This document shows positions 1-64,000 of a stretch of 64,000 bases of DNA, in pieces. Where the stretch lies: positions 26,755 through 90,754 of the forward strand of contig CALVMV010000003.1 of the NCBI GenBank assembly GCA_944349375.1, given 5' to 3'. Both the position numbers and the translations under genes were made by a program. How positions within the stretch are numbered: position 1 is the first letter of the stretch; each line of letters starts with the position of its first letter. The stretch is from an uncultured Clostridia bacterium. Lineage in GTDB: Bacteria; Bacillota; Clostridia; Christensenellales; UBA1242. The notes beneath the pieces are model-generated. The model searched no databases. It worked only from the letters and a program-made list of their open reading frames with translations, and was not told where the DNA came from.

Positions 1-2
1 TT

Positions 3-194
3 AGTGATATTCAAATTCAAGCAAATCACATTCAATACATTAAAGATAGAATGAATAAAATGCTAAGTGAAAATACTGGTAAACCTTTGGAAATAGTTGA
101 AAAAGATACTGACAGAGATAATTATATGACCGCACAGGAAGCAAAAGATTATGGTCTTATTGACGAAATTTTTCAGTCTAGAAAGTTAAAATAA
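3..194 (+). CDS. clpP: ATP-dependent Clp protease proteolytic subunit, 3' part (runs off the window)
   Basis: Manual translation [10 protein letters not shown]...[37 protein letters not shown] is the ClpP C-terminus; directly upstream of clpX. Confidence 0.95.
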
Positions 195-203
195 AGGAGA
201 GTC

Positions 204-1460
204 ATGGAACAAAATCAATACAAATGTTCGTTTTGTGGTAAAGGTCAAAAAGAAGCAAAAAAATTAATTGCAAGTCCAAATGGGGAAGCATACATTTGTG
301 ATGAATGTGTTGAGATTTGTAAGGATATAATGGCTGAATTAGGTAAAAAGTCTTCTTTTGAAAAAATTGAATTGCCTACACCTAGCCAAATTAAACAATC
401 TTTAGATCAATACATTGTCGGTCAAGATGAAGCAAAAAAAGTTTTATCAGTTGCTGTTTATAATCATTATAAGAGATTAAATTACAATTTTTCAAAAAGT
501 CTATCAGACAAAGATGATGTTGAACTTGAAAAAAGTAATATTTTGATGGTTGGCCCTACAGGAACAGGAAAAACCTTGCTTGCAAAAACTTTAGCAAAAA
601 TTTTGAAGGTGCCTTTTGCAGCAGCAGATGCTACTACTTTAACAGAAGCAGGTTATGTAGGAGATGATGTTGAAAATATTTTATTAAAACTCATTCAGAA
701 CGCTGATTATGATATTGAAAAAGCCCAAAGAGGTATTATTTATATTGATGAAATAGATAAAATAGCTAAAAAGACTCAAAATGTTTCTATAACCCGAGAT
801 GTGGCAGGTGAAGGAGTTCAACAAGCACTTTTGAAGATTATGGAAAGCACAGTTGCATCAGTACCTCCTCAAGGTGGGAGAAAGCATCCACATCAAGAGA
901 TGTTACAAATAGATACAACCAATATCTTATTTATATGTGGGGGTGCTTTTGTAGGAATAGATAAGATTGTGGAATCTCGAAAAAATGATTCAACTTTAGG
1001 TTTTAATGCTTTAATTAAAACAAATGAAGAAAAAGAGAAAATAAACTTTGTAAAGGAACTGCAACCTAATGACCTTATAAAATTTGGGTTAATTCCTGAA
1101 TTTATAGGAAGATTGCCTGTTGTTGTAGGTCTAGATGACTTAACACAAGAAGCACTTGTTAAGATTCTTACAGAACCTAAAAATTCAATTATTAAACAAT
1201 ATAAATTAATGTTTAAAATGGATGGCGTTGATATAGAATTTTCTGATGAAGCTATTAATGCTATAGCAAAAAAAGCTATGGACCTTAAAACAGGGGCAAG
1301 GGGATTAAGGACAATTATAGAAAGCAAAATGACTAAACTTATGTTTGAAGTCCCTAGTTATAAGGATATTAAAAAAATCATAGTAACAGATAAATTTATA
1401 GAATTTGATAACGAACAGCCAGAAATAATTAAATTTGATAATAAACAAGAAGTAGGTTAA
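204..1460 (+). CDS. clpX: ATP-dependent Clp protease ATP-binding subunit ClpX
   Basis: N-terminal C4 zinc finger (CSFCGK...ICDEC), Walker [29 protein letters not shown]; SD AAGGAG. Confidence 0.98.
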
Positions 1461-1478
1461 AATTAGCCTGCTTTTTTT
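1450..1478 (+). terminator. Intrinsic terminator after clpX
   Basis: aagtaggtta-aaat-tagcctgctt hairpin followed by a T-tract. Confidence 0.65.
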
Positions 1479-1527
1479 AACAACTTTTAACATTTGTGCA
1501 TATATAAAAGTGTTTTAAGGAGGTTGT

Positions 1528-1815
1528 ATGCGAAGATTTTTCAATATTTTAGACAATCAAAACAAGCCAAATAAATTTATTACAATCCAAAATACAAGAG
1601 AGGATATAATAGGAGAATTAGAAGCAATAATTCAATATGAAAACCATATAGAACAAACAATGGATCCAATAGCACAGGCGACTCTGAAGGACATAGCTAA
1701 TGAAGAGAAGTTGCATGTTGGCCAGTTATTTGGACTTTTGTTTTCTTTAGATCCTGAAAGTAAAGAGGAATTTGAAAAAGGATTAAAAGAGTTTGATTCG
1801 ATAAATAAAAAATAA
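1528..1815 (+). CDS. Small ferritin-like (rubrerythrin/EncFtn-like half-bundle) protein
   Basis: GELEAIIQYE...IANEEKLH di-iron ExxH pattern ending in LDP; strong SD AAGGAGG. Confidence 0.7.
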   Translation: MRRFFNILDNQNKPNKFITIQNTREDIIGELEAIIQYENHIEQTMDPIAQATLKDIANEEKLHVGQLFGLLFSLDPESKEEFEKGLKEFDSINKK

Positions 1816-1904
1816 GATTGACACAATATAAAATATGAGTTTTGATAAACTGAATAAATAATTAAAAAGTGTTATAAATCAACATTTAGAAATTCAAAAA
1901 GAAA

Positions 1905-1940
1905 AAAAAGGAACTTTGAAAAAAAGTAAAGTTCCTTTTT
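1905..1940. terminator. Bidirectional intrinsic terminator
   Basis: aaaaaggaacttt...aaagttccttttt inverted repeat between convergent genes. Confidence 0.75.
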
Positions 1941-1967
1941 GTATTAATAGTTTAAATTTATTTCTTT

Positions 1968-2729
1968 TTATGGTTCTTCCCAACATGAAGAGTCACAATA
2001 AATTTCATTTTTGCATTTTTCATATTCTTGTAATATTAATTTTTCTATATAAGAATTAATATCTTTTGCTTTGTAATATTCCTCTTCGCTCAATATTTTA
2101 TATCTATCTACTAATACTTTTTTTATTATCTTGGATAACTCCAAATAGTGAAGTTGTTTTTCTCTTTCCGATAAGAATGGTAAGGCTTTTTTATTAATTT
2201 GACAAGAAAAATTATCGTGTGTTACATCAATGTCTGTGTTAAATAATGAGTAAGTATTGCTTATGTGTCTTTTTTCAAAAGCAATAAAATCAAGTATTGA
2301 GCACATTTTACCTTCTCTCCAAGGAATAAAATCATGGTGTCTATCAAGTGCAAGGTTGATTGTTCGACCTAATTCATCCTTAATTTGTAAAGGAATAATG
2401 AAACCCATATTATTTCGTCGTGAAGTTATGCTAGAATCGTAATAATAGCCTAAGATGTCTTCTGGGGTGATGGAGATGGTGTTTCCTGTAATATTTGTTG
2501 TGGAAGCCATGCCTAAACTATTTATATTTAATCCATATTTTAAAGTAAGTCTTTTTATATTTGCTGTAGAATTGTATCTAGGCCAAATTAAATGCTGATA
2601 GATTGCATAACTTTCTTGTTTTGAATTAATTTTATTTAGCATATTTTCTAACAGAATGGTTATTTCTTGTAAATTTATATTATTTTTTATTAATAAATCA
2701 TTTTCATTAAAGTTTTCGTTATGCCACAT
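1968..2729 (-). CDS. Hypothetical protein (ORFan; weak ADP-ribosyltransferase-like pattern)
   Basis: 253 aa ORF with SD AAGGAG and its own terminator; family not recognised. Confidence 0.75.
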   Translation of the reverse strand: MWHNENFNENDLLIKNNINLQEITILLENMLNKINSKQESYAIYQHLIWPRYNSTANIKRLTLKYGLNINSLGMASTTNITGNTISITPEDILGYYYDSSITSRRNNMGFIIPLQIKDELGRTINLALDRHHDFIPWREGKMCSILDFIAFEKRHISNTYSLFNTDIDVTHDNFSCQINKKALPFLSEREKQLHYLELSKIIKKVLVDRYKILSEEEYYKAKDINSYIEKLILQEYEKCKNEIYCDSSCWEEP

Positions 2730-2946
2730 TTTCTGCTCCTTCTAGTTCACAATTATATCATAGTAATATTTCTGTGTAAATATTTTTATAAAAATTTTTT
2801 AATTAATTATATTTTTGAAGAGAGAAACAAGACACTTTAGCAATAAAAATAAAACAAGAAAAGAATTTTTTAATGAAAAAAATTATCTTTTATGTTAATT
2901 TTAATATGATCGACTAATTATTTTTCTATAAATTGAATAAAATCTC

Positions 2947-2975
2947 TTGACAATAAGATATCAAATCTTTATAAT
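2947..2975 (+). promoter_or_regulatory. Consensus sigma-A promoter of tRNA-Leu(AAG)
   Basis: TTGACA-17 nt-TATAAT about 25 nt upstream of the tRNA. Confidence 0.85.
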
Positions 2976-2999
2976 TTATAAAGTAATATTAAAGTATGT

Positions 3000-3081
3000 G
3001 CGAGCGTGGCGGAATGGCAGACGCGCTTGTTTAAGGGGCAAGTTCGAAAGAGTGTGGGTTCGACTCCCACCGCTCGCACCA
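3000..3081 (+). tRNA. tRNA-Leu (anticodon AAG)
   Basis: Acceptor GCGAGCG/CGCTCGC, Leu-type D arm GCGGAATGGCAGACGC, anticodon arm CTTGT-TTAAGGG-GCAAG, variable arm, T arm GTGGG-TTCGACT-CCCAC, A73 plus encoded CCA. Confidence 0.93.
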
Positions 3082-3156
3082 TAAAATTATAAAATATATA
3101 TTGAAAAACTTTAAATGTCTTTCAATCTATATTTTTATAGTTATACAAGGGGGGGA

Positions 3157-3651
3157 ATGATTGATTTTTATGAATGGTTAAAAGAGAATAAAGAAATTCC
3201 TTACGAAGATAAAATAATTAAAAAAATGAAAAGTGTGGTTTTAATCGGCTCATCAGAATGTCCAATACGTTATGAATATCAACCAATTACATTATCTAAA
3301 CCAGAAGTAAAAATGATATATAAAATGTGGCAATATGTTTTACTATTCCCAGAAGTAACAGATCAAATGTTTTCTGAAATGTTGCAAGACGAACATTTAA
3401 AAAGATTTAGAACTCTTTTAAAAGAATATTCTCCTTGTGATGGTGGAATAGCTAGCGATTTGCGTTTTCATGGATATTTTCCAGTTGCTTATTATATAGT
3501 TTACAGAAGAAATATTGATTCTAACTTTAGTAAAGCAATGGAAAGACCTTTGCCTAAGATGAAGGAATCTTTTATTGAAAAATTAAAACAAAAAATGAGT
3601 ATTTATAAAAAGCAAAATAAAGCAAATAATCCTTCTGTAGAAAAAAAATAA
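3157..3651 (+). CDS. Hypothetical protein (ORFan)
   Basis: ORF track 3115..3651; the in-frame ATG at 3157 follows a G-run SD; family not recognised. Confidence 0.7.
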   Translation: MIDFYEWLKENKEIPYEDKIIKKMKSVVLIGSSECPIRYEYQPITLSKPEVKMIYKMWQYVLLFPEVTDQMFSEMLQDEHLKRFRTLLKEYSPCDGGIASDLRFHGYFPVAYYIVYRRNIDSNFSKAMERPLPKMKESFIEKLKQKMSIYKKQNKANNPSVEKK

Positions 3652-3816
3652 TATTAAATATCTTGATCATGAAGATGATGAATCATCTAAATAAAAACTA
3701 AAATTTCAAAAATAGATTTTAAAAGATAGTAATTTAGCTTGTGTTATAAAGTAATTAACAAACTAATACTATCTTTTTTATTTGCAAAAAAAATCAAACG
3801 CTTTGGTTTGAATTTA

Positions 3817-4218
3817 TTATAAAGAAAAACTATATTTATTTTGATTTAACATTGCTCTATACTCTAAGTTCAATCGTTCTGCCAAGGAACATACAACTTG
3901 TTTTACGGAAATATCTTCAATATTTTGGCACCCAAATAAACTTTCTAGATCACTTTGGGATGAAGTTTTTTTGCAACTGTCACATAAACTTTTTAATCTT
4001 CGCTCAATTTGACTAACAGAAACATTGTAATTTTTTGCTACAGCAGGATATAAAGTTTTATTCATATTTAATTTTTTAGTAGAATCTAAAGATATCTGCA
4101 AAACTACATCTTTCAAAATTAAATAACCTTTTGCATTTGGCATAATTCTTATTTTTAAAAGCATAGCACTAAGTTTTTCTTCAAAAAACAAAATTTTCTT
4201 TTGCAACACATTGTCCAT
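3817..4218 (-). CDS. Stand-alone Spo0A C-terminal (DNA-binding) domain protein
   Basis: IMPNAKGYLILKD...MNKTLYPAVAKNYNVSVSQIERRL resembles Spo0A_C (GVPAHIKGYxYLRE...ITKxLYPxIAKKxxTTxSRVERAI); no receiver domain; SD GGAGG. Confidence 0.8.
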   Translation of the reverse strand: MDNVLQKKILFFEEKLSAMLLKIRIMPNAKGYLILKDVVLQISLDSTKKLNMNKTLYPAVAKNYNVSVSQIERRLKSLCDSCKKTSSQSDLESLFGCQNIEDISVKQVVCSLAERLNLEYRAMLNQNKYSFSL

Positions 4219-4401
4219 TTTATGACCTCCCGAAGAAAATTATAAAACAAAGATAATTAATTTCAAAATGATTTTTACAATTTTTTACAAAAATTTAAAA
4301 ATATATATAAAAATTTTTAATTTATTTAATAAATTTTTTTAATATGCAAAATTATTTGTCAATTTTATTTTTTTATAGTATCATAAAAAAAAGGAGTTTA
4401 T

Positions 4402-5235
4402 ATGAAATTTAAAATAGTAGCAGATGCATCTTGTGATGTTCCTGAAGAGTTTTTAGAAAAATATGATATTTCGATAATACCTATAGAAGTTGCTTTTGGA
4501 GAAGAGATTTATCCTGAGGGGTTAAGCAAAAAAGATTTTTATGATAAAATTGAAAATACAACATTAATTCCAAAAACAGCTATGCCAAATGCATATAAGT
4601 TTGAACAATTTTACAAAGACTACGCCAATAAGGAAGATGTTTTTGTTCTAACAATTGTTATTTCAATGGAAATGAGCCAAACCAAAATTCAAGCTCAAAT
4701 GGCGGCAGATTCTTTAGGAATGAAAAATGTTTTTATTGAAGAAAGTGGTTGCACTACAGTCGCTCAAGGGGCTATAATTTGTGAACTTTGCAAATATATG
4801 GAAAAAGAACAAGATGTTAACAAAATTATAAAAGAATTTTATCGATTGAAAGATAAATGCAAACTTTATGCCGTAATTAACGATTTGAAGTATCTAAAAA
4901 ACAGTGGCAGACTTTCTTCCTCATCGGCTTTCATTGGAACAATGCTAAATGTTAAACCAGTGGTAAGTATTGTTGATGGTAAAGTTGTAAATATTAAAAA
5001 ATGTATGGGAGCTAACCAAGCGGACAGTTTTATGTTTAGTCAAATTAAAGAAATAGATGATAATCATAATTTTTATTACATACATTCAGACAATTTGCCA
5101 GCAGTAGAAAAATTACATGAAAAATATAAAAGTAAATTACCAGCAAATCAAACAATAACTAATTGTGAAATAGGATGTGTAGTAGGTTCTCATGTGGGGC
5201 CAAGATGTTACGGATTTGTATATTTTGAAAAGTAA
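4402..5235 (+). CDS. DegV family fatty-acid-binding protein (FakB-like)
   Basis: IVADASCD start, PKTAMP, LKYLKNSGRLS, LNVKPV, VGSHVGP motifs. Confidence 0.93.
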   Translation: MKFKIVADASCDVPEEFLEKYDISIIPIEVAFGEEIYPEGLSKKDFYDKIENTTLIPKTAMPNAYKFEQFYKDYANKEDVFVLTIVISMEMSQTKIQAQMAADSLGMKNVFIEESGCTTVAQGAIICELCKYMEKEQDVNKIIKEFYRLKDKCKLYAVINDLKYLKNSGRLSSSSAFIGTMLNVKPVVSIVDGKVVNIKKCMGANQADSFMFSQIKEIDDNHNFYYIHSDNLPAVEKLHEKYKSKLPANQTITNCEIGCVVGSHVGPRCYGFVYFEK

Positions 5236-5432
5236 GCATTAGCTTACTTTTTTTGTTGCAAACTTAATAAAAATTGAATATATAATATAAATGCAAATAG
5301 AGATTAAAATAATTAAATTTAAAAGAAATAATAATTTATTTTATATTTATAGAAAAAATAGTTGATTTTTTTATAAAAATTTGATATATTATAAACGCAA
5401 ACCCAAAAGCAAAACATGCTTGGCAAAAGTTT

Positions 5433-5507
5433 GCGGGAGTGGCTCAGTGGTAGAGCGTTGCCTTGCCAAGGCAAATGTCGCGGGTTCGAATCCCGTCTTC
5501 CGCTCCA
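5433..5507 (+). tRNA. tRNA-Gly (GCC)
   Basis: Cloverleaf; anticodon arm TTGCC-TTGCCAA-GGCAA; TTCGAAT loop; T73-CCA. Confidence 0.96.
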
Positions 5508-5510
5508 TAT

Positions 5511-5585
5511 GGTACCATCGCCAAGCGGTAAGGCAAAGGTCTGCAAAACCTTTATTCCCCGGTTCAAATCCGGGTGGTACCTCCA
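5511..5585 (+). tRNA. tRNA-Cys (GCA)
   Basis: Acceptor GGTACCA/TGGTACC; anticodon arm AAGGT-CTGCAAA-ACCTT; T73-CCA. Confidence 0.96.
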
Positions 5586-5672
5586 AAGGCAATCTACTTT
5601 TGAGAGGTCGCAGTTTTTAAAAAGCGACCTTTTAAAGGTATAAAAAGAAAAAATCACACAAACAAAAAATAT

Positions 5673-5758
5673 GCTGGTGTGGCGGAATGGCAGACGCACA
5701 GGACTTAAAATCCTGAGGTGGCAACACCGTGTGGGTTCGACTCCCACCACCAGCACCA
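5673..5758 (+). tRNA. tRNA-Leu (TAA)
   Basis: Anticodon arm CAGGA-CTTAAAA-TCCTG, long variable arm, A73-CCA. Confidence 0.96.
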
Positions 5759-5760
5759 TT

Positions 5761-5788
5761 AAGGTTTGCCGATGGCAAACTTTTTTTA
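5761..5788 (+). terminator. Terminator of the tRNA Gly-Cys-Leu operon
   Basis: aaggtttgcc-gat-ggcaaactt hairpin plus T-tract. Confidence 0.8.
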
Positions 5789-5805
5789 TAAATAGGGGAG
5801 GAATT

Positions 5806-6483
5806 ATGAAAAAATATTATGAAGCATACGAAGAAAGATATAAAAAGATACACGCAGAAACCGGTCTAGCATGGGCAGGAGAAAAACCTAGTCCTACAAT
5901 TTTAAAACTATTAAAAAAGTATAATGCTTCTGAAGATTCAACCATTTTGGATCTTGGGTGTGGTGAAGGGCAAAATGCTTTATATGTCATGAAACATAAA
6001 TATAATGTTGAAGGTTGTGATATTTCTAAAGAAGCTATTGAATGGTGCAAAAACAAGGCCAGAGAGAAAAAATTAAATGAAAACAATTTTTTCGTAATGG
6101 ATATTTTAAAAAACAATTTTAAGAAAAAATATGATTTTATTTATTCTGTTGCAGTTTTGCATATGTTGGTAGAAGAAAAAGATAGATTAAAATTTTTAGT
6201 TTTCATTAGAAAACATTTAAAAGAAAATGGCAAGGCTTTTATAATAGTTATGGGAGATGGAAAAGAAGAAAGACGATCGGATACGACTAAAGCTTTTGAT
6301 TTGGCAGACAGGCCATTTGGTGATTCTATCGTTAAAGTTGCAACTACTTCTTGCAGAATGGTAAATTGGGAAAAATTGCTGGAAGAAATGGACAATGCTA
6401 ATTTAAAAGTATTAAATTATTACAATGACAAGACTATTTCAGGATTTGTAAATTCTATGGTAGTTGAAGTAGAAAATTATTAA
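5806..6483 (+). CDS. Class I SAM-dependent methyltransferase
   Basis: Motif I ILDLGCGEG, GCDIS, YDFIYS, LKENG; true start at 5806 after SD GGGAGG (the track's 5671 start runs through the tRNA). Confidence 0.9.
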   Translation: MKKYYEAYEERYKKIHAETGLAWAGEKPSPTILKLLKKYNASEDSTILDLGCGEGQNALYVMKHKYNVEGCDISKEAIEWCKNKAREKKLNENNFFVMDILKNNFKKKYDFIYSVAVLHMLVEEKDRLKFLVFIRKHLKENGKAFIIVMGDGKEERRSDTTKAFDLADRPFGDSIVKVATTSCRMVNWEKLLEEMDNANLKVLNYYNDKTISGFVNSMVVEVENY

Positions 6484-6521
6484 ACTGTTTTAAAGAAAGA
6501 TTTATTTTAAATTGTTTTTTC

Positions 6522-6550
6522 TTTACTTGAAAATTGAATTATGCTATAAT
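6522..6550 (+). promoter_or_regulatory. Sigma-A promoter of aspS-asnS
   Basis: TTTACT-17-TATAAT with extended -10 TG. Confidence 0.6.
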
Positions 6551-6566
6551 TCCTAATGGAGAACTT

Positions 6567-8306
6567 ATGAAAAAGAATTATTATCATACTCATTCATGTG
6601 GTGAATTGAGATTAAAAAATGTAAATGAAAATGTAGTTATTTCAGGTTGGCTTGCTTCTATTAGAAAATTAGGTGGAATAGTTTTTTGTACGGTTAGAGA
6701 TAATTACGGAATAACTCAAATCGTTGTTCATGATGAATCTTTATTAAACGGAATATGTAAAGAAACAGTTGTAAGGGTTGAAGGAAAAGTTGTTGAGCGT
6801 TCATCTAAAAACCCAAATATGGAAACTGGAGATATTGAAATTGAAGTTTCAAAAATAGATGTGCTAGGTAAGTGCAATCCTGTTTTGCCTTTTGAAATAA
6901 ATGATGTGCCAAATACAAAAGAAGAGCTAAGATTTAAATATAGATATTTAGATTTAAGGAATCCAAAAACTCACGATGTTTTGAAAAAAAGAAGTGAAAT
7001 TTTGAATTATGTGAGAAATAAAATGCACGACAATCAATTTGTAGAAGTGCAGACTCCTATATTAGCTTCAAGTTCGCCAGAAGGAGCTAGAGATTTTATT
7101 GTTCCTACCTTTTTTAACAAAGGGGAATTTTATGCGTTGCCACAAGCACCTCAACAATTTAAACAGCTTTTAATGGTCAGTGGTTATGAAAAATACTTTC
7201 AAATAGCTCCTTGTTTTAGAAATGAGGCGGCAAGGGCTGATAGAACGCCTGGAGAGTTTTATCAAATTGATTTTGAAATGAGTTTTGCAACACAAGAGGA
7301 TATTTTTGAGGTTTGTGAAGATTTGGTTTGTGGGATTTATGAAAACTTTACAAATTACAAAATAACAAAAGCTCCTTTTGTTAGAATTCCATATAAAGAA
7401 GCAATTGATAAATATTGTTCAGATAAACCAGACTTGCGTAATCCAATTATAATCCATGATGTTACAAAAGTTTTTGAAAACTGTGAGTTTAATGCTTTTA
7501 AAAATAAAACTGTAAAAGCTATGGCTGTAAACTGTAAAGATAAACCTAGAAAATTTTACGATGAATTATCTACTTACATTGTTTCATATGAAGGGAAAGG
7601 GGTCGCTTGGCTCAAGTATGTAGATGGACAATTTACTGGTTCCATTGCAAAATTTTTAACTGAAAAAGAAAAACAAGATATTATAGACTTAGTTAAGGTT
7701 AAGGATGGAGATTCTGTTTTCTTTATAGCAGATGATAAGAATAAAGCTATTAAACTATCCAATTTCTTAAGAATAAAACTTGGAGAAGATTTAGGGCTTA
7801 TTGATGAAAATCAAGTAATTTTTTGTTGGATTGTTGATTTTCCTTTTTACGAAATTAACGAAGAAACTGGAAAATTAGACTTCTCGCATAATCCTTTCTC
7901 TATGCCACAAGGAGGATTAAAGAGCCTATTGACAAAAAATCCTTTAGATATTGTAGCTTATCAATATGATTTGGTATGTAATGGTTATGAAATGCTTAGT
8001 GGAGGAGTTAGAAACCACGACCAGGAAACAATGGTAAAGGCTTTTGAATTAGTTGGTTATGATAAATCTGTAGTGGAATCTAAATTCTCTGCATTGTTTA
8101 ATGCGTTTGCATATGGGGCACCTCCTCATGCTGGTGGGGCAATAGGTTTCGATAGAATGCTAATGCAAATTTTAGGATATGATTTAGTAAGGGAAGTTAT
8201 TGCTTTCCCATTAAATAAAAATGGTAGAGATTTGTTAATGAATACGCCAAGTGCAATTAGTGAAGAAACATTAAAAGAACTTGGATTGAAAGTTATAAAA
8301 GATTAA
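6567..8306 (+). CDS. aspS: Aspartate-tRNA ligase
   Basis: THSCGELR, RYLDLR, PEGARDF, LPQAPQQFKQLLM, FRNE, GAPPHAGGAIGFDR; RKLGG rather than RDHGG suggests the discriminating type, consistent with adjacent asnS. Confidence 0.97.
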   Translation: MKKNYYHTHSCGELRLKNVNENVVISGWLASIRKLGGIVFCTVRDNYGITQIVVHDESLLNGICKETVVRVEGKVVERSSKNPNMETGDIEIEVSKIDVLGKCNPVLPFEINDVPNTKEELRFKYRYLDLRNPKTHDVLKKRSEILNYVRNKMHDNQFVEVQTPILASSSPEGARDFIVPTFFNKGEFYALPQAPQQFKQLLMVSGYEKYFQIAPCFRNEAARADRTPGEFYQIDFEMSFATQEDIFEVCEDLVCGIYENFTNYKITKAPFVRIPYKEAIDKYCSDKPDLRNPIIIHDVTKVFENCEFNAFKNKTVKAMAVNCKDKPRKFYDELSTYIVSYEGKGVAWLKYVDGQFTGSIAKFLTEKEKQDIIDLVKVKDGDSVFFIADDKNKAIKLSNFLRIKLGEDLGLIDENQVIFCWIVDFPFYEINEETGKLDFSHNPFSMPQGGLKSLLTKNPLDIVAYQYDLVCNGYEMLSGGVRNHDQETMVKAFELVGYDKSVVESKFSALFNAFAYGAPPHAGGAIGFDRMLMQILGYDLVREVIAFPLNKNGRDLLMNTPSAISEETLKELGLKVIKD

Positions 8307-8325
8307 TTATAGAAGGTGTTTAATA

Positions 8326-9705
8326 ATGAAAAAAGTTGATATAAAATTATTGCATGAAAAAAAACAAGAATTTGCAGAAAAAGAAATAGTAGTTGCAGGC
8401 TGGGTTCGTAGTTGCCGTGGCAATGGAAATTTTGGGTTTATTGATTTAAATGATGGAACATCATTTAAAGGACTTCAGGTAGTATTTACAAGAGATAATA
8501 TTTCAAATTTTGATTCGGTGGAAAAGCTCAATACTGGTTCTGCTGTCACTTGTAAAGGAAAGATTATTTTAACACCAGAGAATAAGCAACCATTTGAAAT
8601 GCAGGCGCAAGAAATAGAAATAATAAATGCGACAGACAACGAATATCCTTTGCAAAAGAAAGGCCATAGTATGGAGTTTTTGCGAGAAATGGCATATTTA
8701 AGACCAAGGACTAATCTTTTTAATGCAGTTTTCAGAGTTAGAAGTGAATCAGCTTTTGCATTGCATAAATTTTTTAACGAACAAGGATTCGTTTATTTGC
8801 ATGCACCTATCCTTACTTCATCAGATTGTGAAGGGGCAGGAGAGTTGTTTAGAGTAAGCACACAAGATATATATTCAGGAAAAAAAATAGAACCAAAAGA
8901 TGAGCTTTTTGGCAAGGCAGTATTCCTTTCTCCATCATGTCAACTAGAAGGTGAAGCTTTTGCTTTATCAATGGGGAAAATATATACATTTGGACCTTCT
9001 TTTAGGGCAGAAAATAGCAATACTGTTAAACATGCTAACGAGTTTTGGCATATTGAACCAGAAATGGCTTTTTATGAACTTTTTGATGACATGGATACTA
9101 TGGAGAGTATGATTAAGTATGTGATAAATTATTTGTTTGAAAAATGTTCTAACGAGTTGCAATTCTTTGATAACTTTATTGAAAAAGGATTAATAGCTAA
9201 GTTAAAAAATGTAACTGAAAATGAATTTGCTAGAATTACTTACGATGAAGCAATTGAACAATTAAAGAAAAATAATGATAAATTTGAATTTAAAGCGTAT
9301 TGGGGATGTGATTTACAAACAGAACATGAAAAATATTTGACCAAAGAAGTTTATGGCAAGCCCGTTTTTGTTTACAATTATCCTAAAGAAATTAAAGCTT
9401 TTTATATGAAAGTTAACGAAGATAATAAAACAGTAAAAGCAACCGATTTATTAGTGCCTGGAATTGGAGAATTATGTGGTGCTAGCGAGAGAGAAGAAAG
9501 ATACGATGTTCTATTAAACAGAATACATGAATTAGGTTTAAATGAAAAAGACTATTGGTGGTATTTAAATCTAAGAAAATTCGGTGGCGTAAAACATAGT
9601 GGTTTTGGTATGGGATTTGATAGATTTATAATGTATGTAACAGGTATGCAAAATATAAGAGATGTTTTACCTTTCCCAAGAACGCCAAGAAATTGCGAAT
9701 TTTAA
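8326..9705 (+). CDS. asnS: Asparagine-tRNA ligase
   Basis: GWVR, LRPRTN, DCEGAGELF, FRAENSN, WGCDLQTEHE, HSGFGMGFDR, PFPRTP. Confidence 0.97.
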   Translation: MKKVDIKLLHEKKQEFAEKEIVVAGWVRSCRGNGNFGFIDLNDGTSFKGLQVVFTRDNISNFDSVEKLNTGSAVTCKGKIILTPENKQPFEMQAQEIEIINATDNEYPLQKKGHSMEFLREMAYLRPRTNLFNAVFRVRSESAFALHKFFNEQGFVYLHAPILTSSDCEGAGELFRVSTQDIYSGKKIEPKDELFGKAVFLSPSCQLEGEAFALSMGKIYTFGPSFRAENSNTVKHANEFWHIEPEMAFYELFDDMDTMESMIKYVINYLFEKCSNELQFFDNFIEKGLIAKLKNVTENEFARITYDEAIEQLKKNNDKFEFKAYWGCDLQTEHEKYLTKEVYGKPVFVYNYPKEIKAFYMKVNEDNKTVKATDLLVPGIGELCGASEREERYDVLLNRIHELGLNEKDYWWYLNLRKFGGVKHSGFGMGFDRFIMYVTGMQNIRDVLPFPRTPRNCEF

Positions 9706-9843
9706 TAAATAAGTAAACAACAAAAACTTTGTATCTAAATTTTAATTTATGATTATGATTGCATATTTTAATCATAATTTTAAAATTAATATTTGTTGGT
9801 CGTGTGTAAGACAAAAAACAAGTTAGATTGATAACTTGTTTCT

Positions 9844-9932
9844 GCAGAGATGGCCGAGTGGTTGAAGGCGCACGCTTGGAAAGCGTGTGAGGTCACAAGC
9901 CTCCGCAGGTTCGAATCCTGTTCTCTGCGCCA
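9844..9932 (+). tRNA. tRNA-Ser (GGA)
   Basis: Acceptor GCAGAGA/TCTCTGC, anticodon arm CACGC-TTGGAAA-GCGTG, long variable arm, G73-CCA. Confidence 0.95.
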
Positions 9933-10023
9933 TGTTGTATTTATTTTAAGGATTTAGCGATATATTAATATAAAATTTATTTTTATACAAGATATTGTGT
10001 TTTGTATGCGCATAATAATTACA

Positions 10024-10058
10024 AAATAAAGGAAATGCGATTGCATTTCCTTTATTTT
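10024..10058. terminator. Bidirectional terminator overlapping the stop of the small YjzC-like gene
   Basis: aaataaaggaaatgc-gatt-gcatttcctttattt perfect inverted repeat. Confidence 0.8.
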
Positions 10059-10210
10059 TCATCCGCTTCATAATGAGAGCCTTCATGTTGAGTTGCAGGG
10101 AATCTTTGACCTTTTTCAAGGTGTGTGCTTCCACCGCATTTGCCATTTTTGTCATAGCATGAGTAATTTCCAGTTTTTGGAGCTTGCTCACCAGGTTTGT
10201 ATTGTTTCAT
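10052..10210 (-). CDS. YjzC-family small protein (52 aa), absent from the ORF track
   Basis: Manual translation MKQYKPGEQAPKTGNYSCYDKNGKCGGSTHLEKGQRFPATQHEGSHYEADEK*; KPGEQAP.TG.Y...LEKG.RFP.T is the YjzC pattern; SD GGGAGGT. Confidence 0.85.
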   Translation of the reverse strand: MKQYKPGEQAPKTGNYSCYDKNGKCGGSTHLEKGQRFPATQHEGSHYEADEK

Positions 10211-10274
10211 TTTTACCTCCCAGTCTTATTTTGAGTAAAATTAAAAAAAATATTCAAAAAAACTAAATTTAGTA

Positions 10275-10303
10275 TTGACTTTTGCTAAATATTGTTTTAC
10301 AAT
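10275..10303 (+). promoter_or_regulatory. Sigma-A promoter
   Basis: TTGACT-17-TACAAT upstream of the 10332 ORF. Confidence 0.7.
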
Positions 10304-10331
10304 TTTATCATTATTAATAAAGGAGAAAAAA

Positions 10332-10826
10332 ATGAGAGAACAAAAAGCCCAAAAGATAGAAAAGATTAAAAAATCAGAAGAAAAAAGTTATGAATTAGTT
10401 GAACTGGAAAATTTAACGAAAGAACAACTTGTAGAATTGAGTTTACAAGAAGAAGTAATGCGCAAATATAAAAAATCTTCTTATGTACAAACAGAAGAAG
10501 AAAAAATTAATTGTGAAATTGTTGAAAAAATTTTTAAATTTGCAAAAAAATTTAGATCAAATATTCGTGAAAGAGCTTTATCTCAAACATGTGTAAATTT
10601 ATTGAAAAATTTTATTAAAATTACAGAAGGCAAGGATAAAAGTGGTAGAGTGAAATACTTTATCAGATATGATATTATTGATTTATCAAATGATCAAATT
10701 AAAAAAGTGAAAAAGATATTTAATATTCGCAAAGAATTGGAAACGGTATGTACTCCTCAAGTTGGAAAAGACGGGACAATATATTGTTATCACGAAGGAA
10801 AATGTGATAACTATTCAGAAAAATAA
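10332..10826 (+). CDS. Hypothetical protein (ORFan, K/E-rich)
   Basis: ATG at 10332 after SD AAGGAG; own promoter and terminator (about 10845-10874). Confidence 0.75.
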   Translation: MREQKAQKIEKIKKSEEKSYELVELENLTKEQLVELSLQEEVMRKYKKSSYVQTEEEKINCEIVEKIFKFAKKFRSNIRERALSQTCVNLLKNFIKITEGKDKSGRVKYFIRYDIIDLSNDQIKKVKKIFNIRKELETVCTPQVGKDGTIYCYHEGKCDNYSEK

Positions 10827-10924
10827 ATGCTATTTTTAAATTTAAAAAAGAAGTTGGTTTATAACTTCTTTTTTGTTTGTCTTTTTTTTATTTTTAAATT
10901 ATAATTTCTCTAAGGAGTTTTGAT

Positions 10925-11323
10925 ATGTGTATTTTTTGCGATATTGTTAATGGGAAAATCCCTTGTTATAAAATTTATGAAAATAATAATGCTATGGCAT
11001 TTTTAGATTTGGCAAATGATTCTAATGGGCATACTTTGGTTATCCCAAAAAAACATTTCAAAAATATTTTAGATTGTGATAAAAATGTTTTATGCGATGT
11101 GATTGAAATGGTTCAAAAAATATCAAAGCATTATGTGGATGATTGTGGGGCTGATGGAGTTGATATTTTTAATGCAAATGGGGAAATCGCAGAACAATCT
11201 GTTTTTCATTTACATTTTCACATTTTGCCTCGTTATAAAAATGATGGGATGCAAGTTTATCCGACTCTTAAAAAGAATGTGCTGAGCTTAGAAGAATTAG
11301 CTGACAAGTTAAAAATAAAATAG
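10925..11323 (+). CDS. HIT family nucleotide hydrolase
   Basis: MCIFCDI start, GHTLVIPKKH, QSVFHLHFHILPR histidine triad. Confidence 0.95.
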   Translation: MCIFCDIVNGKIPCYKIYENNNAMAFLDLANDSNGHTLVIPKKHFKNILDCDKNVLCDVIEMVQKISKHYVDDCGADGVDIFNANGEIAEQSVFHLHFHILPRYKNDGMQVYPTLKKNVLSLEELADKLKIK

Positions 11324-11332
11324 GAGAATGGA

Positions 11333-11782
11333 GTGAAAGAGGTTGTATTATATACTGATGGGGCTTGCTCTGGTAATCCTGGTCCTGGGGGCTGGGGAGC
11401 AATACTTGTTTATAAGGGCAAAGAAAAAGTTATGTCTGGTGGAATGAAGGAAACTACAAATAATCGTATGGAAATTTTGGCTGTTATAGAAGGTTTAAAA
11501 TGTTTAAAAGAACCATGCAAAGTTGAAATTTGCAGCGATTCTGCTTATGTTGTTAATACTTTTTTGCAAGGCTGGTTAGAAAATTGGATAAAAAATGATT
11601 GGAAAACTTCTAGTAACAAACAAGTTCAAAATGTAGATTTGTGGAAAGAGTTAATTGCTCTTTTAAACAAACATGAAGTCCATTGGAATAAAGTGAAAGG
11701 GCATGCAGACAATGAATTAAACAATAGATGTGATGCTTTAGCTAGAGGCGAGATTGATAAAATAAAAAAAAGCTTTGACTGA
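11333..11782 (+). CDS. rnhA: Ribonuclease HI
   Basis: YTDGACSGNPGPGGWG, TTNNRME, SDSAYV, WNKVKGHA, NNRCDALA. Confidence 0.97.
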   Translation: MKEVVLYTDGACSGNPGPGGWGAILVYKGKEKVMSGGMKETTNNRMEILAVIEGLKCLKEPCKVEICSDSAYVVNTFLQGWLENWIKNDWKTSSNKQVQNVDLWKELIALLNKHEVHWNKVKGHADNELNNRCDALARGEIDKIKKSFD

Positions 11783-11833
11783 GTAATGTCAAAGCCTTTT
11801 TAAACATAAATTTGTTTTATCTAATGATTTGTT

Positions 11834-12391
11834 TTAATCTAAATTGATTAATTTAACATATATCATTTCATAAATCGAAGGGGCGTTGCTTTTCCATTTA
11901 TGGATAGCTTCGTTTGCCGATTGTCTTGACGGAGCCTTAATTCTTAGTTCAAACATAGGCGATGTTATTAATGGTTCATATATTTTTAAAACTACATTAT
12001 AAGACCCATCTTCATTTTTTGTATAGGTTGCAGTATATTCCTGTGCAGATTTTACATTTAATCTATTTGCTTGAAGATATGATGAAATCTCTTCTCTAAG
12101 AGAAAGGGGGATTCGTCTATAAAGGTGGGATAAACACTCTCTGCCTTCATAAGTTAATGCAAATAATTTTTTGTCTTCCACATCACTGCTTAACTTGTAT
12201 AAAAGCTTGCTATCAACCATGTCGTGTATAATAGCTTTGCAATCCATATAATTTTTTATCCAAGTGTTTTTTACTGAACAAATATCTAAAATTGAATCTT
12301 CTGTTAAAGGTATTTCCATTTTATCTATAACAAACAACATTGTTAATTTGTCTAAAACTATTTGTTCTTTATCCGAAAGAAATTTTTCCAC
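11834..12391 (-). CDS. DUF4364-family winged-helix protein
   Basis: KLTMLFVIDKMEIPLT, LTYEGRE, YxVxLKI, WKSNAPSIY pattern typical of this clostridial family; GTG start. Confidence 0.75.
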   Translation of the reverse strand: MEKFLSDKEQIVLDKLTMLFVIDKMEIPLTEDSILDICSVKNTWIKNYMDCKAIIHDMVDSKLLYKLSSDVEDKKLFALTYEGRECLSHLYRRIPLSLREEISSYLQANRLNVKSAQEYTATYTKNEDGSYNVVLKIYEPLITSPMFELRIKAPSRQSANEAIHKWKSNAPSIYEMIYVKLINLD

Positions 12392-12397
12392 CTAATC

Positions 12398-12426
12398 ATG
12401 ATAGCATTTTTTTTTAATTAAATCAA
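12398..12426 (-). promoter_or_regulatory. Sigma-A promoter, probably leaderless transcript
   Basis: TTGATT-17-(TGc)TATCAT, then 6 nt to the GTG start. Confidence 0.6.
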
Positions 12427-12497
12427 TTTTTTTTAATATCTTATTATATTACTTTGAAAAATTTTTTTTATATGTTAAAATACACATGAGGTGAATT

Positions 12498-13232
12498 ATG
12501 CAAAATCAGGAAGTTCAAAATTTTTTAGATGCTTGTGATGAACTTATTAATTGTAAATTTTTAGTGGCTGAATATAAAATTACAAAATTGTTGCAAAGTA
12601 TTGCTTGCTCAAGTGATATTTGTTCTTTAATTAGTGAATGTTTACAGTCATATAACAGGGATAGAGAGTTTGCAAGAACTTACATTCAAGATGGACATGG
12701 CGAATTTGTTTGCGTTATGCCTACTGAAGAATATAAAGTTGTTGCCTTGGTTTTTTGCACTCTAGCTGACATAGATAACAAAAAGATAGATTTTACTGAT
12801 TTTATAAAAAGATTTTTTGGAAACAGTGAAAACCCATATCAAGCTTTCATTGAAACAATGATTATTCCTTTTAAGTCTTTAATTTCTGAAGCATTTGTTG
12901 CTGGATATAATGAAAAAGAAAATAAAGAAGATGAAGAAGAACAAATTTTTGAGAATCATGAGACTTCTGAAGAAGTCGAAAGCTTTGAGCAGGAAGATAA
13001 ATTTGAAACTTCAACAAAAATTGCAGTTCAAATTTTAAGTGAGTTAGAAGATTTGAGAGAATCTCAACTGGTGGCAGATGCTAGAAATGTAGCAACTTCA
13101 ATAATAAAAACAGCAAATCTACGAGATGAATGTGTATTAATGGCTTTAGCTGCATCATTAAGATATATGAGTAAAGGATTAAAGTCTATAAAGTTTTTGG
13201 TTAGAGAACTTTGTGATGTGGTTTTTGATTAA
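12498..13232 (+). CDS. Hypothetical protein with an acidic internal linker
   Basis: 244 aa ORF, SD GAGGTG, TTGAAA..TAAAAT promoter upstream. Confidence 0.8.
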   Translation: MQNQEVQNFLDACDELINCKFLVAEYKITKLLQSIACSSDICSLISECLQSYNRDREFARTYIQDGHGEFVCVMPTEEYKVVALVFCTLADIDNKKIDFTDFIKRFFGNSENPYQAFIETMIIPFKSLISEAFVAGYNEKENKEDEEEQIFENHETSEEVESFEQEDKFETSTKIAVQILSELEDLRESQLVADARNVATSIIKTANLRDECVLMALAASLRYMSKGLKSIKFLVRELCDVVFD

Positions 13233-13239
13233 ACAACTG

Positions 13240-14130
13240 CTATAGTTGTAATAAATTTGCAAAATCTTTTGGGAAAGGAATGTCAAAGGACATTTCCTTT
13301 TTTATATAAGGGTTAAAAAAGCTTATTTCTTTGCAGACTAATGCGCTATGTTCTATTTGAGATGAAAATTCGCCATAAAGTTGATCGCCTAAAAGGGGAT
13401 GCCCAATAGATGAAAGGTGGACTCTTATTTGATGGGTTCTTCCATACTGTAAATTTATTTGCAATAAAGTGTAATTATTTTTTATTGTTTTTATAGGGTG
13501 TATATGAGTTATTGCTGGTTGTCCTTTTTCGGATATTATCCTTTTTTGAAGATTTGTTCCGTTTTCTCTTAATGTTAAGATAGGTCTATTAATTTTTAAA
13601 TCTTCATTTATTAATCCACAACAAATAGCATAATATGTTTTACTAAAATTTTTTACTTCTTTTTGTGCTATCGAATTTTTGGCGACTAGAATAAGGCCGC
13701 TTGTGTCTTTGTCTAATCTATTTATTATTCTAAGTGTAAAATCCGAGTCTTTGCTTTGCATATAATTGCAAATAGCACCTGCTAAATTATTTGTATAATG
13801 TTTTTGGGTTGGCATACATGCTAAACCGCTTAGTTTATTTACGATTAAATAAAAATCATCTTCATACACAATATCTAGTGGTATTATGCATTGCATAATA
13901 CTTGTTTTTGCGTTTGGGTTGGAACAGATTTTAAGTGTATCTCCTGTTTTTAATATTGTTCTAGTTGTAGCTATACCATCGTTAACCAATATAAAGTTTT
14001 TATTTTTACGAAGATTGCTAATAAAATTCTCTGAAAAATGATTTTCTTTTAAAAAATAATAAACGTTTTTATAATCTTGTTTTATATCATACACTGAATA
14101 TAATTTGTTGTTTATTTTTTCTGTTTTCAT
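13240..14130 (-). CDS. RluA/RluD-family pseudouridine synthase
   Basis: IVYEDD, VNKLSG, INRLDKDTSG (catalytic Asp), GRTHQIRVH, GHPLLGDQLYG. Confidence 0.95.
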   Translation of the reverse strand: MKTEKINNKLYSVYDIKQDYKNVYYFLKENHFSENFISNLRKNKNFILVNDGIATTRTILKTGDTLKICSNPNAKTSIMQCIIPLDIVYEDDFYLIVNKLSGLACMPTQKHYTNNLAGAICNYMQSKDSDFTLRIINRLDKDTSGLILVAKNSIAQKEVKNFSKTYYAICCGLINEDLKINRPILTLRENGTNLQKRIISEKGQPAITHIHPIKTIKNNYTLLQINLQYGRTHQIRVHLSSIGHPLLGDQLYGEFSSQIEHSALVCKEISFFNPYIKKEMSFDIPFPKDFANLLQL

Positions 14131-14183
14131 GACTATTATTTTACATTATTAATTATTAAAAAGCAACTTCTTTTGATTTTTAG

Positions 14184-14212
14184 TTGACTTTTATTTTTAT
14201 AACTTATATAAT
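14184..14212 (+). promoter_or_regulatory. Sigma-A promoter of the pheST leader
   Basis: TTGACT-17-TATAAT. Confidence 0.8.
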
Positions 14213-14219
14213 CAAAATA

Positions 14220-14470
14220 TTAAAAACGATTATGAAAGACTAGTAGTCCGATTGTTGATATTTACAGAGAGTTTGCCATTTGCTGAAAGGTAGATATTAT
14301 CACACTGACGAATTCGCTTTCTAGTTGCAGGGGTGAAGGCTTGGGTTGTGTAGTTCCTGTCGCTTTGCAGGCGTAAAATGCTTTAATTAAGTGCAAATAT
14401 TTGCAGAAGTTAGGTGGTACCACGAAGTCTTCTCTTTCGTCCTAATTATTGGAAGAAAGAGATTTTTGTT
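14220..14470 (+). ncRNA. T-box riboswitch (Phe)
   Basis: AGTAG, CAGAGAG and GCTGAAA stem-I motifs, GAA-TTC (Phe) specifier, T-box AGGTGGTACCACG at 14412-14424, terminator tctctttc...gaaagaga. Confidence 0.92.
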
Positions 14471-14484
14471 TTAAGGAGTTAAAA

Positions 14485-15504
14485 ATGGAAAAAGAACTTT
14501 TAATGATTAAAGAAGAAGTCGCTGAACTAGTTAATAAAGCTGTTGATAAAAAAGCTTTAAATGAACTAAAAGTATATTTCTTAGGAAAAACTGGGAAATT
14601 AACAAATCTTTTAAAAGGGATGAAAGATGTTCCTGCTCAAGACAAACCAAGAATTGGAGCTTTGGTGAATGAAGTTCGAAAGTTTGTTGAATCAACTTTT
14701 TTAAGCAAGGAAGAATGCTTTGCTCAAAAAGAATTAGATGAGAAATTAAATAATGAAAAAGTTGATATAACTTTACCTTCTAAAAATATGAAAAAGGGTG
14801 CATTGCATCCTGTTACTAGCATGACAGACAGGCTGGTTGATATTTGTGTTAATTTGGGTTTTACTGTTGTTGATGGACCAGAAATTGAAAGTGATTATTA
14901 TAACTTTGAAGCTGTCAATACTCCAAAAAGCCATCCAGCAAGAGATATGCAAGATTCATTTTATTTTACTGAAAACATCCTTTTAAGAACTCAAACTACA
15001 GCAGTTCAAGCTAGGGCTATGGAATCAATGAAACCACCTTTTAAAATTGTGGTGCCTGGTAAAACTTATAGAAATGATAGTGATGCGACGCATTCTCCTA
15101 TGTTTAATCAGTTGGAAGGGCTAGTCGTTGACGAAAATGTTTCAATGGCAGATTTAAAAAACATGTTATCCATTATGATGAAAAGGCTTTTTGGAGAAGA
15201 TACATTAATAAGATTTAGACCATCCTATTTTCCTTTTACCGAGCCTAGTATAGAAGTAGATGTAAGTTGTCCTCAATGTCATGGTAAGGGTTGTAAATTA
15301 TGTAAAGATACAGGCTATTTGGAACTTTTGGGTGCTGGTGTCGTTAATCCTAAAGTTTTAGATTATAATGGTATTGATAGTAAAAAGTATAAAGGTTTTG
15401 CTTTTGGAATTGGCATAGATAGAGCTTCAATGTTGTTTACAAATAATACAGATATGCGATCGCTTTTCAAAAATGATATCAGATTCCTTAAACAAGGCAG
15501 ATAA
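14485..15504 (+). CDS. pheS: Phenylalanine-tRNA ligase alpha subunit
   Basis: HPARDMQDSF, LRTQT, DATHSPMF, RFRPSYFPFTEPS, GFAFGIGIDR; start after SD AAGGAG. Confidence 0.98.
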   Translation: MEKELLMIKEEVAELVNKAVDKKALNELKVYFLGKTGKLTNLLKGMKDVPAQDKPRIGALVNEVRKFVESTFLSKEECFAQKELDEKLNNEKVDITLPSKNMKKGALHPVTSMTDRLVDICVNLGFTVVDGPEIESDYYNFEAVNTPKSHPARDMQDSFYFTENILLRTQTTAVQARAMESMKPPFKIVVPGKTYRNDSDATHSPMFNQLEGLVVDENVSMADLKNMLSIMMKRLFGEDTLIRFRPSYFPFTEPSIEVDVSCPQCHGKGCKLCKDTGYLELLGAGVVNPKVLDYNGIDSKKYKGFAFGIGIDRASMLFTNNTDMRSLFKNDIRFLKQGR

Positions 15505-15518
15505 AAGGTGGTAAAGTT

Positions 15519-17915
15519 ATGAAAGTTACTTATAATTGGCTTAAAGAATATGTTAATATACCTCTTTCTCCAGAAGAGTTAGCTGAAAAACTAACTAAAT
15601 GTGGTTTCGAAGTAGAAGAAATTGTTCATCAAGATAAATTTTTACATGATGTAGTTGTAGGTAAAATTTTAAAAATAGAGAAACATCCTCAAGCGGACAG
15701 GTTGGTTGTTTGTCAAGTTGATATAGGAGATAAAACGACTCAAATTATAACAGCTGCAACTAATGTTTTTGAAGGAGCTATTATTCCGGTTAGCTTGCCA
15801 GGAGCCAAATTAATTAATGGAATATCTATTCAACCAACTAAAATGAGAGGGGTTGAATCGAATGGAATGTTTTGCTCAGGCCAAGAATTGGGGATAGATG
15901 ATAATTATTTTGAAGGTGCTGGAGTTGATGGTATTCTTATTTTGCCTCAAACTATGAAAGTTGGTGCTCCTATTGCAAAAGCGCTTATGCTAGACGATGT
16001 TATGATGGACATTTATGTTACACCAAATCGTCCTGATTGTTTAAGTGTTATCGGATTAGCGAGAGAAGTTGCTGCTATTATGGGGGAACAAGTCAAAAAA
16101 GTTAATTTAAGTTATCCTATTGACATATATTCAAAAGATACAATTCATGACTATATTGAAGTCAACAATTTGACAGATAATTGCCCAAGATATTGCATGG
16201 GGGCTGTTAAAAATGTTAAAATAGAAAAATCACCTTTGTGGATGAGGGCAAGATTAAATGCTGTAGGTATTAAACCGATAAACACTATAGTAGATATTAC
16301 AAATTATGTTTTAGTTGAAATGGGGCAACCTTTACACGCTTTTGACCAATCATTGATATGTGGAAAAGAAATAAATGTTAGGCAAGCCGAGAAAGGTGAA
16401 TGTATTGAAGTTTTGAATGGAAATACTTATCAATTAGACAAAAGCGACATAGTTATCGCAGATAATGAAAAGCCTATGGTTATTGCGGGGATTATTGGAG
16501 GAACAAATTCTTGTATCAATGATAATACAAAAACTGTAGTAATTGAATCTGCTGTTTTCGATTTAAAATCGGTTAGAACTTCATCTAGAAAATTTGGAAT
16601 TAGGACAGATTCATCTGCTCGTAATGAAAAAGGTATAAATCTTGCAAATGCTGAAATAGGTTTGGCAAGGGCGCTTTGCTTAGTAAGTAAACTCGGTTGT
16701 GGAAAAATAGTTAGAGGAACAATTGATAAATCAAAAAAATCAAACGATGCTAGAAATATAATTGGTTCTATTTCAAAAATAAATCAAATATTAGGAGTAA
16801 AAGTCCCTGAAAAAGATATTTCTAGAATTTTGGATAGTCTTGGTATAACAAATAAAATAATTGGTGACAAAATTGAATGTGTAGTTCCTCCTTATAGGGA
16901 AGACATAGAAAACAACAATGATTTAGCTGAAGAAATTATTAGGCTGTATGGCTATGATGTTTATGAAAAAGCAGAAGCACCATTATTTGAAAATTCGGCT
17001 GTTACTGAAAGTTATGTAAACAAAAGGTATAATCTTGAAAGAAACTTTAGAAATGAATTAGTGGGAAATGGTTTCTTTGAAATTATGACTTTCACTTTTG
17101 GTGGCAATGATTTTGTTGAAAGATTATTATTAAAAGATGAAAGAGCTCATCCTATTAAAATTTCAAATCCTTTAGGGGAAAACTTTGCGTATATGAGAAC
17201 TAGCATGGCAAGTTCTATTCTTCAAACTGCAAATTATAATCTCTCAGTAGGTAATAAGGAATTAAGATTGTTTGAGTGTGGAAAGGTGTATTTGGCTAAA
17301 GAACAGCCTTTGCAGAATTTACCTGTAGAAGAAGAAATGCTTTGCATGTTTGTTTCTGAAAACGATTTTGATTTCTTTAATTTTAAAGGAATTGTTGAAA
17401 ATTTGTTGGCTATCAAGGGCGATATTAGATTGGAAAGGACTTCAGAACCTTATTTGCATCCTGGAATTTCGGCAGATATTTTTATCAATAATGAAAAGGT
17501 GGGAAGTTTTGGAAAACTTCATCCTTTAGTTATAAAAAATTATGAACTTCCTGCAAATTCATATTATGGAGAGTTAAATATTAATATTCTTTTAAACATG
17601 AATGATAAAAAAGTTGTTTTCAATCAGGTATCAAAATATCCAAATGTTGCTAGAGATATTGCTGTTATTGTAGATGAAAATGTTGAAGCAGGAAAAATGC
17701 TTGAATCGATTAAGTCTGCTTGTGGGCAATTATACTTTGATGCGTCAATATTTGATGTTTATAGAAATGAATCGTTAGGTGAAAACAAAAAGAGTTTGGC
17801 ATTCAATATTATATTGTCAGATGTTAATAAGACTTTAACTGATGAAGATATAAATAAAGTTATGAAAAAAGTTTTAAAATCTTTGGAATATAAGTTTGGA
17901 GCAATTTTAAGATGA
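15519..17915 (+). CDS. pheT: Phenylalanine-tRNA ligase beta subunit
   Basis: KHPQADRL, GVESNGM, TPNRPDCLS, DITNYV, GQPLHAFD, DLAEE, C-terminal FDX-ACB ending GAILR. Confidence 0.98.
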   Translation: MKVTYNWLKEYVNIPLSPEELAEKLTKCGFEVEEIVHQDKFLHDVVVGKILKIEKHPQADRLVVCQVDIGDKTTQIITAATNVFEGAIIPVSLPGAKLINGISIQPTKMRGVESNGMFCSGQELGIDDNYFEGAGVDGILILPQTMKVGAPIAKALMLDDVMMDIYVTPNRPDCLSVIGLAREVAAIMGEQVKKVNLSYPIDIYSKDTIHDYIEVNNLTDNCPRYCMGAVKNVKIEKSPLWMRARLNAVGIKPINTIVDITNYVLVEMGQPLHAFDQSLICGKEINVRQAEKGECIEVLNGNTYQLDKSDIVIADNEKPMVIAGIIGGTNSCINDNTKTVVIESAVFDLKSVRTSSRKFGIRTDSSARNEKGINLANAEIGLARALCLVSKLGCGKIVRGTIDKSKKSNDARNIIGSISKINQILGVKVPEKDISRILDSLGITNKIIGDKIECVVPPYREDIENNNDLAEEIIRLYGYDVYEKAEAPLFENSAVTESYVNKRYNLERNFRNELVGNGFFEIMTFTFGGNDFVERLLLKDERAHPIKISNPLGENFAYMRTSMASSILQTANYNLSVGNKELRLFECGKVYLAKEQPLQNLPVEEEMLCMFVSENDFDFFNFKGIVENLLAIKGDIRLERTSEPYLHPGISADIFINNEKVGSFGKLHPLVIKNYELPANSYYGELNINILLNMNDKKVVFNQVSKYPNVARDIAVIVDENVEAGKMLESIKSACGQLYFDASIFDVYRNESLGENKKSLAFNIILSDVNKTLTDEDINKVMKKVLKSLEYKFGAILR

Positions 17916-19027
17916 TTTATCTTGACAATGCAGCAACGACAAGAATGTTTGAAGGAGCGGTGGACGAATATCAAAAATTCGCCTGCAATCTTTTTTATAA
18001 TCCTAGTGCTTTTTATAGAGAAGGTAGAGAAGTAAAGGCTTGTCTTGACCAAGCAAGAAAAAGTTTATTGAAAAAATTGGGTGCGACAAAAGGTGATATA
18101 ATTTTTACCAGTGGTGCAACTGAAAGCAATAATTTAGCTATTATGGGCGCTAAAAGAAATGGAAGTTGGGAATACATTTTTTCTATGGGTGAGCATCCTA
18201 GTGTTTATAATGTTGCTAAAGAGCTTGAACAACAAAGGTGTAAAGTACATTATTTGCCTCTTTTGGAGAATGGGCAGGTTGATTATTCAAATCTTGAGAA
18301 CTTGATAAATGATAAAACTAGGCTCGTGTGCGTGATGCATGTTAGCAATGAAACTGGTGTTGTTAATGATATAGAAAAAATAAGTGAAATAGTAAAAACT
18401 AAATCTAAAGCGCTTTTGCATGTAGATGGAGTGCAAGCTTTTAACAAAATTGATTTTGCTTTAGATAAATTAAATGTTGATTCTTACACTATATCTGCAC
18501 ATAAATTTCATGGCCCCAAAGGGGTTGGTGCATTGTATGTAAAAAATAAGTCTAATATTAAAAACATTGTTTTTGGTGGAGGACAAGAAGAAAATTTAAG
18601 ATCTGGCACAGAAAACACTTCTGGGATTATGGCTATGAAGTGGGCAAATGAGCATATTAATGTTAGAGAAAATTTTGATAAAGCATTGTTGTTAAAGCAA
18701 ACAATGACAAAAATTTTGTTGCAAGACAATAATATTAAGATAATAGATTCCGAATCTCCATATATTATGTCTGTTTCTTATAAGGGTGTTAATGGAGAGA
18801 CTTTAGCAAGGATTTTGCAAGATGAAGGAGTGTTAGTAAGCACAGGTAGTGCTTGTTCAACCAAAAAAGCAGGAAATAGAACGCTTGAAAGTATGGGGTT
18901 AAAGAAAGAAGATGTTGTTTCTAGTATAAGAATTTCTTTTAATGCTTATATGAGTGAAGCAGAAATAAAAGATGCAGGAGAAATTATTTTGAAGTGTGCA
19001 TCAAAATTGTCGGAACTAAAAACATAA
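17912..19027 (+). CDS. Cysteine desulfurase (NifZ/IscS2-like, ThiI partner)
   Basis: YLDNAATT, TSGATESNN, SAHKFHGPKG (PLP Lys), RSGTEN, STGSACS; adjacent to thiI. Confidence 0.93.
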   Translation: MIYLDNAATTRMFEGAVDEYQKFACNLFYNPSAFYREGREVKACLDQARKSLLKKLGATKGDIIFTSGATESNNLAIMGAKRNGSWEYIFSMGEHPSVYNVAKELEQQRCKVHYLPLLENGQVDYSNLENLINDKTRLVCVMHVSNETGVVNDIEKISEIVKTKSKALLHVDGVQAFNKIDFALDKLNVDSYTISAHKFHGPKGVGALYVKNKSNIKNIVFGGGQEENLRSGTENTSGIMAMKWANEHINVRENFDKALLLKQTMTKILLQDNNIKIIDSESPYIMSVSYKGVNGETLARILQDEGVLVSTGSACSTKKAGNRTLESMGLKKEDVVSSIRISFNAYMSEAEIKDAGEIILKCASKLSELKT

Positions 19028-19036
19028 GGAGAAACC

Positions 19037-20197
19037 ATGAGAGCTATTTTATTAAGGTTTGGAGAGTTATATTTAAAGGGCAATAACAGAAACATTTTTG
19101 AATCGCTTTTGATTTCTAACATAAAAGAAAAGCTAAAGGGTGAATCATATAGATTTGAAAAAACTTTTGGAAGATATGTTGTTTCAAAATACGATTTGGA
19201 TAAAGAAAATATAATAATAGAAAAATTGAAAACTGTTTTTGGGTTATATAGCATTTCTGTAGCTCAAGAGTTAGATGCAGATGTAGAAACAATAAAAGAC
19301 TATATAAAAAACATAAAGTTAAAAACAGAAAATTTTAAAGTGGTTGTAAAAAGAGCGGATAAATCTTTTCCGATAACATCTATGGATTTTGCTAAAATCT
19401 TAGGTGGAATTATTTTGGATAATAATAAAAGTGCAACAGTAGAGCTTTATTCTCCTAAAACTACAATTTATGTAGATATCAGACTTAATAAAAAAGCTTA
19501 TGTGTTTGATGATATAATTAAATGTCAAGGAGGTCTTCCTTTGGGGAGTGCGGGAAGAGGTCTTTTATTATTGTCTGGCGGAATTGATAGTCCTGTTGCG
19601 GGGTATTTGATTGCGAAGAGAGGACTTAAATTAGAAGCTTTGCACTTTCATAGTTACCCTTATACTTCAGATGAAGCTAAAGATAAAGTTATTGCTTTAG
19701 CAAAAAAACTTTGTGATTATGTAGATGAAATAAAATTGCATGTTGTTTCTTTTACAAAAGTTCAAGAGGCTATCCATGTTCATTGTAGAAGTGAATACAT
19801 GATAACTATTATGAGAAGAATTATGATGAGAATAGCCGAAAAGATTTGCGAGAGAAATGAACTAGGGGCTATTGTAACTGGTGAAAGTCTTGGTCAGGTT
19901 GCTTCTCAAACTATGCAAAGCATGACTGTAACTGGTGGGGTAGTAAAAGAATGTCCTATCTTTAGGCCTTGCATAGCAATGGATAAAGAAGAGATAATGG
20001 AGATTGCGAATAATATTGGAACTTATCAAACTTCAATTTTGCCTTATGAAGATTGCTGTACTGTTTTTCTCCCAAAAAATCCTGTTATAAAACCAACCAT
20101 TGAAAAATGCGAAAAAGAAGAAAGTTTTTTGGATATAGAAAGGTTGGTGGATGAAGCATTGCAATCTGAAGAAGTGATTGTATTAAATAGAGATTAG
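19037..20197 (+). CDS. thiI: tRNA 4-thiouridine(8) synthase ThiI (no rhodanese domain)
   Basis: GELYLKG, THUMP domain, LSGGIDSPVA PP-loop, GESLGQVASQT, PYEDCC. Confidence 0.96.
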   Translation: MRAILLRFGELYLKGNNRNIFESLLISNIKEKLKGESYRFEKTFGRYVVSKYDLDKENIIIEKLKTVFGLYSISVAQELDADVETIKDYIKNIKLKTENFKVVVKRADKSFPITSMDFAKILGGIILDNNKSATVELYSPKTTIYVDIRLNKKAYVFDDIIKCQGGLPLGSAGRGLLLLSGGIDSPVAGYLIAKRGLKLEALHFHSYPYTSDEAKDKVIALAKKLCDYVDEIKLHVVSFTKVQEAIHVHCRSEYMITIMRRIMMRIAEKICERNELGAIVTGESLGQVASQTMQSMTVTGGVVKECPIFRPCIAMDKEEIMEIANNIGTYQTSILPYEDCCTVFLPKNPVIKPTIEKCEKEESFLDIERLVDEALQSEEVIVLNRD

Positions 20198-20323
20198 AAA
20201 AAATAGATTTTTGGAAAGAAGGGTGTGCCTTCTTTTTTTTATCCTTTTTAAAATGTATAAGTGTTTATATTTATAAATTTCGTTTTTATAAATTTTCAAA
20301 ATTCAATATTTTTATAAAAAACG

Positions 20324-20420
20324 AGTGAATAATTATACAAAAAACGCTTGCATAATTATAAAAAATGATGTATAATAATCAAAAATGCATGAATAAACAT
20401 AAATTTATAATTATGCATAA
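20324..20420 (+). promoter_or_regulatory. argR promoter with tandem ARG boxes
   Basis: TGAATAATTATACA and TGCATAATTATAAA plus further partial boxes overlapping TTGCAT(20348)-17-TATAAT(20371). Confidence 0.75.
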
Positions 20421-20469
20421 CGGCTATACTCCTTTAAAATAAAGGGATATAGCGATTAGGAGAAAAAAC

Positions 20470-20922
20470 ATGGCAAGAAGCGCTAGACAATCAAAAATTT
20501 TGGAACTTATATCCACTAAAGAGATTGAAACCCAAGATGAACTCGCTAGAGAATTGAGAAATGCAAACTTTGAGATTACTCAAGCTACAATATCAAGGGA
20601 TATTAAAGAGCTTGGGCTTACAAAGATTTTGTCCCCCTCTGGAAAATATAAGTATTGTTTTGTTGGTTCCGAAGACCAAGTTATTTCTAATAAATACATA
20701 ACTATTTTTAAAGAATCAGTAATTTCTGTTAAGTCTGCTATGAATATTGCTGTTGTTAAAACAATGAAAGGCATGGCTAGTGGTATTTGTGGTTTTGTTG
20801 ATAAATTAAATTTAAATGAATTGATGGGCGCTTGCTATGGAGATGATACTGTTATGTTGATTTTTCCTACCACAATTTTGGCTGGAGATGCAGTTTTGAC
20901 TCTTAATAATATGCTTAATTAA
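20470..20922 (+). CDS. argR: Arginine repressor
   Basis: IETQDEL, TQATISRDIKEL, C-terminal GDDT. Confidence 0.95.
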   Translation: MARSARQSKILELISTKEIETQDELARELRNANFEITQATISRDIKELGLTKILSPSGKYKYCFVGSEDQVISNKYITIFKESVISVKSAMNIAVVKTMKGMASGICGFVDKLNLNELMGACYGDDTVMLIFPTTILAGDAVLTLNNMLN

Positions 20923-20933
20923 AAGAGGATAAA

Positions 20934-22610
20934 ATGTTACAAACATTAAAAATAGAAAATGTTGCGTTGATTAAGTCAACCACTATTGAGTTTGATAAAG
21001 GATTAAATATATTGCTTGGTGAAACTGGAGCAGGCAAAAGCCTTATTTTTAACAGTCTGCTTTTTGTTTTGGGTGCAAAGGCTGACAAATCTTTAATTAG
21101 AAACGGTGAACAATCAATGAGAGTTGAAGCATTGTTTGTTGACATAAATGAGCAAGCGAAAAAATATTTGTCTGATTCAGAATTTGATTATGATGGAGAA
21201 CTATTAATTTCAAGAAGTCTATTTGTTGATGGAAAATCGTCTATTAGAATTAATGGTATGATTGCTACTACTTCAATGCTGAAAGGGTTAGCTTTGAATC
21301 TAGTTGATAGTTATGAACAGCATGAAAATGTAGAATTATTAAATAATAAAAATCACATTTTATTGTTAGACAAATTTATAGGAGAGTCTATAGAAAATTT
21401 AAAAATTGAACTCGCCCAGTTGCTGACTTCTTATAAAACCTTAAACAAAGAGTTGCAGTCGATTGGTGGTGATGAGCAAGAAAGAGAAAGGCTTTTGTCT
21501 ATACTTAAATTTCAATATGATGAAATTTCAAATGCCGATTTGAAAAATGGTGAAATGGAAGATATTAAGGAGAGATTAAAAGTTCTTAATAGTGCAGAAA
21601 AAATCTTTGAAGCTATTTCTTCTTGCGAAACATTAATGGTAGAAAACTCTGACAGTGTTTTAACACAGTTGCAAGAAATGTCTTCACAATTATCGCCTTT
21701 AAGTAATATTGACAATATAGCACGATTAAAAGAAAGATTGGATAGTGCTAGATATGAATTAGAAGATATAAATTCATCACTTGATGATATAAAAAATTCT
21801 ATTTCATTTGATGAAAGGGAACTTGAGCAATTAGATTCAAGATACGATTTACTAAAAAATTTGTGTAAAAAATATGGTGGCTCTATTGATAAAGTATTGC
21901 AGTTTGCCGAAGAAACTAAAGAAAAACTAGAAAAGTTAGAAGACAGTGATTATCTTATCGAAAAATTAAACAAAGAAAAAAGCATCATTATGGGAAAAAT
22001 GCAGGCTTGTGCTAGACAAATTACATCGTTGCGTAGTAAGGCTGCAACAGAAATTGAATCTAAAGTAGGCGCTGAACTTAAACAACTAGGTATGAAATCT
22101 GCAATTTTTAAGATAAACATTTCTCAAAATAGTGAGATTACTTCTAGTGGGTTTGATGATGTTAAGTTTACTTTTTCTGCAAATGTAGGACAAGAAGTTA
22201 AAGATTTGTCTAAAACAGCTTCTGGCGGAGAATTAAGCAGATTTATGTTGGCAGTTAAAAATGTTATTTCTGCAGGTGCTACTAAAACTTTGTTGTTTGA
22301 TGAAATTGATTCTGGAATTAGTGGGGAAATAGGAAAGGTTGTTGGTGTAAAATTGAAAAATATTTCAAAAGATAACCAAGTTATATGTATTACTCATTTA
22401 CCTCAAGTTGCTTCTTTTGGTGATAATTTTATCAATGTTTATAAAGTCGAAGAACAAGGACAAACATTCTCTAAAGCACAACCTTTGCAAGAAAATAATG
22501 TTGTTGAGGCAATTGCTAAAATGATTAGTGGTAATCAGCCTTCATTGGTTGCCATAAACCATGTTATTGAGATGATTGATGAAAGTAAAAAATTGTTTAA
22601 CAATTTGTAA
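20934..22610 (+). CDS. recN: DNA repair protein RecN
   Basis: GETGAGKS, coiled coil, ASGGELSR, FDEIDSGISG, ITHLPQVA. Confidence 0.96.
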   Translation: MLQTLKIENVALIKSTTIEFDKGLNILLGETGAGKSLIFNSLLFVLGAKADKSLIRNGEQSMRVEALFVDINEQAKKYLSDSEFDYDGELLISRSLFVDGKSSIRINGMIATTSMLKGLALNLVDSYEQHENVELLNNKNHILLLDKFIGESIENLKIELAQLLTSYKTLNKELQSIGGDEQERERLLSILKFQYDEISNADLKNGEMEDIKERLKVLNSAEKIFEAISSCETLMVENSDSVLTQLQEMSSQLSPLSNIDNIARLKERLDSARYELEDINSSLDDIKNSISFDERELEQLDSRYDLLKNLCKKYGGSIDKVLQFAEETKEKLEKLEDSDYLIEKLNKEKSIIMGKMQACARQITSLRSKAATEIESKVGAELKQLGMKSAIFKINISQNSEITSSGFDDVKFTFSANVGQEVKDLSKTASGGELSRFMLAVKNVISAGATKTLLFDEIDSGISGEIGKVVGVKLKNISKDNQVICITHLPQVASFGDNFINVYKVEEQGQTFSKAQPLQENNVVEAIAKMISGNQPSLVAINHVIEMIDESKKLFNNL

Positions 22611-22671
22611 AAAGAGTAATATTCCAAAATTGCTCTTTTTTATTTTTTACATATTTAAATGTTAAGATTGT

Positions 22672-22700
22672 TTGACTTAATTGGTTTTATAGTGTAAAAT
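22672..22700 (+). promoter_or_regulatory. Sigma-A promoter of ruvCAB, probably leaderless
   Basis: TTGACT-17-TAAAAT, then 6 nt to ATG 22707; no SD. Confidence 0.65.
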
Positions 22701-22706
22701 TTGTTT

Positions 22707-23195
22707 ATGGTTATTTTAGGGATTGATCCAGGTTATGCAATTATAGGTTATGGCATACTTGATACTGCAAAAAAGGATATGTTGTTAGATTATGGTGCTA
22801 TTGTAACTCCTAAAGAAGATAGCATGCCTGTTAGATTAGAGAATATTGATAAAAGTTTGAAATTCCTTTTTGATAAATACAAACCAGATGTTGTAGCAAT
22901 AGAAGAACTCTTTTATTTTAAAAATCAAAAAACGGTTATTCAGGTGGCTCAGGCTAGAGGTGTGATTTTGCTTGCATGTCAAAAATATTGTGGCAATATT
23001 TATGAATATACACCTTTACAAATTAAACAGGCCTTAACTGGACAAGGAAGAGCAGAAAAAGCGCAGGTTCAATTTATGGTTAAGGCTATTTTAGGACTCA
23101 ATTCAATTCCCAAACCAGATGATGCTGCAGATGCGTTAGCTGTTGCTATTTGTCATAGTCAGTCTAGTCCGGTTTTAAATCAAAATAAAATTTAG
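22707..23195 (+). CDS. ruvC: Holliday junction resolvase
   Basis: ILGIDPG, AIEELF, AQARGV, YTPLQIK, PDDAADALAVAICH. Confidence 0.97.
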   Translation: MVILGIDPGYAIIGYGILDTAKKDMLLDYGAIVTPKEDSMPVRLENIDKSLKFLFDKYKPDVVAIEELFYFKNQKTVIQVAQARGVILLACQKYCGNIYEYTPLQIKQALTGQGRAEKAQVQFMVKAILGLNSIPKPDDAADALAVAICHSQSSPVLNQNKI

Positions 23196-23203
23196 GAGAA
23201 ATT

Positions 23204-23794
23204 ATGATATCTTTTTTAGTAGGTGTTATAGAAGAAAAAAATGAAAATCAGTTGATTATGGATGTTAATGGTGTAGGATATGATGTTTGCGTTTCTTCTA
23301 ATACTTTATCATCTTTGCCACTTGCGGGAGAAACTGTTAAAATTTACACTTATTTAGCTGTAAGAGAAGATGGAGTATATTTATATGGTTTTTCTTCTAA
23401 AGAAGAGCGAGAGCTTTTTTATAAACTTATAACTGTTAGCGGTGTAGGCCCAAAGCTGGCAATATCAATTTTGTCAGGGTTGAGTTTGTCTGATTTAATT
23501 TTAGCTATTATACAGGAAGATTCTAAATTGTTGTCAAAAATTAAAGGTTTAGGCAAAAAAACTGCTGAAAGGATATGCCTTGAACTTAAAGATAAATTAG
23601 ATAAAAATCAATCTTCAGATGTTGCAAAATTTGATACAAATTACAATGAAGATGCTGTCCAAATGGCTACTGATACTCTTATAAGTTTGGGAATAAATAA
23701 AAATGAAGCTTATATGCTAGCTAGAGCTAATGCTCAAAATGATGCTACAGCAGAAGAAATCATATCAAAGGCATTAAGGGGGTACAAAGGTTGA
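23204..23794 (+). CDS. ruvA: Holliday junction branch migration protein RuvA
   Basis: [35 protein letters not shown]. Confidence 0.97.
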
Positions 23795-24795
23795 AAGAAG
23801 AAGAAAGATTCATTCAAAGCAGTAAAAATTTAACCGATGCGGAAATAGAAAACTCTTTAAGACCTACTTCATTTGATGAGTATGTTGGTCAAACGAAAGT
23901 TAAAGAGTCTTTAAATGTTTATATACAAGCTGCTAAATCAAGGAAAGAAAGTTTAGACCATGTCCTTCTTTATGGGCCTCCAGGGCTTGGAAAGACAACT
24001 CTTTCTCATATAATTGCAAATGAATTGGGTTCGCAATTTAAAGTAACCTCAGGACCAGCAATAGAACATGCTGCAGACCTGGCGGCTATCTTGACTAACT
24101 TAAATCAAAATGATGTTTTGTTTATAGATGAGATTCATAGATTGAATAAAACTGTAGAAGAAATTTTATATCCAGCTATGGAAGATTTTGCTCTTGATTT
24201 TATCGTAGGCAAAGGGCCTTCTGCTAGAAATATGAGATTAAAAATTAAGCCGTTTACTTTAATAGGAGCAACTACTAGAGCAGGTATGTTGACAAATCCT
24301 TTGAGAGATAGGTTTGGGGTTATATGTAGGCTTGAATTATATACCATTGACGAACTTACCATTATAATTAAAAGATCGGCGCAAATACTGGGAATTAAGA
24401 TAGATAATGATGCTGCAATAGAAATTGCGAAGCGTTCTAGAGGCACGCCTAGAATTGCTAATAGATTGCTTAAAAGGGTGAGAGATTATGCTCAAGTTAT
24501 AGGGCAAGGTGTTGTGAATAAGGATATTGCTAACAAAACTTTGCAAGTAATGGAAATAGATGAACTTGGACTAGATGTAATTGATAGAAAAATTTTAACT
24601 ACAATTATAAACAAGTTCGGCGGTGGACCAGTCGGATTAGATACATTAGCTGCTACAATAAGCGAAGATGCAACAACTATCGAAGATGTTTATGAGCCTT
24701 ATCTTCTTCAACTTGGTTTTATTTCTAGAACGCCAAGAGGTAGAGTTGCTTTAGAAGGAGCTTATAAACACTTTGCCATACCTTATGATAAATAA
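23791..24795 (+). CDS. ruvB: Holliday junction DNA helicase RuvB
   Basis: [50 protein letters not shown]; TTG start overlapping the ruvA stop. Confidence 0.98.
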
Positions 24796-24810
24796 CTTAA
24801 AGGTGAAGAA

Positions 24811-25857
24811 ATGTCAAATATAAAAAATGAAGATTTGTTAAAAAAAGAAAGCTATTTTTATGATTTGCCAGAAGAATTAATAGCTCAAACTCCAATAGAA
24901 CCTAGGGATAGCTCTAGGCTTTTGGTTTATTCTAAAGATGCTAAAAAAATTCAACATGATAAATTTTATAATATTTTAAATTATCTTAAGAAAGGTGATG
25001 TTTTAGTTGTAAATAATACTAGAGTTTTGCCCGCAAGATTGTTTGGCTATAAAGACACTGGTGCAAAGATAGAGATATTATTACAAAAAAGATTGAACTT
25101 AAAAGAATGGGAAGTTATTGCAAGACCCTTTAAAAGGTTAAGCGAGGGGACAGAAATTCATTTTAGTGAAAATTTGAGTTGTGTTATATTAAAAAAATAT
25201 GAATATGGTAGTTGCTTAATTAAATTTCAATATGATGGGGTTTTTGAAACTAGGCTTGAGGAAGTTGGACAAGTTCCTTTGCCTCCATATATTCATGAAA
25301 AATTAAAAGATAAAGAGAGATATCAAACTGTTTACGCAAAAGTTGAAGGTTCTTCTGCTGCGCCTACAGCGGGACTTCATTTTACTAAACAATTGCTTAA
25401 TAAAATTAAAGATTTTGGAATTGAAATTGTAGAAGTGTTACTGCATGTTGGATTGGGAACTTTCCGTCCTGTTAAAGAAAGCAATATTTTAGAGCATAAA
25501 ATGCATAGTGAATATATTGAAATGTCTGAAAGAAATGCGGAGATAATTAATCAGGCAAAGAAGGAAGGGCGAAGAATTATTGCGGTGGGCACAACTAGTG
25601 TTAGAGTTTTAGAAAGTTGTTGTGATGATAATGGAATAATCATCCCGCAACATAGAGAAACGGATATTTTTATTTATCCTTCTTATAAATTTAAAGTGGT
25701 AGATGCTTTGATAACAAATTTTCATTTGCCTGAAAGCACTTTAATTATGCTTGTTTCTGCATTTGCAGGATATGATGAAACCATGAAAATATACAAAACG
25801 GCTGTTCAAGAAAAATATAGATTTTTTTCTTTTGGTGATGCAATGTTTATATATTAA
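24811..25857 (+). CDS. queA: S-adenosylmethionine:tRNA ribosyltransferase-isomerase
   Basis: LPEELIAQ, PLPPYI, AAPTAGLHF, HVGLGTFRP, TNFHLP, RFFSFGDAM. Confidence 0.98.
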   Translation: MSNIKNEDLLKKESYFYDLPEELIAQTPIEPRDSSRLLVYSKDAKKIQHDKFYNILNYLKKGDVLVVNNTRVLPARLFGYKDTGAKIEILLQKRLNLKEWEVIARPFKRLSEGTEIHFSENLSCVILKKYEYGSCLIKFQYDGVFETRLEEVGQVPLPPYIHEKLKDKERYQTVYAKVEGSSAAPTAGLHFTKQLLNKIKDFGIEIVEVLLHVGLGTFRPVKESNILEHKMHSEYIEMSERNAEIINQAKKEGRRIIAVGTTSVRVLESCCDDNGIIIPQHRETDIFIYPSYKFKVVDALITNFHLPESTLIMLVSAFAGYDETMKIYKTAVQEKYRFFSFGDAMFIY

Positions 25858-25930
25858 TGCTATATGTTGTAGTTATGCGCACATAATAGCTACTATTTAA
25901 AACTAAAAAAATATGTTAAAATAAAGGTAG

Positions 25931-27061
<1,131 letters not shown>

Positions 27062-27064
27062 AAC

Positions 27065-27100
27065 AAAACTTTGCTTACTTCTTGTGAGCAAAGTTTTTTT
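27065..27100 (+). terminator. Terminator after tgt
   Basis: aaaactttgctta...tgagcaaagtttt plus T-tract. Confidence 0.75.
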
Positions 27101-27119
27101 ATTTCCTGTCTTTAATTGT

Positions 27120-27148
27120 TTGACTTGATTGTAAAATATTGTTATAAT
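27120..27148 (+). promoter_or_regulatory. Sigma-A promoter of rny
   Basis: TTGACT-17-TATAAT with extended TG. Confidence 0.75.
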
Positions 27149-27276
27149 TATTTTGGTTATTTAAAATTTAAGTTGGCATCAACTTTTTATATAAATTTTA
27201 TTAAAACAAAGACATGTGCTAGATGTCAACAATTTTTTCAAAATTACCAAATCTTAATTTAATAAAAGGGGAAATT

Positions 27277-28869
27277 ATGAACAACAGTATTAGTTTATTA
27301 TGTGATGCTGTTGCTACCGCAGGTGTTGTTGCTGGAATATGCGCACTTATAGTAGGTTTAATAATTGGTATTTTTGTTTATAAATTTGTTATTGACAAAA
27401 AAATTAACAAGAATAAATCTAATGCAGTAAAAATTATTGAAGATGCCTATGCGGAAGCAAAAAGCGTAAAAAAAGAATCTATTTTAGAAGCAAAAGAAGA
27501 AGCTCAAAAAATTAGAGATGAAGCTAACAATGAGGCAAATGAAAGAAGGCGAGAGATACAAAAACAAGAAGAAAGATTAGATCAAAGAGAAGAGTATGTA
27601 ACTAAAAAAGAACAACTTTTAGATACTAAATCTGAACAAATCGAAAATGAAAAGCAAAAGGTTGAAGATGAAAAATTAAAACTAAGTGAAAAAATCAATG
27701 AACAAGAAGTAATAAAAGTTCAAATGCTTGAAAAACTTGAAAAAATTTCAGGGTTATCAAAGAAAGAGGCAAAAGATATTTTAATTGAAAGCATTACTGA
27801 TGAAGCAAAAAAAGATGCTGGAGCAATTGTAAAACAAATTGAAGATGAAGCCAGAGAAAATGCTGAAAAACATGCACAAGAAATTGTAATTGGAGCAATA
27901 CAAAAGTGTGCAACAGACCTTACGAGTGAGATGACAGTAACATCAGTTGCTCTTCCAAATGATGAAATGAAAGGCAGAATTATTGGTCGTGAAGGACGAA
28001 ATATTCGTTCTATTGAAAGTGCAACTGGAGTTGAACTTATAGTTGATGATACACCTGAAACAATTACCATTTCTAGTTTTGATCCTTTTAGAAGAGAGAT
28101 CGCAAGATTATCTCTTGAAAAACTTATTGTTGATGGAAGAATTCATCCTGGAAGAATCGAAGAAATTGTTGAGAAATCTACAATTGAAGTAGAAAAAGCA
28201 ATCAAAGAAGCTGGAGAAAATGCTTGCAACGAAACTCAAATTTATAATTTAAATCCTGAACTTGTTAAAGTTTTAGGAAGATTAAAGTTTAGAACTAGTT
28301 ATGGACAAAATTGCTTAAAACATAGTGTTGAAACATCAATTATTGCTGGTTTAATCGCGGCTGAAATTGGTGCAAATGTTACTGTGGCAAAAAGGGGAGG
28401 CCTTTTACATGATATAGGGAAAGCTCTTGACCACGAAATCGAAGGGACACATGTTTCTATTGGAGTTGACCTTGCAAAAAAATATAAAGAAAATGAAGCT
28501 GTGATTCATTGTATAGAAGCTCACCATGGTAACGTTCCTTTTCATAGTATAGAAGCTATTATAGTTCAAGTGGCAGATGCAATATCAAGTTCTAGACCAG
28601 GCGCAAGACGAGAAAGTTTTGAAAACTATATAAAAAGATTGCAGCAACTTGAAACAATTTGCAATGATTTTAAAGGTGTTGAAAAATCTTATGCAATTCA
28701 GGCTGGTAGAGAAGTTCGTATTATGGTAAAACCAGATGAAATTAGTGATAACGAAGCTTTATTTATGGCAAAAGAAATTGCAAAAAGAATTGAAAACGAA
28801 ATGCAGTATCCTGGTCAAATTAAAGTTAACGTTATTAGAGAATCAAGATTTACTGATACAGCTAAATAA
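27277..28869 (+). CDS. rny: Ribonuclease Y
   Basis: N-terminal TM, coiled coil, KH (KGRIIGREGRNIR), HD domain (LLHDIGK, EAHH, RPGAR); start after SD AAGGGG. Confidence 0.97.
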   Translation: MNNSISLLCDAVATAGVVAGICALIVGLIIGIFVYKFVIDKKINKNKSNAVKIIEDAYAEAKSVKKESILEAKEEAQKIRDEANNEANERRREIQKQEERLDQREEYVTKKEQLLDTKSEQIENEKQKVEDEKLKLSEKINEQEVIKVQMLEKLEKISGLSKKEAKDILIESITDEAKKDAGAIVKQIEDEARENAEKHAQEIVIGAIQKCATDLTSEMTVTSVALPNDEMKGRIIGREGRNIRSIESATGVELIVDDTPETITISSFDPFRREIARLSLEKLIVDGRIHPGRIEEIVEKSTIEVEKAIKEAGENACNETQIYNLNPELVKVLGRLKFRTSYGQNCLKHSVETSIIAGLIAAEIGANVTVAKRGGLLHDIGKALDHEIEGTHVSIGVDLAKKYKENEAVIHCIEAHHGNVPFHSIEAIIVQVADAISSSRPGARRESFENYIKRLQQLETICNDFKGVEKSYAIQAGREVRIMVKPDEISDNEALFMAKEIAKRIENEMQYPGQIKVNVIRESRFTDTAK

Positions 28870-28972
28870 CAAAAAAGCCTATATTTATATTTAGGCTTTT
28901 TTATTTGTTTGATAATAAAGTTCGTGTTAAAAAATATAAAGTTTAATATGAGATTTTTAAAAAGCAAAAAAA

Positions 28973-29000
28973 AGAAGAATGGTCGATTGACTATTCTTCT
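28973..29000 (-). terminator. Terminator downstream of the recombinase gene
   Basis: agaagaatggtc-gatt-gactattcttct hairpin with an A-run on its left (U-tract on the - strand). Confidence 0.75.
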
Positions 29001-29096
29001 CTTTTAATGTGAAGCATATTTCCTTCACAGTTATAATTTGTGCAAAACACAAAAATATATACACCTTTAAAAAATTTTTTTATTTTAAATGGTAAT

Positions 29097-30143
29097 TTAT
29101 TGATCTGTATTTCTTAATTGTAAAACATTTGCAACACTTTTTCTCATGTCTTCATTAATAGCAGCATAATGCTTCTTTGTAGTATTTACATCTTTATGTC
29201 CTAGAACATCTGCTACAATATAAATATCTTTAGTTTCTCGATAAAGGTTAGTCCCAAATGTACTTCTAAGCTTATGAGGGGAAATCTTTTTCAAAGGAGA
29301 GGCAATTTTAGCAAATTTTTTTACTAAATTTTCAACTGCTCTTATTGAAATTCGTTTATTTTGCAAAGATATAAACATGGCTTTTTCTTCTTGTGATATT
29401 GGAAGGGTGGCTCGTTTTTCTAACCATGTTTTTAACGCCATAGCTACTTCATCTGAAAAATACAACATTGATTTGTTACCACCTTTTCTAGTAACTACGA
29501 AAGCATTTTCTTTAAAGTCGAAATTATCTATGTCTAATCCCACAAGTTCAGAGATTCTTATGCCTGTTCCTAAAAATAAAGTTACTATAGCATTATCCCT
29601 TTCAAAAGTATTTTTGTTATAAGATTTTTGCTTTTGTGTAAAATCTAGTGGATTTTCAATAGCATTAAGCATTTTTGAAACTTCATCTTTCTCTAGTCTA
29701 ATTATTTCTTTATTATGTAATTTTGGTGTTTCAATTTTGCTTACTACATTAGAAGATATGAGGTCATGATTAAATAAATACTTGAAAAAACTTCTTAAAG
29801 AAGCTAGTTTTCTAGCTTTTCCGCGTTCTTTATTTTGGCTAACTTTATTATTTTCACCACTATAATAAGATAAGTAAGATAAGAATTGTTCTATATCACG
29901 AGATTTAAGTTTATTTAAATCCTCAAAAGAGATCTCTTTCTTTTTTTTATGAAAAATATTTTCCGATATATATTCAAAAAATACATTTAAATCCATCGCA
30001 TAATTATATCTAGTTAGCGAAGATGTGTTATTTTCAATACCTATAAAAAAATCTAAGCAATAATAGGGGAGAGATTCCAAGTATTTGCTCATTTTCATTC
30101 TATTTTTTAAATCTCTTTTTTCATAAAATGATAATTTATCCAT
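29097..30143 (-). CDS. XerS-like tyrosine recombinase (348 aa)
   Basis: Full catalytic set: GTGIRISE (R), TRKGG (K), PHKLR (HxxR), LGHKD (H), TKKHY (Y); N-terminus LPYYCLDFF..T..NY..D..FF resembles XerS-type; no flanking mobile-element genes. Confidence 0.85.
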   Translation of the reverse strand: MDKLSFYEKRDLKNRMKMSKYLESLPYYCLDFFIGIENNTSSLTRYNYAMDLNVFFEYISENIFHKKKKEISFEDLNKLKSRDIEQFLSYLSYYSGENNKVSQNKERGKARKLASLRSFFKYLFNHDLISSNVVSKIETPKLHNKEIIRLEKDEVSKMLNAIENPLDFTQKQKSYNKNTFERDNAIVTLFLGTGIRISELVGLDIDNFDFKENAFVVTRKGGNKSMLYFSDEVAMALKTWLEKRATLPISQEEKAMFISLQNKRISIRAVENLVKKFAKIASPLKKISPHKLRSTFGTNLYRETKDIYIVADVLGHKDVNTTKKHYAAINEDMRKSVANVLQLRNTDQ

Positions 30144-30190
30144 AGTTAAAGGATAGCACATTTGTTTGAAAAAACAAAACAAAAACAGAT

Positions 30191-30204
30191 ATCTATGCGT
30201 AAAA
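30191..30204. promoter_or_regulatory. Half-site identical to the arm of the 32746-32783 palindrome
   Basis: ATCTATGCGTAAAA, exact 14-nt match, just upstream of the recombinase -35 region. Confidence 0.65.
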
Positions 30205-30378
30205 TATTTAATTTTTCAGTTTTGGTTTAACATAATACTTACAATATATTGTATCTACTATATTTTTATAATAGAAAAAGAATTTATTTAAATTTTTAAA
30301 TATATTTTTAAATTATCACTTAATTAATTTGACTATTTTAGTAAAAAAAGGTAAGATATTTGTTAAGTGAGGAAGGTT

Positions 30379-31668
30379 ATGATAGATATAAATTTAATTA
30401 GAACAAATCCTGAATTAGTAAAAGAAAATATCAAGAAAAAATTCCAGGATCAAAAACTTCAATATGTTGATGAAGTTTTAAAATTAGATGGTGAAATTAG
30501 GTCATTAAAAAGAGAAGGAGATTCTTTGCGTAGTCAAAGAAATGCGAAAAGTTCTCAAATTGGTCAATGTATGAAAGAAAAAAACATTGAACAAGCAAAC
30601 TTTATTAAAAATGAAGTTGTAAAAATTAATGAAAGATTAATTCAAATTGAAAAAGATGAACTTTCTCTTTCAGAAAAATTGAAAACATATATGATGTCAA
30701 TTCCAAATATAATTGATGATGATGTTCCAATCGGAAAAGATGATAGTGAAAATGTTCAAAGATTAACTGTAGGAGAGGCTAAAAAGGTTGATTTTGAAAT
30801 TCCTTATCATGCCCAAATTATGGAAAGTTTAAATGGTTTAGATATTGATAGCGCAAGAAGAACAAGCGGGACAGGATTTTATTACTTAACAGGAGATATC
30901 GCTAGATTGCATTCTGCAATTCTTTCTTATGCCAGAGATTTTATGATTAATAAAGGCTTTACTTATTGTGTTCCTCCATTTATGATTAGAAGCGATGTGG
31001 TTAATGGTGTTATGAGCTTTGAAGAAATGGAAAATATGATGTATAAAATTGAAGGCGAAGACTTATATTTGATTGGAACTAGCGAACATTCTATGATTGG
31101 AAGATTTAAAGATACAATATTAAAAGAAGAAGAGTTGCCTTTAATGTTAACTTCGTATTCTCCATGTTTTAGAAAAGAAATTGGAGCTCATGGGATTGAA
31201 GAAAGAGGTGTATATCGAGTTCATCAATTTGAAAAACAAGAAATGATTGTAATTTGCAAACCTGAAGATTCAAAAGAATGGTATAATAAAATGTGGCAAA
31301 TTTCATCAGAATTTTTTAAGACTTTGGATATCCCACATGAAGTTATGGAATGTTGCAGTGGAGATTTAGCAGATTTGAAGGTAAAATCTTGTGATTTAAA
31401 TGCATGGAGTCCAAGACAAAACAAGTATTTTGGAGAAGTTGGTTCTTGTTCTAATCTATCTGATGCCCAAGCTAGAAGATTGGGAATTCGTTACAAATCA
31501 AGCGAAGGAATAAAATTTGCTCATACTTTAAACAATACTGTTGTTGCGCCTCCTAGAATGCTTATTGCATTTTTGGAAAATAACATAAACAAAGATGGAA
31601 GCATTAATATCCCTGTTGCTTTAAGAAATTATATGGGTGGAAAAGATAAAATTTATCCAAAAAAATAA
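30379..31668 (+). CDS. serS: Serine-tRNA ligase
   Basis: MIDINLIR, IPN, LIGTSEH, CFRKE, RVHQFEKQE, SCSN, HTLNNT; promoter TTGACT-17-TAAGAT. Confidence 0.97.
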   Translation: MIDINLIRTNPELVKENIKKKFQDQKLQYVDEVLKLDGEIRSLKREGDSLRSQRNAKSSQIGQCMKEKNIEQANFIKNEVVKINERLIQIEKDELSLSEKLKTYMMSIPNIIDDDVPIGKDDSENVQRLTVGEAKKVDFEIPYHAQIMESLNGLDIDSARRTSGTGFYYLTGDIARLHSAILSYARDFMINKGFTYCVPPFMIRSDVVNGVMSFEEMENMMYKIEGEDLYLIGTSEHSMIGRFKDTILKEEELPLMLTSYSPCFRKEIGAHGIEERGVYRVHQFEKQEMIVICKPEDSKEWYNKMWQISSEFFKTLDIPHEVMECCSGDLADLKVKSCDLNAWSPRQNKYFGEVGSCSNLSDAQARRLGIRYKSSEGIKFAHTLNNTVVAPPRMLIAFLENNINKDGSINIPVALRNYMGGKDKIYPKK

Positions 31669-31689
31669 GGATTTAGAAGGTGTAATTTC

Positions 31690-32637
31690 ATGTCAAATTT
31701 GGTTATAGATAAAAGTTTAATAGAAAGCATTGTAAAAAATGATAATCAGTCTTATTATAAAAAAGTTAATGATAGAGTTTCTTCAATATTAACAAATTCT
31801 ATTAAGCGTTTGTCTAAGCAAATACCATACATTAGCACTGAAAATGTAGTTTTGCAACCATATAATGAAATATTATCAGGAGCTATAACTGATAATAGCA
31901 TTTTTTCTTATTTATTAGGTGTCGAAAGTGCTCAATTAGAATTAAATACTAGAAAAGTAAACACTTTTTGGCGCAATTTGAAAAAAAGATTAAAATTTGC
32001 ATGGGCAAATAGAAGAAAAAGAAAATCAAAAAAGAATAAAGATGTTAAACAAGATAAAATTGATTTTAATTCAGGGAAATATAATATATATAGCTTAACT
32101 GATGATTTGTTCGAAGCAATAGTACTTAATTTGTGCGAAACTTCGCTAATCTCAAAAGAGGACAATTGTTTGTATATTGTTGGGAAAGATGATTTTGGGG
32201 TAAATGCAAAAATTAAAATAGAAGTTTGTCTTTATTCAAATGAAAATTTTAAATTTTTTATTAATAAGAAAAAAGGATTTAAAGAATATAATTTGAATTG
32301 CAGACTTAACTGTTTAAATGAAAAGATATTGGAAGCAGGTCCTAACTTTGTCAATATGCTTAAAATATTTAATGTTTTGTATTTTTATGTAAATCAAGAA
32401 CATCCAAATGCTATGTTTTTAGAAAGTATATTGTATAATGTGCCAGACAAATTATATGAAGACAAAAGTGTTTACGATACTTTTTTGAAAGTAGTAAATT
32501 ATTTGACATTAAAGTCTATAAATAATTTTAAATCAATAAATGATATAAGTTTAAAATTATATCAAGATAAAATGTTTAATAACCAAGATCAAGTATCTTA
32601 TTTAAAAATGATGAGAATAATTGCAGAAAAAAAATAA
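31690..32637 (+). CDS. Nucleotidyltransferase-fold protein resembling CD-NTase/SMODS, catalytic motifs apparently degenerate
   Basis: C-terminal K...GPNFVNMLKIF...PNAMFLESILYNVPD.LY...YDTF..V.NYL resembles the CdnE-like C-lobe; no GS or DxD motif at the expected place. ORF solid, family tentative. Confidence 0.5.
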   Translation: MSNLVIDKSLIESIVKNDNQSYYKKVNDRVSSILTNSIKRLSKQIPYISTENVVLQPYNEILSGAITDNSIFSYLLGVESAQLELNTRKVNTFWRNLKKRLKFAWANRRKRKSKKNKDVKQDKIDFNSGKYNIYSLTDDLFEAIVLNLCETSLISKEDNCLYIVGKDDFGVNAKIKIEVCLYSNENFKFFINKKKGFKEYNLNCRLNCLNEKILEAGPNFVNMLKIFNVLYFYVNQEHPNAMFLESILYNVPDKLYEDKSVYDTFLKVVNYLTLKSINNFKSINDISLKLYQDKMFNNQDQVSYLKMMRIIAEKK

Positions 32638-32745
32638 TCTGCAATTTTTTTATAAACTTAATTTTTAAATATAATATAAAAATTTAATAATTTGAATATT
32701 TATAAAAAAATAACAAAATAGCTTTAAAAATGCGCTATCATGCAT

Positions 32746-32783
32746 TAATCTATGCGTAAAAGTTGTGTTTTACGCATAGATTA
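32746..32783. repeat. Perfect inverted repeat, candidate dif (chromosome dimer resolution) site
   Basis: TAATCTATGCGTAAAA-GTTGTG-TTTTACGCATAGATTA (16-6-16), intergenic, at the gene-orientation switch. Confidence 0.7.
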
Positions 32784-32960
32784 TGCAAGTTTATATTTTT
32801 AAAAATTTACCCCTATTCTATTATTTTTAACATCTAATTTCATATCATACTGCCAAAAATTTTTTATAATTAAGTAATTGCCCTTCAAACATTATCAAAA
32901 ATTATTAACTTTTTAAAATAAAAAAAGAAGATAAATTAAAAGAGTTTATAATCCCCCTTT

Positions 32961-33551
32961 TTAAATATCTTTTTTTAACAAAAATGCAAAATTTGAGAGC
33001 TGACATTTTGTATCCTTGTAATTTGGGCAAAATTTTTCTACAAGATTCCAAAATTTAGGAGAATGATTCATTTGCTTGCTATGACATAATTCATGTATGA
33101 TTATGTATTGTATAATATCTTTTGGTAAAATTATACATTTAAAATTAAGCATTATTACTTTTTTTGATGAATAACTCCCCCACAGTCTTTTTGAGCTTTT
33201 TATCACTATTTTATTATAATGATACCCTATTTGTTCTTTTGTCAATTCAATCAATTTTGGCAATTCATTTAATGCCAAAGTTTTATAATCAATGATCTTA
33301 TCCTTTTTATATTGTTTTCCATAGATATAATAATAATTTTCAAAATCGAATGATTTTTCAAAATCACTTCTTTGTTTTTGTAAAGATAATTGCTTTTGAA
33401 TCCATCTTTGTTTTGTTTTTACAAAATCTAAAATCATTGTTTTGCTGACATTAAAAGGAGCCTTTACTTGTATTTGTCTATTTGGCAATATACTAAGTGA
33501 TATACTTTTTCTTTTACTTCTTTTTATTAAAATATTTGCATTATTGTTCAT
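32961..33551 (-). CDS. M48/YgjP-like (SprT-like, DUF45) zinc metallohydrolase
   Basis: RSKRKSISL, WGSYS, YIIIHELCH (HExxH), NHSPKFW. Confidence 0.9.
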   Translation of the reverse strand: MNNNANILIKRSKRKSISLSILPNRQIQVKAPFNVSKTMILDFVKTKQRWIQKQLSLQKQRSDFEKSFDFENYYYIYGKQYKKDKIIDYKTLALNELPKLIELTKEQIGYHYNKIVIKSSKRLWGSYSSKKVIMLNFKCIILPKDIIQYIIIHELCHSKQMNHSPKFWNLVEKFCPNYKDTKCQLSNFAFLLKKDI

Positions 33552-33703
33552 GCCCTAATTATAACAAATAATTTAACAAAATTGAAATATTTTTGCATAC
33601 TACCACAAAATGTAGTTAATTTTTTTTATTATTTTGCATAATAGTACATATTTTGTTTGACTTATAAATTTTGATTTTTTATAATCTTAATATAGAGGTG
33701 TTT

Positions 33704-35356
33704 ATGGAAATTTTTGCAAAGGGTCAACTTTCTTATATGATGTTAAATTGTCTTTTAGAAAGAGATTTTTATGGTCTAGACTTTATTAGTGAAATTAGTA
33801 ATAAAAGTAACGGAAGAATTAATCTAAAAAAACCTAGTGTATATTCAAATTTAACTAGAATGGAAAAGCAAGGTTATGTTTCTTCATATTCAAAAGCCAG
33901 TGACTTTGGACCTAATAGAAGATATTATTCTATAACAGAAAAAGGAAGAAATTATTATCAACAATTAAAAAATGATTTTTCAGAGAATAACATAGATGTT
34001 TTTAGAGATTTTAAAATTGAAAATGAACAAACGGATATTTTAGCCAATATTACTGATAATTCTGAATCAGAAGATGATAAAGATTTTTTTGATTTTTCTT
34101 CATTAAATAATGCTGAAAAAGAAACAAGAGAACCTATCGAGAGTATCAATATTACCAATTCAAACCAATATATAAAGAATGAAAACCAAGAACAAAAAAA
34201 TAATGTTGAAAATTTGCAACAAAAAGTTATGAATAATGAAACAACTTTAAATACCATACAAGAAAATAATTCTGTGCAAGAAAAAGATGATGGGGCTTTT
34301 TTAAATAGAGAACAAGTAGATAATTATAATCAAAGATTATATGATATCTCTAAAGATATAAGAAAATACAAAAAACAACGAAGCTTTGCTGAAGATCAAA
34401 TCGCGATGACCGTAGAAACTCCCCTACAGGAATCTGAAGAAAAAAATCGTGCTAATTTGGAGGCTTTTAAAGCTTCGTTGCTTGAGAACAAAGAAAAATT
34501 TGTAGATAATAAAGATGATTTTTATCGTTTTAATGAAAGGCAAAATAGAAATAGTTACTCAGAGAGCAAAGAGAGTAAGCAGATAAAAGGTAATACATAT
34601 TTTCAAAATAAGCCAATTAATGAAGTTGTTGAAGATGATGGAAAATTTATAACGAATCGTTTAGAAAATGAAGAATTGATCAAACAAAAAAAGATTCAAC
34701 CACCTCGTTTAAAAATACTACAAAACGATAAATCTGATGCCCTACCTCCTCCTAATAGAGATGTCAAAATCGATCCTTCTCATAAAGAGATCATTTCTCA
34801 GCTATATTCTAGAACTAAAGATGGTCGAGAAGAGGAAGGAAATGGATTAAATGCTTTGTATGATTATCAAGATTTACAAGAATTTTATGATGAACAAAAT
34901 GTATCATTTAAAGAATATAAAAAGACGAATATAGAAGTAAAACACAATACAAACAAATTATTTTTTATTCAAAGTTTAATTGTTTTTTTCTTATTATCAA
35001 TATTTTCATCTATTACATATATTGCATTGTATTATTCTGGACTAATTAATTCAACTTTTAACTTTTTATTTATTTTGCTACCAGCTCTACAATTAATTGT
35101 AATTTCAATAAAATTTTATAATTATAAGTGTCATACAAGTTGGATACCTAAGAAAATGGCTTCGATCTGGGAAATTTTTGGTTATACCCTTTTAATTGTG
35201 GCAGCCATAATAGGTATAAATTTTATATTTGGATTAAATACAAATAATTTTGAATTGTATGCAACTACAACTCTATTACCTGTGATTTTGACAATAATTG
35301 CACTGCCTGTTGCTTATTTTATAAAAAGAGCATTAATTGTAAAATATTGGAAATAA
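33704..35356 (+). CDS. PadR-family winged-helix protein with a long polar linker and about 4 C-terminal TM helices
   Basis: YGLDF..I...KKPSVYSNLTRMEKQGYV...PNRRYYSITEKG; hydrophobic C-terminus; SD GAGGTG before ATG 33704. Confidence 0.8.
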   Translation: MEIFAKGQLSYMMLNCLLERDFYGLDFISEISNKSNGRINLKKPSVYSNLTRMEKQGYVSSYSKASDFGPNRRYYSITEKGRNYYQQLKNDFSENNIDVFRDFKIENEQTDILANITDNSESEDDKDFFDFSSLNNAEKETREPIESINITNSNQYIKNENQEQKNNVENLQQKVMNNETTLNTIQENNSVQEKDDGAFLNREQVDNYNQRLYDISKDIRKYKKQRSFAEDQIAMTVETPLQESEEKNRANLEAFKASLLENKEKFVDNKDDFYRFNERQNRNSYSESKESKQIKGNTYFQNKPINEVVEDDGKFITNRLENEELIKQKKIQPPRLKILQNDKSDALPPPNRDVKIDPSHKEIISQLYSRTKDGREEEGNGLNALYDYQDLQEFYDEQNVSFKEYKKTNIEVKHNTNKLFFIQSLIVFFLLSIFSSITYIALYYSGLINSTFNFLFILLPALQLIVISIKFYNYKCHTSWIPKKMASIWEIFGYTLLIVAAIIGINFIFGLNTNNFELYATTTLLPVILTIIALPVAYFIKRALIVKYWK

Positions 35357-35380
35357 AAAGCATCTAATTTAGATGCTTTT
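35356..35380. terminator. Bidirectional terminator
   Basis: aaaagcatcta-att-tagatgctttt between convergent stops. Confidence 0.75.
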
Positions 35381-36596
35381 ATATTTGCATTTCTTTTAGC
35401 ATCCAATCTGAATAGACGCCATAACCTTTGGTTGGATCTTTAAGAAAAACATGTGTAACAGCCCCGATGAGTTTGCCATTTTGAATTATTGGAGAACCAC
35501 TCATTCCCTGAACAATTCCACCTGTTAAGTTTAACAATCTCTTATCTGTAACCCTAAATACTATGCTTTTATCGTCAGCTGTTTTTTGATAATTAGCTTT
35601 TATTATTTCTATTTCATATTCTTCTCTAATACCACTTACACTCGAAATTATAGTAGCTTTTCCGGGTTTAACGCTTAATCTTCCCCCTACTTCAGCAGTT
35701 AAATTTGAATCTATAATGTTTTCACAGTTTTGATATTTTCCAATTATTCCATATTTTGTATTTTTTAAAATTGATCCATTTTTTTCGGATTGTTTAAACA
35801 AACATTTTAATTGCCCAGGTTCGTCAATTTTTCCCTTCTCTATTCCGAGTAATGAACAATTATAAACTTCTCCAGAGTTTATAGGAACTATGTTGGATCC
35901 AGCCGAATCGGTTACAGGATGACCTAACGCCGCAAATTGTTTGTTATTTTTAACAAAAGTCAAAGTACCTATGCCTGATATATCATCTTTTACCCATACC
36001 CCTAACTTACATTGTTCATCTTTATTTTTTATGTAATTCATAGATATATTTTTAGTTTTATTATCTCTTATGATTTCAATGTTTAATTCTTTATCTTCTA
36101 AGTTGATGAGATATTCTTCTATATCTTCTACATTAGAGATGACTTTATCGTTAATTTTTGTTATAATATCCCCGTTTTTAAATAATTTATTTGAACTTAC
36201 AGTATTAGTTTTTGTATCAACCATTGTATTGCTTACTACCATCGCCCCATTGGTTGAAACTGTTAATCCAATAGGAACACCTCCGACAAAAACATTTTCT
36301 TCAGGTAAAATTTCAACTCGCACTTTTTTTATTGGGATAAATCCAAATAACTTAAAAATAATTGTCCCACTTTTTTCATCTTTTTCACCAGTTTCCAAAG
36401 TATTATTTAAAAAATCTATTGAATATAAATTGCCTAAGGTTTTATTTTTGTTGCAATCTTGAATTTCTTCTAAATTAGTATAAAAGTTGTCTGGAAGAGA
36501 ATTTAAAGGTGCTAAAAAATTGGAAAACAAAACAGTTATAAGAAAAACAATTAAGAAACTATAAATAAAGAAAAAATGATTGTTTTTTCTTCTCAT
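35379..36596 (-). CDS. spoIVB: SpoIVB serine peptidase (S55) with PDZ domain
   Basis: KLFGFIPIK, GGVPIG, GIGTLTF, ALGHPV, GGIVQGMSGSPIIQNGKLIGAVTHVF; start after SD GGAGG. Confidence 0.95.
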   Translation of the reverse strand: MRRKNNHFFFIYSFLIVFLITVLFSNFLAPLNSLPDNFYTNLEEIQDCNKNKTLGNLYSIDFLNNTLETGEKDEKSGTIIFKLFGFIPIKKVRVEILPEENVFVGGVPIGLTVSTNGAMVVSNTMVDTKTNTVSSNKLFKNGDIITKINDKVISNVEDIEEYLINLEDKELNIEIIRDNKTKNISMNYIKNKDEQCKLGVWVKDDISGIGTLTFVKNNKQFAALGHPVTDSAGSNIVPINSGEVYNCSLLGIEKGKIDEPGQLKCLFKQSEKNGSILKNTKYGIIGKYQNCENIIDSNLTAEVGGRLSVKPGKATIISSVSGIREEYEIEIIKANYQKTADDKSIVFRVTDKRLLNLTGGIVQGMSGSPIIQNGKLIGAVTHVFLKDPTKGYGVYSDWMLKEMQI

Positions 36597-36669
36597 TATT
36601 TTATCCTCCACTAAAAAAAGACTAACCAAAGTTAGTCTTTGCTAATTAGTAAAATTTATTACTAAAATT

Positions 36670-37185
36670 TTATTTTTCATTAAATATTTCAGGATAATAT
36701 TCTTTTAACACTTCAGGCAAAGCATAGATTTCTATTAAAGTTAAATAATAATTTCCATCTTTGTCTTGTGTTTTTGTAAATTCAATAAATTTTTCTATAT
36801 TTCTAATAGCAACATATATAAAGTTATGAAGATTATTATTATCTTCAGCATTTGATTGGTTAAACGCTGTTCTAGGATAAGGAGTCCCGTTATTGTATTC
36901 TGTGTTTTTTATGCTTTGAGCTAATTTAAAGAAATCGTCATTTTTTTCATAAAAATACTTTTGTAAAAGAATATCGTTTTGATTAAAAACTTCTATAAAA
37001 GCTTTTTTTAATTTTTCATATTTTTCCAAAGATTCCATGATCGAGTCATAATCTGATTTATATTCGGCCTCATCCCAGGCATTTTCTCCATAATCATAAT
37101 TAGGTGTAGATTTTGGTTCGATAATATTTAAACTATCAATTGCGTCTTCAAATTTTTCAAATGGTTTAAAATTAGTTGTTGACAT
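36670..37185 (-). CDS. Hypothetical protein (ORFan)
   Basis: ATG at 37185 after SD GAGGAG; family not recognised. Confidence 0.7.
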   Translation of the reverse strand: MSTTNFKPFEKFEDAIDSLNIIEPKSTPNYDYGENAWDEAEYKSDYDSIMESLEKYEKLKKAFIEVFNQNDILLQKYFYEKNDDFFKLAQSIKNTEYNNGTPYPRTAFNQSNAEDNNNLHNFIYVAIRNIEKFIEFTKTQDKDGNYYLTLIEIYALPEVLKEYYPEIFNEK

Positions 37186-37257
37186 TTTCTTCTCTCCTCT
37201 TTTGTTTATAAGTATTATATCATAAAGATTTAAATTTATCAATACCTAATTTTTTAT

Positions 37258-37989
37258 TTATTCTTCATCAGGTAAATTTACATTATGATATACTTCTTGG
37301 ACATCATCCAAATCTTCAAGAGTGTCTATCATTTTATTGAATTTAGTAAGTTTTTCTTCATCTAAATCTACATAAGAATCTGGAACGAGTCTTGTTTCTG
37401 CATTTAAAATTTCATAACCCTTAGCTTTTAATTGTTCAGCAACTGTGTTATGCTCATTTGGTTGTGTTATAATTTCACATAAATCATCATAATCAACAAC
37501 ATCATCTGCCCCAACTTCTAAAGCATCCAACATAAGGGTGTCTAAATCTTTGTTTGTAATGTCAACTTCTACGATCCCTTTTCTATTAAACAAATAACTA
37601 ACGCAACCAGTTGAACCTAGAGATCCTCCAAATTTATCAAAAGCATGTCTTACATCTCCAGCAGTTCTATTTTTGTTGTCTGTTAAACATTCAACAATAA
37701 CTGCTGAGCCACCAGTGCCATACCCTTCATATGTGCAACTTTCATAATTAACACCAGACATTTCTCCAGCTGCTTTTTTAATGCTTCTTTCAATTGAATC
37801 GTTTGGCATATTATTTTGTTTAGCTTTTGCTATTACATCTCTAAGCTTAGGATTAGAAACTGGATCAGATCCTCCTGCTTTTACTATAACAGCTATTTCA
37901 CGACCTATTTTTGTAAAAATTTTGCCTCTTTGTGCATCGCTTTTCCCTTTTTTGGCTTGTATATTGTGCCATTTTGAATGTCCTGACAT
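37258..37989 (-). CDS. yebC: YebC/PmpR family protein
   Basis: [37 protein letters not shown]. Confidence 0.96.
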
Positions 37990-38141
37990 AAAATCTCCTT
38001 AAAATCTTTAATTTTATTTTAAATTTTTATTTTATAAATGTCAAATTTTTTTATGCTCAAGAAAATTATAAATTGAAAATATTATAAATCTGGAAACATA
38101 AAATGTGAATAATGTTTTTTTTTGCAACTAAAAGATAATTA

Positions 38142-38885
38142 TTAAAGATTTCCTGTTTTAGCATAAATTTGATACATTATTACAGCTCCAGAAACTGCAA
38201 CATTAAGACTTTCAACATTTTTTTCCATAGGCAAAGAAATTGTTTTGTTGCAAATGTTAGAAATTAATGTGCTAACTCCTTGCCCCTCATTTCCCATGAC
38301 TAATCCAATAGGTTTTTCTTTATTAAATTCTGTTTTAAAAATGTTTTCGCCATTCATATCTGCTTTTAATAGAATTGTATTGCCCCATTTTGTGAAAAGT
38401 TTAATAAAATTTTCTTTAGAAAGATTGTGTATAGATGCATCAAATATTGTTCCTACTGAACTACGAATTAGCTTAGGATTAGATATTTTTACGCTATCTA
38501 ACAAAAAAATTTCTTTAAAATTGCAAGCTACGGCAGTTCTAATCAAGGTACCTACATTGCCAGGATCTTGCAAAGTATCAAGCACCAAAAAGTTTGTCTT
38601 AGGTTTTTCTGTTACTGTATATTGTGGATATTCTGTAACGCATAACACACCCTGTGGTGTTATGCAATCAGAAAGTTGTTCTATAACCTTGTGTTCTACC
38701 AAATAAACAGGAAAAGAGTTACCCCAGATATTTAGGTTTTCATTTTCTACTAAGATTATTTTGGGTTTTAAACCATGTTTTATTGCATCATTTATAATTT
38801 TTATATTATCCAAAAAAAGCAAAGAACTATTTGTGCGTTTTTGCTTTTTTAAATCTTTAATTAAATTGTTAGTTGCCCTTAACAT
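38142..38885 (-). CDS. TrmH/SpoU-family RNA methyltransferase
   Basis: QDPGNVGTLIRTA, GNEGQG, ESLNVAVS; start overlaps the rplT stop. Confidence 0.92.
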   Translation of the reverse strand: MLRATNNLIKDLKKQKRTNSSLLFLDNIKIINDAIKHGLKPKIILVENENLNIWGNSFPVYLVEHKVIEQLSDCITPQGVLCVTEYPQYTVTEKPKTNFLVLDTLQDPGNVGTLIRTAVACNFKEIFLLDSVKISNPKLIRSSVGTIFDASIHNLSKENFIKLFTKWGNTILLKADMNGENIFKTEFNKEKPIGLVMGNEGQGVSTLISNICNKTISLPMEKNVESLNVAVSGAVIMYQIYAKTGNL

Positions 38886-39226
38886 TATTTTACTTGACCT
38901 ACAAGTGCAGCAAATGCTTCTGGTTCTCTAACTGCCATGTCTGCAAGCACTTTTCTGTTAAGTTCAATATTTTTGCTTTTTAATCCAGCAATAAATTTAG
39001 AATAAGAAATTCCATTTAATCTGCAAGCTGCATTGATTCTTGTGATCCAAAGAGCACGGAAATCTCTTTTCTTTTGCTTACGGCCGATATAAGAATATTG
39101 ACCACTTTTCATTACTTGTTCTCTAGCTGTTCTATAAAGTTTAGATTTTGCTCCTCTATATCCTTTAGCACTTTTAAGAATAGAACGGCGTTTTTTTACT
39201 GCATTAACTGCTCTCTTTATTCTCAT
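38885..39226 (-). CDS. rplT: 50S ribosomal protein L20
   Basis: [33 protein letters not shown]. Confidence 0.98.
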
Positions 39227-39237
39227 AATTCAACCTC

Positions 39238-39432
39238 CTATTTAGCCAAAAGGGACTTAATGTTGTCTGCATTTTTTCCTGCAATGTAAGACCCTTTTCT
39301 AAGTTTTCTTTTTCTTGCTTGTGATTTTGTTGTAAGGAAATGTCCTTTTCCAGGTCTAGCAAATTTTACTTGACCATTTGCGGTAACTTTAAAACGCTTT
39401 TTGCATCCGCTATGTGTTTTTTGTTTTGGCAT
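39238..39432 (-). CDS. rpmI: 50S ribosomal protein L35
   Basis: MPKQKTHSG.KKRFKVT; between infC and rplT. Confidence 0.97.
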   Translation of the reverse strand: MPKQKTHSGCKKRFKVTANGQVKFARPGKGHFLTTKSQARKRKLRKGSYIAGKNADNIKSLLAK

Positions 39433-39449
39433 AACTTTCTTCTCCTTTT

Positions 39450-39959
39450 TTACTTATTTGGGGTTATTGTCGCAAATATATTTCGTCCTACATGTTCTGG
39501 TTCTTTTTCCAAAGATCCAAATTCACTAAGTCTTGAACAGAAATCTTTTACAATTTCAATTCCTTTTGTTACATAGGCTTGTTCACGACCTTTCATTTTT
39601 AAAGAAACTTTCACTTTATCTCCATTCTTTAAAAATTTTTGAGCGCTTGAAACACGATATTTAATATCATGCTCCTCGATTGTCATTGACAAACGAACTT
39701 CTTTTGTTTCAATAATTTTTTGAGCTTTCTTAATTTCTTTATCTTTCTTTAAAGCATCATATTTAAATTTTCCATAGTTTAAAAGTCTGCATACAGCTGG
39801 TGAAGCATTGCCAGCCATTAAAACTAAGTCTAGACCTTTTTCTTCAGCAATTCTAAGTGCTTCTTCTCTTAAAACAACACCAAGTTGTTCCCCATTTTCA
39901 CCTATCAATCTAATTTGTGATGCTGTGATTTGCTCATTGATTAAAAGTTCCTTAAAAAT
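39450..39959 (-). CDS. infC: Translation initiation factor IF-3 (ATT start)
   Basis: Frame extends 17 codons beyond the track start to ATT at 39959 after SD AAGGGG (IFKELLINEQI..RLIGENGEQLG); LDLV, YGKFKY, FLKNGDKVK, GRE. Confidence 0.95.
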   Translation of the reverse strand: MFKELLINEQITASQIRLIGENGEQLGVVLREEALRIAEEKGLDLVLMAGNASPAVCRLLNYGKFKYDALKKDKEIKKAQKIIETKEVRLSMTIEEHDIKYRVSSAQKFLKNGDKVKVSLKMKGREQAYVTKGIEIVKDFCSRLSEFGSLEKEPEHVGRNIFATITPNK

Positions 39960-39974
39960 TGTCTTATACCCCTT

Positions 39975-40092
39975 TTAATAAAATATAGTGGAAGCACAAA
40001 GTTCCACTATAACAAAATACCTTAAAATTATATTTAGTTATTACCAATTCAACTCAATTATCGAATGGTGAGAAGTGGAAACTTCTACTTTC
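39975..40092 (-). ncRNA. L20 leader (ribosomal protein autoregulatory RNA)
   Basis: AAGTAGAAG.....CTTCTCACC motif followed by the ATAGTGGAA...TTCCACTAT hairpin; promoter TTGACA(40129)-17-TATATT upstream of infC. Confidence 0.8.
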
Positions 40093-40129
40093 ATGCATAG
40101 AATATAACATATTTAATTTCTGTTGTCAA

Positions 40130-40681
40130 CTATTTTTTACTTTTTTTTAAAGTTCTTTCGTAAATTTTTCCTAACTTTAAAATAATTTTATTTGATTTTT
40201 TCACTGCAAGTTCTTTCATTAACGCTTTAAAAAATATTGTCAATCCTGCAATTATTGCTGTAGTAAAGATTGATATTAAAGTTACTAAATGCAAATTTTT
40301 TGTATTATTTGTTATAGTTATAACGATACTTGCTCCCCCAGCACCACAAAGAGTGCTACAAATATCTCCAACTACATCGGCACAAAAAGAACATACCTTT
40401 TCACAGTTTTTGCAAATTTTAAGACCTGTTTGACTTCCTTCTTTATTATTTAATAACTGCTCTTTGAAAAAATTTATATCTGCACTAGCTGCTGCAATGC
40501 CAATCATATCAAATACTGTTGATATAAAAATAAAAAACAAAATGCCAAATATTGCAAATATGATACCCATATTACTTAGTGCTACTTGGCTTAAAAATCC
40601 AAAAGCTATTGATAGGCAAAGCGTCATGATAAGCATGCGAAAAGCCCAAACAAAATTGAATTTTTGTTTTTTTATTCTCAC
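40130..40681 (-). CDS. Conserved membrane protein (DUF21/CNNM-TM-like)
   Basis: Hydrophobic helices; FDMIGIA, FCADVVGDIC..L.G motifs seen in a Firmicute family; GTG start. Confidence 0.6.
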   Translation of the reverse strand: MRIKKQKFNFVWAFRMLIMTLCLSIAFGFLSQVALSNMGIIFAIFGILFFIFISTVFDMIGIAAASADINFFKEQLLNNKEGSQTGLKICKNCEKVCSFCADVVGDICSTLCGAGGASIVITITNNTKNLHLVTLISIFTTAIIAGLTIFFKALMKELAVKKSNKIILKLGKIYERTLKKSKK

Positions 40682-40742
40682 ATTTATATTGTATTAGACT
40701 TTTGCCTTATCTATGAAATAACTTTTGTTTATCCTAGTTTTA

Positions 40743-40952
40743 TTAAATTTCTTCTAATTTGTCTAGAGATTGTTTAATTTCTGTCAATTTTCCCTTGGTC
40801 TTTGTTAAGCTATCATAACATACTTTTATTAACTCTTTACCTTGTTCAAAAAGTTCTGTAGCTTGTTCTAAAGTTACTTCTCCACTTTCTATTTTGTTTA
40901 TAATGTTTTGTAAATCTTGACAAGCTTGTTCAAAAGAAATTTTGTTAGCCAT
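40743..40952 (-). CDS. xseB: Exodeoxyribonuclease VII small subunit
   Basis: SFEQA..L..II..IESG...LEQA..LFEQG..L. Confidence 0.92.
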   Translation of the reverse strand: MANKISFEQACQDLQNIINKIESGEVTLEQATELFEQGKELIKVCYDSLTKTKGKLTEIKQSLDKLEEI

Positions 40953-42663
40953 TTAGTTCCTCCATTTCTTTGTTTATTAAATCATGAAGAGTGTTGTTTA
41001 ACTCACAAAGTTTAACCATGATTTTTTCTCCAGATTTTCTTATAGTTATTTCTGCTTCCTCATTTTGTAAAGATCGAGGGCTAATTACAACTCTAAAAGG
41101 AATTCCCATAAGCTCGCTATCTGTTAATTTAATTCCTGCAGATAAGTTTCTATCATCATATAAAAGTTCAAACTCTTTAGCCAAGGATTTTTCTAATTTT
41201 TCTGCTTGCGTTTTTACATTTTCGTCATCTAGTCTTAATGGACAAAAATATACTTGCCAAGGTGCAATAGAAATAGGCCAAACCAAGCCTTTTGCATCTG
41301 AACTTTCTTCAGCTACTGAAGCCAACGCTCTACCAACTCCAATTCCATAGCAAGCCATTAAAGGATTAATAGGTTTGCCATCTGGCATTGTAATTGTCAT
41401 CTCCATTGATTTTGTGTATTTTGTTCCAAGTTGGAATATATTACCTATTTCTATTCCTCTTTCGATTGTTAATGGTTTTCCGCAAATAGGACATTTTTCT
41501 CCTTCTTTAACTTTTGCCAAATCGTAATATTTTGCATCAGGAATATCTCTTTTTAAATTAATTCCAGAGATATGGTATTCTTCCTTATTTGCACCAGTAA
41601 CCATACCACATGTATTTTCTAATGATTTGTCAAAAAGGATTTGGCAATCTTTAACCTGAAGATTTAAGCAACCGATATTTCCTTTTACTAAACCTGTTTC
41701 GCTTAAATCTTTAACGGCTATTTCTTTTCCTACAATTCTTTTTAATTTTGCTTCGTTAACTTCTTTGTCGCCTCTAATAAAAACTATAACAGTGTTTTTA
41801 TCATCACCAACTATAGCGTAGCAAACTGCCTTAATAGTTTGTTGAGGTTTTATTTTTAAATAATTGCAAACTTCTTCGATGCTTTTTGCGTTAGAAGTAT
41901 AAACTTCTTTTATAGAACTATCCTCAAAGGAAATAGTATCTTCTGTAGAAACAGCAACTTCCATATTCGCTTTATAATCACAATGTGGGCAAATAACAAT
42001 GCTGTCTTCACCAATATCGGTCAAAAGCATGAACTCATGGGCAATATCTCCACCCATCATTCCTGTGTCAGATTTTACGGCTATAAATTTTTTCATGCCA
42101 ATTCTTTTGAAAATTCTATTATAAGCATCGTAAACTTTTTGATAAAAATTTTGAAGTTCTTTTTTGTCAGTATGGAAAGAATATGCATCTTTCATAGTAA
42201 ACTCTTTTACTCTAATAAGCCCAGCTCTAGGTCTAGCTTCATCTCTAAATTTGGTTTGAATTTGGTAAATCATAAAAGGTAGCTGATCGTAACTTTTAAT
42301 TGTGTTTTGACACAAGTGAACAGCTGCTTCTTCATGTGTCATGCCTAAAAGCATGTCATGGTCATTCCTATCCTTAAAGCGAACCATTTCTTGTCCAATT
42401 GAGTTATATCTTCCACTTTTTTCCCACATTTCTCTAGGCATTACAACAGGAAATAGTACTTCTTGTCCACCCAAAGCATTCATTTCTTGTCTTATGATAT
42501 TTTGAATTTTTAAGTTTATTAATTGGGCAGGTGTAAGCATAGTAAAAATACCATTGCATACCTGCTTTAAATACCCTGCTCTTAATAAATAATTATGGCT
42601 TTTTACATTTGTGCCACTTGAGGCATCTTTTAGTCTTTCTCCTACAAGTTTACTTAATCTCAT
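40945..42663 (-). CDS. proS: Proline-tRNA ligase (bacterial type with INS editing domain)
   Basis: MRLS, LLRAGY, THEE, KFRDEARPR.GLIR.KEFTMKDAYSF, GIEIGNIFQLGTKY, YGIGVGR. Confidence 0.97.
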   Translation of the reverse strand: MRLSKLVGERLKDASSGTNVKSHNYLLRAGYLKQVCNGIFTMLTPAQLINLKIQNIIRQEMNALGGQEVLFPVVMPREMWEKSGRYNSIGQEMVRFKDRNDHDMLLGMTHEEAAVHLCQNTIKSYDQLPFMIYQIQTKFRDEARPRAGLIRVKEFTMKDAYSFHTDKKELQNFYQKVYDAYNRIFKRIGMKKFIAVKSDTGMMGGDIAHEFMLLTDIGEDSIVICPHCDYKANMEVAVSTEDTISFEDSSIKEVYTSNAKSIEEVCNYLKIKPQQTIKAVCYAIVGDDKNTVIVFIRGDKEVNEAKLKRIVGKEIAVKDLSETGLVKGNIGCLNLQVKDCQILFDKSLENTCGMVTGANKEEYHISGINLKRDIPDAKYYDLAKVKEGEKCPICGKPLTIERGIEIGNIFQLGTKYTKSMEMTITMPDGKPINPLMACYGIGVGRALASVAEESSDAKGLVWPISIAPWQVYFCPLRLDDENVKTQAEKLEKSLAKEFELLYDDRNLSAGIKLTDSELMGIPFRVVISPRSLQNEEAEITIRKSGEKIMVKLCELNNTLHDLINKEMEELNG

Positions 42664-42664
42664 T

Positions 42665-43843
42665 TTAATTCTCCTTTAATGGTTTTGCTTTAATTTTGCC
42701 ATCTTGCAAATAGATGGAAATATTATCGTTAAAATCTAATTCTTTTGTTGTAGAAATACCCTTTCCGAGTTGTTCAATTTTTGCATAACCCTGTTTAAGA
42801 ACATTTATTGGGTTTATTTTTTTTAGCGTAGTTTCTAATATACCAACTTCATAGTCTTGATTATTTAAGTAATTTATTGCACTGCTATCTAATTTCTTTA
42901 CAAGAGAAGAAATGTTGATTTTATTTTGCAAAAATTGCTTTTCTAATTTGTTATACATTTTTTCCAACACATTATATACCAACAATTTTTTTTCGTCAAT
43001 GTATTCATCAATAAGGTTTAAAAATTTTGCCTTCAATGATGAAAAATAATACTTTTGTTGGTCAATGTTCTCAGTTACAAGTTCTGCAGCTGCAGAAGGT
43101 GTTGGAGCTCGTAAATCGCTTACGAAATCTATTATTGTAAAATCAGTTTCATGGCCAACTGCAGATATTATTGGCTTTTCACAATTAAAAGTTGCTTTTG
43201 CTACAATTTCGGTATTATAAGCGGACAAATCTTCCAAACTCCCGCCACCCCTTGCGACAATTATAACATCAATTTTATCATATTGACTCATTAATTCAAT
43301 CGCCTTTGCGATTTCTTGCTCTGCATTTAAGCCTTGAACTTTTGTATTAAATAAAACTATATCAACAAAAGGATTTCGTCGCCAAGCAACATTTTTTATG
43401 TCTTGTAAAACTGCCCCTTCTTTCGAAGTTATAACCCCTATTCTTTCAATGTTTTTAGGAATGGGCTTTTTGTATTTTTGGTCAAATAACCCTTCTTGTT
43501 CAAGTTTTGATTTTAAAGCTAAAAATTCTTCGTAAAGTTTTCCTTTTCCCAGAGGCTCTACCCTATTGACATTAAAATTTAGTTTTCCACCTTTAACATA
43601 AAAATTTGGGCTTCCATAACAGACAAGTTTAGCCCCTTCAGTAATTTGGTCGTTAAAAGCTGGATAGAAACACACACAAGGAATTGATGCACTTTCATCT
43701 TTCAAGGAAAAATAGATAACATTTCGAGAAAAACTTACTCCATAAACTTCTCCTAGCAAAGGGATATTATGAAGTAACTCTTCATTATCAAATATTTTTT
43801 TTATGTAGCCGTTTAAGGCTGATACAGTAATATATTCTTGCAT
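42665..43843 (-). CDS. xseA: Exodeoxyribonuclease VII large subunit
   Basis: TVSALN, YFSLKD, LEQEGLF, VQG, ARGGGSLEDL, SAVGHETD, RAPTPSAAAE. Confidence 0.96.
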   Translation of the reverse strand: MQEYITVSALNGYIKKIFDNEELLHNIPLLGEVYGVSFSRNVIYFSLKDESASIPCVCFYPAFNDQITEGAKLVCYGSPNFYVKGGKLNFNVNRVEPLGKGKLYEEFLALKSKLEQEGLFDQKYKKPIPKNIERIGVITSKEGAVLQDIKNVAWRRNPFVDIVLFNTKVQGLNAEQEIAKAIELMSQYDKIDVIIVARGGGSLEDLSAYNTEIVAKATFNCEKPIISAVGHETDFTIIDFVSDLRAPTPSAAAELVTENIDQQKYYFSSLKAKFLNLIDEYIDEKKLLVYNVLEKMYNKLEKQFLQNKINISSLVKKLDSSAINYLNNQDYEVGILETTLKKINPINVLKQGYAKIEQLGKGISTTKELDFNDNISIYLQDGKIKAKPLKEN

Positions 43844-43855
43844 TAATAATATACC

Positions 43856-44242
43856 TTAGATTTTTTTGCAAATAGCAGAAAGCACACCATTAACGAAACG
43901 AGAACTTTTTTCAGTTGAATATTTTTTTGCAAGTTCAACGATTTCGTTTATAGCAACAGGTACTGGTGATTTTAAGTATATAATTTCAGTTAAAGCTTCA
44001 AACATTAAAGCTAAATCTACTTTATAAACCCTATTAAGTTCATAACCAATCAAATTTTCACTTACAAGAATTTCAAGTGCCTTTCTATTTTCACAAAAAG
44101 TTGTTACAATTTGTTTAGCAAAATCTTTATCTTCATCTTTTTTCAATAAAGCAAAAAACTCTTCATCAAAAGTTTTATCACTTTCGGTGAAAAGTCTTTC
44201 AAATATAAGTTGAAATGCTAGTTCTCTAGCCTTACTTCTCAT
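43856..44242 (-). CDS. nusB: Transcription antitermination factor NusB
   Basis: RSKARELAFQ, VAINEIVELAKKY, FVNGVL. Confidence 0.95.
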   Translation of the reverse strand: MRSKARELAFQLIFERLFTESDKTFDEEFFALLKKDEDKDFAKQIVTTFCENRKALEILVSENLIGYELNRVYKVDLALMFEALTEIIYLKSPVPVAINEIVELAKKYSTEKSSRFVNGVLSAICKKI

Positions 44243-44607
44243 TAGTTTTCTTCCGCTCCTTCTTTATCGCAAACAACACCATAAACATGCACATTAATTT
44301 TATTAGGTTTTAATCCAACCATTGAGCCTAGCGAATTTTTTATATTCTCTTGCACTCTATAAGCGATATCTGGCACAGAATATCCGATATAAACTTTGAT
44401 ATAAACATCAATATTTATTTTGCCGTTTAAATCAAACTTGATGCTTACGCCTTCGCTTTTTGGTTTAAAAATTTTTTTATACCAAGGTAGATAAGAATTG
44501 GTAAGCGATTGAACGCCGTTAATTTCTTTTGTAGCAAGGTTTATGATTGACAAAAGAATATCTCTATCAATTTCAACTTTCCCTTTATTCTGCAATGTTT
44601 TTGCCAT
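44242..44607 (-). CDS. Asp23/Gls24 family protein (YqhY-like)
   Basis: GKVEI, EINGV, VQENIK..L..MVG...INVHV; canonical position upstream of nusB. Confidence 0.9.
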   Translation of the reverse strand: MAKTLQNKGKVEIDRDILLSIINLATKEINGVQSLTNSYLPWYKKIFKPKSEGVSIKFDLNGKINIDVYIKVYIGYSVPDIAYRVQENIKNSLGSMVGLKPNKINVHVYGVVCDKEGAEEN

Positions 44608-44658
44608 TTTAAACTCCTATTCTTTTGTATTATAACACATTTAAATTTATTTTGGCAA

Positions 44659-45129
44659 TTATTCTACTGGAATAATTTTAATATTTGCAAGATTTACAGA
44701 AGTTAATTCTGTTTGTATAACTGATACAATTTGAGCTACTTGTGTAGAAGTAAGACTGCTAGCTTTAACAACTGCATTAACATTGTTATCAGAAATTGTT
44801 ACAACGCAATCTTCGAATCCTTTTGCTTTAATAAGGCCTTCAACAACAAGTTCTTTTTCCATTTGATTTACAAGAGAAAGTTTAGCTGATTGAGCATTTT
44901 TTACTGCTTCTTCAGAAGATGATTCGCTAGCGATTATAGCATCATAATACAACATTTCTTGATCTCTAGTTGATTCTCTGTCTGAGCGATAAGTTTGAAA
45001 ATAACTAGAAGTTTCAATAACAGTGTCGTTACTATTAATAGAACTATTTAAAACTACATTTAAATAAGCTGTTACGCCTAAAAGTAAAATCATTGCAGAT
45101 AAAATAATTATTTTTGTTCTTTTTTTCAT
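44659..45129 (-). CDS. spoIIIAH: Stage III sporulation protein AH
   Basis: N-terminal TM with YLN, YF..YR..RE..R, E.LIKAKGFEDCVV; start after SD AAGGAG. Confidence 0.92.
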   Translation of the reverse strand: MKKRTKIIILSAMILLLGVTAYLNVVLNSSINSNDTVIETSSYFQTYRSDRESTRDQEMLYYDAIIASESSSEEAVKNAQSAKLSLVNQMEKELVVEGLIKAKGFEDCVVTISDNNVNAVVKASSLTSTQVAQIVSVIQTELTSVNLANIKIIPVE

Positions 45130-45142
45130 ATTAAGCTCCTTT

Positions 45143-45691
45143 TTATTTTGATGTATAAATTGAAATGTTTGCACTATTTACATCTACTATCGTTTGAATG
45201 AGAGAAATAATGTTCATCTTTAGTGCGACATCTCCTGCTCCAGAACATACCACAACAATTCCCTTAATTACTGGGTAAATTTCTTCGACAAGGACTGGTT
45301 GCCCGTTAACTAGGACAGTTGAAGTTGTCGTGGTTGTTATTCCACTTGCAGAAGTTTTTGTTTCTTCTTCAGTAAGATAAACATACTCGAAACCTTTTTC
45401 TAAAGTAATCAAAACATCTACATCACCTGTTCCTTGAATTTGCATAATAGCATTTTCAATTTGACTTTCAAGCTTTCGTGCATATTTTTCTGAAGTGCTT
45501 GTCTCTTGGGTAACTTCATTTTCTTTGGTAGAAGAAACATCATTTGTCGGAAGAAAACTAGTAAAGTAAATTATGCCAATCAATACAGCTAGTCCTATCG
45601 CAACAAAAACATAAAAGTTTTTGGATTTTTTGAGTTTTACTATGTTTTCTTTTAGCTTATCCCAAAATTTATTCTTCATAATAAATCTCAT
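45143..45691 (-). CDS. spoIIIAG: Stage III sporulation protein AG
   Basis: TM, Y...LE, I.G.G.V.V.IT, P.IKG.VVV..GA; operon position (start may be 45679). Confidence 0.88.
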   Translation of the reverse strand: MRFIMKNKFWDKLKENIVKLKKSKNFYVFVAIGLAVLIGIIYFTSFLPTNDVSSTKENEVTQETSTSEKYARKLESQIENAIMQIQGTGDVDVLITLEKGFEYVYLTEEETKTSASGITTTTTSTVLVNGQPVLVEEIYPVIKGIVVVCSGAGDVALKMNIISLIQTIVDVNSANISIYTSK

Positions 45692-46169
45692 CCTCCCCTA
45701 TATCTAAATGTTGCTTAATAATGCTAGTAATGTGCTGTTTGATTTTCACTATATTTGTATGCTCAGCATTTTCAGTTATGACAAGCTTGGTTAAATCAAT
45801 TGTTACCGATTTTATTGTAAAAGAATTGTCAAATATGTCCGAAGAAATATAAACTTTTACATTCTTGTAACCATATGTCGAAATATCTTGTTCAATATCA
45901 TTTTGAATTGAACAAAGTTTGTCGAAATTTATCTGTTCTAAATAATCTTTATCAACTTTTATAGTGTCCGATTGGAAAAAAGATGATATATCAATATTTT
46001 GGTTTAATAATTTCGGTATTGGAGTTAATATAACCAGCATTATGATAAAACCAAAAATGCTTTTAATGTATTTATTCATGGCGCCATTTGGGAGTATCAA
46101 TTCAATAATAACTGACAAAAGAACAATACCTGCTATTGACAATATCCATGACGAAAGAGTTGAAATCAT
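45669..46169 (-). CDS. spoIIIAF: Stage III sporulation protein AF
   Basis: WI..I, ELILP.G.M.KYI....G, IL.PI; operon position. Confidence 0.88.
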   Translation of the reverse strand: MISTLSSWILSIAGIVLLSVIIELILPNGAMNKYIKSIFGFIIMLVILTPIPKLLNQNIDISSFFQSDTIKVDKDYLEQINFDKLCSIQNDIEQDISTYGYKNVKVYISSDIFDNSFTIKSVTIDLTKLVITENAEHTNIVKIKQHITSIIKQHLDIGEDEIYYEE

Positions 46170-46178
46170 ATTGCCCCC

Positions 46179-47378
46179 TTAAAATAAATTTGCACTACAC
46201 ATAACAAGACCGATTATTATTAAGTAAACAAAAGATAAAGCGATAATAAGAGCTATAAGTAATGTCATATTTTTAGAAAGACAGTTTACAAAATTAGCTA
46301 TTTGTTTATTGCCTAGAGGTTCTACAATTCCCGCTATGAGTTTGAGAGCTAACATAAAAATTATTAAATCTAATAAAGGTGTTAATATGCTAGCAAAAAG
46401 TAAAAATAGACCAGCAATGCCAACAGCGTTTTTGATAAGATTTGAAGAAATTAGTATAATGCCCATTCCATCTGAAAGATAAGAGCCTAAAAGAGGAATA
46501 TAACTTTTAATTGCATACTTAGCTGTGCGTATAGAAATACCATCAACTGCTCCAGCAGATATACCTTGTAAAGAAACAAAAGCTGTAAAAATAGTAAATA
46601 CTAAACCCATCAACCATTTATAAGTGCTATTTAAAAAGCCTGAAAATTTTTCTAATTTGACAGTGCTAGATAAATTTGAAACAATTGAAAAAACTATAGA
46701 AAAAATAAAAATTGGTAGTAAGATATAACTTGAAAAACTGCTAATAATGTTGCTTAAAACTGCCATAGCAGGCTGGTAAATAGTTGCCGATACACTTCCT
46801 CCCATAGCAGTTAAAAGAGTTAGTAATATAGGGAATATTGCATCCATTTGGCTTTTAAGCGACAATATTGTGTTAGTGGTAGAAACAATCATTTTAGTAA
46901 CGATTGATAGAAGCAAAACTATAACAATTCCGTATGAAACAAAATTGATTATGTTTGCCATATTTTTACCATTGGTCGAAGGCCTTATCCCTTGCAACAT
47001 ACTACCTAAAACCGAAACACCAATGATAGCAGAAATTACAGGTAATAAACCTAGTATGCTACTAAAAAAAGCATTAATTACTGCTTGCCATAAGCTTTGC
47101 GAATCATCATATTCTCCATATATTAGGGCTTTTACCTTACTTAAAAAGTTTTGCCCACCAAAAATAGAGAGTTGCCCTTCACTAAATGATTTAATAATTT
47201 CATCTAAAGAAGAAAAATCTAAATTTTCAAGTTGATTGTTTAAGCTTTCATCTAATTCTTCTTCCACTTGTTCTTCTGAAATTTCTTCTTGAGCAACAAC
47301 TTGATATTCTGATTGTAATTTTGTTGCGGTTGGGCAGAATAAGAAAAATAAAATTGCTAAGATTAATAACCTTTTCAT
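46179..47378 (-). CDS. spoIIIAE: Stage III sporulation protein AE
   Basis: Polytopic; PILLTLL...GG.VSA, QG, D.ISIRTAKY....IP..G, IKNAVG. Confidence 0.92.
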   Translation of the reverse strand: MKRLLILAILFFLFCPTATKLQSEYQVVAQEEISEEQVEEELDESLNNQLENLDFSSLDEIIKSFSEGQLSIFGGQNFLSKVKALIYGEYDDSQSLWQAVINAFFSSILGLLPVISAIIGVSVLGSMLQGIRPSTNGKNMANIINFVSYGIVIVLLLSIVTKMIVSTTNTILSLKSQMDAIFPILLTLLTAMGGSVSATIYQPAMAVLSNIISSFSSYILLPIFIFSIVFSIVSNLSSTVKLEKFSGFLNSTYKWLMGLVFTIFTAFVSLQGISAGAVDGISIRTAKYAIKSYIPLLGSYLSDGMGIILISSNLIKNAVGIAGLFLLFASILTPLLDLIIFMLALKLIAGIVEPLGNKQIANFVNCLSKNMTLLIALIIALSFVYLIIIGLVMCSANLF

Positions 47379-47767
47379 GTTGGCAGGAGTCCTATAATAA
47401 TTTGAAGAATATTAGTAATAATTGGCAATGCCATAACCATGATAACAATCTTTCCGCCCAACAAGACTTTATCACCTAGACTTGAATTGCCTGTATCAGA
47501 ACAAATGCCGACGGCGAATTCAATAAGATAACCTATTGCAATTATTTTTATTAAAAGCTTATATAAATTTGAAGATAACCCAGTTGAAGAGATAATGTTT
47601 TTGAAGACATCGAATATATCTGTCAAATAATCTAAAACGAGAAAGGTAATAACCAGCCCACCTGCGATAGCAATAAATATTGCAAAATCATTGCGGACTG
47701 GCTTTACAATCAAAGTTGCAAGGCAAGTAACTAAACCAATAGCTACAATTTTTATTATAATTTCCAT
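47375..47767 (-). CDS. spoIIIAD: Stage III sporulation protein AD
   Basis: KIIAIGYLIEF...ICSD.G...LG.KV...GK. Confidence 0.92.
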   Translation of the reverse strand: MEIIIKIVAIGLVTCLATLIVKPVRNDFAIFIAIAGGLVITFLVLDYLTDIFDVFKNIISSTGLSSNLYKLLIKIIAIGYLIEFAVGICSDTGNSSLGDKVLLGGKIVIMVMALPIITNILQIIIGLLPT

Positions 47768-47779
47768 ATAACTCCAAAT

Positions 47780-47974
47780 TTAAAACTGAAACAAATTGTT
47801 AAAAGTTGCAAATAATTCTCCAATTAAGTTTAAAACCATAATAATAACTAGAATTAATCCTGCTAGTGTTGCAATGGTAGAAATTTCTTCTCGACCAGTT
47901 TGTTTTAAAATCTGACCTATTATTGCTGTTAGCAAGCCTATGGCGGCGATTTTAATTATAATTTCGACTCCCAT
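47780..47974 (-). CDS. spoIIIAC: Stage III sporulation protein AC
   Basis: IIKIAAIG...ILKQ.GREE...TLAGL. Confidence 0.93.
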   Translation of the reverse strand: MGVEIIIKIAAIGLLTAIIGQILKQTGREEISTIATLAGLILVIIMVLNLIGELFATFNNLFQF

Positions 47975-47983
47975 AATTCCCCC

Positions 47984-48484
47984 TTATAGAAAAATGACTA
48001 TTACCATTAAAGTTGCAACAAAGCTTAATTTTAAGGACAGTTTGCCATATTTTTTATATTCGTTTGAAGCTTGTGCGAAAAAGTCATTGAATTTTGCTTC
48101 ATAATTTTTTATTTCTTTAAGTTGGTTTTCTACATCAGAGCGACCTAATGATTTAAAAAATAAAAATAATCTGTTCGATTCATCTTCCGATAAAAACGAA
48201 ATATTTTTTAATAACTTTTGCTTGTCCAAACTTTCTTGACTTTCAAGACAGCACAAAAAATTTTCCACAAGTCCGCAAAGACTTTGTTTAGTTTTTTCAT
48301 CAAGATTTAACAGAATGTTTTGAACCCTTTCTCTAGAAAAGTTTATTTCTACATCGAATTTTTGACATAGAAAAACTAATGCTTCAAAAAAACATTTGCG
48401 TTTTTTATATTTGTGATAAAACTTGTATCCAAAAAATAAGCATAAACTTGCTAAAACAATTAATAATAATATTTTCATTTTCAC
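47984..48484 (-). CDS. spoIIIAB: Stage III sporulation protein AB
   Basis: N- and C-terminal TM, EINF, LGRSD.ENQ, KYGKL; operon position. Confidence 0.87.
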   Translation of the reverse strand: MKMKILLLIVLASLCLFFGYKFYHKYKKRKCFFEALVFLCQKFDVEINFSRERVQNILLNLDEKTKQSLCGLVENFLCCLESQESLDKQKLLKNISFLSEDESNRLFLFFKSLGRSDVENQLKEIKNYEAKFNDFFAQASNEYKKYGKLSLKLSFVATLMVIVIFL

Positions 48485-49398
48485 CTCATAATTTTAGAAC
48501 CTAAACGAGATAAATTTTCGTTATAAATACCCTCAAGAGTTCCGGGGCCATTTCGTAAAGACAACACAACAAAACGCTTAAACACTTTTTCTTTTATAAT
48601 TTTTTCAAAAAGAACTTTTTTCATAAAACTTTCAATGCTATCGGAATGAACGGAAGCCATAATTGACACACCAGCATTACATGCTGTCAATACTGCTTCA
48701 ACATCTTCTTCCCTACCTAATTCATCAGTAACTATTAAATTAGGACTTAAAGAGCGTATGCCATTTTCAAAGCCGGTTTTTTTGGAGGCAAAAGAAATCT
48801 TATCTGCAAAATTTCCTATACAACCCTTATTACCTAAATCAATTTCACCTCTTTCATCAAGAACAAGCACATTAAAAGCATAATTTCTTTGAGATAGCTG
48901 AGAAATAAAATCTCTTAAAAAAGTTGTTTTACCAGCACCTGGAGGAGAAATAACTAAAGTATTTAAAATCTGATTATCTTGCAAAAGATAATCAAAACAT
49001 GACAAAGAGCAATTTTTGATTTCATGAGGTATTCTGATATTAATTGAGTTAAAGTTGGTTAATGTTTTTATTTGACCTTTTTCTTCAATTAGATCACCAC
49101 CTAATCCAAGCCTAATTCCACCTTCAGTAACCAAATATCCCCTTTTTATTTGTTCGTTTACTGAATAAATAGAACATTCGCTTGCACGAAAGATGATGTC
49201 CTCAAGCATAGTTTTAGTTGGGAGAATTGCCTCTTTTAGATTCCCTGTTGTTCCATGCGAGGATAAAAAAAATTTTTGGCTACCTATAGAAACTACAATG
49301 GGTTTGTCCACTCTTAGCCTAATCTCATTAACGCATTTAAAATTCACATATTTATCAAAAATAGAAAAGATGTTTGCAGGAAGAATTTTTTCTAACAT
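48481..49398 (-). CDS. spoIIIAA: Stage III sporulation protein AA (ATPase)
   Basis: EIRLR, GYL...GG.R.G, NIRI, SPPGAGKTT, DERGEI, IRSLSP, DELG. Confidence 0.95.
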   Translation of the reverse strand: MLEKILPANIFSIFDKYVNFKCVNEIRLRVDKPIVVSIGSQKFFLSSHGTTGNLKEAILPTKTMLEDIIFRASECSIYSVNEQIKRGYLVTEGGIRLGLGGDLIEEKGQIKTLTNFNSINIRIPHEIKNCSLSCFDYLLQDNQILNTLVISPPGAGKTTFLRDFISQLSQRNYAFNVLVLDERGEIDLGNKGCIGNFADKISFASKKTGFENGIRSLSPNLIVTDELGREEDVEAVLTACNAGVSIMASVHSDSIESFMKKVLFEKIIKEKVFKRFVVLSLRNGPGTLEGIYNENLSRLGSKIMR

Positions 49399-49527
49399 AC
49401 TCTCCTCCTTACAATTTAAATTATGAATACTAAAAATTAATTATTACGCTTATAAATAAAAGAAAGTAGAGAAATACGCATCTTGACAAAATGCGACAAA
49501 TATGTTATAAATAAAAAAGGAGAAGGT

Positions 49528-50337
49528 ATGAAAAAAAATAAAGTGGCAATAGTCAGCAGGCTTTCTGTAGATAGTTTTAACTTTATATTTAACATAGAAA
49601 GTATTTTGGCAACAAAAGAAAATCCTGTAAGATATAGGTTTGAAATTGAAAAAATAGAAAATATATTTAACACTGACCATCTCATTGCGTGTGTGATAGA
49701 CAATAAACTCAAAAAGAAATACAAAATAGCATTTAATGATTTTTTTGTGCAAGAAGGGAACCCATGTATATCAACCTTAATGTATCAAAGAATAATGAAT
49801 TACAGGTGTTTTAATAGAAAAAATAGTGATGCAAGTTATATTTATTGTTATTTAAGATATTTACAAAGTAAATATTTAAAAGCTTATTCTAAATTTTTAA
49901 GTACCTTGGATGAAAAAACAAAGCTTAAAAATGTATCAAAAGATTTTATTTCATCGTTCGAAAATAAATTAAAAATAACTGACACCAAAATTATGTTTAA
50001 TGGTACTTACAAGGATTTCTTAATTTATTTAAAAAGTGAATTATTTAGTGATTTTTTAAGAACAACAGAGATATTTAGATCTTTTAGATTTGCTTTAGAG
50101 CCAAATGAATTAAGAGAAGAATTATCTAAAGTCAAAGACTGTATTTTTATCAATGACATGAATAATGCAAATAAAAAATTTGAAATAAGACTTAATAATT
50201 ATTTGGAAGATGCCAAATCAAAAGAGGAAGTTGGCATGAAAGAAGTAATGAGAAGCCTTGCTGAGGAAAGAAGGCAAAGAAAAAAACGATTAAAAGCCAA
50301 AAAATCACATGATATATCAGAAGAAAAAGACGAATAA
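49528..50337 (+). CDS. Hypothetical protein (ORFan, basic C-terminal tail)
   Basis: ATG at 49528 after SD GGAGAAGG; promoter TTGACA(49483)-17-TATAAA; terminator about 50337-50370. Confidence 0.75.
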   Translation: MKKNKVAIVSRLSVDSFNFIFNIESILATKENPVRYRFEIEKIENIFNTDHLIACVIDNKLKKKYKIAFNDFFVQEGNPCISTLMYQRIMNYRCFNRKNSDASYIYCYLRYLQSKYLKAYSKFLSTLDEKTKLKNVSKDFISSFENKLKITDTKIMFNGTYKDFLIYLKSELFSDFLRTTEIFRSFRFALEPNELREELSKVKDCIFINDMNNANKKFEIRLNNYLEDAKSKEEVGMKEVMRSLAEERRQRKKRLKAKKSHDISEEKDE

Positions 50338-50400
50338 AAAAAACTATGAAGTTAAACCATAGTTTTTTTTAGTTTTTAATTTAAATTTTGATTATTAAAA

Positions 50401-50961
50401 TTATTTAACTCTTTCCATGTAGGAACCATCACGAGTGTCAATTCTTATTTTGTCTCCAATATTGATGAAAAGAGGTACTCCCAAAACATATCCAGTTTCT
50501 ACTTTAGCAGGTTTTGTAGTTGATTTTGAAGTGTCGCCTTGAATACCAGGTTCACAATCAACAACTTCAAGTTCAACAAAAGTTGGAGGATAAACAGAGA
50601 AAGGATTGCCTTTATAAAAATACATTGTACAATTTTCATTTTCTTTTACGAAATTTAATGCGTCTTCAATGCTGTCTTTATTTAATGGAATTTGATCATA
50701 AGTTTCAGCATCCATAAAATAATAAATTTCGCCATCATTGTAAAGATAAGTCATTTCTTTCTTTTCAATTACTGCTACTTGAAATTTATCAGATGGGTTA
50801 AAAGTAGTTTCTTTAACTTGTCCTGTCATAACATTTTTTAATTTAGCTCTTACAAAAGGTGACCCTTTACCAGGTTTAACATGTAAAAAGTCAATAACTG
50901 AATAAACAGCTCCATCCATTTCAAAAGTTGTACCTTTTCTAAAATCTCCTGCAAAAATCAT
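50401..50961 (-). CDS. efp: Elongation factor P
   Basis: HVKPGKG.PFVR, PGIQGDT, KPA.VETG, VPLFI. Confidence 0.98.
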
Positions 50962-51029
50962 ATAAAATCTCCTTAATTAATGATAATTTCTTGTTTATTT
51001 TATCACATAAAAATAAATTTGTCTAGTGT

Positions 51030-51896
51030 TTATGTATTGTTTTCTTTCAAATTAAAGTATATTTTTTTCATTTCAAGAGCATCATGAGGCATTTTACTCA
51101 TTGATTCACATATTATTCTAGGTTCAAGATTGTAGTCAATCAAAACTCTTGCTAATGGTTCAAAATTTGGACCATAGATATTGTCATCAAAATCTAGATG
51201 TTTTATTTCACCCTTTTGTCCATATTGAATTTTAGAAAAATGGATGTGGCAATTTTTAATTCTATCAAAGCCTAATTTTTCTATAGCATAGTCAAAGATT
51301 TTTTTATAATCTTCTGTATCTCTTAATTGCCCTTGCATAAGTGAGTTTATGTGTCCAAAATCGAATGTAGGCATTAAATGATTGTTAAGAGCGCATAGGT
51401 CCACAATTTCTTTGTAAGAGCCGATTTGCATGGTTTTTCCCATAGTTTCAGGACACAACCATAAACCATTAAGATTATTATTTTCTTCCAAATTGTTAAA
51501 AAATTCTTTAAATCTGTCTTGTGTTAACTTTAAAGCTTCTTCTCTTGAAAGTTTGCCACATGATGAAGAATGAAAGATTAACCTGTCCGCACCGAAAGCT
51601 TTTAAGAAACGAATACCTGTTATTATGTAATTTTTAGTTTTTTCATACATTATAGGGTCAGGATTAGCAAAATTTATATAAAAAGGAGCATGAATAGAAA
51701 GAGAAATTCCATTTTCAGTAAATAATTGCCCCGCTTTAGTTGCTGTTTCAATACTCATTTGATATCCATGTCCAAAGGAGTATTCATATGCGTCTAGTCC
51801 ATAATTTTTAATCCATTGAGGGACTTGACTTATGTTGTTATACCCTTGCTCATAAAACTCATTTCCACAACCAGAAGGCCCAAATTTTATAGCCAT
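51030..51896 (-). CDS. Endonuclease IV-like TIM-barrel protein (AP endonuclease family 2)
   Basis: FGPSG, SIHAPFYIN, PETMGK, DFGH, HIHFS.I, ICES metal-binding motifs. Confidence 0.85.
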   Translation of the reverse strand: MAIKFGPSGCGNEFYEQGYNNISQVPQWIKNYGLDAYEYSFGHGYQMSIETATKAGQLFTENGISLSIHAPFYINFANPDPIMYEKTKNYIITGIRFLKAFGADRLIFHSSSCGKLSREEALKLTQDRFKEFFNNLEENNNLNGLWLCPETMGKTMQIGSYKEIVDLCALNNHLMPTFDFGHINSLMQGQLRDTEDYKKIFDYAIEKLGFDRIKNCHIHFSKIQYGQKGEIKHLDFDDNIYGPNFEPLARVLIDYNLEPRIICESMSKMPHDALEMKKIYFNLKENNT

Positions 51897-52069
51897 AATT
51901 CCTCCTTAAGCATAGTTTTAAATTTATAAACTTTTTATGTTAAAATTTTTTCTCTATGATTACAAAAAATTTTTTGTTAGTATCCGCTAGTATAAGATAA
52001 AAGATAAAAACTTTCTTTCATTGAGCAGAAAAGAAAACTTATAAATTTATTAGTATTAAAAATGTAAGC

Positions 52070-52918
52070 CTAAAATAATTTTATAATCATTTTCAATTTA
52101 TTTTCTTGGTTACTCTCTCCTATTCCTATAAATTCTTTCTTATAAAACAACTTGTATTTCCCATCAGGAATTACAATTTGAACACCATTTTGTAAAAGAG
52201 AGAATTGTTGGTTATTAATTTGCAATGTCGGTAAGTCAAATAAGATTTCAGGGTTGATTAAACTGTATTTGCCTTTCTCTATATCAGAAATTGTGTATGA
52301 GTCTTCAATTTTAAAAATCCCACATCTTGTGCGTATTATGTTTAGCATAATACCACAAGTTGAAAGTTTTTCAGCCAAATCCCTACAAATAGAACGGATA
52401 AACGTTCCAGAAGAACAATGAATTTTAAATTTAAAGGTATTTTTCCCAGATTTTTGAAGCAGTTTAATATCGTATATTTCAATTTGTTTAGGTTTTAATT
52501 TAGCAACTTTGCCTTTTCTAGCTAAATCATAAGCTTTTTGTCCATTTACTTTTTTTGCACTATATTGTGGTGGCATTTGATTTTGTTTGCCTATAAATTT
52601 AGGTAGAATAGACAAAATTTGAGCTTCTGTAATATCTAAATTGATGTCTTCATCAGTTAAAGGACCTTCTAAATCTAATGACGGAGAAGTTTGACCAAAT
52701 TTAAAGGTTGTAATATATTCTTTGTCCTTATTTAAAAAGAAATCAAATAGTTTTGTTGCTTTGTTTAATGTTATTGGCAACAGACCTTCCCCTAATACAT
52801 CAAGAGTTCCTAAATGACCTGCTTTGGAAGCGCCCAAAATATGCTTTACAGTGTTAACGGCTTTATTTGATGAAATATTAGCTGGTTTATTTAGCAACAA
52901 AATAGCATTTTCTTTCAT
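52070..52918 (-). CDS. truB: tRNA pseudouridine(55) synthase
   Basis: KAGHLGTLD, Q.PPQYSAKKVNG, CSSGTFIRS. Confidence 0.96.
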   Translation of the reverse strand: MKENAILLLNKPANISSNKAVNTVKHILGASKAGHLGTLDVLGEGLLPITLNKATKLFDFFLNKDKEYITTFKFGQTSPSLDLEGPLTDEDINLDITEAQILSILPKFIGKQNQMPPQYSAKKVNGQKAYDLARKGKVAKLKPKQIEIYDIKLLQKSGKNTFKFKIHCSSGTFIRSICRDLAEKLSTCGIMLNIIRTRCGIFKIEDSYTISDIEKGKYSLINPEILFDLPTLQINNQQFSLLQNGVQIVIPDGKYKLFYKKEFIGIGESNQENKLKMIIKLF

Positions 52919-53898
52919 TATTTTCCCTTTTTGTTTTGATAAATTGTTTTAATTTCTTTTAGAACTCTTTTCGATAATATGTTTACATTAATTTTATCAT
53001 CATAAATTTTGCTAGCACATGCGTATAGATGTCCACCACCACCTAGTTTTTCAGCAATTTCACGAACAGGGAAGCCTATTTTTGAACGGAACGAAACATA
53101 ATATATATTTTTTTCTTTCTCTACTATACTGAATGCTATGTTTACTTTATTTAGCTTAATTAACTCAGTGCTTACTTGAGAGAAATCTCTTTTATTGGCT
53201 TTTAATTTTTTCATGTCATCATAGCTGATCAAGCAAAAAACTATACCATTTTGAATTTTATAATTATCATATATAAATTTTTTTATATTAATCTCTTTTT
53301 CTGTTATTGACTTATAAAATATTTCATTAAATTTATCAGAATTAGCACCTAAAAGCTTAAGTTTATATGCAGCCAAAAAAGATTCTTGTGTAGTATTTGA
53401 GTGTATAAAACTACCAGTATCTGTAGATAATCCTGCAAATAGATAAGAAGCTATTGTATCATTAATTTTAAATTTACCTTTTAGTAACAAATCAAAAACA
53501 ACTTGGCAACAAGAACTTTTTGTTGTGTCAATGTAGTTATATTTGCCAAGAAAATCAATATTCTTGTGATGGTCTAACACTATTGAATTAGAACTGCAAT
53601 TAAATATATTTGCGTGTTCACATCTGCTTTTACTTGGGTTATCAACTGAAATAAATGTATCATACTGTTTTTCATCAAATTTAGTAGTAGCAAAATTTTC
53701 TCCAAAAAAAGAAATTGCAGTCTGAGTTTGAACTTCGCTACAAATATAATCAGCTTTGACATTAATCAGATTTAAAGCCGATTTTAAAGCCAAAGCAGAA
53801 CCTATTGCATCAAAATCTGGTTCTGTATGTGCAAAGATTGCAACTTTTTTAGCTGTTTTTAAAACTTTAGCTATTTTTTTTAGATCATCATTCTTCAT
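52918..53898 (-). CDS. nrnA: DHH-family phosphoesterase (NrnA-like)
   Basis: H.EPD.DAIGS, DHH, TDTGSF, GGGGH; canonical position between rbfA and truB. Confidence 0.88.
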   Translation of the reverse strand: MKNDDLKKIAKVLKTAKKVAIFAHTEPDFDAIGSALALKSALNLINVKADYICSEVQTQTAISFFGENFATTKFDEKQYDTFISVDNPSKSRCEHANIFNCSSNSIVLDHHKNIDFLGKYNYIDTTKSSCCQVVFDLLLKGKFKINDTIASYLFAGLSTDTGSFIHSNTTQESFLAAYKLKLLGANSDKFNEIFYKSITEKEINIKKFIYDNYKIQNGIVFCLISYDDMKKLKANKRDFSQVSTELIKLNKVNIAFSIVEKEKNIYYVSFRSKIGFPVREIAEKLGGGGHLYACASKIYDDKINVNILSKRVLKEIKTIYQNKKGK

Positions 53899-54256
53899 CT
53901 GAATCTCCCTTAGGAATATTTAATGTTTTTAAAATTTCATTAACCCTTATTGATGCACTTGTGCCTTTATCTATAACAAATTGAAGTTTTGGCATATAAG
54001 GCATATTAACCATATTTGCTAATTCCTTTTTTATAAAACCTTCAGATTTTTGTAATATCTTAATTGTTTCTTTTAACTTGTTTTCATCATCTTCATCTAA
54101 AGCTATTTTGACTTTACAATATTGAAAATCTGGAGTAACAGTTACATCACTAACATAAATAAAAGGAGATAACCTTGGGTCATTCATTTTATTTTGAATA
54201 ATTAGTGCAATATTTTTTTGCAATTGGCTATTTGCCCTTTCAAATCTATTTGACAT
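53888..54256 (-). CDS. rbfA: Ribosome-binding factor A
   Basis: R.ER, DPRL, V.VTPD, P.L.F..D; follows infB. Confidence 0.93.
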   Translation of the reverse strand: MSNRFERANSQLQKNIALIIQNKMNDPRLSPFIYVSDVTVTPDFQYCKVKIALDEDDENKLKETIKILQKSEGFIKKELANMVNMPYMPKLQFVIDKGTSASIRVNEILKTLNIPKGDSDEE

Positions 54257-54287
54257 AAGATTATCTCCCTTTAATCATTAAATTGTT

Positions 54288-56756
54288 TTATCTTTTAATC
54301 ACTTCTTTTGAGTAAAATTCTATAATATCTCCCTCTTTAAAATCTATATTATCACGCAATTTTATTCCACATTCAAAACCTTTAGCAACTTCTGCTTTTT
54401 CATCTTTTACAATCTTAATTGATTCCACAGTAGTTTTTCCGATTTCTTCATTGTTGCGTAGAACTTTTGCAATAGCATTTCTAATCACTTTTCCATCTTT
54501 TACATAACTTCCAGCAACTTTTCCAGCTGTAGATAATTTAAATACTAATCTGATCTCTGCGCTACCTATATATTTTTCTTCATATTTTACACTTAACATT
54601 CCATTGATTGCATTAGTTATATCATCTACTACATCATATATAATGTTGTATTCTTTAATTTCAATTTTAGAAGAATCTGCTAAATTTTTTACTTTTGCAG
54701 AGGTTCTTTGATTGAAATCTACAATTACAGAATTTGTAGTCTGAGCCAAAGAAACATCGCTTTCTGTAATAGCACCTGTTCCGCTATGAACAATATTAAC
54801 TTTTGCTTCTTCATTTCTGATAGCAAGCAAAGCATTTTTAAGAGCTTCTACTGAACCCATTGTATCAGCTTTCAAAATAATGTTAAGATTTTTTAAGGCT
54901 CCTTCTTGGACTCTATTCATAAAGTTATCTAAAGTCACACCAGAAGATTGTTTAGCTCTTTCTTTTTTAATTTTGTCAATTCTTTCTTGAATTACTTGTT
55001 TTGATAAAGTTTCTTCTACAGCATAAATTTCGTCACCAGAAGAAGGAACTTCGTTTAATCCTAAAATTGATACCGGTTTAGATGGCTCGGCTTTTTTTAC
55101 AGGCTTTCCATGATCATCAAACATTGCTCTGACTTTGCCGTAAGTAAGTCCTGACATAATAGAATCTCCCACATGAAGAACACCATTTTGAACTATAATA
55201 TTTGCCACAGGACCTCTGTTTTTGTCAAGTTCAGCTTCAATAACAACACCAACTGCCATTCTGTTAGGATTTGCTTTAAGTTCTTGCATTTCAGCAACAA
55301 GAAGAATAGTCTGTTTTAAATCATCTAATCCTGCACCTGTTTTTGCTGAACAAGGCACGCAAATCGCATCTCCACCCCATTCTTCTGGCAAAATATTATG
55401 CTCAGCAAGTTGTTGTTTGACTCTATCAGGGTTAGCTTCAGGTTTATCCATTTTATTTATTGCTACAATCATTGGAACGCCAGCTGCTTTAATGTGGTCA
55501 ATGGCTTCAACTGTTTGAGGCATAATTCCATCATCTGCAGCTACTACCAAAATAGCAATATCAGTAGCCTTTGCTCCTCTTGCTCTCATTTGTGTAAAAG
55601 CTGCATGGCCAGGAGTATCAATAAAGGTTATTTTTTCGCCATTAAATTCTATTTGATAAGCACCAATGCTTTGAGTAATACCCCCTGCCTCACCACTGAC
55701 AACATTTGTTTTCCTAAATGCATCAAGTAAAGAAGTTTTACCATGATCGACATGTCCCATAACGGCAACAATTGGAGGTCTCTTAACAAGAGAAGATGTA
55801 TCATCTTGATTATTAGCTTCTTCTAAAAGTTTTTCTTCAAAAGATTTTCCTGCTTTTAATTCCAAAGTAATTCCAAAATCGCTGGCAACAAGCTCTGCAG
55901 TTTCAAAATCAATATTTGAATTTATGGTTGCCATAATACCTAAAAGCATCAACTTTTTAACAATCTCGTTTACAGGTTTCCCTATTTTTTCGCTAAATTC
56001 TTTAACGGTAAATTCTTTTGAAGTCATAATAGCATGAGTTATAATTGTTGTTGGCGCTTTAACTTCATCTTTTTTCTTTTTAATATAACTTTTTCTTGAG
56101 CCATAAGAAATTTCTTCAAATCCATTTTCGTCTTCAATAAAAATGTTATTTTTTCTTGAAGTTGAAAGTTTTTTGTTCTGTGTTTTTCTTTCTTCGTTAT
56201 TTGAAGAATGTTTTTGAGCCATTTTAGCTTTTATTGCATAACTTCTTTCTGCTTTATTGTCAATTTCAGGAGCATCATTGCTTGCAAAAGAACGGAAATT
56301 ATTAGTTTTTGTGGAAACAAAATTGTTGCCAAATTTTTTGTTTTGCTTATTAAAAGGCTGTTTTTGATTTTGATTCTGATTTTGATTTTTATTAAATCCG
56401 TCTTTTCTAAAATCTTTTTTCTGTTCTCTATTAAAATTATTTTTTTGTGAAGAAAATTTGTTGTTAGACTGGTTTTGGTCAAATTTTCTGAAACTATTTT
56501 GTTGGTTATTGCCATTGGAAAAAGAAGGAGCTGTTTTTGGTTGTTCAGGTTGTGATATCTCCTTTTTGACCTCTTCTGCCTTTTTTTCTGTTAATTTAGT
56601 TTCTTCATCTATTGCTTTTAGTCTAGATTGAAGTTTTTGTGCAAAAGAATCAACAAGACTTTTTGAAGATCTTATCTCTTTTATAAGTTCGTTTAAAACT
56701 CCATCCTTTTGCATATCGTGTATTGTTTTTAAATTGTTTAATCCTTGATTTGCCAA
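54288..56756 (-). CDS. infB: Translation initiation factor IF-2
   Basis: [35 protein letters not shown]; TTG start. Confidence 0.98.
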
Positions 56757-56759
56757 AAT

Positions 56760-57056
56760 TTACTCCTTTTCTTCTCCACAGATTTTTAATATTTCTTCAC
56801 TGAGATTTTTATTTTTTATGCCGACAATTTTACAATTATTAATAAGCAAAATTGTATCTAAATTGTCAAGCTCCATTGTTTTTATGCCTTTACTAGAAAA
56901 TTTTTCTACAATTTTCAAAGTGTTTTTTTTGGAAGAACTATCATATAAAACTAAATAAAGTTTTTTGTTATAGTTTGAAAGTGCTTCCCCTCCTATAATA
57001 AGATAGTTTGCTTTTCGACAAATATTCAAAAAGCCTTTCAATTTGTCATTTTGCAA
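56760..57056 (-). CDS. L7Ae-family protein (YlxQ-like, divergent)
   Basis: L.I..KA..L..G pattern and position between ylxR and infB. Confidence 0.7.
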   Translation of the reverse strand: MQNDKLKGFLNICRKANYLIIGGEALSNYNKKLYLVLYDSSSKKNTLKIVEKFSSKGIKTMELDNLDTILLINNCKIVGIKNKNLSEEILKICGEEKE

Positions 57057-57301
57057 ATTTCTTCCTCCAACATATCATATATATTTTGATCTATTTGGTA
57101 TTTAAAAGCTTTGTTTAAAAGTTTTTGCTTTTTAACCTTATCTATGCAAGATTTTTGTGTGCAAATATATGCTCCTCTACCGTTTGCTTTACCTGTTTTG
57201 TCAATAAAAATTTCACCATCTTTATTCTTGACAATTCTTAAAAGCTGTTTTTTATCAAACATTTCTCTACAGGCAAGGCACATTCTTTGCCTTTTTTCCA
57301 T
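57038..57301 (-). CDS. ylxR: YlxR/RnpM family RNA-binding protein
   Basis: RMC.ACRE..DK..L.RIV, D.TGK.NGRGAY.C. Confidence 0.93.
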   Translation of the reverse strand: MEKRQRMCLACREMFDKKQLLRIVKNKDGEIFIDKTGKANGRGAYICTQKSCIDKVKKQKLLNKAFKYQIDQNIYDMLEEEICKMTN

Positions 57302-57312
57302 TATTCCTCCAA

Positions 57313-58470
57313 TTATTCTCCATCATCTAAAGGTGTTAAATCTTCAAGTTCTTCTAAATCTTCAAGTCCTTCAAAGGAATCATCACCGAGTTCTGTTAAT
57401 TCGTATTCAGGTTCTTTTTGAACTGGCTGAGATACCGTACTTTCGCTCTTAACTTCAATCTTCCACCCTGTTAATCTTGCAGCTAAGCGAACATTTTGCC
57501 CATTTTTGCCTATAGCTAAAGATAATTTATCATCAGGAACAATTACTCTTGAAGCTTTTAAACTTTCATTTGTTTCAACACTTAATACTTTAGCAGGGCT
57601 TAATGCTCTAGCAATATATTCAAGAGGATCTTCAGTATATTCTATCAAGTCTATTTTTTCGCCGTTTAATTCAGAAGTGATAGTATCAATTCTTTGACCG
57701 TGGAAACCAACACAAGTTCCAATAGGGTCAATGTTTTGCTTAGTTGTATAAACAGAAACCTTAGTTCTATTTCCTGCATCACGAGCGATATTTTTAATTA
57801 CAATATCTCCATTAGCTACTTCAGGAATTTCGAGTTCGAATAATTTTCTAACAAAACCTATATTGCTTCTTGTAACTTGAATTTGAGTTCCTTTGAATGA
57901 ATCTTTGATTTTCTTTACATAAACTTTTACTCTATCGCCAACATTGAATTTTTCGCCTGGGATTTGATCGGAAGGCAACATAACACCTTCAGTATGAGTA
58001 TTTGAAATTTGAACATAAACAGTTCCATTGTCAATTCTTTTTACAATAGTAGTAAGTAGTTCATCTTCTTTTTCAGAAAGTTCGTTTAGTGCGTTTTGTC
58101 TTTCCATCTCTTTTAATTTTTGCATAACTACTTGTTTAGCAGTTTGAGCTGCAATACGACCAAAATCCTTAGTAGATTCTTCTGATTGAACAATGTCCCC
58201 TACTTTGAAAGATTTTTTAATTAATTGTGCTTCGGCTAAAGAAATTTCTTTATCTGGGTCTTCTACATTATCTACAATTGTTTTATAAGAATATATTTTG
58301 ATAGTGTTTTTATCTGGATTTAATTTAACCATTGCACTTTTTGCTTCCCCATACATTTTTTTATAAGCAGAAGTTAAAGCTGTTTCTAAAGTTTGAATAA
58401 AAGCTTCTTTGTCTATTTTCTTTTCTGCTTGTAAATCTTCAAGTGCTTGAAAAAAATCTTTATTAATCAT
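57313..58470 (-). CDS. nusA: Transcription termination/antitermination factor NusA
   Basis: FGRIAAQTAKQV, S1 domain, AR.AG.RTK, LSLAIGKNGQNVRLAARLTGWKI. Confidence 0.98.
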   Translation of the reverse strand: MINKDFFQALEDLQAEKKIDKEAFIQTLETALTSAYKKMYGEAKSAMVKLNPDKNTIKIYSYKTIVDNVEDPDKEISLAEAQLIKKSFKVGDIVQSEESTKDFGRIAAQTAKQVVMQKLKEMERQNALNELSEKEDELLTTIVKRIDNGTVYVQISNTHTEGVMLPSDQIPGEKFNVGDRVKVYVKKIKDSFKGTQIQVTRSNIGFVRKLFELEIPEVANGDIVIKNIARDAGNRTKVSVYTTKQNIDPIGTCVGFHGQRIDTITSELNGEKIDLIEYTEDPLEYIARALSPAKVLSVETNESLKASRVIVPDDKLSLAIGKNGQNVRLAARLTGWKIEVKSESTVSQPVQKEPEYELTELGDDSFEGLEDLEELEDLTPLDDGE

Positions 58471-58482
58471 GATAATTTCTCC

Positions 58483-58971
58483 TTAAAATTTTATAATTGG
58501 CACAATGTGTGCTATTTTCGATTTTTCTAAAGTAATTTGATTTTGTAAAGTTGTTTTTTGTTTTTTATCTGGTAATGGTTGAATTGTTAATTCTGATGAA
58601 TTAAAACTTAAAAGTATCCCTTTAAAATTTTTAACCCCGTTTACTTTAGCAAATAATGTGATTTCAATTTCTTTCCCAATATTTCTTGCAAAATCTCGGT
58701 CATTTTTTAAAGGCCTGTCTATACCAGGTGAACTTACATTTAAAACATAAGGTTGGTCTTCAGTCGGATTCAGTTCATCTAAGATAGGGTCAATTAATTT
58801 GCTAACTTTTTCGCAATCGTTTATATCAATTCCTTTTTCGTTGTCGATATAAAAAGTTAAATTCATACCATCAGATTTTTTTGCGTATTCAATATCAACT
58901 ACTTCATAACCAATTTGATTGATAAGTGGCGAGATTTTTTCTTCGCAAATATTTTTCACTTTACTAGCCAA
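58483..58971 (-). CDS. rimP: Ribosome maturation factor RimP
   Basis: GIDINDCEKVS, Y.L.VSSPGIDRPL; TTG start with SD AAGGAGGT. Confidence 0.96.
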   Translation of the reverse strand: MASKVKNICEEKISPLINQIGYEVVDIEYAKKSDGMNLTFYIDNEKGIDINDCEKVSKLIDPILDELNPTEDQPYVLNVSSPGIDRPLKNDRDFARNIGKEIEITLFAKVNGVKNFKGILLSFNSSELTIQPLPDKKQKTTLQNQITLEKSKIAHIVPIIKF

Positions 58972-58993
58972 AATTACCTCCTTTATCTATGAA

Positions 58994-59030
58994 GCAGGGA
59001 GTGAACAAAAACTGCTCACTCCCCGTTAGA
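58994..59030 (-). ncRNA. rimP leader hairpin
   Basis: GGGAGTGAGCA-gtttt-TGTTCACTCCC stem between promoter TTGATT-17-TAAAAT and the rimP SD. Confidence 0.6.
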
Positions 59031-59083
59031 TCTAGTCTTTAATATTTTAACACATATATTATATAAAATCAACTATTTTTTTA

Positions 59084-60628
59084 TTATTTTTTTATTTTAG
59101 ATAACTCTAATAAAACTTGAGCAGTAGCAAAGGCATCATTATATGCTCTGTGTGCGCCTTCTAATGTTAAACCTAAAGCATTTACAATAGTTCCAAGTTT
59201 ATAATTTGCTAGCCTTAAATTAGAAGTTCTTGCTATTACTAAAGTGTCTATTATTTGGTTTTTAAAATATATTCCACAACTTTCGGCAGCTTTTTTGATA
59301 AACTTAAAGTCAAAACCTATAACGTTATGTCCACATAAAATACAATCTTTGCAAAAATCATTAAAATCTATTATTACATCAGAAATTAAAGGTGCATCTT
59401 TTACCATTTCGTTAGTAATATTTGTAAGATTTTGGACTTCTAAAGGAATAGGTTGTGAAGGTTTTACAAAAGTAGAAAATTTTTCTGTTAAAATTCCATT
59501 GACTATTTTTACAGCTCCAATTTCAGTGATTTCATCATTTTCAAAATCAAGACCTGTAGTTTCAATATCAAAAACCACAACGGATTTATCTTTTATATTA
59601 TCATTATATTCTGATTTTTGGTCAAATAAAAAGGCTTGTGTTTTAATCTCTATCTTTTCAATAGGAACAACATTTTTATGCAATTTCGTAACAGTATCTT
59701 CACTAATATTATCTTCTTCTATCTCTGAATTTTTTGATGCCCATGACATTTTACGAATATAATAAGTTAATGTTCCATTTAAGCCAAAATTCAAATCCCC
59801 TACACAAACAACCATCATGCCATCCTCAAGAGAGTCCATAACTTTTTCATTTGCTTTGGAGCAAAAATAGACACATTCGATTTTTTTCCCATCGTCCAAA
59901 GTAAAAGTATAAAGAGATTTTTCTTGCCCTGCTTTTTTCCCTTTTTTTATCTTAAAAGATTTTTTTGTAATTGCAGTTATTATGCCTGCCAGAATTACAG
60001 ACATTTTTGGTTTAGTATTGTTTTTTATGTATTCAGGTTGAGGGATAATTTCACTGCCAACTATTTTTTTAATAATTTCAACTTTATACCTTTCTACTTT
60101 TTTTCTAGACATGCTTGGCAAATCATCTGCCTCTATAACATCTGAAATTGTATCTTCATTTTCAATAATATTTATATCAAAGTCGGCAATAAATTTTTCG
60201 TTTAAGTAGTCAAAAAGTTGTTTTTTTAATTCTGTTTCATCTATCATTGCAAGAATATCTTTATTAAGTTTTATTTGAATTTTAATTAAATTTTCATTAT
60301 TAGTAATAGAAATATTTTCTTTAAACAAATAAGGAGATAAAGATTTTTTCTCTATATTAAAGAAATTAAAAATTTCTTTTTCTATCAATATTTCATCTAA
60401 AAAACTTTTTTTAAATTTAACCTTTACATCTGCGTTTAATGAATATTGATTTTTTAAAAATTCTTCAATGTTTTTTCTATCCTCAGCAGTCATATCATTT
60501 TGGGATAAAGGGAATAAAAAAGTAAAAGTGCATAAATTTGAATTTTTGTCATATATCACTTCGTAAATCTTTAAAAAATTGTATTTATCATTAAAAACTT
60601 TATTTAATTTTTGTAATATTTCATTCAT
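59084..60628 (-). CDS. PolC-derived protein: PolC N-terminal domain, OB fold, clamp-binding motif and DEDDh 3'-5' exonuclease; no polymerase domain
   Basis: In the polC slot (rseP-X-rimP); PolC-like N-terminus and OB; VVFDIETTGL, EIGAVKI, HN..FD..FI, HRA..DA; QAFLF motif. Confidence 0.85.
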   Translation of the reverse strand: MNEILQKLNKVFNDKYNFLKIYEVIYDKNSNLCTFTFLFPLSQNDMTAEDRKNIEEFLKNQYSLNADVKVKFKKSFLDEILIEKEIFNFFNIEKKSLSPYLFKENISITNNENLIKIQIKLNKDILAMIDETELKKQLFDYLNEKFIADFDINIIENEDTISDVIEADDLPSMSRKKVERYKVEIIKKIVGSEIIPQPEYIKNNTKPKMSVILAGIITAITKKSFKIKKGKKAGQEKSLYTFTLDDGKKIECVYFCSKANEKVMDSLEDGMMVVCVGDLNFGLNGTLTYYIRKMSWASKNSEIEEDNISEDTVTKLHKNVVPIEKIEIKTQAFLFDQKSEYNDNIKDKSVVVFDIETTGLDFENDEITEIGAVKIVNGILTEKFSTFVKPSQPIPLEVQNLTNITNEMVKDAPLISDVIIDFNDFCKDCILCGHNVIGFDFKFIKKAAESCGIYFKNQIIDTLVIARTSNLRLANYKLGTIVNALGLTLEGAHRAYNDAFATAQVLLELSKIKK

Positions 60629-60637
60629 ATTTTCATA

Positions 60638-61816
60638 TTACAACAAGAAATGTAAAATGTCAATTAATATAACTGCTCCAAACAAAACTATAAGCCCTAT
60701 TGTATGAATTAAATTTTCAACTTCTCTTTTTATTGGCTTTTTTCTTATCCATTCTATGGTTGTAAATAAAACATGCGAGCCATCTAAAGCAGGTATTGGT
60801 AAAATATTAAAAATAGCTAGGTTAGCTGATATTAAAGGTATTAAAACCAAGATATTAGCAAAATTAGCTTGCGTAAATGATGCAATCGTTGTTATTGTTG
60901 TTATTGGTCCCCCAATTGAAGAAATTGGTAATTGGAAAGTTATTAATAGCCATAGAGATTTTAATACGATCCAAGCAAGGCCTATTGCGAAAGGAACGCA
61001 TCTTTGCAATGCTTCTGTGAAAGAGTGAACATATGCTTTTGCTGTAATTCCGGTAGAGTAAACAGTTTCTTCTTCACTAAGTTCATATTCTCCTTCTTGA
61101 TTAGAGCTCAAAACTTTTTGTCGAGTAATTACAAAAAAACCCGTATAAGCTGTTGTGTATTGACCATCTCTACGAACAACCAATTCTAGTGCAGGATAAT
61201 TAGCAACTGTAGTATTGTTTTCTTCTGCCCAAGCAATAGCATTATTTAACTGAGAAGTGATGATATCGTTGTAATTTGCCCCATATGCAAAATCTATTTT
61301 TTCACCATTTATTGATATTATTACATCTCCTTCTTGCAATAATTGTTCATCATTTAAATTTACTATGTTGCTATTGATTTCAACATTATTAATTATATAT
61401 CCATTTTGTGGAGAAGTTGAACTAGTTGGAATAGAAAAAGATACAACTTGTGGAATATCATAACCTAATGTACATAATAAAATTAATGAAAAGACAACAG
61501 CAGTGGCGAAATTAAAAATGACACCAGCAAAGAAAACTAAAATTCTTTTCCAAGGAGCTTGGGCATTGAAAGAGTCTTTGCCATCGGCATTGTCATCTTC
61601 TCCTTCAAAAGCACAATATCCCCCTAAAGGAAAGATTCTTAAAGAAATAAGCTCTCCCCTTTTATTTTTGCGAGAAAATAGGGCTTTACCAAACCCTACT
61701 GAAAACTCTGTAATTTTAAAATTTAACATTCTTCCTACACAATAATGACCAAATTCATGGACTAGTACCATAAAAAGTAAAATCACTATAGCAAGAATTA
61801 TATAGAGTATAAACAT
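60638..61816 (-). CDS. rseP: RIP metalloprotease RseP/RasP (site-2 protease)
   Basis: HEFGH, FSVGFG, PLGGYC, PDZ, NILPIPALDG. Confidence 0.95.
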   Translation of the reverse strand: MFILYIILAIVILLFMVLVHEFGHYCVGRMLNFKITEFSVGFGKALFSRKNKRGELISLRIFPLGGYCAFEGEDDNADGKDSFNAQAPWKRILVFFAGVIFNFATAVVFSLILLCTLGYDIPQVVSFSIPTSSTSPQNGYIINNVEINSNIVNLNDEQLLQEGDVIISINGEKIDFAYGANYNDIITSQLNNAIAWAEENNTTVANYPALELVVRRDGQYTTAYTGFFVITRQKVLSSNQEGEYELSEEETVYSTGITAKAYVHSFTEALQRCVPFAIGLAWIVLKSLWLLITFQLPISSIGGPITTITTIASFTQANFANILVLIPLISANLAIFNILPIPALDGSHVLFTTIEWIRKKPIKREVENLIHTIGLIVLFGAVILIDILHFLL

Positions 61817-61865
61817 TTTACCTCACAAAAGTTTTATATAAATTTAGTATATAAAATTTTTGAAA

Positions 61866-62831
61866 TTATAATACCAATAAAATGATACTAAATGCTAAGA
61901 ATATATAAGGCATTACAAACATATAAGAATCGCATCTATCGAGCATTCCACCATGACCAGGAAGGAAATGACCACTATCCTTAACATTTGCTTGTCGTTT
62001 AAAAGCACTTTCCAACAAATCGCCGAGTTGAGCAAGCATTGAACCGATAAAAGAGATAATTATAATTTGCCAAAAAGCAAAACCTGTTAAATTAAAAATG
62101 GTCTTTAAATCTGTAATAGAATACAAGATAAAATAAACAACTGTGCAGAAGAAAACACAGGATAAAAGACCACCAATAGCACCAGATATAGTTTTATTTG
62201 GGCTTACTTTTGGACAAAGTTTTTTACCTCCAAAAATACCTCCAATAAGGTATGCGAAAGTATCTGTAAAGATTGGAATTAAAAAGGCAAATAAAAGAGC
62301 TATTAAAGAGAAATAACCATTGAAAGAAGAAACATTTGCAAAGGAAGAAGTTAAATCATCGAAATGGTTAATAAATGTCATAAACATCAATAGAAAAGAT
62401 GGATAAACGAAAGAGAAAGCTGTATTCATAGCTTTTTGGAAAGAATATTTTGTTAGTGATATTTGAAGCTTTTTATATCTTATTTCTTTAATAGTTTTAC
62501 TTTTAGTAATTAAAGACCAAAGTAAAGCAATAGCAAAGAAAATTATAATTAAAGCAACAGCTATAACTATGCTATAAATAATTCCGACATTAGTATCGAA
62601 TGCGATTGTTATTAACATAAAAAGCATTAAAAAAGCAGGAAATAATGTTGACAAAATTTGATTGTTAGGCTTGTCCATTTTTGTTAACAATTTGCTCATT
62701 TCAAAAGCTGCAGTCATAGAAATAAATAATATTAAGGCATCAAAAAAGTAAGGACTTACAAAACCTTTCAGTATAAACGCTAGTAATAGTACTGCAACTA
62801 TTAAAACTGATGTCATTGATCTAGTTTTCAT
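61866..62831 (-). CDS. cdsA: Phosphatidate cytidylyltransferase
   Basis: DTFAY..G, SPNKT..G, GDL.ES.FKR...VKDSG..LPGHGG.LDR.DS. Confidence 0.96.
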   Translation of the reverse strand: MKTRSMTSVLIVAVLLLAFILKGFVSPYFFDALILFISMTAAFEMSKLLTKMDKPNNQILSTLFPAFLMLFMLITIAFDTNVGIIYSIVIAVALIIIFFAIALLWSLITKSKTIKEIRYKKLQISLTKYSFQKAMNTAFSFVYPSFLLMFMTFINHFDDLTSSFANVSSFNGYFSLIALLFAFLIPIFTDTFAYLIGGIFGGKKLCPKVSPNKTISGAIGGLLSCVFFCTVVYFILYSITDLKTIFNLTGFAFWQIIIISFIGSMLAQLGDLLESAFKRQANVKDSGHFLPGHGGMLDRCDSYMFVMPYIFLAFSIILLVL

Positions 62832-63517
62832 TTTTTCAAACCTCCAAATCTGCGTTCTCTTTTGCTAAATATCTTTAATGCTTTTTTTAGCTCTTTTTCA
62901 TTAAAATCTGGCCATAATACTTTAGGAAAATAAAGCTCACTATATGCCATTTGTAACATCATAAAATTTGATAAACGATTTTCCCCGCTTGTTCTAATAA
63001 CAAGGTCAGGATCAGGAAGAAAGTTGGTATCCAAATTTTGAGAAATATCTTTATATGTTATTTCCATTTTGTTTTCTTTTAATAACTTGTTTACTGTTCT
63101 AGTAATTTCATCTTGCCCGCCATAATTTAAAGCTAATGTCATGGTTAATGTTTCATTGTTTGTTGTTTGATTTTCAGTTTTTGTTAATTCCTTTTTTAAG
63201 TCTTCTGGAAAAGGTGATAATTCCCCTATGTGTTTTATTTTAATATCTTTTTTATTAAAATAATCAGGATTATTTTTCAGATAATCACGAAGCAGAGAAA
63301 AAATACCATCAATTTCTTCTTTATCTCTTTTCCAGTTTTCAGTAGAAAAAGCATAAAAAGTAACAAATTTTATATGAAATTTAATGCACGCATCGAGTGT
63401 CCTTTCTACTGCTTTAATTCCTTCTTTATGCCCTAAATTTCGAGGTAAACCTCGTTTTTGAGCCCATCGGCCATTGCCGTCCATTATTATTGCAATATGT
63501 GTTGGTAAATTATACAT
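62828..63517 (-). CDS. uppS: Undecaprenyl diphosphate synthase
   Basis: HIAIIMDGNGRWA, YAFSTENWKR, NYGG, IRTSGE.RLSNF, RRFGG. Confidence 0.97.
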   Translation of the reverse strand: MYNLPTHIAIIMDGNGRWAQKRGLPRNLGHKEGIKAVERTLDACIKFHIKFVTFYAFSTENWKRDKEEIDGIFSLLRDYLKNNPDYFNKKDIKIKHIGELSPFPEDLKKELTKTENQTTNNETLTMTLALNYGGQDEITRTVNKLLKENKMEITYKDISQNLDTNFLPDPDLVIRTSGENRLSNFMMLQMAYSELYFPKVLWPDFNEKELKKALKIFSKRERRFGGLKK

Positions 63518-63538
63518 TGATATTCCTTTTAGAAAACT

Positions 63539-64000
63539 TTAAACTTCCAAAATTTCCTTTTCTTTTGTTTTAAAATTTTCCTCTATTTTATCGCAAGCAT
63601 TATCAATAATTTTTTGAACTTCTTTTTCAGCTAAAGATTGTTCATCTTCACTGATTTCTCCATTTTTTTCAAGGTCCTCAATCATCTCCATTGCATCTCT
63701 ACGAGCACCTCTCACCCCAATTTTAGCATCTTCTGCGATTTTCTTAATATCTTTAACTAAATCTTTTCTGCGTTCTTCAGTTAAAGCAGGGAAAACAAGT
63801 CTTATCATTTTTCCATCATCATTTGGAGTAACTCCTAAATCAGCCATAGAAATTGCTTTTATAACATTTTTAACTTGTGATTGATCCCAAACAGAAACAC
63901 AAAGCATTCTGGCTTCAGGAACTGTGATGCTAGCCATGTTTTTAAGAGGAGTTGGAACTCCGTAATAATCTATATAAACCTTATCTAAAATGTGAGGGTT
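63539..64000 (-). CDS. frr: Ribosome recycling factor, 3' part (5' end outside the window)
   Basis: Frame open to the window end (NPHILDKV.IDYYG.PTPL), P.LTEERRK, RRDA, KEKEIL. Confidence 0.96.
   Translation of the reverse strand, partial: NPHILDKVYIDYYGVPTPLKNMASITVPEARMLCVSVWDQSQVKNVIKAISMADLGVTPNDDGKMIRLVFPALTEERRKDLVKDIKKIAEDAKIGVRGARRDAMEMIEDLEKNGEISEDEQSLAEKEVQKIIDNACDKIEENFKTKEKEILEV

What the first reader, a model, noticed from the sequence alone, without database searches (positions are those of the whole stretch)
29097..32787. Candidate new single-recombinase Xer/dif system: perfect 16-6-16 palindrome near a XerS-like recombinase
Seen: TAATCTATGCGTAAAA-GTTGTG-TTTTACGCATAGATTA at 32746-32783, extendable by TGCA on each side with one bulge. 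It is intergenic, has no U-tract and lies 2.6 kb from an intact tyrosine recombinase, where gene orientation flips. Established: tyrosine recombinase sites are two binding arms around an asymmetric 6-8 bp spacer. XerC/XerD dif arms differ from each other, whereas single-enzyme systems (XerS/difSL, XerH/difH) use one recombinase encoded near the site. Inference: identical arms fit one homomeric recombinase. The sequence does not resemble E. coli, B. subtilis or streptococcal dif as I recall them, so this could be an undescribed clostridial dif type.
Basis: partly seen in the sequence, partly recalled or inferred. Interest (0 to 1): 0.9.

Follow-up and report, generated by a model that had tools for sequence, protein, structure and literature searches.

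The report
Chromosome-unlinking site of gut Clostridia
The perfect palindrome is very probably the site where one XerS-like recombinase separates joined sister chromosomes at the replication terminus, and this site-and-enzyme pair is conserved across an order of gut Clostridia but was not found in the papers I could search.

Summary
TAATCTATGCGTAAAA-GTTGTG-TTTTACGCATAGATTA lies at 32746-32783, is intergenic, and is unique in the 942-kb assembly.

- The site sits where GC skew and gene orientation flip.
- In three same-genus genomes the recombinase gene lies 16-18 kb away, yet the skew switch falls 28-85 bp from the site.
- In a complete 2.56-Mb genome of another family, the site and gene sit at the terminus-type switch.
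- A strict arm-6-arm pattern matches 140 of 201 genomes of the order, 133 of them once. A backwards control matches none.
- In 43 of 80 public loci the site lies upstream of the recombinase gene and never downstream.
- Arms covary symmetrically and the 6-bp spacer is conserved.
- The genus has no other Xer-type recombinase, and FtsK with a gamma domain is present.

The enzyme is a sister clade of XerS, below NCBI's XerS cut-off. Binding and catalysis are untested. I rate it a new variant of a known kind, not found in the searched literature.

The parts
32746..32783 (.). Dif-like core site: left arm 32746-32761, 6-bp spacer GTTGTG 32762-32767, right arm 32768-32783. The arms are perfect reverse complements.
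   Evidence: Searches show sequence and uniqueness. Searches show conservation, with consensus AWCTATKCGYAAAA-[C/G/T]ACARS-TTTTRCGMATAGWT. Searches place it at the skew and gene-orientation switch.
32742..32787 (.). Extended palindrome: TGCA on each side with one bulged T. As single-stranded DNA the hairpin folds at -17.6 kcal/mol.
   Evidence: z-score -7.3 against 200 shuffles. The extension beyond 14 bp per arm is not conserved in relatives.
29097..30143 (-). XerS-like tyrosine recombinase, 348 aa from the ATG at 30143 (a TTG at 30182 gives 361 aa). It is the only Xer-type recombinase found in the genome.
   Evidence: Pfam PF00589 and PF02899 match. The best NCBIfam match is XerS NF003462, 188.3 bits against a cut-off of 267, aligned end to end. 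R196, K220, H290, R293, H316 and Y326 (numbering from the ATG at 30143) are invariant in 8 orthologues. No other Xer-type hit was found. It forms a sister clade to proteins that pass the XerS model.
30189..30204 (+). Lone half-site ATATCTATGCGTAAAA. Fourteen bases are identical to the arm, and the identity ends exactly at the arm/spacer border. It lies about 50 bp upstream of the recombinase start. I read it as a relic of the ancestral gene-adjacent site, possibly kept as a regulatory binding site.
   Evidence: it is the third and only other copy of the 14-mer in the genome; the same gene-proximal arm lies at -54 to -67 in 9 of 23 same-genus loci (a tenth at -31), and a full site occupies that place in 5 of 6 order-level loci.
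30367..31668 (+). serS (seryl-tRNA synthetase), single copy. It lies between the recombinase gene and the complete site.
   Evidence: TIGR00414, 405.9 bits; single copy; synteny within the genus.
31690..32637 (+). Conserved 315-aa ORF of unknown function. It is the last gene before the site.
   Evidence: No Pfam, NCBIfam or PHROG match. It is conserved at 37-63% identity next to serS in the genus.
32961..33551 (-). YgjP-like metallopeptidase gene, convergent on the site from the right.
   Evidence: PF01863, 151.8 bits.

Best explanation
The palindrome is the chromosomal dif-type site of a single-recombinase Xer system. Two copies of the XerS-like tyrosine recombinase (29097-30143, -) bind the two identical arms. 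The conserved arm is AWCTATKCGYAAAA. When sister chromosomes are joined as a dimer, two such sites are brought together at the closing septum. Strands are cut at the arm/spacer borders and exchanged across the asymmetric 6-bp spacer, which yields two monomers. The genome's FtsK, which has a gamma domain, probably delivers and licenses the reaction. Shown here: the site's anatomy, its uniqueness, its position at the terminus-type skew switch, its conservation, its linkage and co-occurrence with this recombinase clade, an intact catalytic set, the absence of another Xer-type recombinase in the genus, and the presence of FtsK. Inferred: binding, homomeric action, cleavage positions, dimer resolution and FtsK control. 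Because the arms are identical, only the spacer can give the site its direction, as I recall for loxP. In this genus the complete site has been separated from the gene by serS and a 315-aa ORF, or by 16-18 kb, leaving one arm at the old position.
For: 1. The site is unique in the 942-kb assembly.
2. On the 158-kb contig, cumulative GC skew rises to a plateau from about 32.5 to 35.3 kb of the window and then falls. The maximum is at 34678, and the site lies at the local peak of 32500-32750. ORF orientation goes from 31+/5- left of the site to 7+/58- right of it.
3. The switch tracks the site, not the gene. In G008, G003 and G001 the gene is 17.7, 15.8 and 16.7 kb from the site. The skew maximum is 85, 36 and 28 bp from the site. 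The site there lies between unrelated convergent genes.
4. In the complete 2.56-Mb genome G028 (another family), skew is negative at 5 of the 7 windows sampled from 1 to 780 kb (near zero, +0.01 and -0.04, at the other two), positive from 910 kb to 2.21 Mb, and negative again after 2.27 Mb. The site is at 2,270,633, next to the gene.
5. In other orders, the gene with its site also lies at a plus-to-minus switch in G485 (29 bp), G301 (61 bp), G409 (2.6 kb) and G357 (3.0 kb).
6. Thirteen of 18 same-genus loci carry the site at the same syntenic place, allowing one core mismatch.
7. The strict pattern CTATKCGYAAAA-N6-TTTTRCGMATAG with up to 2 mismatches matches 140 of 201 genomes of the order: 133 once and 7 two to four times. 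The backwards control matches 0 of 201.
8. In 43 of 80 public loci with flanks of up to 3 kb the site is present. All 43 are upstream of the gene, none downstream, at a median of 232 bp.
9. In a draw of 301 genomes of the class, 28 of 32 genomes with the site are among the 76 that have the recombinase. Four are among the 225 that lack it.
10. Among 57 distinct sites, 20 have 14 of 14 symmetric arm positions. Variable arm positions 2, 4, 5, 7 and 10 agree between the two arms more often than in any of 2000 shuffles.
11. The spacer is conserved as [C/G/T]ACARS, with C at spacer position 3 in 51 of 57 sites.
12. The layout, arms ending in AAAA around a 6-bp spacer, matches difH and resembles the difSL arms as quoted in PMC2731167 and PMC5357621.
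13. The catalytic residues are invariant.
14. The only strong XerD-model hit in G000 and in four same-genus genomes at least 99% complete is this protein, at 152-159 bits. The next best is at most 72 bits in G000 and at most 46.6 bits in the four others.
15. One FtsK with a gamma domain is present.
16. Twenty viral contigs carry the same arms with other spacers, as mobile elements do with Xer sites.
Against: There is no experimental evidence of binding or recombination.

The assembly is 79.55% complete, so a second recombinase could be unassembled. Four near-complete relatives argue against this.

Perfectly symmetric arms of 14-16 bp are atypical for Xer sites. A symmetric palindrome also fits a dimeric DNA-binding protein of another kind, or a hairpin.

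Some other families of the order carry a second Xer-like gene. G028 has one of 314 aa scoring 173 bits, so 'single recombinase' is shown for this genus only.

In this window the skew maximum is about 1.9 kb from the site, one + strand gene beyond it.

Sixty-one of 201 genomes of the order lack a strict-pattern match. At least family f8 has diverged arms: 0 of 8 with the strict pattern against 7 of 8 with the core pattern.

The counts of symmetry and spacer conservation come from sites selected for an exact core and at least 10 of 14 symmetric positions, with the spacer orientation chosen by me. The genomes are related to one another, so these counts overstate independence.
Confidence: 0.85

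Rival explanations
1. The palindrome is a terminus-organising or fork-arrest site bound by a protein other than the recombinase. It would be a Ter-like or terminus-domain-like site that happens to be linked to the Xer gene, because both sit at the terminus.
For: It coincides with the skew switch to within tens of bases in several genomes. It is a perfect palindrome, which suits a symmetric dimer. In three genus members it is far from the recombinase gene.
Against: In 43 of 80 loci it is upstream of the recombinase gene and in none downstream, at a median of 232 bp. It co-occurs with this recombinase clade: 28 of 32 site-bearing genomes have the recombinase, and 4 of 225 genomes without the recombinase have the site. 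The arm-AAAA/6-bp/TTTT-arm layout is that of difH and difSL. No other gene is consistently linked to the site. The same arms occur on phage contigs with other spacers.
Confidence: 0.06
2. The palindrome is a transcriptional operator. It would serve autoregulation of the recombinase gene, or be the target of the neighbouring PadR-domain protein (33671-35356) or another regulator.
For: It lies upstream of the recombinase gene in most lineages. In several genus members it is 75-450 bp upstream of the PadR-domain gene. A lone arm sits just upstream of the recombinase promoter region in this genus.
Against: In G008, G003 and G001 the complete site is 16-18 kb from the recombinase gene and from the PadR-domain gene. 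It lies between unrelated convergent genes and still marks the skew switch. A conserved asymmetric spacer is not expected of a symmetric operator. An operator role for the lone arm remains possible and is compatible with the main explanation.
Confidence: 0.04
3. The palindrome is the attachment or resolution site of a mobile element, and the recombinase is that element's integrase, not a chromosome-maintenance enzyme.
For: The same arms occur on 20 viral contigs. A few genomes carry 2-4 copies. Identity between the half-site and the full site ends at the arm/spacer border, as after a site-specific event.
Against: There is one copy per genome in 133 of 140 genomes. It always lies at the terminus-type switch where tested. 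The flanking genes are housekeeping genes: RNase Y, single-copy serS and SpoIVB. Within the limited tree, the recombinases of this order and of the other orders form one well-supported clade. No XerS-like gene was found in the held parts of the viral contigs.
Confidence: 0.03
4. The palindrome is only a hairpin: a bidirectional transcription terminator between convergent genes, or a structured RNA.
For: It lies between convergent genes here. The hairpin is stable, at -17.6 kcal/mol. A T-rich run starts a few bases after the extended stem. Symmetric covariation would also preserve a stem.
Against: The terminator scan does not flag it, and Rfam has no match. The primary sequence of the arms and the 'loop' are conserved across an order and beyond. 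In GC-richer relatives the site is upstream of a gene, and the flanks shown have no T-tract. It is single-copy, whereas terminators are many.
Confidence: 0.02

Closest known systems
XerS/difSL of streptococci and lactococci
   Same: Both use one recombinase of about 350 aa with an extended N-terminal domain. In both, the site and the gene form a module at the terminus, which is the ancestral layout here. The arms contain TTCsnAAAA-type sequence, as in the difSL arms quoted in PMC5357621. The nearest NCBIfam model is XerS, aligned end to end. The clade is sister to proteins that pass the XerS model. FtsK is present.
   Different: The protein scores 188 bits against the 267-bit cut-off. The arms are perfect inverted repeats of 14-16 bp around a 6-bp spacer. 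difSL is instead a 31-bp site with unequal, imperfect arms and an unusually long central region, as described in PMC5357621. In this genus the site is no longer adjacent to the gene.
XerH/difH of Helicobacter and Campylobacter
   Same: It is a single recombinase of similar length, whose site is often near its gene. The difH arms end in GAAAA and face a 6-nt variable centre, as in the 40-mers listed in PMC2731167. This is the same AAAA-6-TTTT layout.
   Different: The sequence match to the solved XerH chain is weaker (5jjv, E 9.5e-11) than to XerD (1a0p, 2.7e-18) or XerA. The outer arm sequence differs, and the difH arms are imperfect repeats.
XerL/dif of Legionellales
   Same: It is a single-recombinase system whose dif arms are long uninterrupted inverted repeats. 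Its site can lie far from the gene (passages of PMC9765430 and its preprint).
   Different: According to that paper XerL has no detectable sequence homology to XerC, XerD, XerS or XerH. The present enzyme is a clear Xer-subgroup protein. The phylum differs and the site sequence is unrelated.
Cre/loxP of phage P1 (recalled, not tested)
   Same: Both have perfectly symmetric arms, with the site's direction carried only by an asymmetric spacer, and a homomeric tyrosine recombinase.
   Different: Cre is a phage enzyme for plasmid-prophage maintenance and cyclisation. It is not a chromosomal terminus system, and it has no FtsK control.
XerC/XerD-dif
   Same: The inferred task and the position at the terminus are the same, as are a 6-bp spacer and FtsK as the presumed partner.
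   Different: That system uses two different recombinases and two different 11-bp arms. No XerC or XerD was found in this genus.

Membership tests
Xer/dif chromosome dimer resolution systems (general) | Tyrosine recombinase of the Xer subgroup with the complete catalytic set | tested here: met
   PF00589 and PF02899 match. XerS, XerC, XerA and XerD models all match at 158-188 bits. R196, K220, H290, R293, H316 and Y326 are invariant in 8 orthologues.
Xer/dif chromosome dimer resolution systems (general) | Core site of two inverted arms around a 6-8 bp spacer, one per chromosome, non-coding | tested here: met
   One match in 133 of the 140 genomes of the order that have a match; backwards control 0 of 201.
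Xer/dif chromosome dimer resolution systems (general) | Site at the replication terminus (GC-skew switch) | tested here: met
   for this contig; 28-85 bp in three relatives, and the complete genome G028. for other orders.
Xer/dif chromosome dimer resolution systems (general) | FtsK/SpoIIIE translocase with a gamma domain in the genome | tested here: met
   One gene at G000:C3:152494-153567, with PF01580 at 224.9 bits and PF09397 at 88.3 bits. This shows presence only; interaction was not tested.
Xer/dif chromosome dimer resolution systems (general) | The recombinase binds and cleaves the site and resolves dimers | not testable with these tools
   This needs gel-shift, suicide-substrate and resolution assays.
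XerS (NCBIfam NF003462 equivalog) | Score at or above the curated cut-off of 267 bits | tested here: not met
   188.3 bits. For all 8 orthologues XerS is the best-matching family (best E-value 1.2e-58 among them); the one member whose score is shown, the window protein, is below the cut-off at 188.5 bits. True passers in the same phylum score 381-405 bits.
XerS (NCBIfam NF003462 equivalog) | Falls inside the XerS clade in a tree | tested here: not met
   It is a sister clade. The joint node has support 96/89, the XerS-model clade 98/92 and this clade 98/94. The tree has 32 rows and a midpoint root. The outgroup is four long-branched XerCD-like rows, and no XerH or XerA is included.
XerS/difSL module | Site immediately adjacent to the recombinase gene | tested here: inconclusive
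   Met in most of the order: 33 of the 43 site-bearing loci have it within 700 bp upstream. Not met in this window, where the complete site is 2603 bp away and only one arm is adjacent.
XerS/difSL module | 31-bp site with unequal imperfect arms and a long central region | tested here: not met
   Here the arms are perfect, 14-16 bp long, around a 6-bp spacer. The difSL description comes from passages of PMC5357621.
XerC/XerD-dif | Two paralogous recombinases | tested here: not met
   The only strong XerD-model hit is this protein. The next best is 72.4 bits in G000 and at most 46.6 bits in four same-genus genomes at least 99% complete.
Intrinsic terminator | GC-rich stem directly followed by a U-tract | tested here: not met
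   Not flagged by the scan. In G028 and G033 the flanks shown have no T-run.

The most novel reading that the evidence does not exclude
This is a further bacterial single-recombinase Xer system, a sister of XerS. It is spread through an order of gut Clostridia (record titles point to Christensenellales-type organisms) and into other orders. Its dif is loxP-like: the arms are identical, so the order of strand exchange and any FtsK control must be read from the 6-bp spacer alone. Tailed phages of these hosts carry the same arms with spacers of their own, often just upstream of their terminase genes. They would then borrow the host enzyme for integration, multimer resolution or cyclisation of terminally redundant DNA.
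Probability: 0.3. Interest if true: 0.8.

Novelty: new variant of a known kind. Interest (0 to 1): 0.62.

Why it matters
Chromosome dimer resolution is nearly universal in bacteria with circular chromosomes. According to the papers read here, single-recombinase versions are known only for XerS, XerH, archaeal XerA and XerL. This finding would add one for a large and mostly uncultured part of the gut Clostridia.

It has four uses. It gives a one-per-genome sequence marker of the replication terminus, which helps when orienting and checking metagenome-assembled genomes and when reading growth-rate estimates from coverage. It offers a natural test of how a homomeric Xer enzyme gains direction from a fully symmetric site. 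It could serve as a compact recombinase-and-site pair for genetics in organisms that lack tools. The phage-borne copies point to a so far undescribed way in which tailed phages might use a host Xer enzyme.

Tried and rejected
Terminator or RNA element. The consensus scan does not flag the site. An Rfam search of 28500-34000 at E up to 1 found nothing at the site. The hairpin is stable, but that does not discriminate between readings.

Operator of a neighbouring gene. The PadR-domain gene is close to the site in many genus members. This reading is rejected because in G008, G003 and G001 none of the usual neighbours flank the site.

Extra core-pattern matches as flanks of integrated elements. 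The second match in G041 lies inside an ORF and lacks the outer arms. The match in G101 is an unrelated hairpin. These are chance matches of the loose pattern, so I switched to the strict pattern.

Insertion of serS and the 315-aa ORF as a mobile element that exploits Xer. serS is single-copy, and the 315-aa ORF has no family match. The origin of the split stays open.

Polar FtsK-guiding motifs. The most strand-skewed 7-mers and 8-mers on contig C3 reflect the strong gene-strand bias and gave no clear candidate.

Tyrosine recombinases on phage records. Two of 5 records have one and 3 of 5 have none, but those records are 22-100% complete. The result is inconclusive.

Literature. Searches found no description of this system. 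One search was swamped by unrelated uses of 'Xers'. I saw only passages, through 'find', of PMC3025954, PMC5357621, PMC2731167, PMC8138268 and the preprint 10.1101/2021.09.12.459815. Supplementary tables were closed. Those of PMC3025954 (predicted dif sites) and PMC8138268 (recombinase classification) could bear on the novelty claim.

I did not use the search for homologous proteins, the search of protein representatives, structure prediction, fold search, complex prediction, the look-up of sequencing runs or read laying.

Names. The order name Christensenellales is my inference from record titles and from recall of GTDB. NCBI files Candidatus Caccovivens under Eubacteriales incertae sedis.

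Full report
WHAT IS THERE

The sequence TAATCTATGCGTAAAA-GTTGTG-TTTTACGCATAGATTA lies at window 32746-32783, with TGCA on each side and one bulged T. It lies between the convergent ORFs 31690-32637 (+) and 32961-33551 (-). It occurs once in the window with up to 3 mismatches, and 0 of 100 shuffles gave a match. It occurs once in the whole assembly, which has 941,914 bases in 15 contigs and is 79.55% complete.

The ORF at 29097-30143 (-) is an intact tyrosine recombinase. Its best NCBIfam family is XerS (NF003462), at 188.3 bits against a cut-off of 267, aligned over positions 6-354 of 360. XerC, XerA and XerD models follow at 158-170 bits. The catalytic residues R196, K220, H290, R293, H316 and Y326 (numbering from the ATG at 30143) are invariant in eight orthologues.

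Between the gene and the site lie serS, which is single-copy, and a conserved 315-aa ORF with no family match. The wider neighbours are RNase Y, a YgjP-like peptidase, a PadR-domain protein and SpoIVB.

The 14-mer ATCTATGCGTAAAA has a third and last copy in the genome at 30191-30204, about 50 bp upstream of the recombinase start. By my own rough arithmetic from base composition, about 0.03 such chance matches are expected per genome.

POSITION ON THE CHROMOSOME

On the 158-kb contig, cumulative GC skew climbs steadily to a plateau between about 32.5 and 35.3 kb of the window and then falls. The maximum is at 34678, and the site lies at the local peak of 32500-32750. Among ORFs of at least 200 aa, 31 are on + and 5 on - left of the site, and 7 on + and 58 on - right of it. 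This is the signature of a replication terminus.

IS IT THE SITE OR THE GENE THAT MARKS THE TERMINUS?

Orthologues of the recombinase occur in 23 of 24 same-genus genomes at 69-86% identity. They also occur in 14 of 16 genomes from other families of the order at 47-55% identity.

I fetched 18 same-genus loci of 13-20 kb. Twelve carry a complete site with an exact core at the same place in the gene order. One more has a single core mismatch (L052), and one is cut by the contig end (L050). Four have none nearby. In the 13 loci with a site, the local skew maximum is 12 bp to 3.4 kb from it.

I searched the genomes of the four loci without a nearby site, plus G018. Each has exactly one exact-core site. 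It lies 17.7, 15.8 and 16.7 kb from the gene in G008, G003 and G001, and on other contigs in G019 and G018. Around those three distant sites the skew maximum is 85, 36 and 28 bp from the site. In contrast, skew runs monotonically through the recombinase gene (L042-L044). There the site lies between unrelated convergent genes, and none of the usual neighbours is present. So the skew switch follows the palindrome, not the gene.

In the complete 2.56-Mb genome G028, from another family, I sampled windows along the chromosome. Skew is negative at 5 of the 7 windows from 1 to 780 kb and near zero (+0.01, -0.04) at the other two. It is positive from 910 kb to 2.21 Mb and negative again after 2.27 Mb. 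The plus-to-minus switch is at the recombinase gene, with the site AACTATTCGCAAAA-CTTGTG-TTTTGCGAATAGTT at 2,270,633.

In G033, a complete genome of the same order, the skew maximum is 310 bp from the site. In four genomes of other orders of the class the distances are 29 bp (G485), 61 bp (G301), 2.6 kb (G409) and 3.0 kb (G357).

CONSERVATION AND COPY NUMBER

A loose core pattern, CGYAAAA-N6-TTTTRCG, matches 163 of 201 genomes of the order, but it also picks up chance hairpins.

The strict pattern CTATKCGYAAAA-N6-TTTTRCGMATAG, with up to 2 mismatches, matches 140 of 201 genomes. By my reading of the table, 133 match once and 7 match two to four times (G092, G113, G133, G157, G172, G177, G197). 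The same pattern read backwards matches none of the 201. Among the 61 without a match is family f8. It scores 0 of 8 with the strict pattern but 7 of 8 with the core pattern, because its arms differ, for example AACACTTCGTAAAA in G031.

A scan of public genome contigs found at least 596 stretches that encode relatives, and the best 80 were kept with flanks of up to 3 kb. Of those 80, 43 carry an exact-core site with at least 10 of 14 symmetric arm positions. All 43 sites are upstream of the gene and none is downstream. Nineteen lie within 200 bp, 14 at 201-700 bp and 10 further away, with a median of 232 bp.

The titles of these records name Candidatus Caccovivens for close relatives. They name Christensenellaceae, Christensenella, Gallimonas and Scatosoma for those at about 50-55% identity. 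I take the order to be Christensenellales in the GTDB sense, which is inference and recall. NCBI lists Caccovivens under Eubacteriales incertae sedis.

ANATOMY OF THE SITE FAMILY

I pooled 108 loci, of which 64 have such a site, giving 57 distinct 34-mers. The consensus is AWCTATKCGYAAAA, then a spacer [C/G/T]ACARS, then TTTTRCGMATAGWT. Two choices of mine shape this result. The seven inner positions of each arm were fixed by my search pattern, and I chose the spacer orientation as the better of the two.

Twenty of the 57 sites have 14 of 14 symmetric arm positions and 15 have 13 of 14. The third spacer position is C in 51 of 57. At the variable arm positions 2, 4, 5, 7 and 10, the two arms of a site agree in 46, 56, 46, 51 and 42 of 57 sites. 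None of 2000 shuffles reached these values. The selection for symmetry and the relatedness of the genomes inflate this.

One family also changes both arms together at the inner run, giving CGTTAAA...TTTAACG. Arms that change in concert fit one protein species reading both arms. A conserved, asymmetric spacer of fixed length fits a strand-exchange region rather than a hairpin loop.

In other orders the left arm and the spacer are kept (ACTATGCGCAAAA-TACAAG), while the right arm is looser. This is closer to classical dif sites.

The layout of arms ending in AAAA facing a 6-nt centre is that of the difH 40-mers listed in PMC2731167. The difSL arms quoted in PMC5357621 (TTTCCGAAAA and TTTTCTTGAAA) are of the same type. 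A more distant group of homologues, at about 35% identity (family f43), has CTATTCCKAAAA arms 2.3-8 kb from its gene. This bridges towards difSL.

ONE RECOMBINASE?

In G000 the best XerD-model hit is this protein at 157.6 bits, and the next is 72.4 bits. In four same-genus genomes at least 99% complete the orthologue scores 152-159 bits and the next hit at most 46.6 bits. G028 has a second Xer-like gene of 314 aa scoring 173 bits. So single-enzyme action is supported for this genus and is open elsewhere. One FtsK with a gamma domain is present on the same contig, outside the window.

CO-OCCURRENCE

In a draw of 301 genomes of the class, 76 have a homologue at E up to 1e-40, and 32 have the site with up to 3 mismatches. 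Of those 32, 28 are among the 76 with the homologue and 4 are among the 225 without it. Of the four, G269 belongs to a family whose other sampled member has both gene and site. G429 and G453 are weak three-mismatch matches. These genomes are related, so I give no probability.

RELATION TO XerS

In a draw of 401 genomes of the phylum, 6 genomes (7 proteins) pass the XerS cut-off, at 381-405 bits. All are large genomes of 4.6-7.3 Mb.

I built a 32-row maximum-likelihood tree. The proteins of this order and of the other orders form one clade with support 100/99. Together with family f43 and one further row they form a clade with support 98/94. That clade is sister to the XerS-model clade (98/92), and the joint node has support 96/89 against four XerCD-like rows. 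The tree has limits: a midpoint root, long outgroup branches, and no XerH or XerA. Among solved structures the closest by sequence are XerD (1a0p, E 2.7e-18) and XerA. XerH is weaker, at 9.5e-11.

By these tests the enzyme works like XerS but is not a member of the XerS equivalog.

THE LONE ARM

In 5 of 6 order-level loci the complete site sits 23-103 bp upstream of the start codon. The sixth locus is cut by its contig end. In 9 of 23 same-genus loci only the gene-proximal arm is found, at -54 to -67. One more has it at -31, and two carry the opposite arm.

In the window, the identity between this arm and the left arm of the complete site stops exactly at the AAAA/spacer border. That is where such enzymes cut, by established knowledge of tyrosine recombinases. 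I infer that a rearrangement at the ancestral site moved the complete site outward. The retained arm may now serve regulation. The mechanism of the split is not resolved.

MOBILE COPIES

The strict pattern also occurs in 20 viral contigs. Their arms match the consensus, but their spacers differ from the chromosomal type, for example CAATGC, GGATAG and CAGTTG. I looked at eight of these loci. In five (L186, L187, L190, L191, L197) the site lies about 240-660 bp upstream of the terminase large-subunit gene or its operon. In L182 and L185 it lies near a dUTPase gene, and in L201 near genes for a clamp loader and a QueE-like protein.

tblastn at 1e-5 found no XerS-like gene in the held parts of these contigs. 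Of five whole records searched, two have a tyrosine integrase and three have none, but those three are incomplete. As I recall, plasmids and phages carry Xer sites of their own to use the host enzyme. This fits a recombination site and is a lead, not a result.

VERDICT

The palindrome is most likely (0.85) the dif-type site of a XerS-like recombinase that acts alone in this genus. It is one instance of a system conserved across an order of gut Clostridia and present in other orders.

Within the papers I could search, the known single-recombinase systems are XerS, XerH, XerA and XerL, and I found none described for these organisms. I could not see supplementary tables. I rate it a new variant of a known kind. 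It is of solid interest to people who study chromosome segregation and gut genomics. The symmetric arms and the phage-borne copies are the most novel threads.

Noticed in passing
window 30222-30262: A second conserved element lies between the lone arm and serS: GGTTTAACATAATACTTACAATATATTGT. It is unique in the genome at up to 5 mismatches. Variants lie upstream of the recombinase gene in about 9 of 29 relatives, some with repeated GTATTATG units.
   Followed up: partly
L182-L201 (20 viral contigs): Phage contigs carry the same arms with different spacers. In 5 of the 8 loci examined the site lies just upstream of the terminase genes. Possible uses of the host recombinase are integration, multimer resolution or cyclisation.
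   Followed up: partly
G000 contigs C11, C14, C15: Three short contigs have 52-62% GC against 29-30% for the rest of the assembly. They are probably foreign to this bin.
   Followed up: no
G157:C23:109624-110927: Two strict-pattern sites lie 1.27 kb apart in opposite orientation and share the same spacer, TGCAAC/GTTGCA. This could be an invertible segment or a small integrated element.
   Followed up: no
G133:C16:292500 and 424825; G197:C2:7260 and C67:869: Pairs of identical sites with non-chromosomal spacers occur in addition to the terminus-type site. They may belong to mobile elements or duplications.
   Followed up: no
L177 (G475), about 1.47 kb upstream of the orthologue: This genome lacks the usual site near the gene. 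Instead it has a different perfect-looking palindrome, AATTGCGCATAA-TATATA-ATATGCGCAATT. The gene still lies at a skew switch.
   Followed up: no
L221-L223 (family f43) and L215 (G868): More distant homologues, at about 35% identity, have linked palindromes with variant arms: CTATTCCKAAAA-N6-TTTTnGGAATAG and CCTTCGTTAAA-TATATG-TTTAACGAAGG. The site type appears to evolve together with the recombinase clade.
   Followed up: partly
G883 and G664 (same phylum, about 7-Mb genomes): G883 has two proteins that pass the XerS model, at 383 and 381 bits. G664 has one passer plus a 210-bit relative. So XerS-type enzymes are not confined to streptococci and lactococci.
   Followed up: no
window 30143-30204 and orthologous upstream regions: A -10-like hexamer lies only a few bases before the recombinase start codon in several genus members. 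This suggests a very short or absent leader. It is my reading of the sequences only.
   Followed up: no
L177, L178, L179 and window 27223-28869: The RNase Y gene lies within 2-8 kb of the recombinase gene in this genome and in three genomes of other families or orders.
   Followed up: no

Follow-up and report, generated by a model that had tools for sequence, protein, structure and literature searches.

A dif half-site kept at the promoter of an XerS-like recombinase gene in Clostridia, a candidate operator for Xer autoregulation

Tn3 resolvase represses its own promoter via its recombination site, res. Among Xer recombinases, the XerS and XerH systems keep dif beside the gene of their recombinase, an arrangement that has awaited an explanation since the first description of the module. 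The first-pass annotation of the locus studied here stated that difSL sits immediately upstream of xerS in streptococci, which agrees with the available portion of Le Bourgeois et al. (2007; PMC1914069), which places difSL in or beside the xerS promoter and offers XerS autoregulation as a speculation. According to the accessible part of a later study (Nolivos et al., 2010; PMC2965235), an XerS monomer binds one half-site alone in vitro; half-sites are bound individually also in the XerH/difH system of Helicobacter and Campylobacter (5JJV/5JK0), as described in the available part of PMC5357621, a source that covers IMEX, the elements integrating at dif, as well. The term 'autoregul' is absent from the available parts of PMC2965235 and PMC5357621, and no report of Xer autoregulation through a dif half-site was found in the literature searched, namely, in titles and the beginnings of abstracts among the matches listed.

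The window analysed here, that is, the whole stretch of 64,000 nucleotides from an uncultured Clostridia bacterium, resembles the XerS/difSL system of streptococci and lactococci in that it has a long, probably single Xer recombinase, for which XerS is the best profile, and one terminus site linked to the recombinase gene. It differs in that dif is 2.6 kb from xer, with serS and an open reading frame termed orf315 between them, and in that one arm only stands at the xer promoter. If the working dif did move while one arm stayed conserved at the promoter, the locus would provide a natural separation of DNA binding from recombination, in which a 14-bp arm and a compact, apparently leaderless promoter make a small and clean test object.

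The dif site, its recombinase and the genes between them

The palindrome at 32748-32781 is made of a 14-nt arm, a 6-nt centre (GTTGTG) and a 14-nt inverted arm, that is, ATCTATGCGTAAAA-GTTGTG-TTTTACGCATAGAT, with the arms at 32748-32761 on the plus strand and 32768-32781 on the minus strand. Cumulative GC skew climbs from the start of the window, reaches its maximum at 32-34 kb and then declines, which places the palindrome at the replication terminus. Of 61 genomes of the genus searched for the core CGYAAAA-N6-TTTTRCG, 53 have exactly one dif palindrome, the eight without one including assemblies of 58-98% completeness, and one dif each was found in the five genomes checked from other genera of the family. 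The 78 arms of 39 loci follow the consensus ATC-T[A/C]T[G/T/A]CG[T/C]AAAA, conserved over 14 positions; the letters of the outer ATC are present in 71, 75 and 73 of the 78 arms, and true dif arms vary at arm positions 2, 4 and 7 only. Its location at the terminus, its occurrence once per chromosome across species and its inverted arms around a centre of 6-8 bp identify the palindrome as the predicted single-copy dif of this chromosome.

The neighbouring gene, xer (29097-30143, minus strand), encodes a predicted tyrosine recombinase of 348 aa from a conserved ATG. First, the best NCBIfam match of its product is XerS (NF003462; 188.5 bits, aa 14-339 of 348), followed by XerC (170 bits) and XerD (158 bits); the XerS score lies below the equivalog cut-off of 267 bits. 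Second, Pfam finds PF00589 (117 bits) and PF02899. Third, among proteins of solved structure, its match to H. pylori XerH (44.8 bits) is weaker than that to the C-terminal part of E. coli XerD (69.6 bits). Judged by these profiles, the product is an XerS-like recombinase. Orthologues are present in 38 of 41 related genomes, and the relatives align from residues 1-6. The 79.6%-complete genome has six matches to PF00589, of which the five besides xer lie in open frames of 206-432 aa; xer is probably the sole Xer of the genome. The first-pass annotation had tied the palindrome to this particular recombinase, a link that gains from the results: the palindrome appears to be the single-copy dif at the skew terminus, the neighbouring gene is XerS-like, and the lone copy near its promoter matches a full dif arm.

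Two genes, both on the plus strand, lie between xer and dif. The first, serS (30367-31668), encodes seryl-tRNA synthetase (TIGR00414; 405.9 bits, above cut-off) and is the only copy above cut-off in the genome; its predicted promoter is at 30329-30357, 125 nt beyond the lone arm. The second, the uncharacterised orf315 (31690-32637), belongs to no Pfam or NCBIfam family. It adjoins dif in the genus and in several other genera, and its position is kept, at approximately 40% identity, in serS-adjacent relatives. Its nearest language-model clusters carry CD_NTase_C (PF26305) or SMODS nucleotidyltransferase domains, with scores of 0.92-0.98, which we treat as a lead only. Past dif, a YgjP-like metallopeptidase (32961-33551, minus strand) and a protein of 561 aa carrying a PadR domain at its N-terminus (33671-35356, plus strand) both recur near dif in relatives. 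An Rfam scan of 29900-33100 gave just a chance-level miRNA match (E = 0.15). At least 20 sequencing-run rows from 12 studies, recorded as chicken or gut metagenomes, contain the stretch, with no RNA run among those listed.

The lone arm and the xer promoter

Since xer is on the minus strand, the lone arm at 30191-30204 is located upstream of it. The plus strand of the arm, ATCTATGCGTAAAA, agrees at 14 of 14 positions with either arm of the palindrome; in the sense of xer the sequence is TTTTACGCATAGAT, its outer end pointing to the xer promoter, and the arm covers positions -61 to -48 when the conserved xer ATG at 30143 is taken as +1. The first-pass annotation had described an exact copy of the arm with neither a further copy in the window nor a partner, and sequence comparison bears this out on each count. 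The only exact matches in the window are the two palindrome arms and the lone arm, with one further match at 51092 that has two mismatches. In the assembly scanned (941,914 bases, 15 contigs, 79.6% complete), the genome-wide count that the annotation had proposed gave three exact copies, against 0.026 expected genome-wide, and 1.4e-4 within 5 kb, under a mononucleotide model; no copy differs by a single base, 20 have two mismatches and 183 have three. The repeat is real, and the 14-mer is no common genomic word. Judged by its sequence, the lone copy comprises all 14 nt of a dif arm.

A partner for the lone arm was found neither in the window nor across 45 lone arms of relatives, in which the 17-nt offset was checked. 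At this offset, the R-type lone arms (33) match the arm consensus at a mean of 4.39 of 11 positions, and the F-type lone arms (12) at 4.5 of 11, within the range of 4.2-5.6 obtained at other offsets; an IMEX-type degenerate second arm was likewise not detected, the 17-nt offset being no better than the others.

We place the xer promoter at 30150-30178 (minus strand), with a -35 element TTTGTT (30178-30173), a spacer of 17 nt and a TG-extended -10 element, TGCTATCCT (30158-30150). A consensus promoter scan of the window did not call it, and this promoter, which appears weak in the window, is inferred from the alignment of relatives. In 36 aligned species, T-12, A-11, T-7 and the TT at -35/-34 are invariant (36/36 each). 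The resulting layout of the window is arm, 12 nt, -35, 17 nt, -10, 6 nt, ATG, so that the earlier estimate of a distance of about 14 nt between arm and -35 was about right. Across relatives, a -10 of the form TGnTAnAAT is found 6-7 nt before the xer ATG, with no Shine-Dalgarno sequence. Because six nucleotides separate the -10 from the ATG, the xer mRNA is probably leaderless, and leaderless translation of xer appears to be a feature of the whole family.

Upstream of the lone arm, at 30239-30254, TTACAATATATTGTAT forms an NrdR-box-like palindrome that agrees with all six conserved positions (C4, A6, A8, T9, T11 and G13) of the criteria given in the available part of PMC13584703. Of 84 genus loci, 42 have the core of an NrdR box in the 250 nt upstream of xer (expected, 0.119); the commonest spacing of pairs is 32 nt. 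NrdR itself is encoded in the genome (G000:C2:165115-165552; 199 bits), and ribonucleotide reductase (PF13597, PF02867) was not found in the 79.6%-complete assembly; NrdR may act here as a regulator of xer or serS. The 12-mer ACAATATATTGT, considered as a genome-wide operator, was rejected, as it has only 3-4 copies in the genome and fits the NrdR box instead.

Conservation, other layouts and origin of the arm

On a quick Xer tree with SH-aLRT support, the starred clade that contains the window has 40 rows: four are without the arm, and the other 36 form two starred groups. Alignment of the regions upstream of orthologues, a check that the first-pass annotation had suggested, showed that the arm is kept with at most one mismatch in 29 of these 36 species, at positions -54 to -75; it has a mutated CG core in three (L095, L092 and L039) and is absent from four (L101, L102, L097 and L145). 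The gap between arm and -35 is 10-14 nt in 29 of the 36. The arm is the best-conserved block upstream of xer, with a mean consensus-base fraction of 0.89 against 0.58 in the flanks (36 aligned sequences), and its G/C positions are kept in 27-32 of the 36 sequences, within an otherwise AT-rich region of a genome with 29% GC. Two features expected of an operator are found together: a recognition sequence identical to the dif arm at 14 of 14 positions, and a conserved, fixed position with respect to the promoter.

Over the whole genus, 36 of 86 non-redundant loci have an 11-mer arm of exact consensus in the 130 nt upstream of xer (background, 0.0027 per 120 nt), or 47 of the 86 when one mismatch is allowed (background, 0.026 per 120 nt), although such locus counts overstate the independent support because the genomes are related. 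At the three variable positions, a lone arm matches the dif arms of its own genome with a mean of 2.67, against 1.96 after shuffling, and none of 2000 shuffles reached 2.67; this match is inflated by relatedness and stems largely from two big related groups. There is no strict tracking of the genome's own dif, as in L087, L044 and L096 the lone arm begins with TAT and dif with TCT.

The arm takes other layouts in more distant relatives. Within the sister clade, where xer is parted from serS and dif is 16-18 kb off across a gene block including rny, the 39 loci comprise 12 with a flipped arm, three with the arm in the -35/-10 spacer, one with the layout of the window, one with another layout and 22 with none. 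In three genomes (G001:C3, G003:C1 and G008:C3; L153-L155), the 16-18 kb between xer and dif contain rny and about a dozen co-oriented genes, with no serS nearby, which indicates rearrangement around the terminus. The arm fills the -35/-10 spacer in two other genera (G116 and G079) and in three genus loci (L047, L120 and L081). Among 20 other genera of the family, eight have an exact lone arm, two an arm with one mismatch, nine none, and one, G105, a full dif beside xer; these arms are located no further than about 130 nt from the start of xer, distances that are approximate given that the starts were extrapolated from partial alignments, those of G105, G116 and G079 having been checked by translation. 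In 16 of these 20 genera, dif is 1.1-3.2 kb upstream of xer, often with serS and/or an orf315-like gene between.

Further dif-arm sequences were observed elsewhere. On contigs without dif and xer, two genomes carry inverted pairs of the dif-arm 14-mer about 1.4 kb apart (G006:C9:45721-45734(+) and 47101-47114(-); G007:C2:48542-48555(+) and 49972-49985(-)), which could delimit an invertible or Xer-targeted segment. In G017, the contig with xer ends in a dif arm (G017:C16:18542-18555, contig end 18567), 2.6 kb upstream of xer, and a complete dif is found on another contig (G017:C24:14389-14422); this could reflect a second dif copy, or an element integrated at dif in part of the population.

As to where the arm comes from, a decayed ancestral site had been put forward in the first-pass annotation, and only part of this idea survives. 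An ancestral site is favoured by position. In G105, the only dif of the genome adjoins xer, with the order arm, 13 nt, -35 (TTGATT), 17 nt, -10 (TACAAT), 6 nt, ATG; since this spacing is nearly the same as in the window (13 against 12 nt), the lone arm of the window occupies the place that, in a dif abutting the promoter, belongs to the proximal arm. In other families of the order, a full dif lies directly upstream of xer in eight of 13 loci, and in three more by eye or within 0.7-1.3 kb. A site immediately upstream of the recombinase gene, as in a single module, is found in G105 and other families of the order, and not in the window. Simple decay, however, does not describe the arm, which is conserved well above its flanks. 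We give somewhat better than even credence to the reading that the lone arm descends from a dif next to the promoter, of which it was the arm nearer to xer, and has been retained as an operator for Xer autoregulation.

The tree does not settle by itself when the arm arose. The basal lineages of the genus (L128, L051, L049, L050, L052, L053 and L054) have the order xer-serS-orf315-dif and no lone arm, and because these arm-less lineages branch first on the quick tree, a later gain is no less parsimonious than ancestral retention; the tree allows a single gain followed by losses as well as retention from the ancestor with a larger number of losses. The positional match with G105 and the difficulty of making a 14/14 arm anew favour retention. 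The arm is nonetheless dispensable, as it has been lost or is being lost in seven of the 36 close species, where loss is seen in progress, and is missing from the 22 sister-clade loci and the basal lineages.

The order proximal arm, insert, full dif would result from integration of a circle at dif; serS, however, has no second copy in the genome. Because the flanked segment holds the sole serS above cut-off, IMEX cargo was set aside as the main reading. The segment does not look like a mobile element: besides serS it carries a gene kept in this position across genera, and Pfam and NCBIfam profiles detected no integrase or phage genes between the lone arm and dif.

Candidate autoregulation, its alternatives and known systems

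The mechanism that we propose would start from an old dif which, like difSL in streptococci, abutted the promoter of the recombinase gene. The working dif would now stand 2.6 kb further upstream, past serS and orf315, and the old site would have lost its distal arm and centre, the proximal arm being preserved by selection. With distal arm and centre gone, the remnant would be recombination-dead. One Xer monomer would bind the arm at -61 to -48, just upstream of the -35, and set the level of xer transcription, a single arm being sufficient once recombination has moved elsewhere. That Xer, on dif DNA next to the promoter, controls transcription of xer, with the lone arm as operator, is the reading towards which we lean, if slightly. 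Such half-site autoregulation fits the conservation of the arm, the fixed geometry with the promoter, the recurrence of lone arms, the spacer variants and the full site of G105.

Negative feedback is the likelier direction of the effect, and the arms embedded in the -35/-10 spacer imply repression. In the window, the site is centred near -54 without overlap with the core promoter, so that repression is not self-evident and activation is possible; here, bound Xer could weaken upstream promoter contacts or activate.

A first alternative, which we consider unlikely, accepts that Xer binds the arm and denies it a role in transcription: the arm could loop to the dif-bound dimer 2.6 kb off, serve as a local store of recombinase, or be a dead hybrid site that stabilises the insertion of serS and orf315. 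Conservation and dif-arm identity indeed argue for Xer binding only and not for its effect; moreover, the arm and dif flank serS-orf315 in a manner that resembles two hybrid sites after integration at dif, and lone arms near dif occur in relatives (at 1.9 kb in G003, L154:15449, and at 0.9 kb in G042). However, it is the distance to the xer promoter that stays constant, the distance to dif ranging from 2.5 kb to 16-18 kb, and in several lineages the arm sits within the -35/-10 spacer, the classic position of an operator. For the hybrid site in particular, a single-copy essential gene would be atypical cargo of a mobile element, and a second arm has left no trace.

Two further alternatives appear more doubtful still, and to a similar degree. 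According to one, the arm is a neutral scar, left over from an old dif or hybrid site and functionless today. Its loss or decay in seven of 36 close species would be expected of a scar, as would the fact that it is not seen in many other lineages; besides, scars may be common, as a hand tally over 61 genus genomes counted about 35 lone arms away from xer and dif, against 14 for a reversed-pattern control. On the other hand, among species with 72-88% Xer identity the flanks are close to randomised whereas the 14-mer, G/C positions included, is near-invariant. Where intact lone arms carry substitutions, these affect arm positions 2, 4 and 7, which vary in true dif arms too, and spare the positions that are invariant there; and the enrichment of arms upstream of xer exceeds background more than 100-fold.

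According to the other, a different factor reads the block, as an UP-like or activator site or as the -10-like TAAAAT of a divergent transcript towards serS, the likeness to dif being secondary. The block does sit in the UP-element zone (-61 to -48), its plus strand, GCGTAAAAT, includes a -10-like hexamer, and the NrdR-like boxes speak for other regulators acting in the xer intergenic region. Yet the 14/14 match to the arm takes in the outer ATC as well as the CG core, neither of which a promoter element requires; relatives carry the arm in the opposite orientation and at other distances; and the predicted serS promoter is located 125 nt further. Finally, a chance repeat is practically negligible, for although AT-rich genomes give many short repeats and the window count with at most two mismatches (four) was reached in 3 of 100 shuffles, the three exact copies, against the 0.026 expected genome-wide, and the enrichment of arms upstream of xer already refute this reading, and the same arrangement is present in dozens of species.

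Returning to Xer autoregulation through the lone arm, a broader version of it may be drawn for the family, to which we give a little less than an even chance. In this family of small-genome gut Clostridia, recombination-dead dif arms would repeatedly have been made into operators, with Xer acting as a monomeric transcription factor of its own leaderless gene; once dif had drifted off by kilobases, many genera would have retained the arm, shifted it or turned it round, and it would have changed in step with the true dif arms as the specificity of Xer changed. If true, autoregulation by Xer in these bacteria would be the first evidence for the XerS/difSL autoregulation proposed in 2007, and would explain why single-recombinase dif sites cling to recombinase genes.

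Compared with known systems, the locus has something of each and coincides with none. As in XerH/difH, a recombinase that is probably the only one of its kind goes with a near-palindromic site close to its own gene; the xer product is, however, a weak match to H. pylori XerH, from a different phylum. As with the hybrid or degenerate dif sites of IMEX, a segment next to the terminus has a dif-like remnant at one end and an intact dif at the other, an arrangement that a dead remnant would stabilise; in contrast to those sites, the flanked DNA consists of a single-copy essential gene and one unknown gene, fixed across the genus and much of the family, there is no detectable second arm, and the remnant is conserved at a promoter. 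As in Tn3 resolvase and res, a recombinase would double as regulator of its own gene through recombination-site DNA at the promoter, except that there a serine recombinase acts at a full functional site, whereas here a tyrosine recombinase would act at a dead lone arm, apart from the working site. As in XerS/difSL, relatives in the same family and order have dif directly upstream of xer, a likeness of layout. Nevertheless, the xer product scores below the XerS cut-off, and the site of the window is a symmetrical palindrome whose arms measure 14 nt and whose centre measures 6 nt.

Follow-up and report, generated by a model that had tools for sequence, protein, structure and literature searches.

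Three make-ups of the bacterial replicase have been reported, DnaE1 only, PolC with DnaE1 and PolC with DnaE3, and Clostridia are treated as carriers of PolC with DnaE1 (PMC3919608, PMC12926913). In B. subtilis the exonuclease of PolC proofreads DnaE in trans (PMC5627055), and PolC variants without the exonuclease insertion occur in Clostridia and Negativicutes (PMC3919608). In E. coli, the clamp-binding motif of epsilon adjoins its nuclease domain and the C-terminal tail of this protein holds alpha by binding the PHP domain of the latter. In this work we have analysed a window of 64,000 nucleotides from an uncultured Clostridia bacterium, by which we mean the whole stretch of DNA, with positions counted from its first letter. 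It contains, at 59084-60628 on the minus strand, a whole gene for a polymerase-less PolC derivative of 514 amino acids, which we call the short form. Its reading frame starts with ATG, has no internal stops and closes with the stop codon at 59084-59086. The upstream neighbour, separated by 9 nt, is rseP (60638-61816, minus strand; TIGR00054, 167 bits against a cut-off of 147.55). Downstream lie rimP (58483-58971, minus strand), identified with an E-value of 4e-40 yet under the curated cut-off, and beyond it nusA (57313-58470; TIGR01953, 387 bits). Since the spacer between the gene and rimP (58972-59083) is only 112 nt long, there is no room for polymerase remnants behind the gene, and the junction of the gene end with rimP is also spanned in three other studies, by metagenome contigs independent of the source assembly. 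The arrangement rseP-X-rimP-nusA is found at short-form loci and at 7 of the 10 full-PolC loci of the order. That it takes the place of polC, as its positional orthologue, is part of the explanation given below, to which as a whole we lean.

The N-terminal domain of the short form (residues 1-160; 60149-60628, minus strand) consists of two tandem alpha/beta subdomains and is homologous to the N-terminal domain of PolC. When a profile of 30 short forms was compared with one of 20 PolC N-termini using hhalign, the two were matched over 136 colinear columns with a probability of 97.2% and an E-value of 3.3e-11, whereas the reversed and five column-shuffled controls gave E-values of 0.35-0.9. The Pfam models of the domain found no match in the short form; this is uninformative, because only one of three true PolCs of the order exceeds the cut-off of both models. 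AF2 models of the domain have a pLDDT of 81-90, and a fold search with such a model returned weak resemblance (TM 0.22-0.45) to tandem alpha/beta modules (PrgH, BON and archaeal NusA KH domains), with no solved PolC N-terminal domain among its matches. A profile search of protein representatives gave 452 matches at E ≤ 1e-3, of which at least 150 were short forms, fragments or one repetitive protein of 2559 aa. A spacer of low confidence (residues 161-182; 60083-60148, minus strand; pLDDT 54-57) leads to the OB fold (residues 183-299; 59732-60082, minus strand), for which there are weak Pfam OB matches, a model with five strands and one helix, and an hhalign match of residues 186-300 to columns 220-326 of the PolC profile (E 1.4e-11).

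A disordered linker of 46 aa follows (residues 300-345; 59594-59731, minus strand), delimited by its pLDDT of 42-79 and by alignment. It stands in the position of the first PHP half of PolC, which there measures about 92-100 aa. Within it, the stretch V-V-P-I-E (residues 320-324; 59657-59671, minus strand) is aligned with PolC V-V-Q-A-F-P-[DE]; both hhalign and MAFFT pair the V-V-x-x-E pattern in this way, and V321 is kept in at least 90% of alignment rows. For the alignment with full PolCs we used MAFFT E-INS-i, as hmmalign dropped the OB fold of several of them. From this alignment we infer that a short vestige of the first PHP half may survive in the linker. The linker also carries a clamp-binding-like motif, Q331-A-F-L-F335 (59624-59638, minus strand), which forms a short helix in the model. 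Its consensus is QxxLF, and the beta-clamp-binding pentapeptide is known as QL[SD]LF or QxxLF (PMC12309361). Among 135 family members, 121 carry the pattern Q..[LIMF][FLM] and 89 carry Q..LF, and the motif sits in an accessible, low-confidence linker, which meets the criterion for a beta-clamp-binding motif, although there are no binding data. No match to the PHP domain (PF02811) or to the palm, thumb and fingers of the C-family polymerase core (PF07733) was found in the short-form protein.

The remainder of the protein is a DEDDh 3'-5' exonuclease domain (residues 346-514; 59087-59593, minus strand), after which nothing follows, the chain terminating 4 residues past the exonuclease helix. Pfam RNase_T (PF00929) spans residues 351-506 with an E-value of 3.4e-35 (122.5 bits against a cut-off of 24), and the top PDB sequence match is the PolC exonuclease 2p1j (E 3.9e-51). 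The catalytic residues lie in the Exo I motif with D354 and E356 (59561-59569), at the Exo II aspartate D440 (59309-59311) and in the Exo III motif from H493 to D498 (59135-59152), all on the minus strand; the five residues D354, E356, D440, H493 and D498 are unchanged in 20 of 20 orthologues and in all 94 rows of a larger alignment. The domain scores above the cut-off of the DnaQ/epsilon family model TIGR00573 (97.5 bits against 71.5), while the PolC model NF001688 gives 158.3 bits against a cut-off of 873 and is covered only at profile positions 415-585. The fold matches 2ido, 1j53 and 5fkv_D, and the DinG exonuclease and ExoX are DEDDh nucleases near the short form in sequence and fold. The exonuclease of the short form is most similar to that of PolC, and in 4 of 5 genus genomes the short form was the sole RNase_T-family protein found. 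The first-pass annotation, made from sequence alone, had proposed a gene of 514 aa in the rseP-polC-rimP slot, with a PolC-like N-terminus and OB fold, a clamp motif, an exonuclease with all DEDDh residues and a clean stop about 110 nt before rimP, both PHP halves and the polymerase core being gone. All of this held, with the possible small relic of the first PHP half as a refinement and the clamp motif confirmed only as a QxxLF-like sequence; its own counter-possibility of a non-homologous N-terminus is contradicted by the profile comparison.

How widespread is such a protein? A first draw revealed the short form in 24 of 24 genomes of the genus and in 5 of 16 genomes of other families. We then have a survey of 401 genomes, at least 90% complete, of the order, which we take to be Christensenellales from the record names of the relatives and from recall. 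With full PolC defined by NF001688 at E ≤ 1e-150 and the short form by its N-terminal domain at E ≤ 1e-5, full PolC was found in 188 genomes and the short form in 185, and no family had both. In 213 of the 401 genomes there was no match to the PolC polymerase core. Outside the order, no whole-length match to the short form was among the matches inspected in a class sample of 301 genomes. A tree places 30 short forms, drawn from 15 families, in a single clade (support 100/99) nested among the full PolCs of Clostridia, the deep nodes being poorly resolved (supports 76-89). The dN/dS ratio is 0.061 overall, with 0.018 for the exonuclease, 0.081 for the OB fold and 0.097 for the N-terminal domain; these values rest on one pair of genomes (G011/G006), as the other five of six pairs showed saturation, with dS above 1 or undefined. 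The genus, with genomes of 0.8-1.3 Mb, retains the short form universally. The short form arose once and has since been maintained by purifying selection in roughly half the genomes sampled from the order, and it is neither an artefact, nor a split gene, nor a decay product.

The replicases of these bacteria were read mainly from the relatives. The source assembly is 79.55% complete, in 15 contigs of which three look foreign, and no DnaE or other C-family polymerase was found in it. A full polC or a complementary polymerase half was found neither in this assembly nor in any of 5 near-complete relatives. The lone PHP-like match in the source genome (E 0.078) proved a false lead, as it falls inside a P-type ATPase. 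In each of the five near-complete PolC-less genomes a single polymerase passes the DnaE cut-off and not one passes that of PolC, so that DnaE is the only C-family polymerase in the relatives. It is of the DnaE1 type (NF005298, 1457 bits against a cut-off of 1260), and the Bacillus and Streptococcus DnaE models stay under their cut-offs on it. In the PolC-less group the copying of the genome apparently falls to DnaE; because the source assembly is only about 80% complete and without DnaE, this state is inferred for the source organism from its kin. All 12 DnaEs read (8, and 4 from a family discussed below) have the nine-residue PHP metal motif HHDHEHCDH intact, and DnaE may proofread by itself. 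The source genome also has dnaN. The DnaX of the genus is gamma-like, with frames of 367-405 aa, which makes the tie of the PolC N-terminal domain to the clamp loader proposed in the literature uncertain here. Of the remaining first-pass claims, that of selection rather than decay held (dN/dS 0.06, a single clade and invariant catalytic residues), and the findings that would have refuted the reading, a full polC or its other half elsewhere or an intact polC in the slot of close relatives, were not encountered in the genomes searched. Its proposal of replication by DnaE alone held in part, being shown in relatives, and the epsilon-like role remained an inference.

Could the short form be kept for its nuclease activity only? 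One family of the order, f25, indicates that it is not so everywhere. All 8 of its orthologues examined keep the N-terminal domain and OB fold but have lost at least four of the five DEDDh residues, and the PHP motif of DnaE is kept in 4 of 4 read. As this protein is maintained without catalytic residues, nuclease activity cannot be the reason for its retention everywhere, and we infer that the short form may have an extra, nuclease-independent role. Frames of 201-366 aa are candidates for a further DEDDh protein that may have taken over in f25. The family offers a natural catalytically dead comparison.

The explanation to which we lean, with no great confidence, is that the short form is a remnant of PolC, produced by a single ancient truncation, which acts as a clamp-bound proofreader in trans beside DnaE1 and has a nuclease-independent role in addition. 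Its anatomy, homology, distribution, single origin and selection, and the standing of DnaE as the sole C-family polymerase of the relatives, are shown; the events and functions that follow are proposed. A single ancient event would have deleted most of the first PHP half, the whole second half and the entire polymerase core, leaving the N-terminal domain, the OB fold, the linker with the clamp-binding motif and the DEDDh exonuclease to be passed on vertically. The short form would ride the beta clamp by its QxxLF motif beside DnaE1, for which binding data are lacking, and would trim mispaired 3' ends in trans, by analogy with epsilon in E. coli and likewise with the PolC exonuclease serving DnaE in B. 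subtilis. The N-terminal and OB domains may supply nuclease-independent tethering or DNA binding in the replisome. The epsilon-like part is the least secure, since no contact with DnaE has been shown and the intact PHP motif of DnaE and the f25 proteins weaken it.

Among the alternatives, the one that survives best, and which remains possible, is that the short form is mainly a structural subunit of the replisome. Its N-terminal domain, OB fold and clamp motif would stabilise or tether the assembly of DnaE1 and clamp loader or bind template ssDNA, the PHP domain of DnaE1 would proofread and the remnant nuclease would be dispensable. The dead protein retained in 8 of 8 f25 orthologues with the DnaE PHP motif in 4 of 4, the purifying selection on the N-terminal domain and OB fold (omega 0.08-0.10) and the PHP motif intact in 12 of 12 DnaEs speak for it. 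Against it, the exonuclease is the most constrained domain in the source genus (omega 0.018), none of its five catalytic residues varies across the 94 alignment rows, and in 4 of 5 genus genomes no other DnaQ-like protein was found. It is unlikely that the short form is a clamp-associated repair or end-processing nuclease apart from DnaE fidelity, acting for example on damaged or blocked 3' ends or on Okazaki fragments. Repair enzymes are numerous among clamp-binding proteins, and the short form comes near the DinG exonuclease and ExoX in both sequence and fold; however, the protein descends from a replicase, retains the replisome-specific N-terminal domain and OB fold, keeps the polC slot and is universal in the 0.8-1.3 Mb genomes of the genus. 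Less likely still is that the short form is ancestral, a stand-alone protein of three domains (N-terminal, OB and exonuclease) from which PolC arose through later fusion to a polymerase. The weakly resolved deep nodes (76-89) leave some room for this, but the short forms make up one well-supported clade among the full PolCs of Clostridia and are restricted to one order in the samples searched, alignment pairs their linker with part of the first PHP half, and PolC itself is spread over Firmicutes, Fusobacteria and Thermotogae (PMC11040001). That the gene arose by misassembly, is a recent pseudogene or is half of a split polC with its polymerase half elsewhere, as the fragmented, incomplete bin with its three foreign-looking contigs might suggest, is practically ruled out, being already contradicted by the same architecture in 24 of 24 genus genomes, the agreeing contigs of other studies, the missing PolC core in 213 of 401 genomes and the dN/dS of 0.06.

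A bolder version of the PolC-remnant reading is also conceivable, in which an unrecognised type of Firmicute replicase, composed of DnaE1 and the PolC-derived protein, has the remnant as an obligatory third subunit. The N-terminal and OB module would couple DnaE1 and the clamp to the rest of the fork, in the source genus replacing the missing C-terminal tau domains of DnaX, and the nuclease would be a second proofreader. If this is true, the clade is a natural replay of the separation of a proofreading subunit from its polymerase and a natural experiment on the contribution of PolC to gene-strand bias and fidelity.

We found no description of a polymerase-less PolC in the open-access literature searched, supplements being outside the scope. 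The supplementary tables of PMC12926913 may list such proteins, because truncated sequences were discarded there before the trees were built. DnaE1 with a PolC remnant is a fourth make-up beside the three reported, and about half of the sampled genomes in one order of gut Clostridia lack the PolC polymerase and keep the remnant as a selected protein. This offers a testable case of a proofreader parting from its polymerase, a handle on the PolC N-terminal domain, whose function is unknown, and a control group within Firmicutes for testing whether PolC is linked to gene-strand bias, as has been proposed (PMC11040001). Ibezapolstat is a drug targeted at PolC (PMC13003532, PMC12592400), and since its target is absent from them, the PolC-less gut commensals are predicted to be spared by drugs of this kind; this is an inference without susceptibility data.

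Compared with full-length PolC, the short form occupies the same genomic slot and is homologous to it in the N-terminal domain, the OB fold and the DEDDh exonuclease, whose order is unchanged, but it lacks the PHP domain, the palm, thumb and fingers and the HhH, and its clamp motif is in the linker before the exonuclease, whereas that of PolC is C-terminal (PMC12309361). With E. coli epsilon (DnaQ) it shares the character of a stand-alone DEDDh nuclease of the proofreading type alongside a DnaE1-type polymerase, and the clamp-binding motif next to the nuclease domain. The short form differs from epsilon in its descent from PolC rather than from the epsilon lineage, in its additional module of 300 residues made up of the N-terminal domain and OB fold, in a clamp motif located N-terminal of the nuclease, in the lack of a C-terminal alpha-binding tail, as the protein ends with the exonuclease, and in a DnaE partner that retains an intact PHP motif. 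As in trans proofreading in B. subtilis, a PolC-type exonuclease is proposed to work on 3' ends held by DnaE; there, however, replication relies chiefly on full PolC, with DnaE3 as the partner, whereas here the polymerase part is missing and the partner is DnaE1. By analogy, the B. subtilis arrangement might have been an evolutionary stepping stone towards the present one. Lastly, the PolC variants without an exonuclease show that the domains of PolC form a modular set in Clostridia with a PolC and DnaE1 system, and the short form is their reciprocal: they keep the polymerase and lose the exonuclease, whereas the short form has kept the exonuclease and lost the polymerase.

The short form, a PolC derivative without a polymerase, is encoded by an uninterrupted ORF of 514 codons at window 59084-60628 on the minus strand, with rseP (TIGR00054, 167 bits) 9 nt upstream and rimP, followed by nusA, 112 nt downstream. 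This rseP-X-rimP-nusA slot is common to short forms and full PolCs. The AlphaFold2 model, which was built from 94 sequences and has a mean pLDDT of 86.3, divides the protein into an N-terminal domain of two alpha/beta subdomains (residues 1-157), an OB fold (183-299), a disordered linker (300-345) with a single short helix at 331-334, and a DEDDh exonuclease (349-510), after which the protein ends with no further sequence. The second N-terminal subdomain of the model has the order alpha-beta-beta-alpha-alpha-beta, which may be a KH topology. In the 112-nt spacer before rimP (window 58972-59083), two G+C-rich arms of 8 bp, GGGAGTGA ... TCACTCCC, form an inverted repeat immediately 5' of AAGGAGG, which resembles a Shine-Dalgarno sequence on the gene strand; no T run follows the repeat, which therefore does not qualify as a typical terminator.

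The exonuclease matches Pfam RNase_T (E 3.4e-35), and its top NCBIfam model is that of PolC, NF001688 (profile positions 415-585), its top solved-structure sequence the T. maritima PolC exonuclease 2p1j (E 3.9e-51) and its top fold match the full-length PolC 9qpc_A. The OB fold (here residues 186-300) aligned with ten full PolCs from the same order at E 1.4e-11 (hhalign). For the N-terminal domain, small profiles gave only a weak match to PolC (E 3e-4, probability 40%); when 30 short forms were compared with 20 PolC N-termini, the match reached E 3.3e-11 and a probability of 97.2% over 136 colinear columns, with E values of 0.35-0.9 for one reversed and five column-shuffled control templates. 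The two Pfam models of the PolC N-terminal domain did not match the short form, which is weakly informative because both exceed their cut-off in just one of three genuine PolCs of the order. The linker occupies the place of about 92-100 residues of PHP-N, the first half of the PHP domain that the inserted exonuclease splits in full PolC. Two alignment methods placed its conserved stretch V-V-x-P-E on PolC V-V-Q-A-F-P-[DE], and from this alignment we infer that the stretch could be a relic of PHP-N. The first-pass annotation had claimed a PolC reduced to a polymerase-less module of N-terminal domain, OB fold, clamp motif and DEDDh exonuclease, and this held with respect to the ORF, the slot and the domain homology; an N-terminus not homologous to PolC, which would have refuted it, is not what we found. 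Public records annotate these proteins as 'hypothetical protein' or 'ribonuclease H-like domain-containing protein'.

Within the linker, Q331-A-F-L-F335 matches the QxxLF consensus of clamp motifs (PMC12309361). An alignment of 139 short forms (A7, fragments left out) contains a recognisable Exo I motif in 135 rows, and among these Q..[LIMF][FLM] stands no more than 45 residues upstream of Exo I in 121, with Q..LF in 89. The clamp motif of PolC itself is C-terminal (PMC12309361), with Q-L-S-L-F closing the consensus for PolCs of the order. This motif went with the polymerase, and an equivalent one, predicted from sequence alone, stands in the short-form linker. The clamp gene dnaN was found in the source genome.

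The distribution was examined in 401 genomes of the order (400 at least 90% complete, and the source genome), with full PolC called by NF001688 at E <= 1e-150 and the short form by its N-terminal-domain profile at E <= 1e-5. Full PolC was present in 188 of the 401 and the short-form N-terminal domain in 185. Numbering the families of the order, all genomes of f2-f7, f9, f10, f14, f15, f18, f21, f24, f26, f27, f29 and f31 have full PolC and none has the short-form domain; full PolC is absent from f1, f8, f11, f13, f16, f17, f19, f22, f23, f25, f28 and f30, in which the short-form domain was matched in 24/24, 20/25, 25/25, 1/1, 6/6, 3/3, 4/4, 3/3, 1/1, 15/15, 3/5 and 1/1 genomes, respectively. 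By these totals neither search matches 28 genomes at the thresholds used, several of which (e.g. in f20) do match the whole short-form protein. Among 301 genomes sampled class-wide, the listed matches covering the whole short-form model were confined to the order, the others covering only the exonuclease part, inside frames of mostly 1,280-1,600 aa. Records of whole-length relatives are labelled Candidatus Onthoplasma, Ca. Scatosoma, Ca. Coproplasma, Christensenellaceae and 'uncultured Christensenella', from which we infer that the order is Christensenellales. One whole-length relative (locus L080, 34% identity over residues 1-511) stands in a record labelled Spirochaetales bacterium, where a mislabelled bin or gene transfer is possible. 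In f21, PolC is present in 25/25 genomes in frames of about 1331-1382 aa, and the exonuclease of the window protein was matched in just 13 of them at E <= 1e-8; this PolC may be the exonuclease-less variant described for Clostridia (PMC3919608). A maximum-likelihood tree of OB and exonuclease columns (50 rows) compared 30 short forms, drawn from 15 families, with 10 PolCs from within the order and 10 from outside it. It unites every short form in a single clade (support 100/99) on a long stem, nested among full PolCs; deeper nodes are weakly supported. The tree is consistent with a single truncation event followed by vertical descent.

In the source assembly (942 kb, 15 contigs, 79.55% complete), searches for a PolC core, for DnaE and for PF07733 all came back empty, as did tblastn with the DnaE of a relative, so that the polymerase gene probably lies in the fifth of the genome that the assembly lacks. 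The assembly's single weak PHP match proved to be a P-type ATPase. Three contigs of this assembly (C11, C14 and C15) have 52-62% G+C against 29-30% in the rest and are likely to be foreign; C15 carries a second, long dnaX with a 608-aa frame. In each of the five near-complete PolC-less relatives a single polymerase passes the DnaE cut-off (frames 1160-1216 aa) and none passes that for PolC, and all five PolC-bearing relatives have both polymerases. The DnaE of the PolC-less relatives belongs to the clostridial DnaE1 type: it passes the cut-offs of NF005298 and NF004226 and does not reach those of the DnaE models from Bacillus and Streptococcus. The C-terminal region is present, as is a Q-x-S-[LM]-F motif in the interior. 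The nine PHP metal ligands, HHDHEHCDH, were read in 8/8 DnaEs and in 4/4 from f25; an intact set marks an 'active' PHP proofreader (PMC12926913), and by this criterion we infer that DnaE1 likely proofreads through its own PHP domain. In 9/9 DnaEs of PolC-less lineages (L015-L019, L162-L166) extra residues follow position 483 or thereabouts, numbered on the PolC-lineage DnaE; this insertion is missing from 5/5 DnaEs of PolC-bearing relatives (L044-L048). The DnaEs of f25 also have an extra 30-60 aa within the PHP domain; both observations are confounded by shared ancestry. DnaX is gamma-like in the genus: each of the 24 genus genomes in which it was matched, including that of the source (locus L168 at G000:C4:122538-123590, which lies outside the window), has a frame of 367-405 aa, and in one further relative it was not matched. 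In the same draw the frames were 524-706 aa in 9 of 10 PolC-bearing families and in f12, whose PolC status is uncertain, and in families with truncated PolC they were 502-592 aa (f8, f11, f13, f16) and 388 aa (f17). The C-terminal tau domains of DnaX tether the polymerase in E. coli, and the genus DnaX seems to lack them.

What could such a protein do? The short form is a selected, replicase-derived DEDDh nuclease with a clamp motif, and it occurs in genomes whose only C-family polymerase is DnaE1; in four of five genus genomes it was the sole RNase_T-family protein found. We propose that it would occupy one pocket of the clamp dimer, DnaE1 taking the other, and would edit 3' ends in trans. 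This reading is tempered by the likely PHP proofreading in DnaE1 and by family f25. All eight orthologues examined there (L154-L161, 485-539 aa) retain the N-terminal domain and the OB fold (profile E 1e-20 to 1e-38) and have lost at least four of the five DEDDh residues, so that the f25 protein is a pseudo-nuclease; its QxxLF motif is changed, e.g. to Q-I-x-F-D. Retention of the N-terminal and OB module without the catalytic residues implies that it has a nuclease-independent role. It is thus possible that the short form is mainly structural and its nuclease dispensable, for which both the f25 proteins and the probable PHP proofreading of DnaE1 speak. We regard as more likely than not, and clearly ahead of this alternative, that the short form proofreads in trans while tethered to the clamp and has a structural role besides, a function that is inferred.

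That the gene is an artefact, half of a split gene or in decay can be rejected from the orthologues in 24/24 genus genomes of the first draw, the shared slot, independent contigs and a dN/dS of 0.061. All but one of these orthologues, which is truncated by a contig end, are whole (23 frames of 511-536 aa, 39-72% identity). Among 16 first-draw genomes of other families, five have the short form, ten have full PolC (1416-1474 aa) and the remaining one, 51% complete, has a fragment only. Contigs from three other studies span the gene end to rimP, and one of them, 6.2 kb long, spans all 3,501 bases compared and differs by 27 substitutions and by two single-base indels that compensate each other. 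In contigs from three other studies one base is inserted behind window position 60178 and one is deleted at 60184/60185; these changes offset each other over 60178-60185, altering two N-terminal-domain codons and leaving the frame intact. The selection estimate rests on a single pair with unsaturated dS (0.26), in which dN/dS is 0.018 for the exonuclease, 0.097 for the N-terminal domain, 0.081 for the OB fold and 0.087 for the linker. The earlier claim of selection rather than decay therefore held for this one pair, and neither of two further findings that would have refuted the annotation was made: close relatives do not have an intact polC in the slot, and no full polC or polymerase half was found elsewhere in the 79.55%-complete source assembly or in 5/5 near-complete relatives. 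DnaE as the sole C-family polymerase held in the five PolC-less relatives and is inferred from them for the source organism, whose assembly has no DnaE. The evolutionary part of that interpretation is thus supported, and the epsilon-like proofreader remains plausible, complicated by f25.

Two surveys (PMC3919608, PMC12926913) distinguish three combinations of replicases and assign Clostridia to the one of PolC plus DnaE1, and in the literature searched, supplementary files being outside its scope, we came across no account of a PolC without its polymerase. Having no polymerase core and no PHP domain and scoring under the PolC cut-off, the short form counts as a derivative of PolC and not as a PolC itself. 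It meets the tests for a DnaQ domain, yet it is without the C-terminal alpha-binding tail of epsilon. In B. subtilis, errors of DnaE are proofread by the PolC exonuclease within a template-DnaE-PolC complex (PMC5627055), which by analogy may be a precedent for trans editing by the short form.
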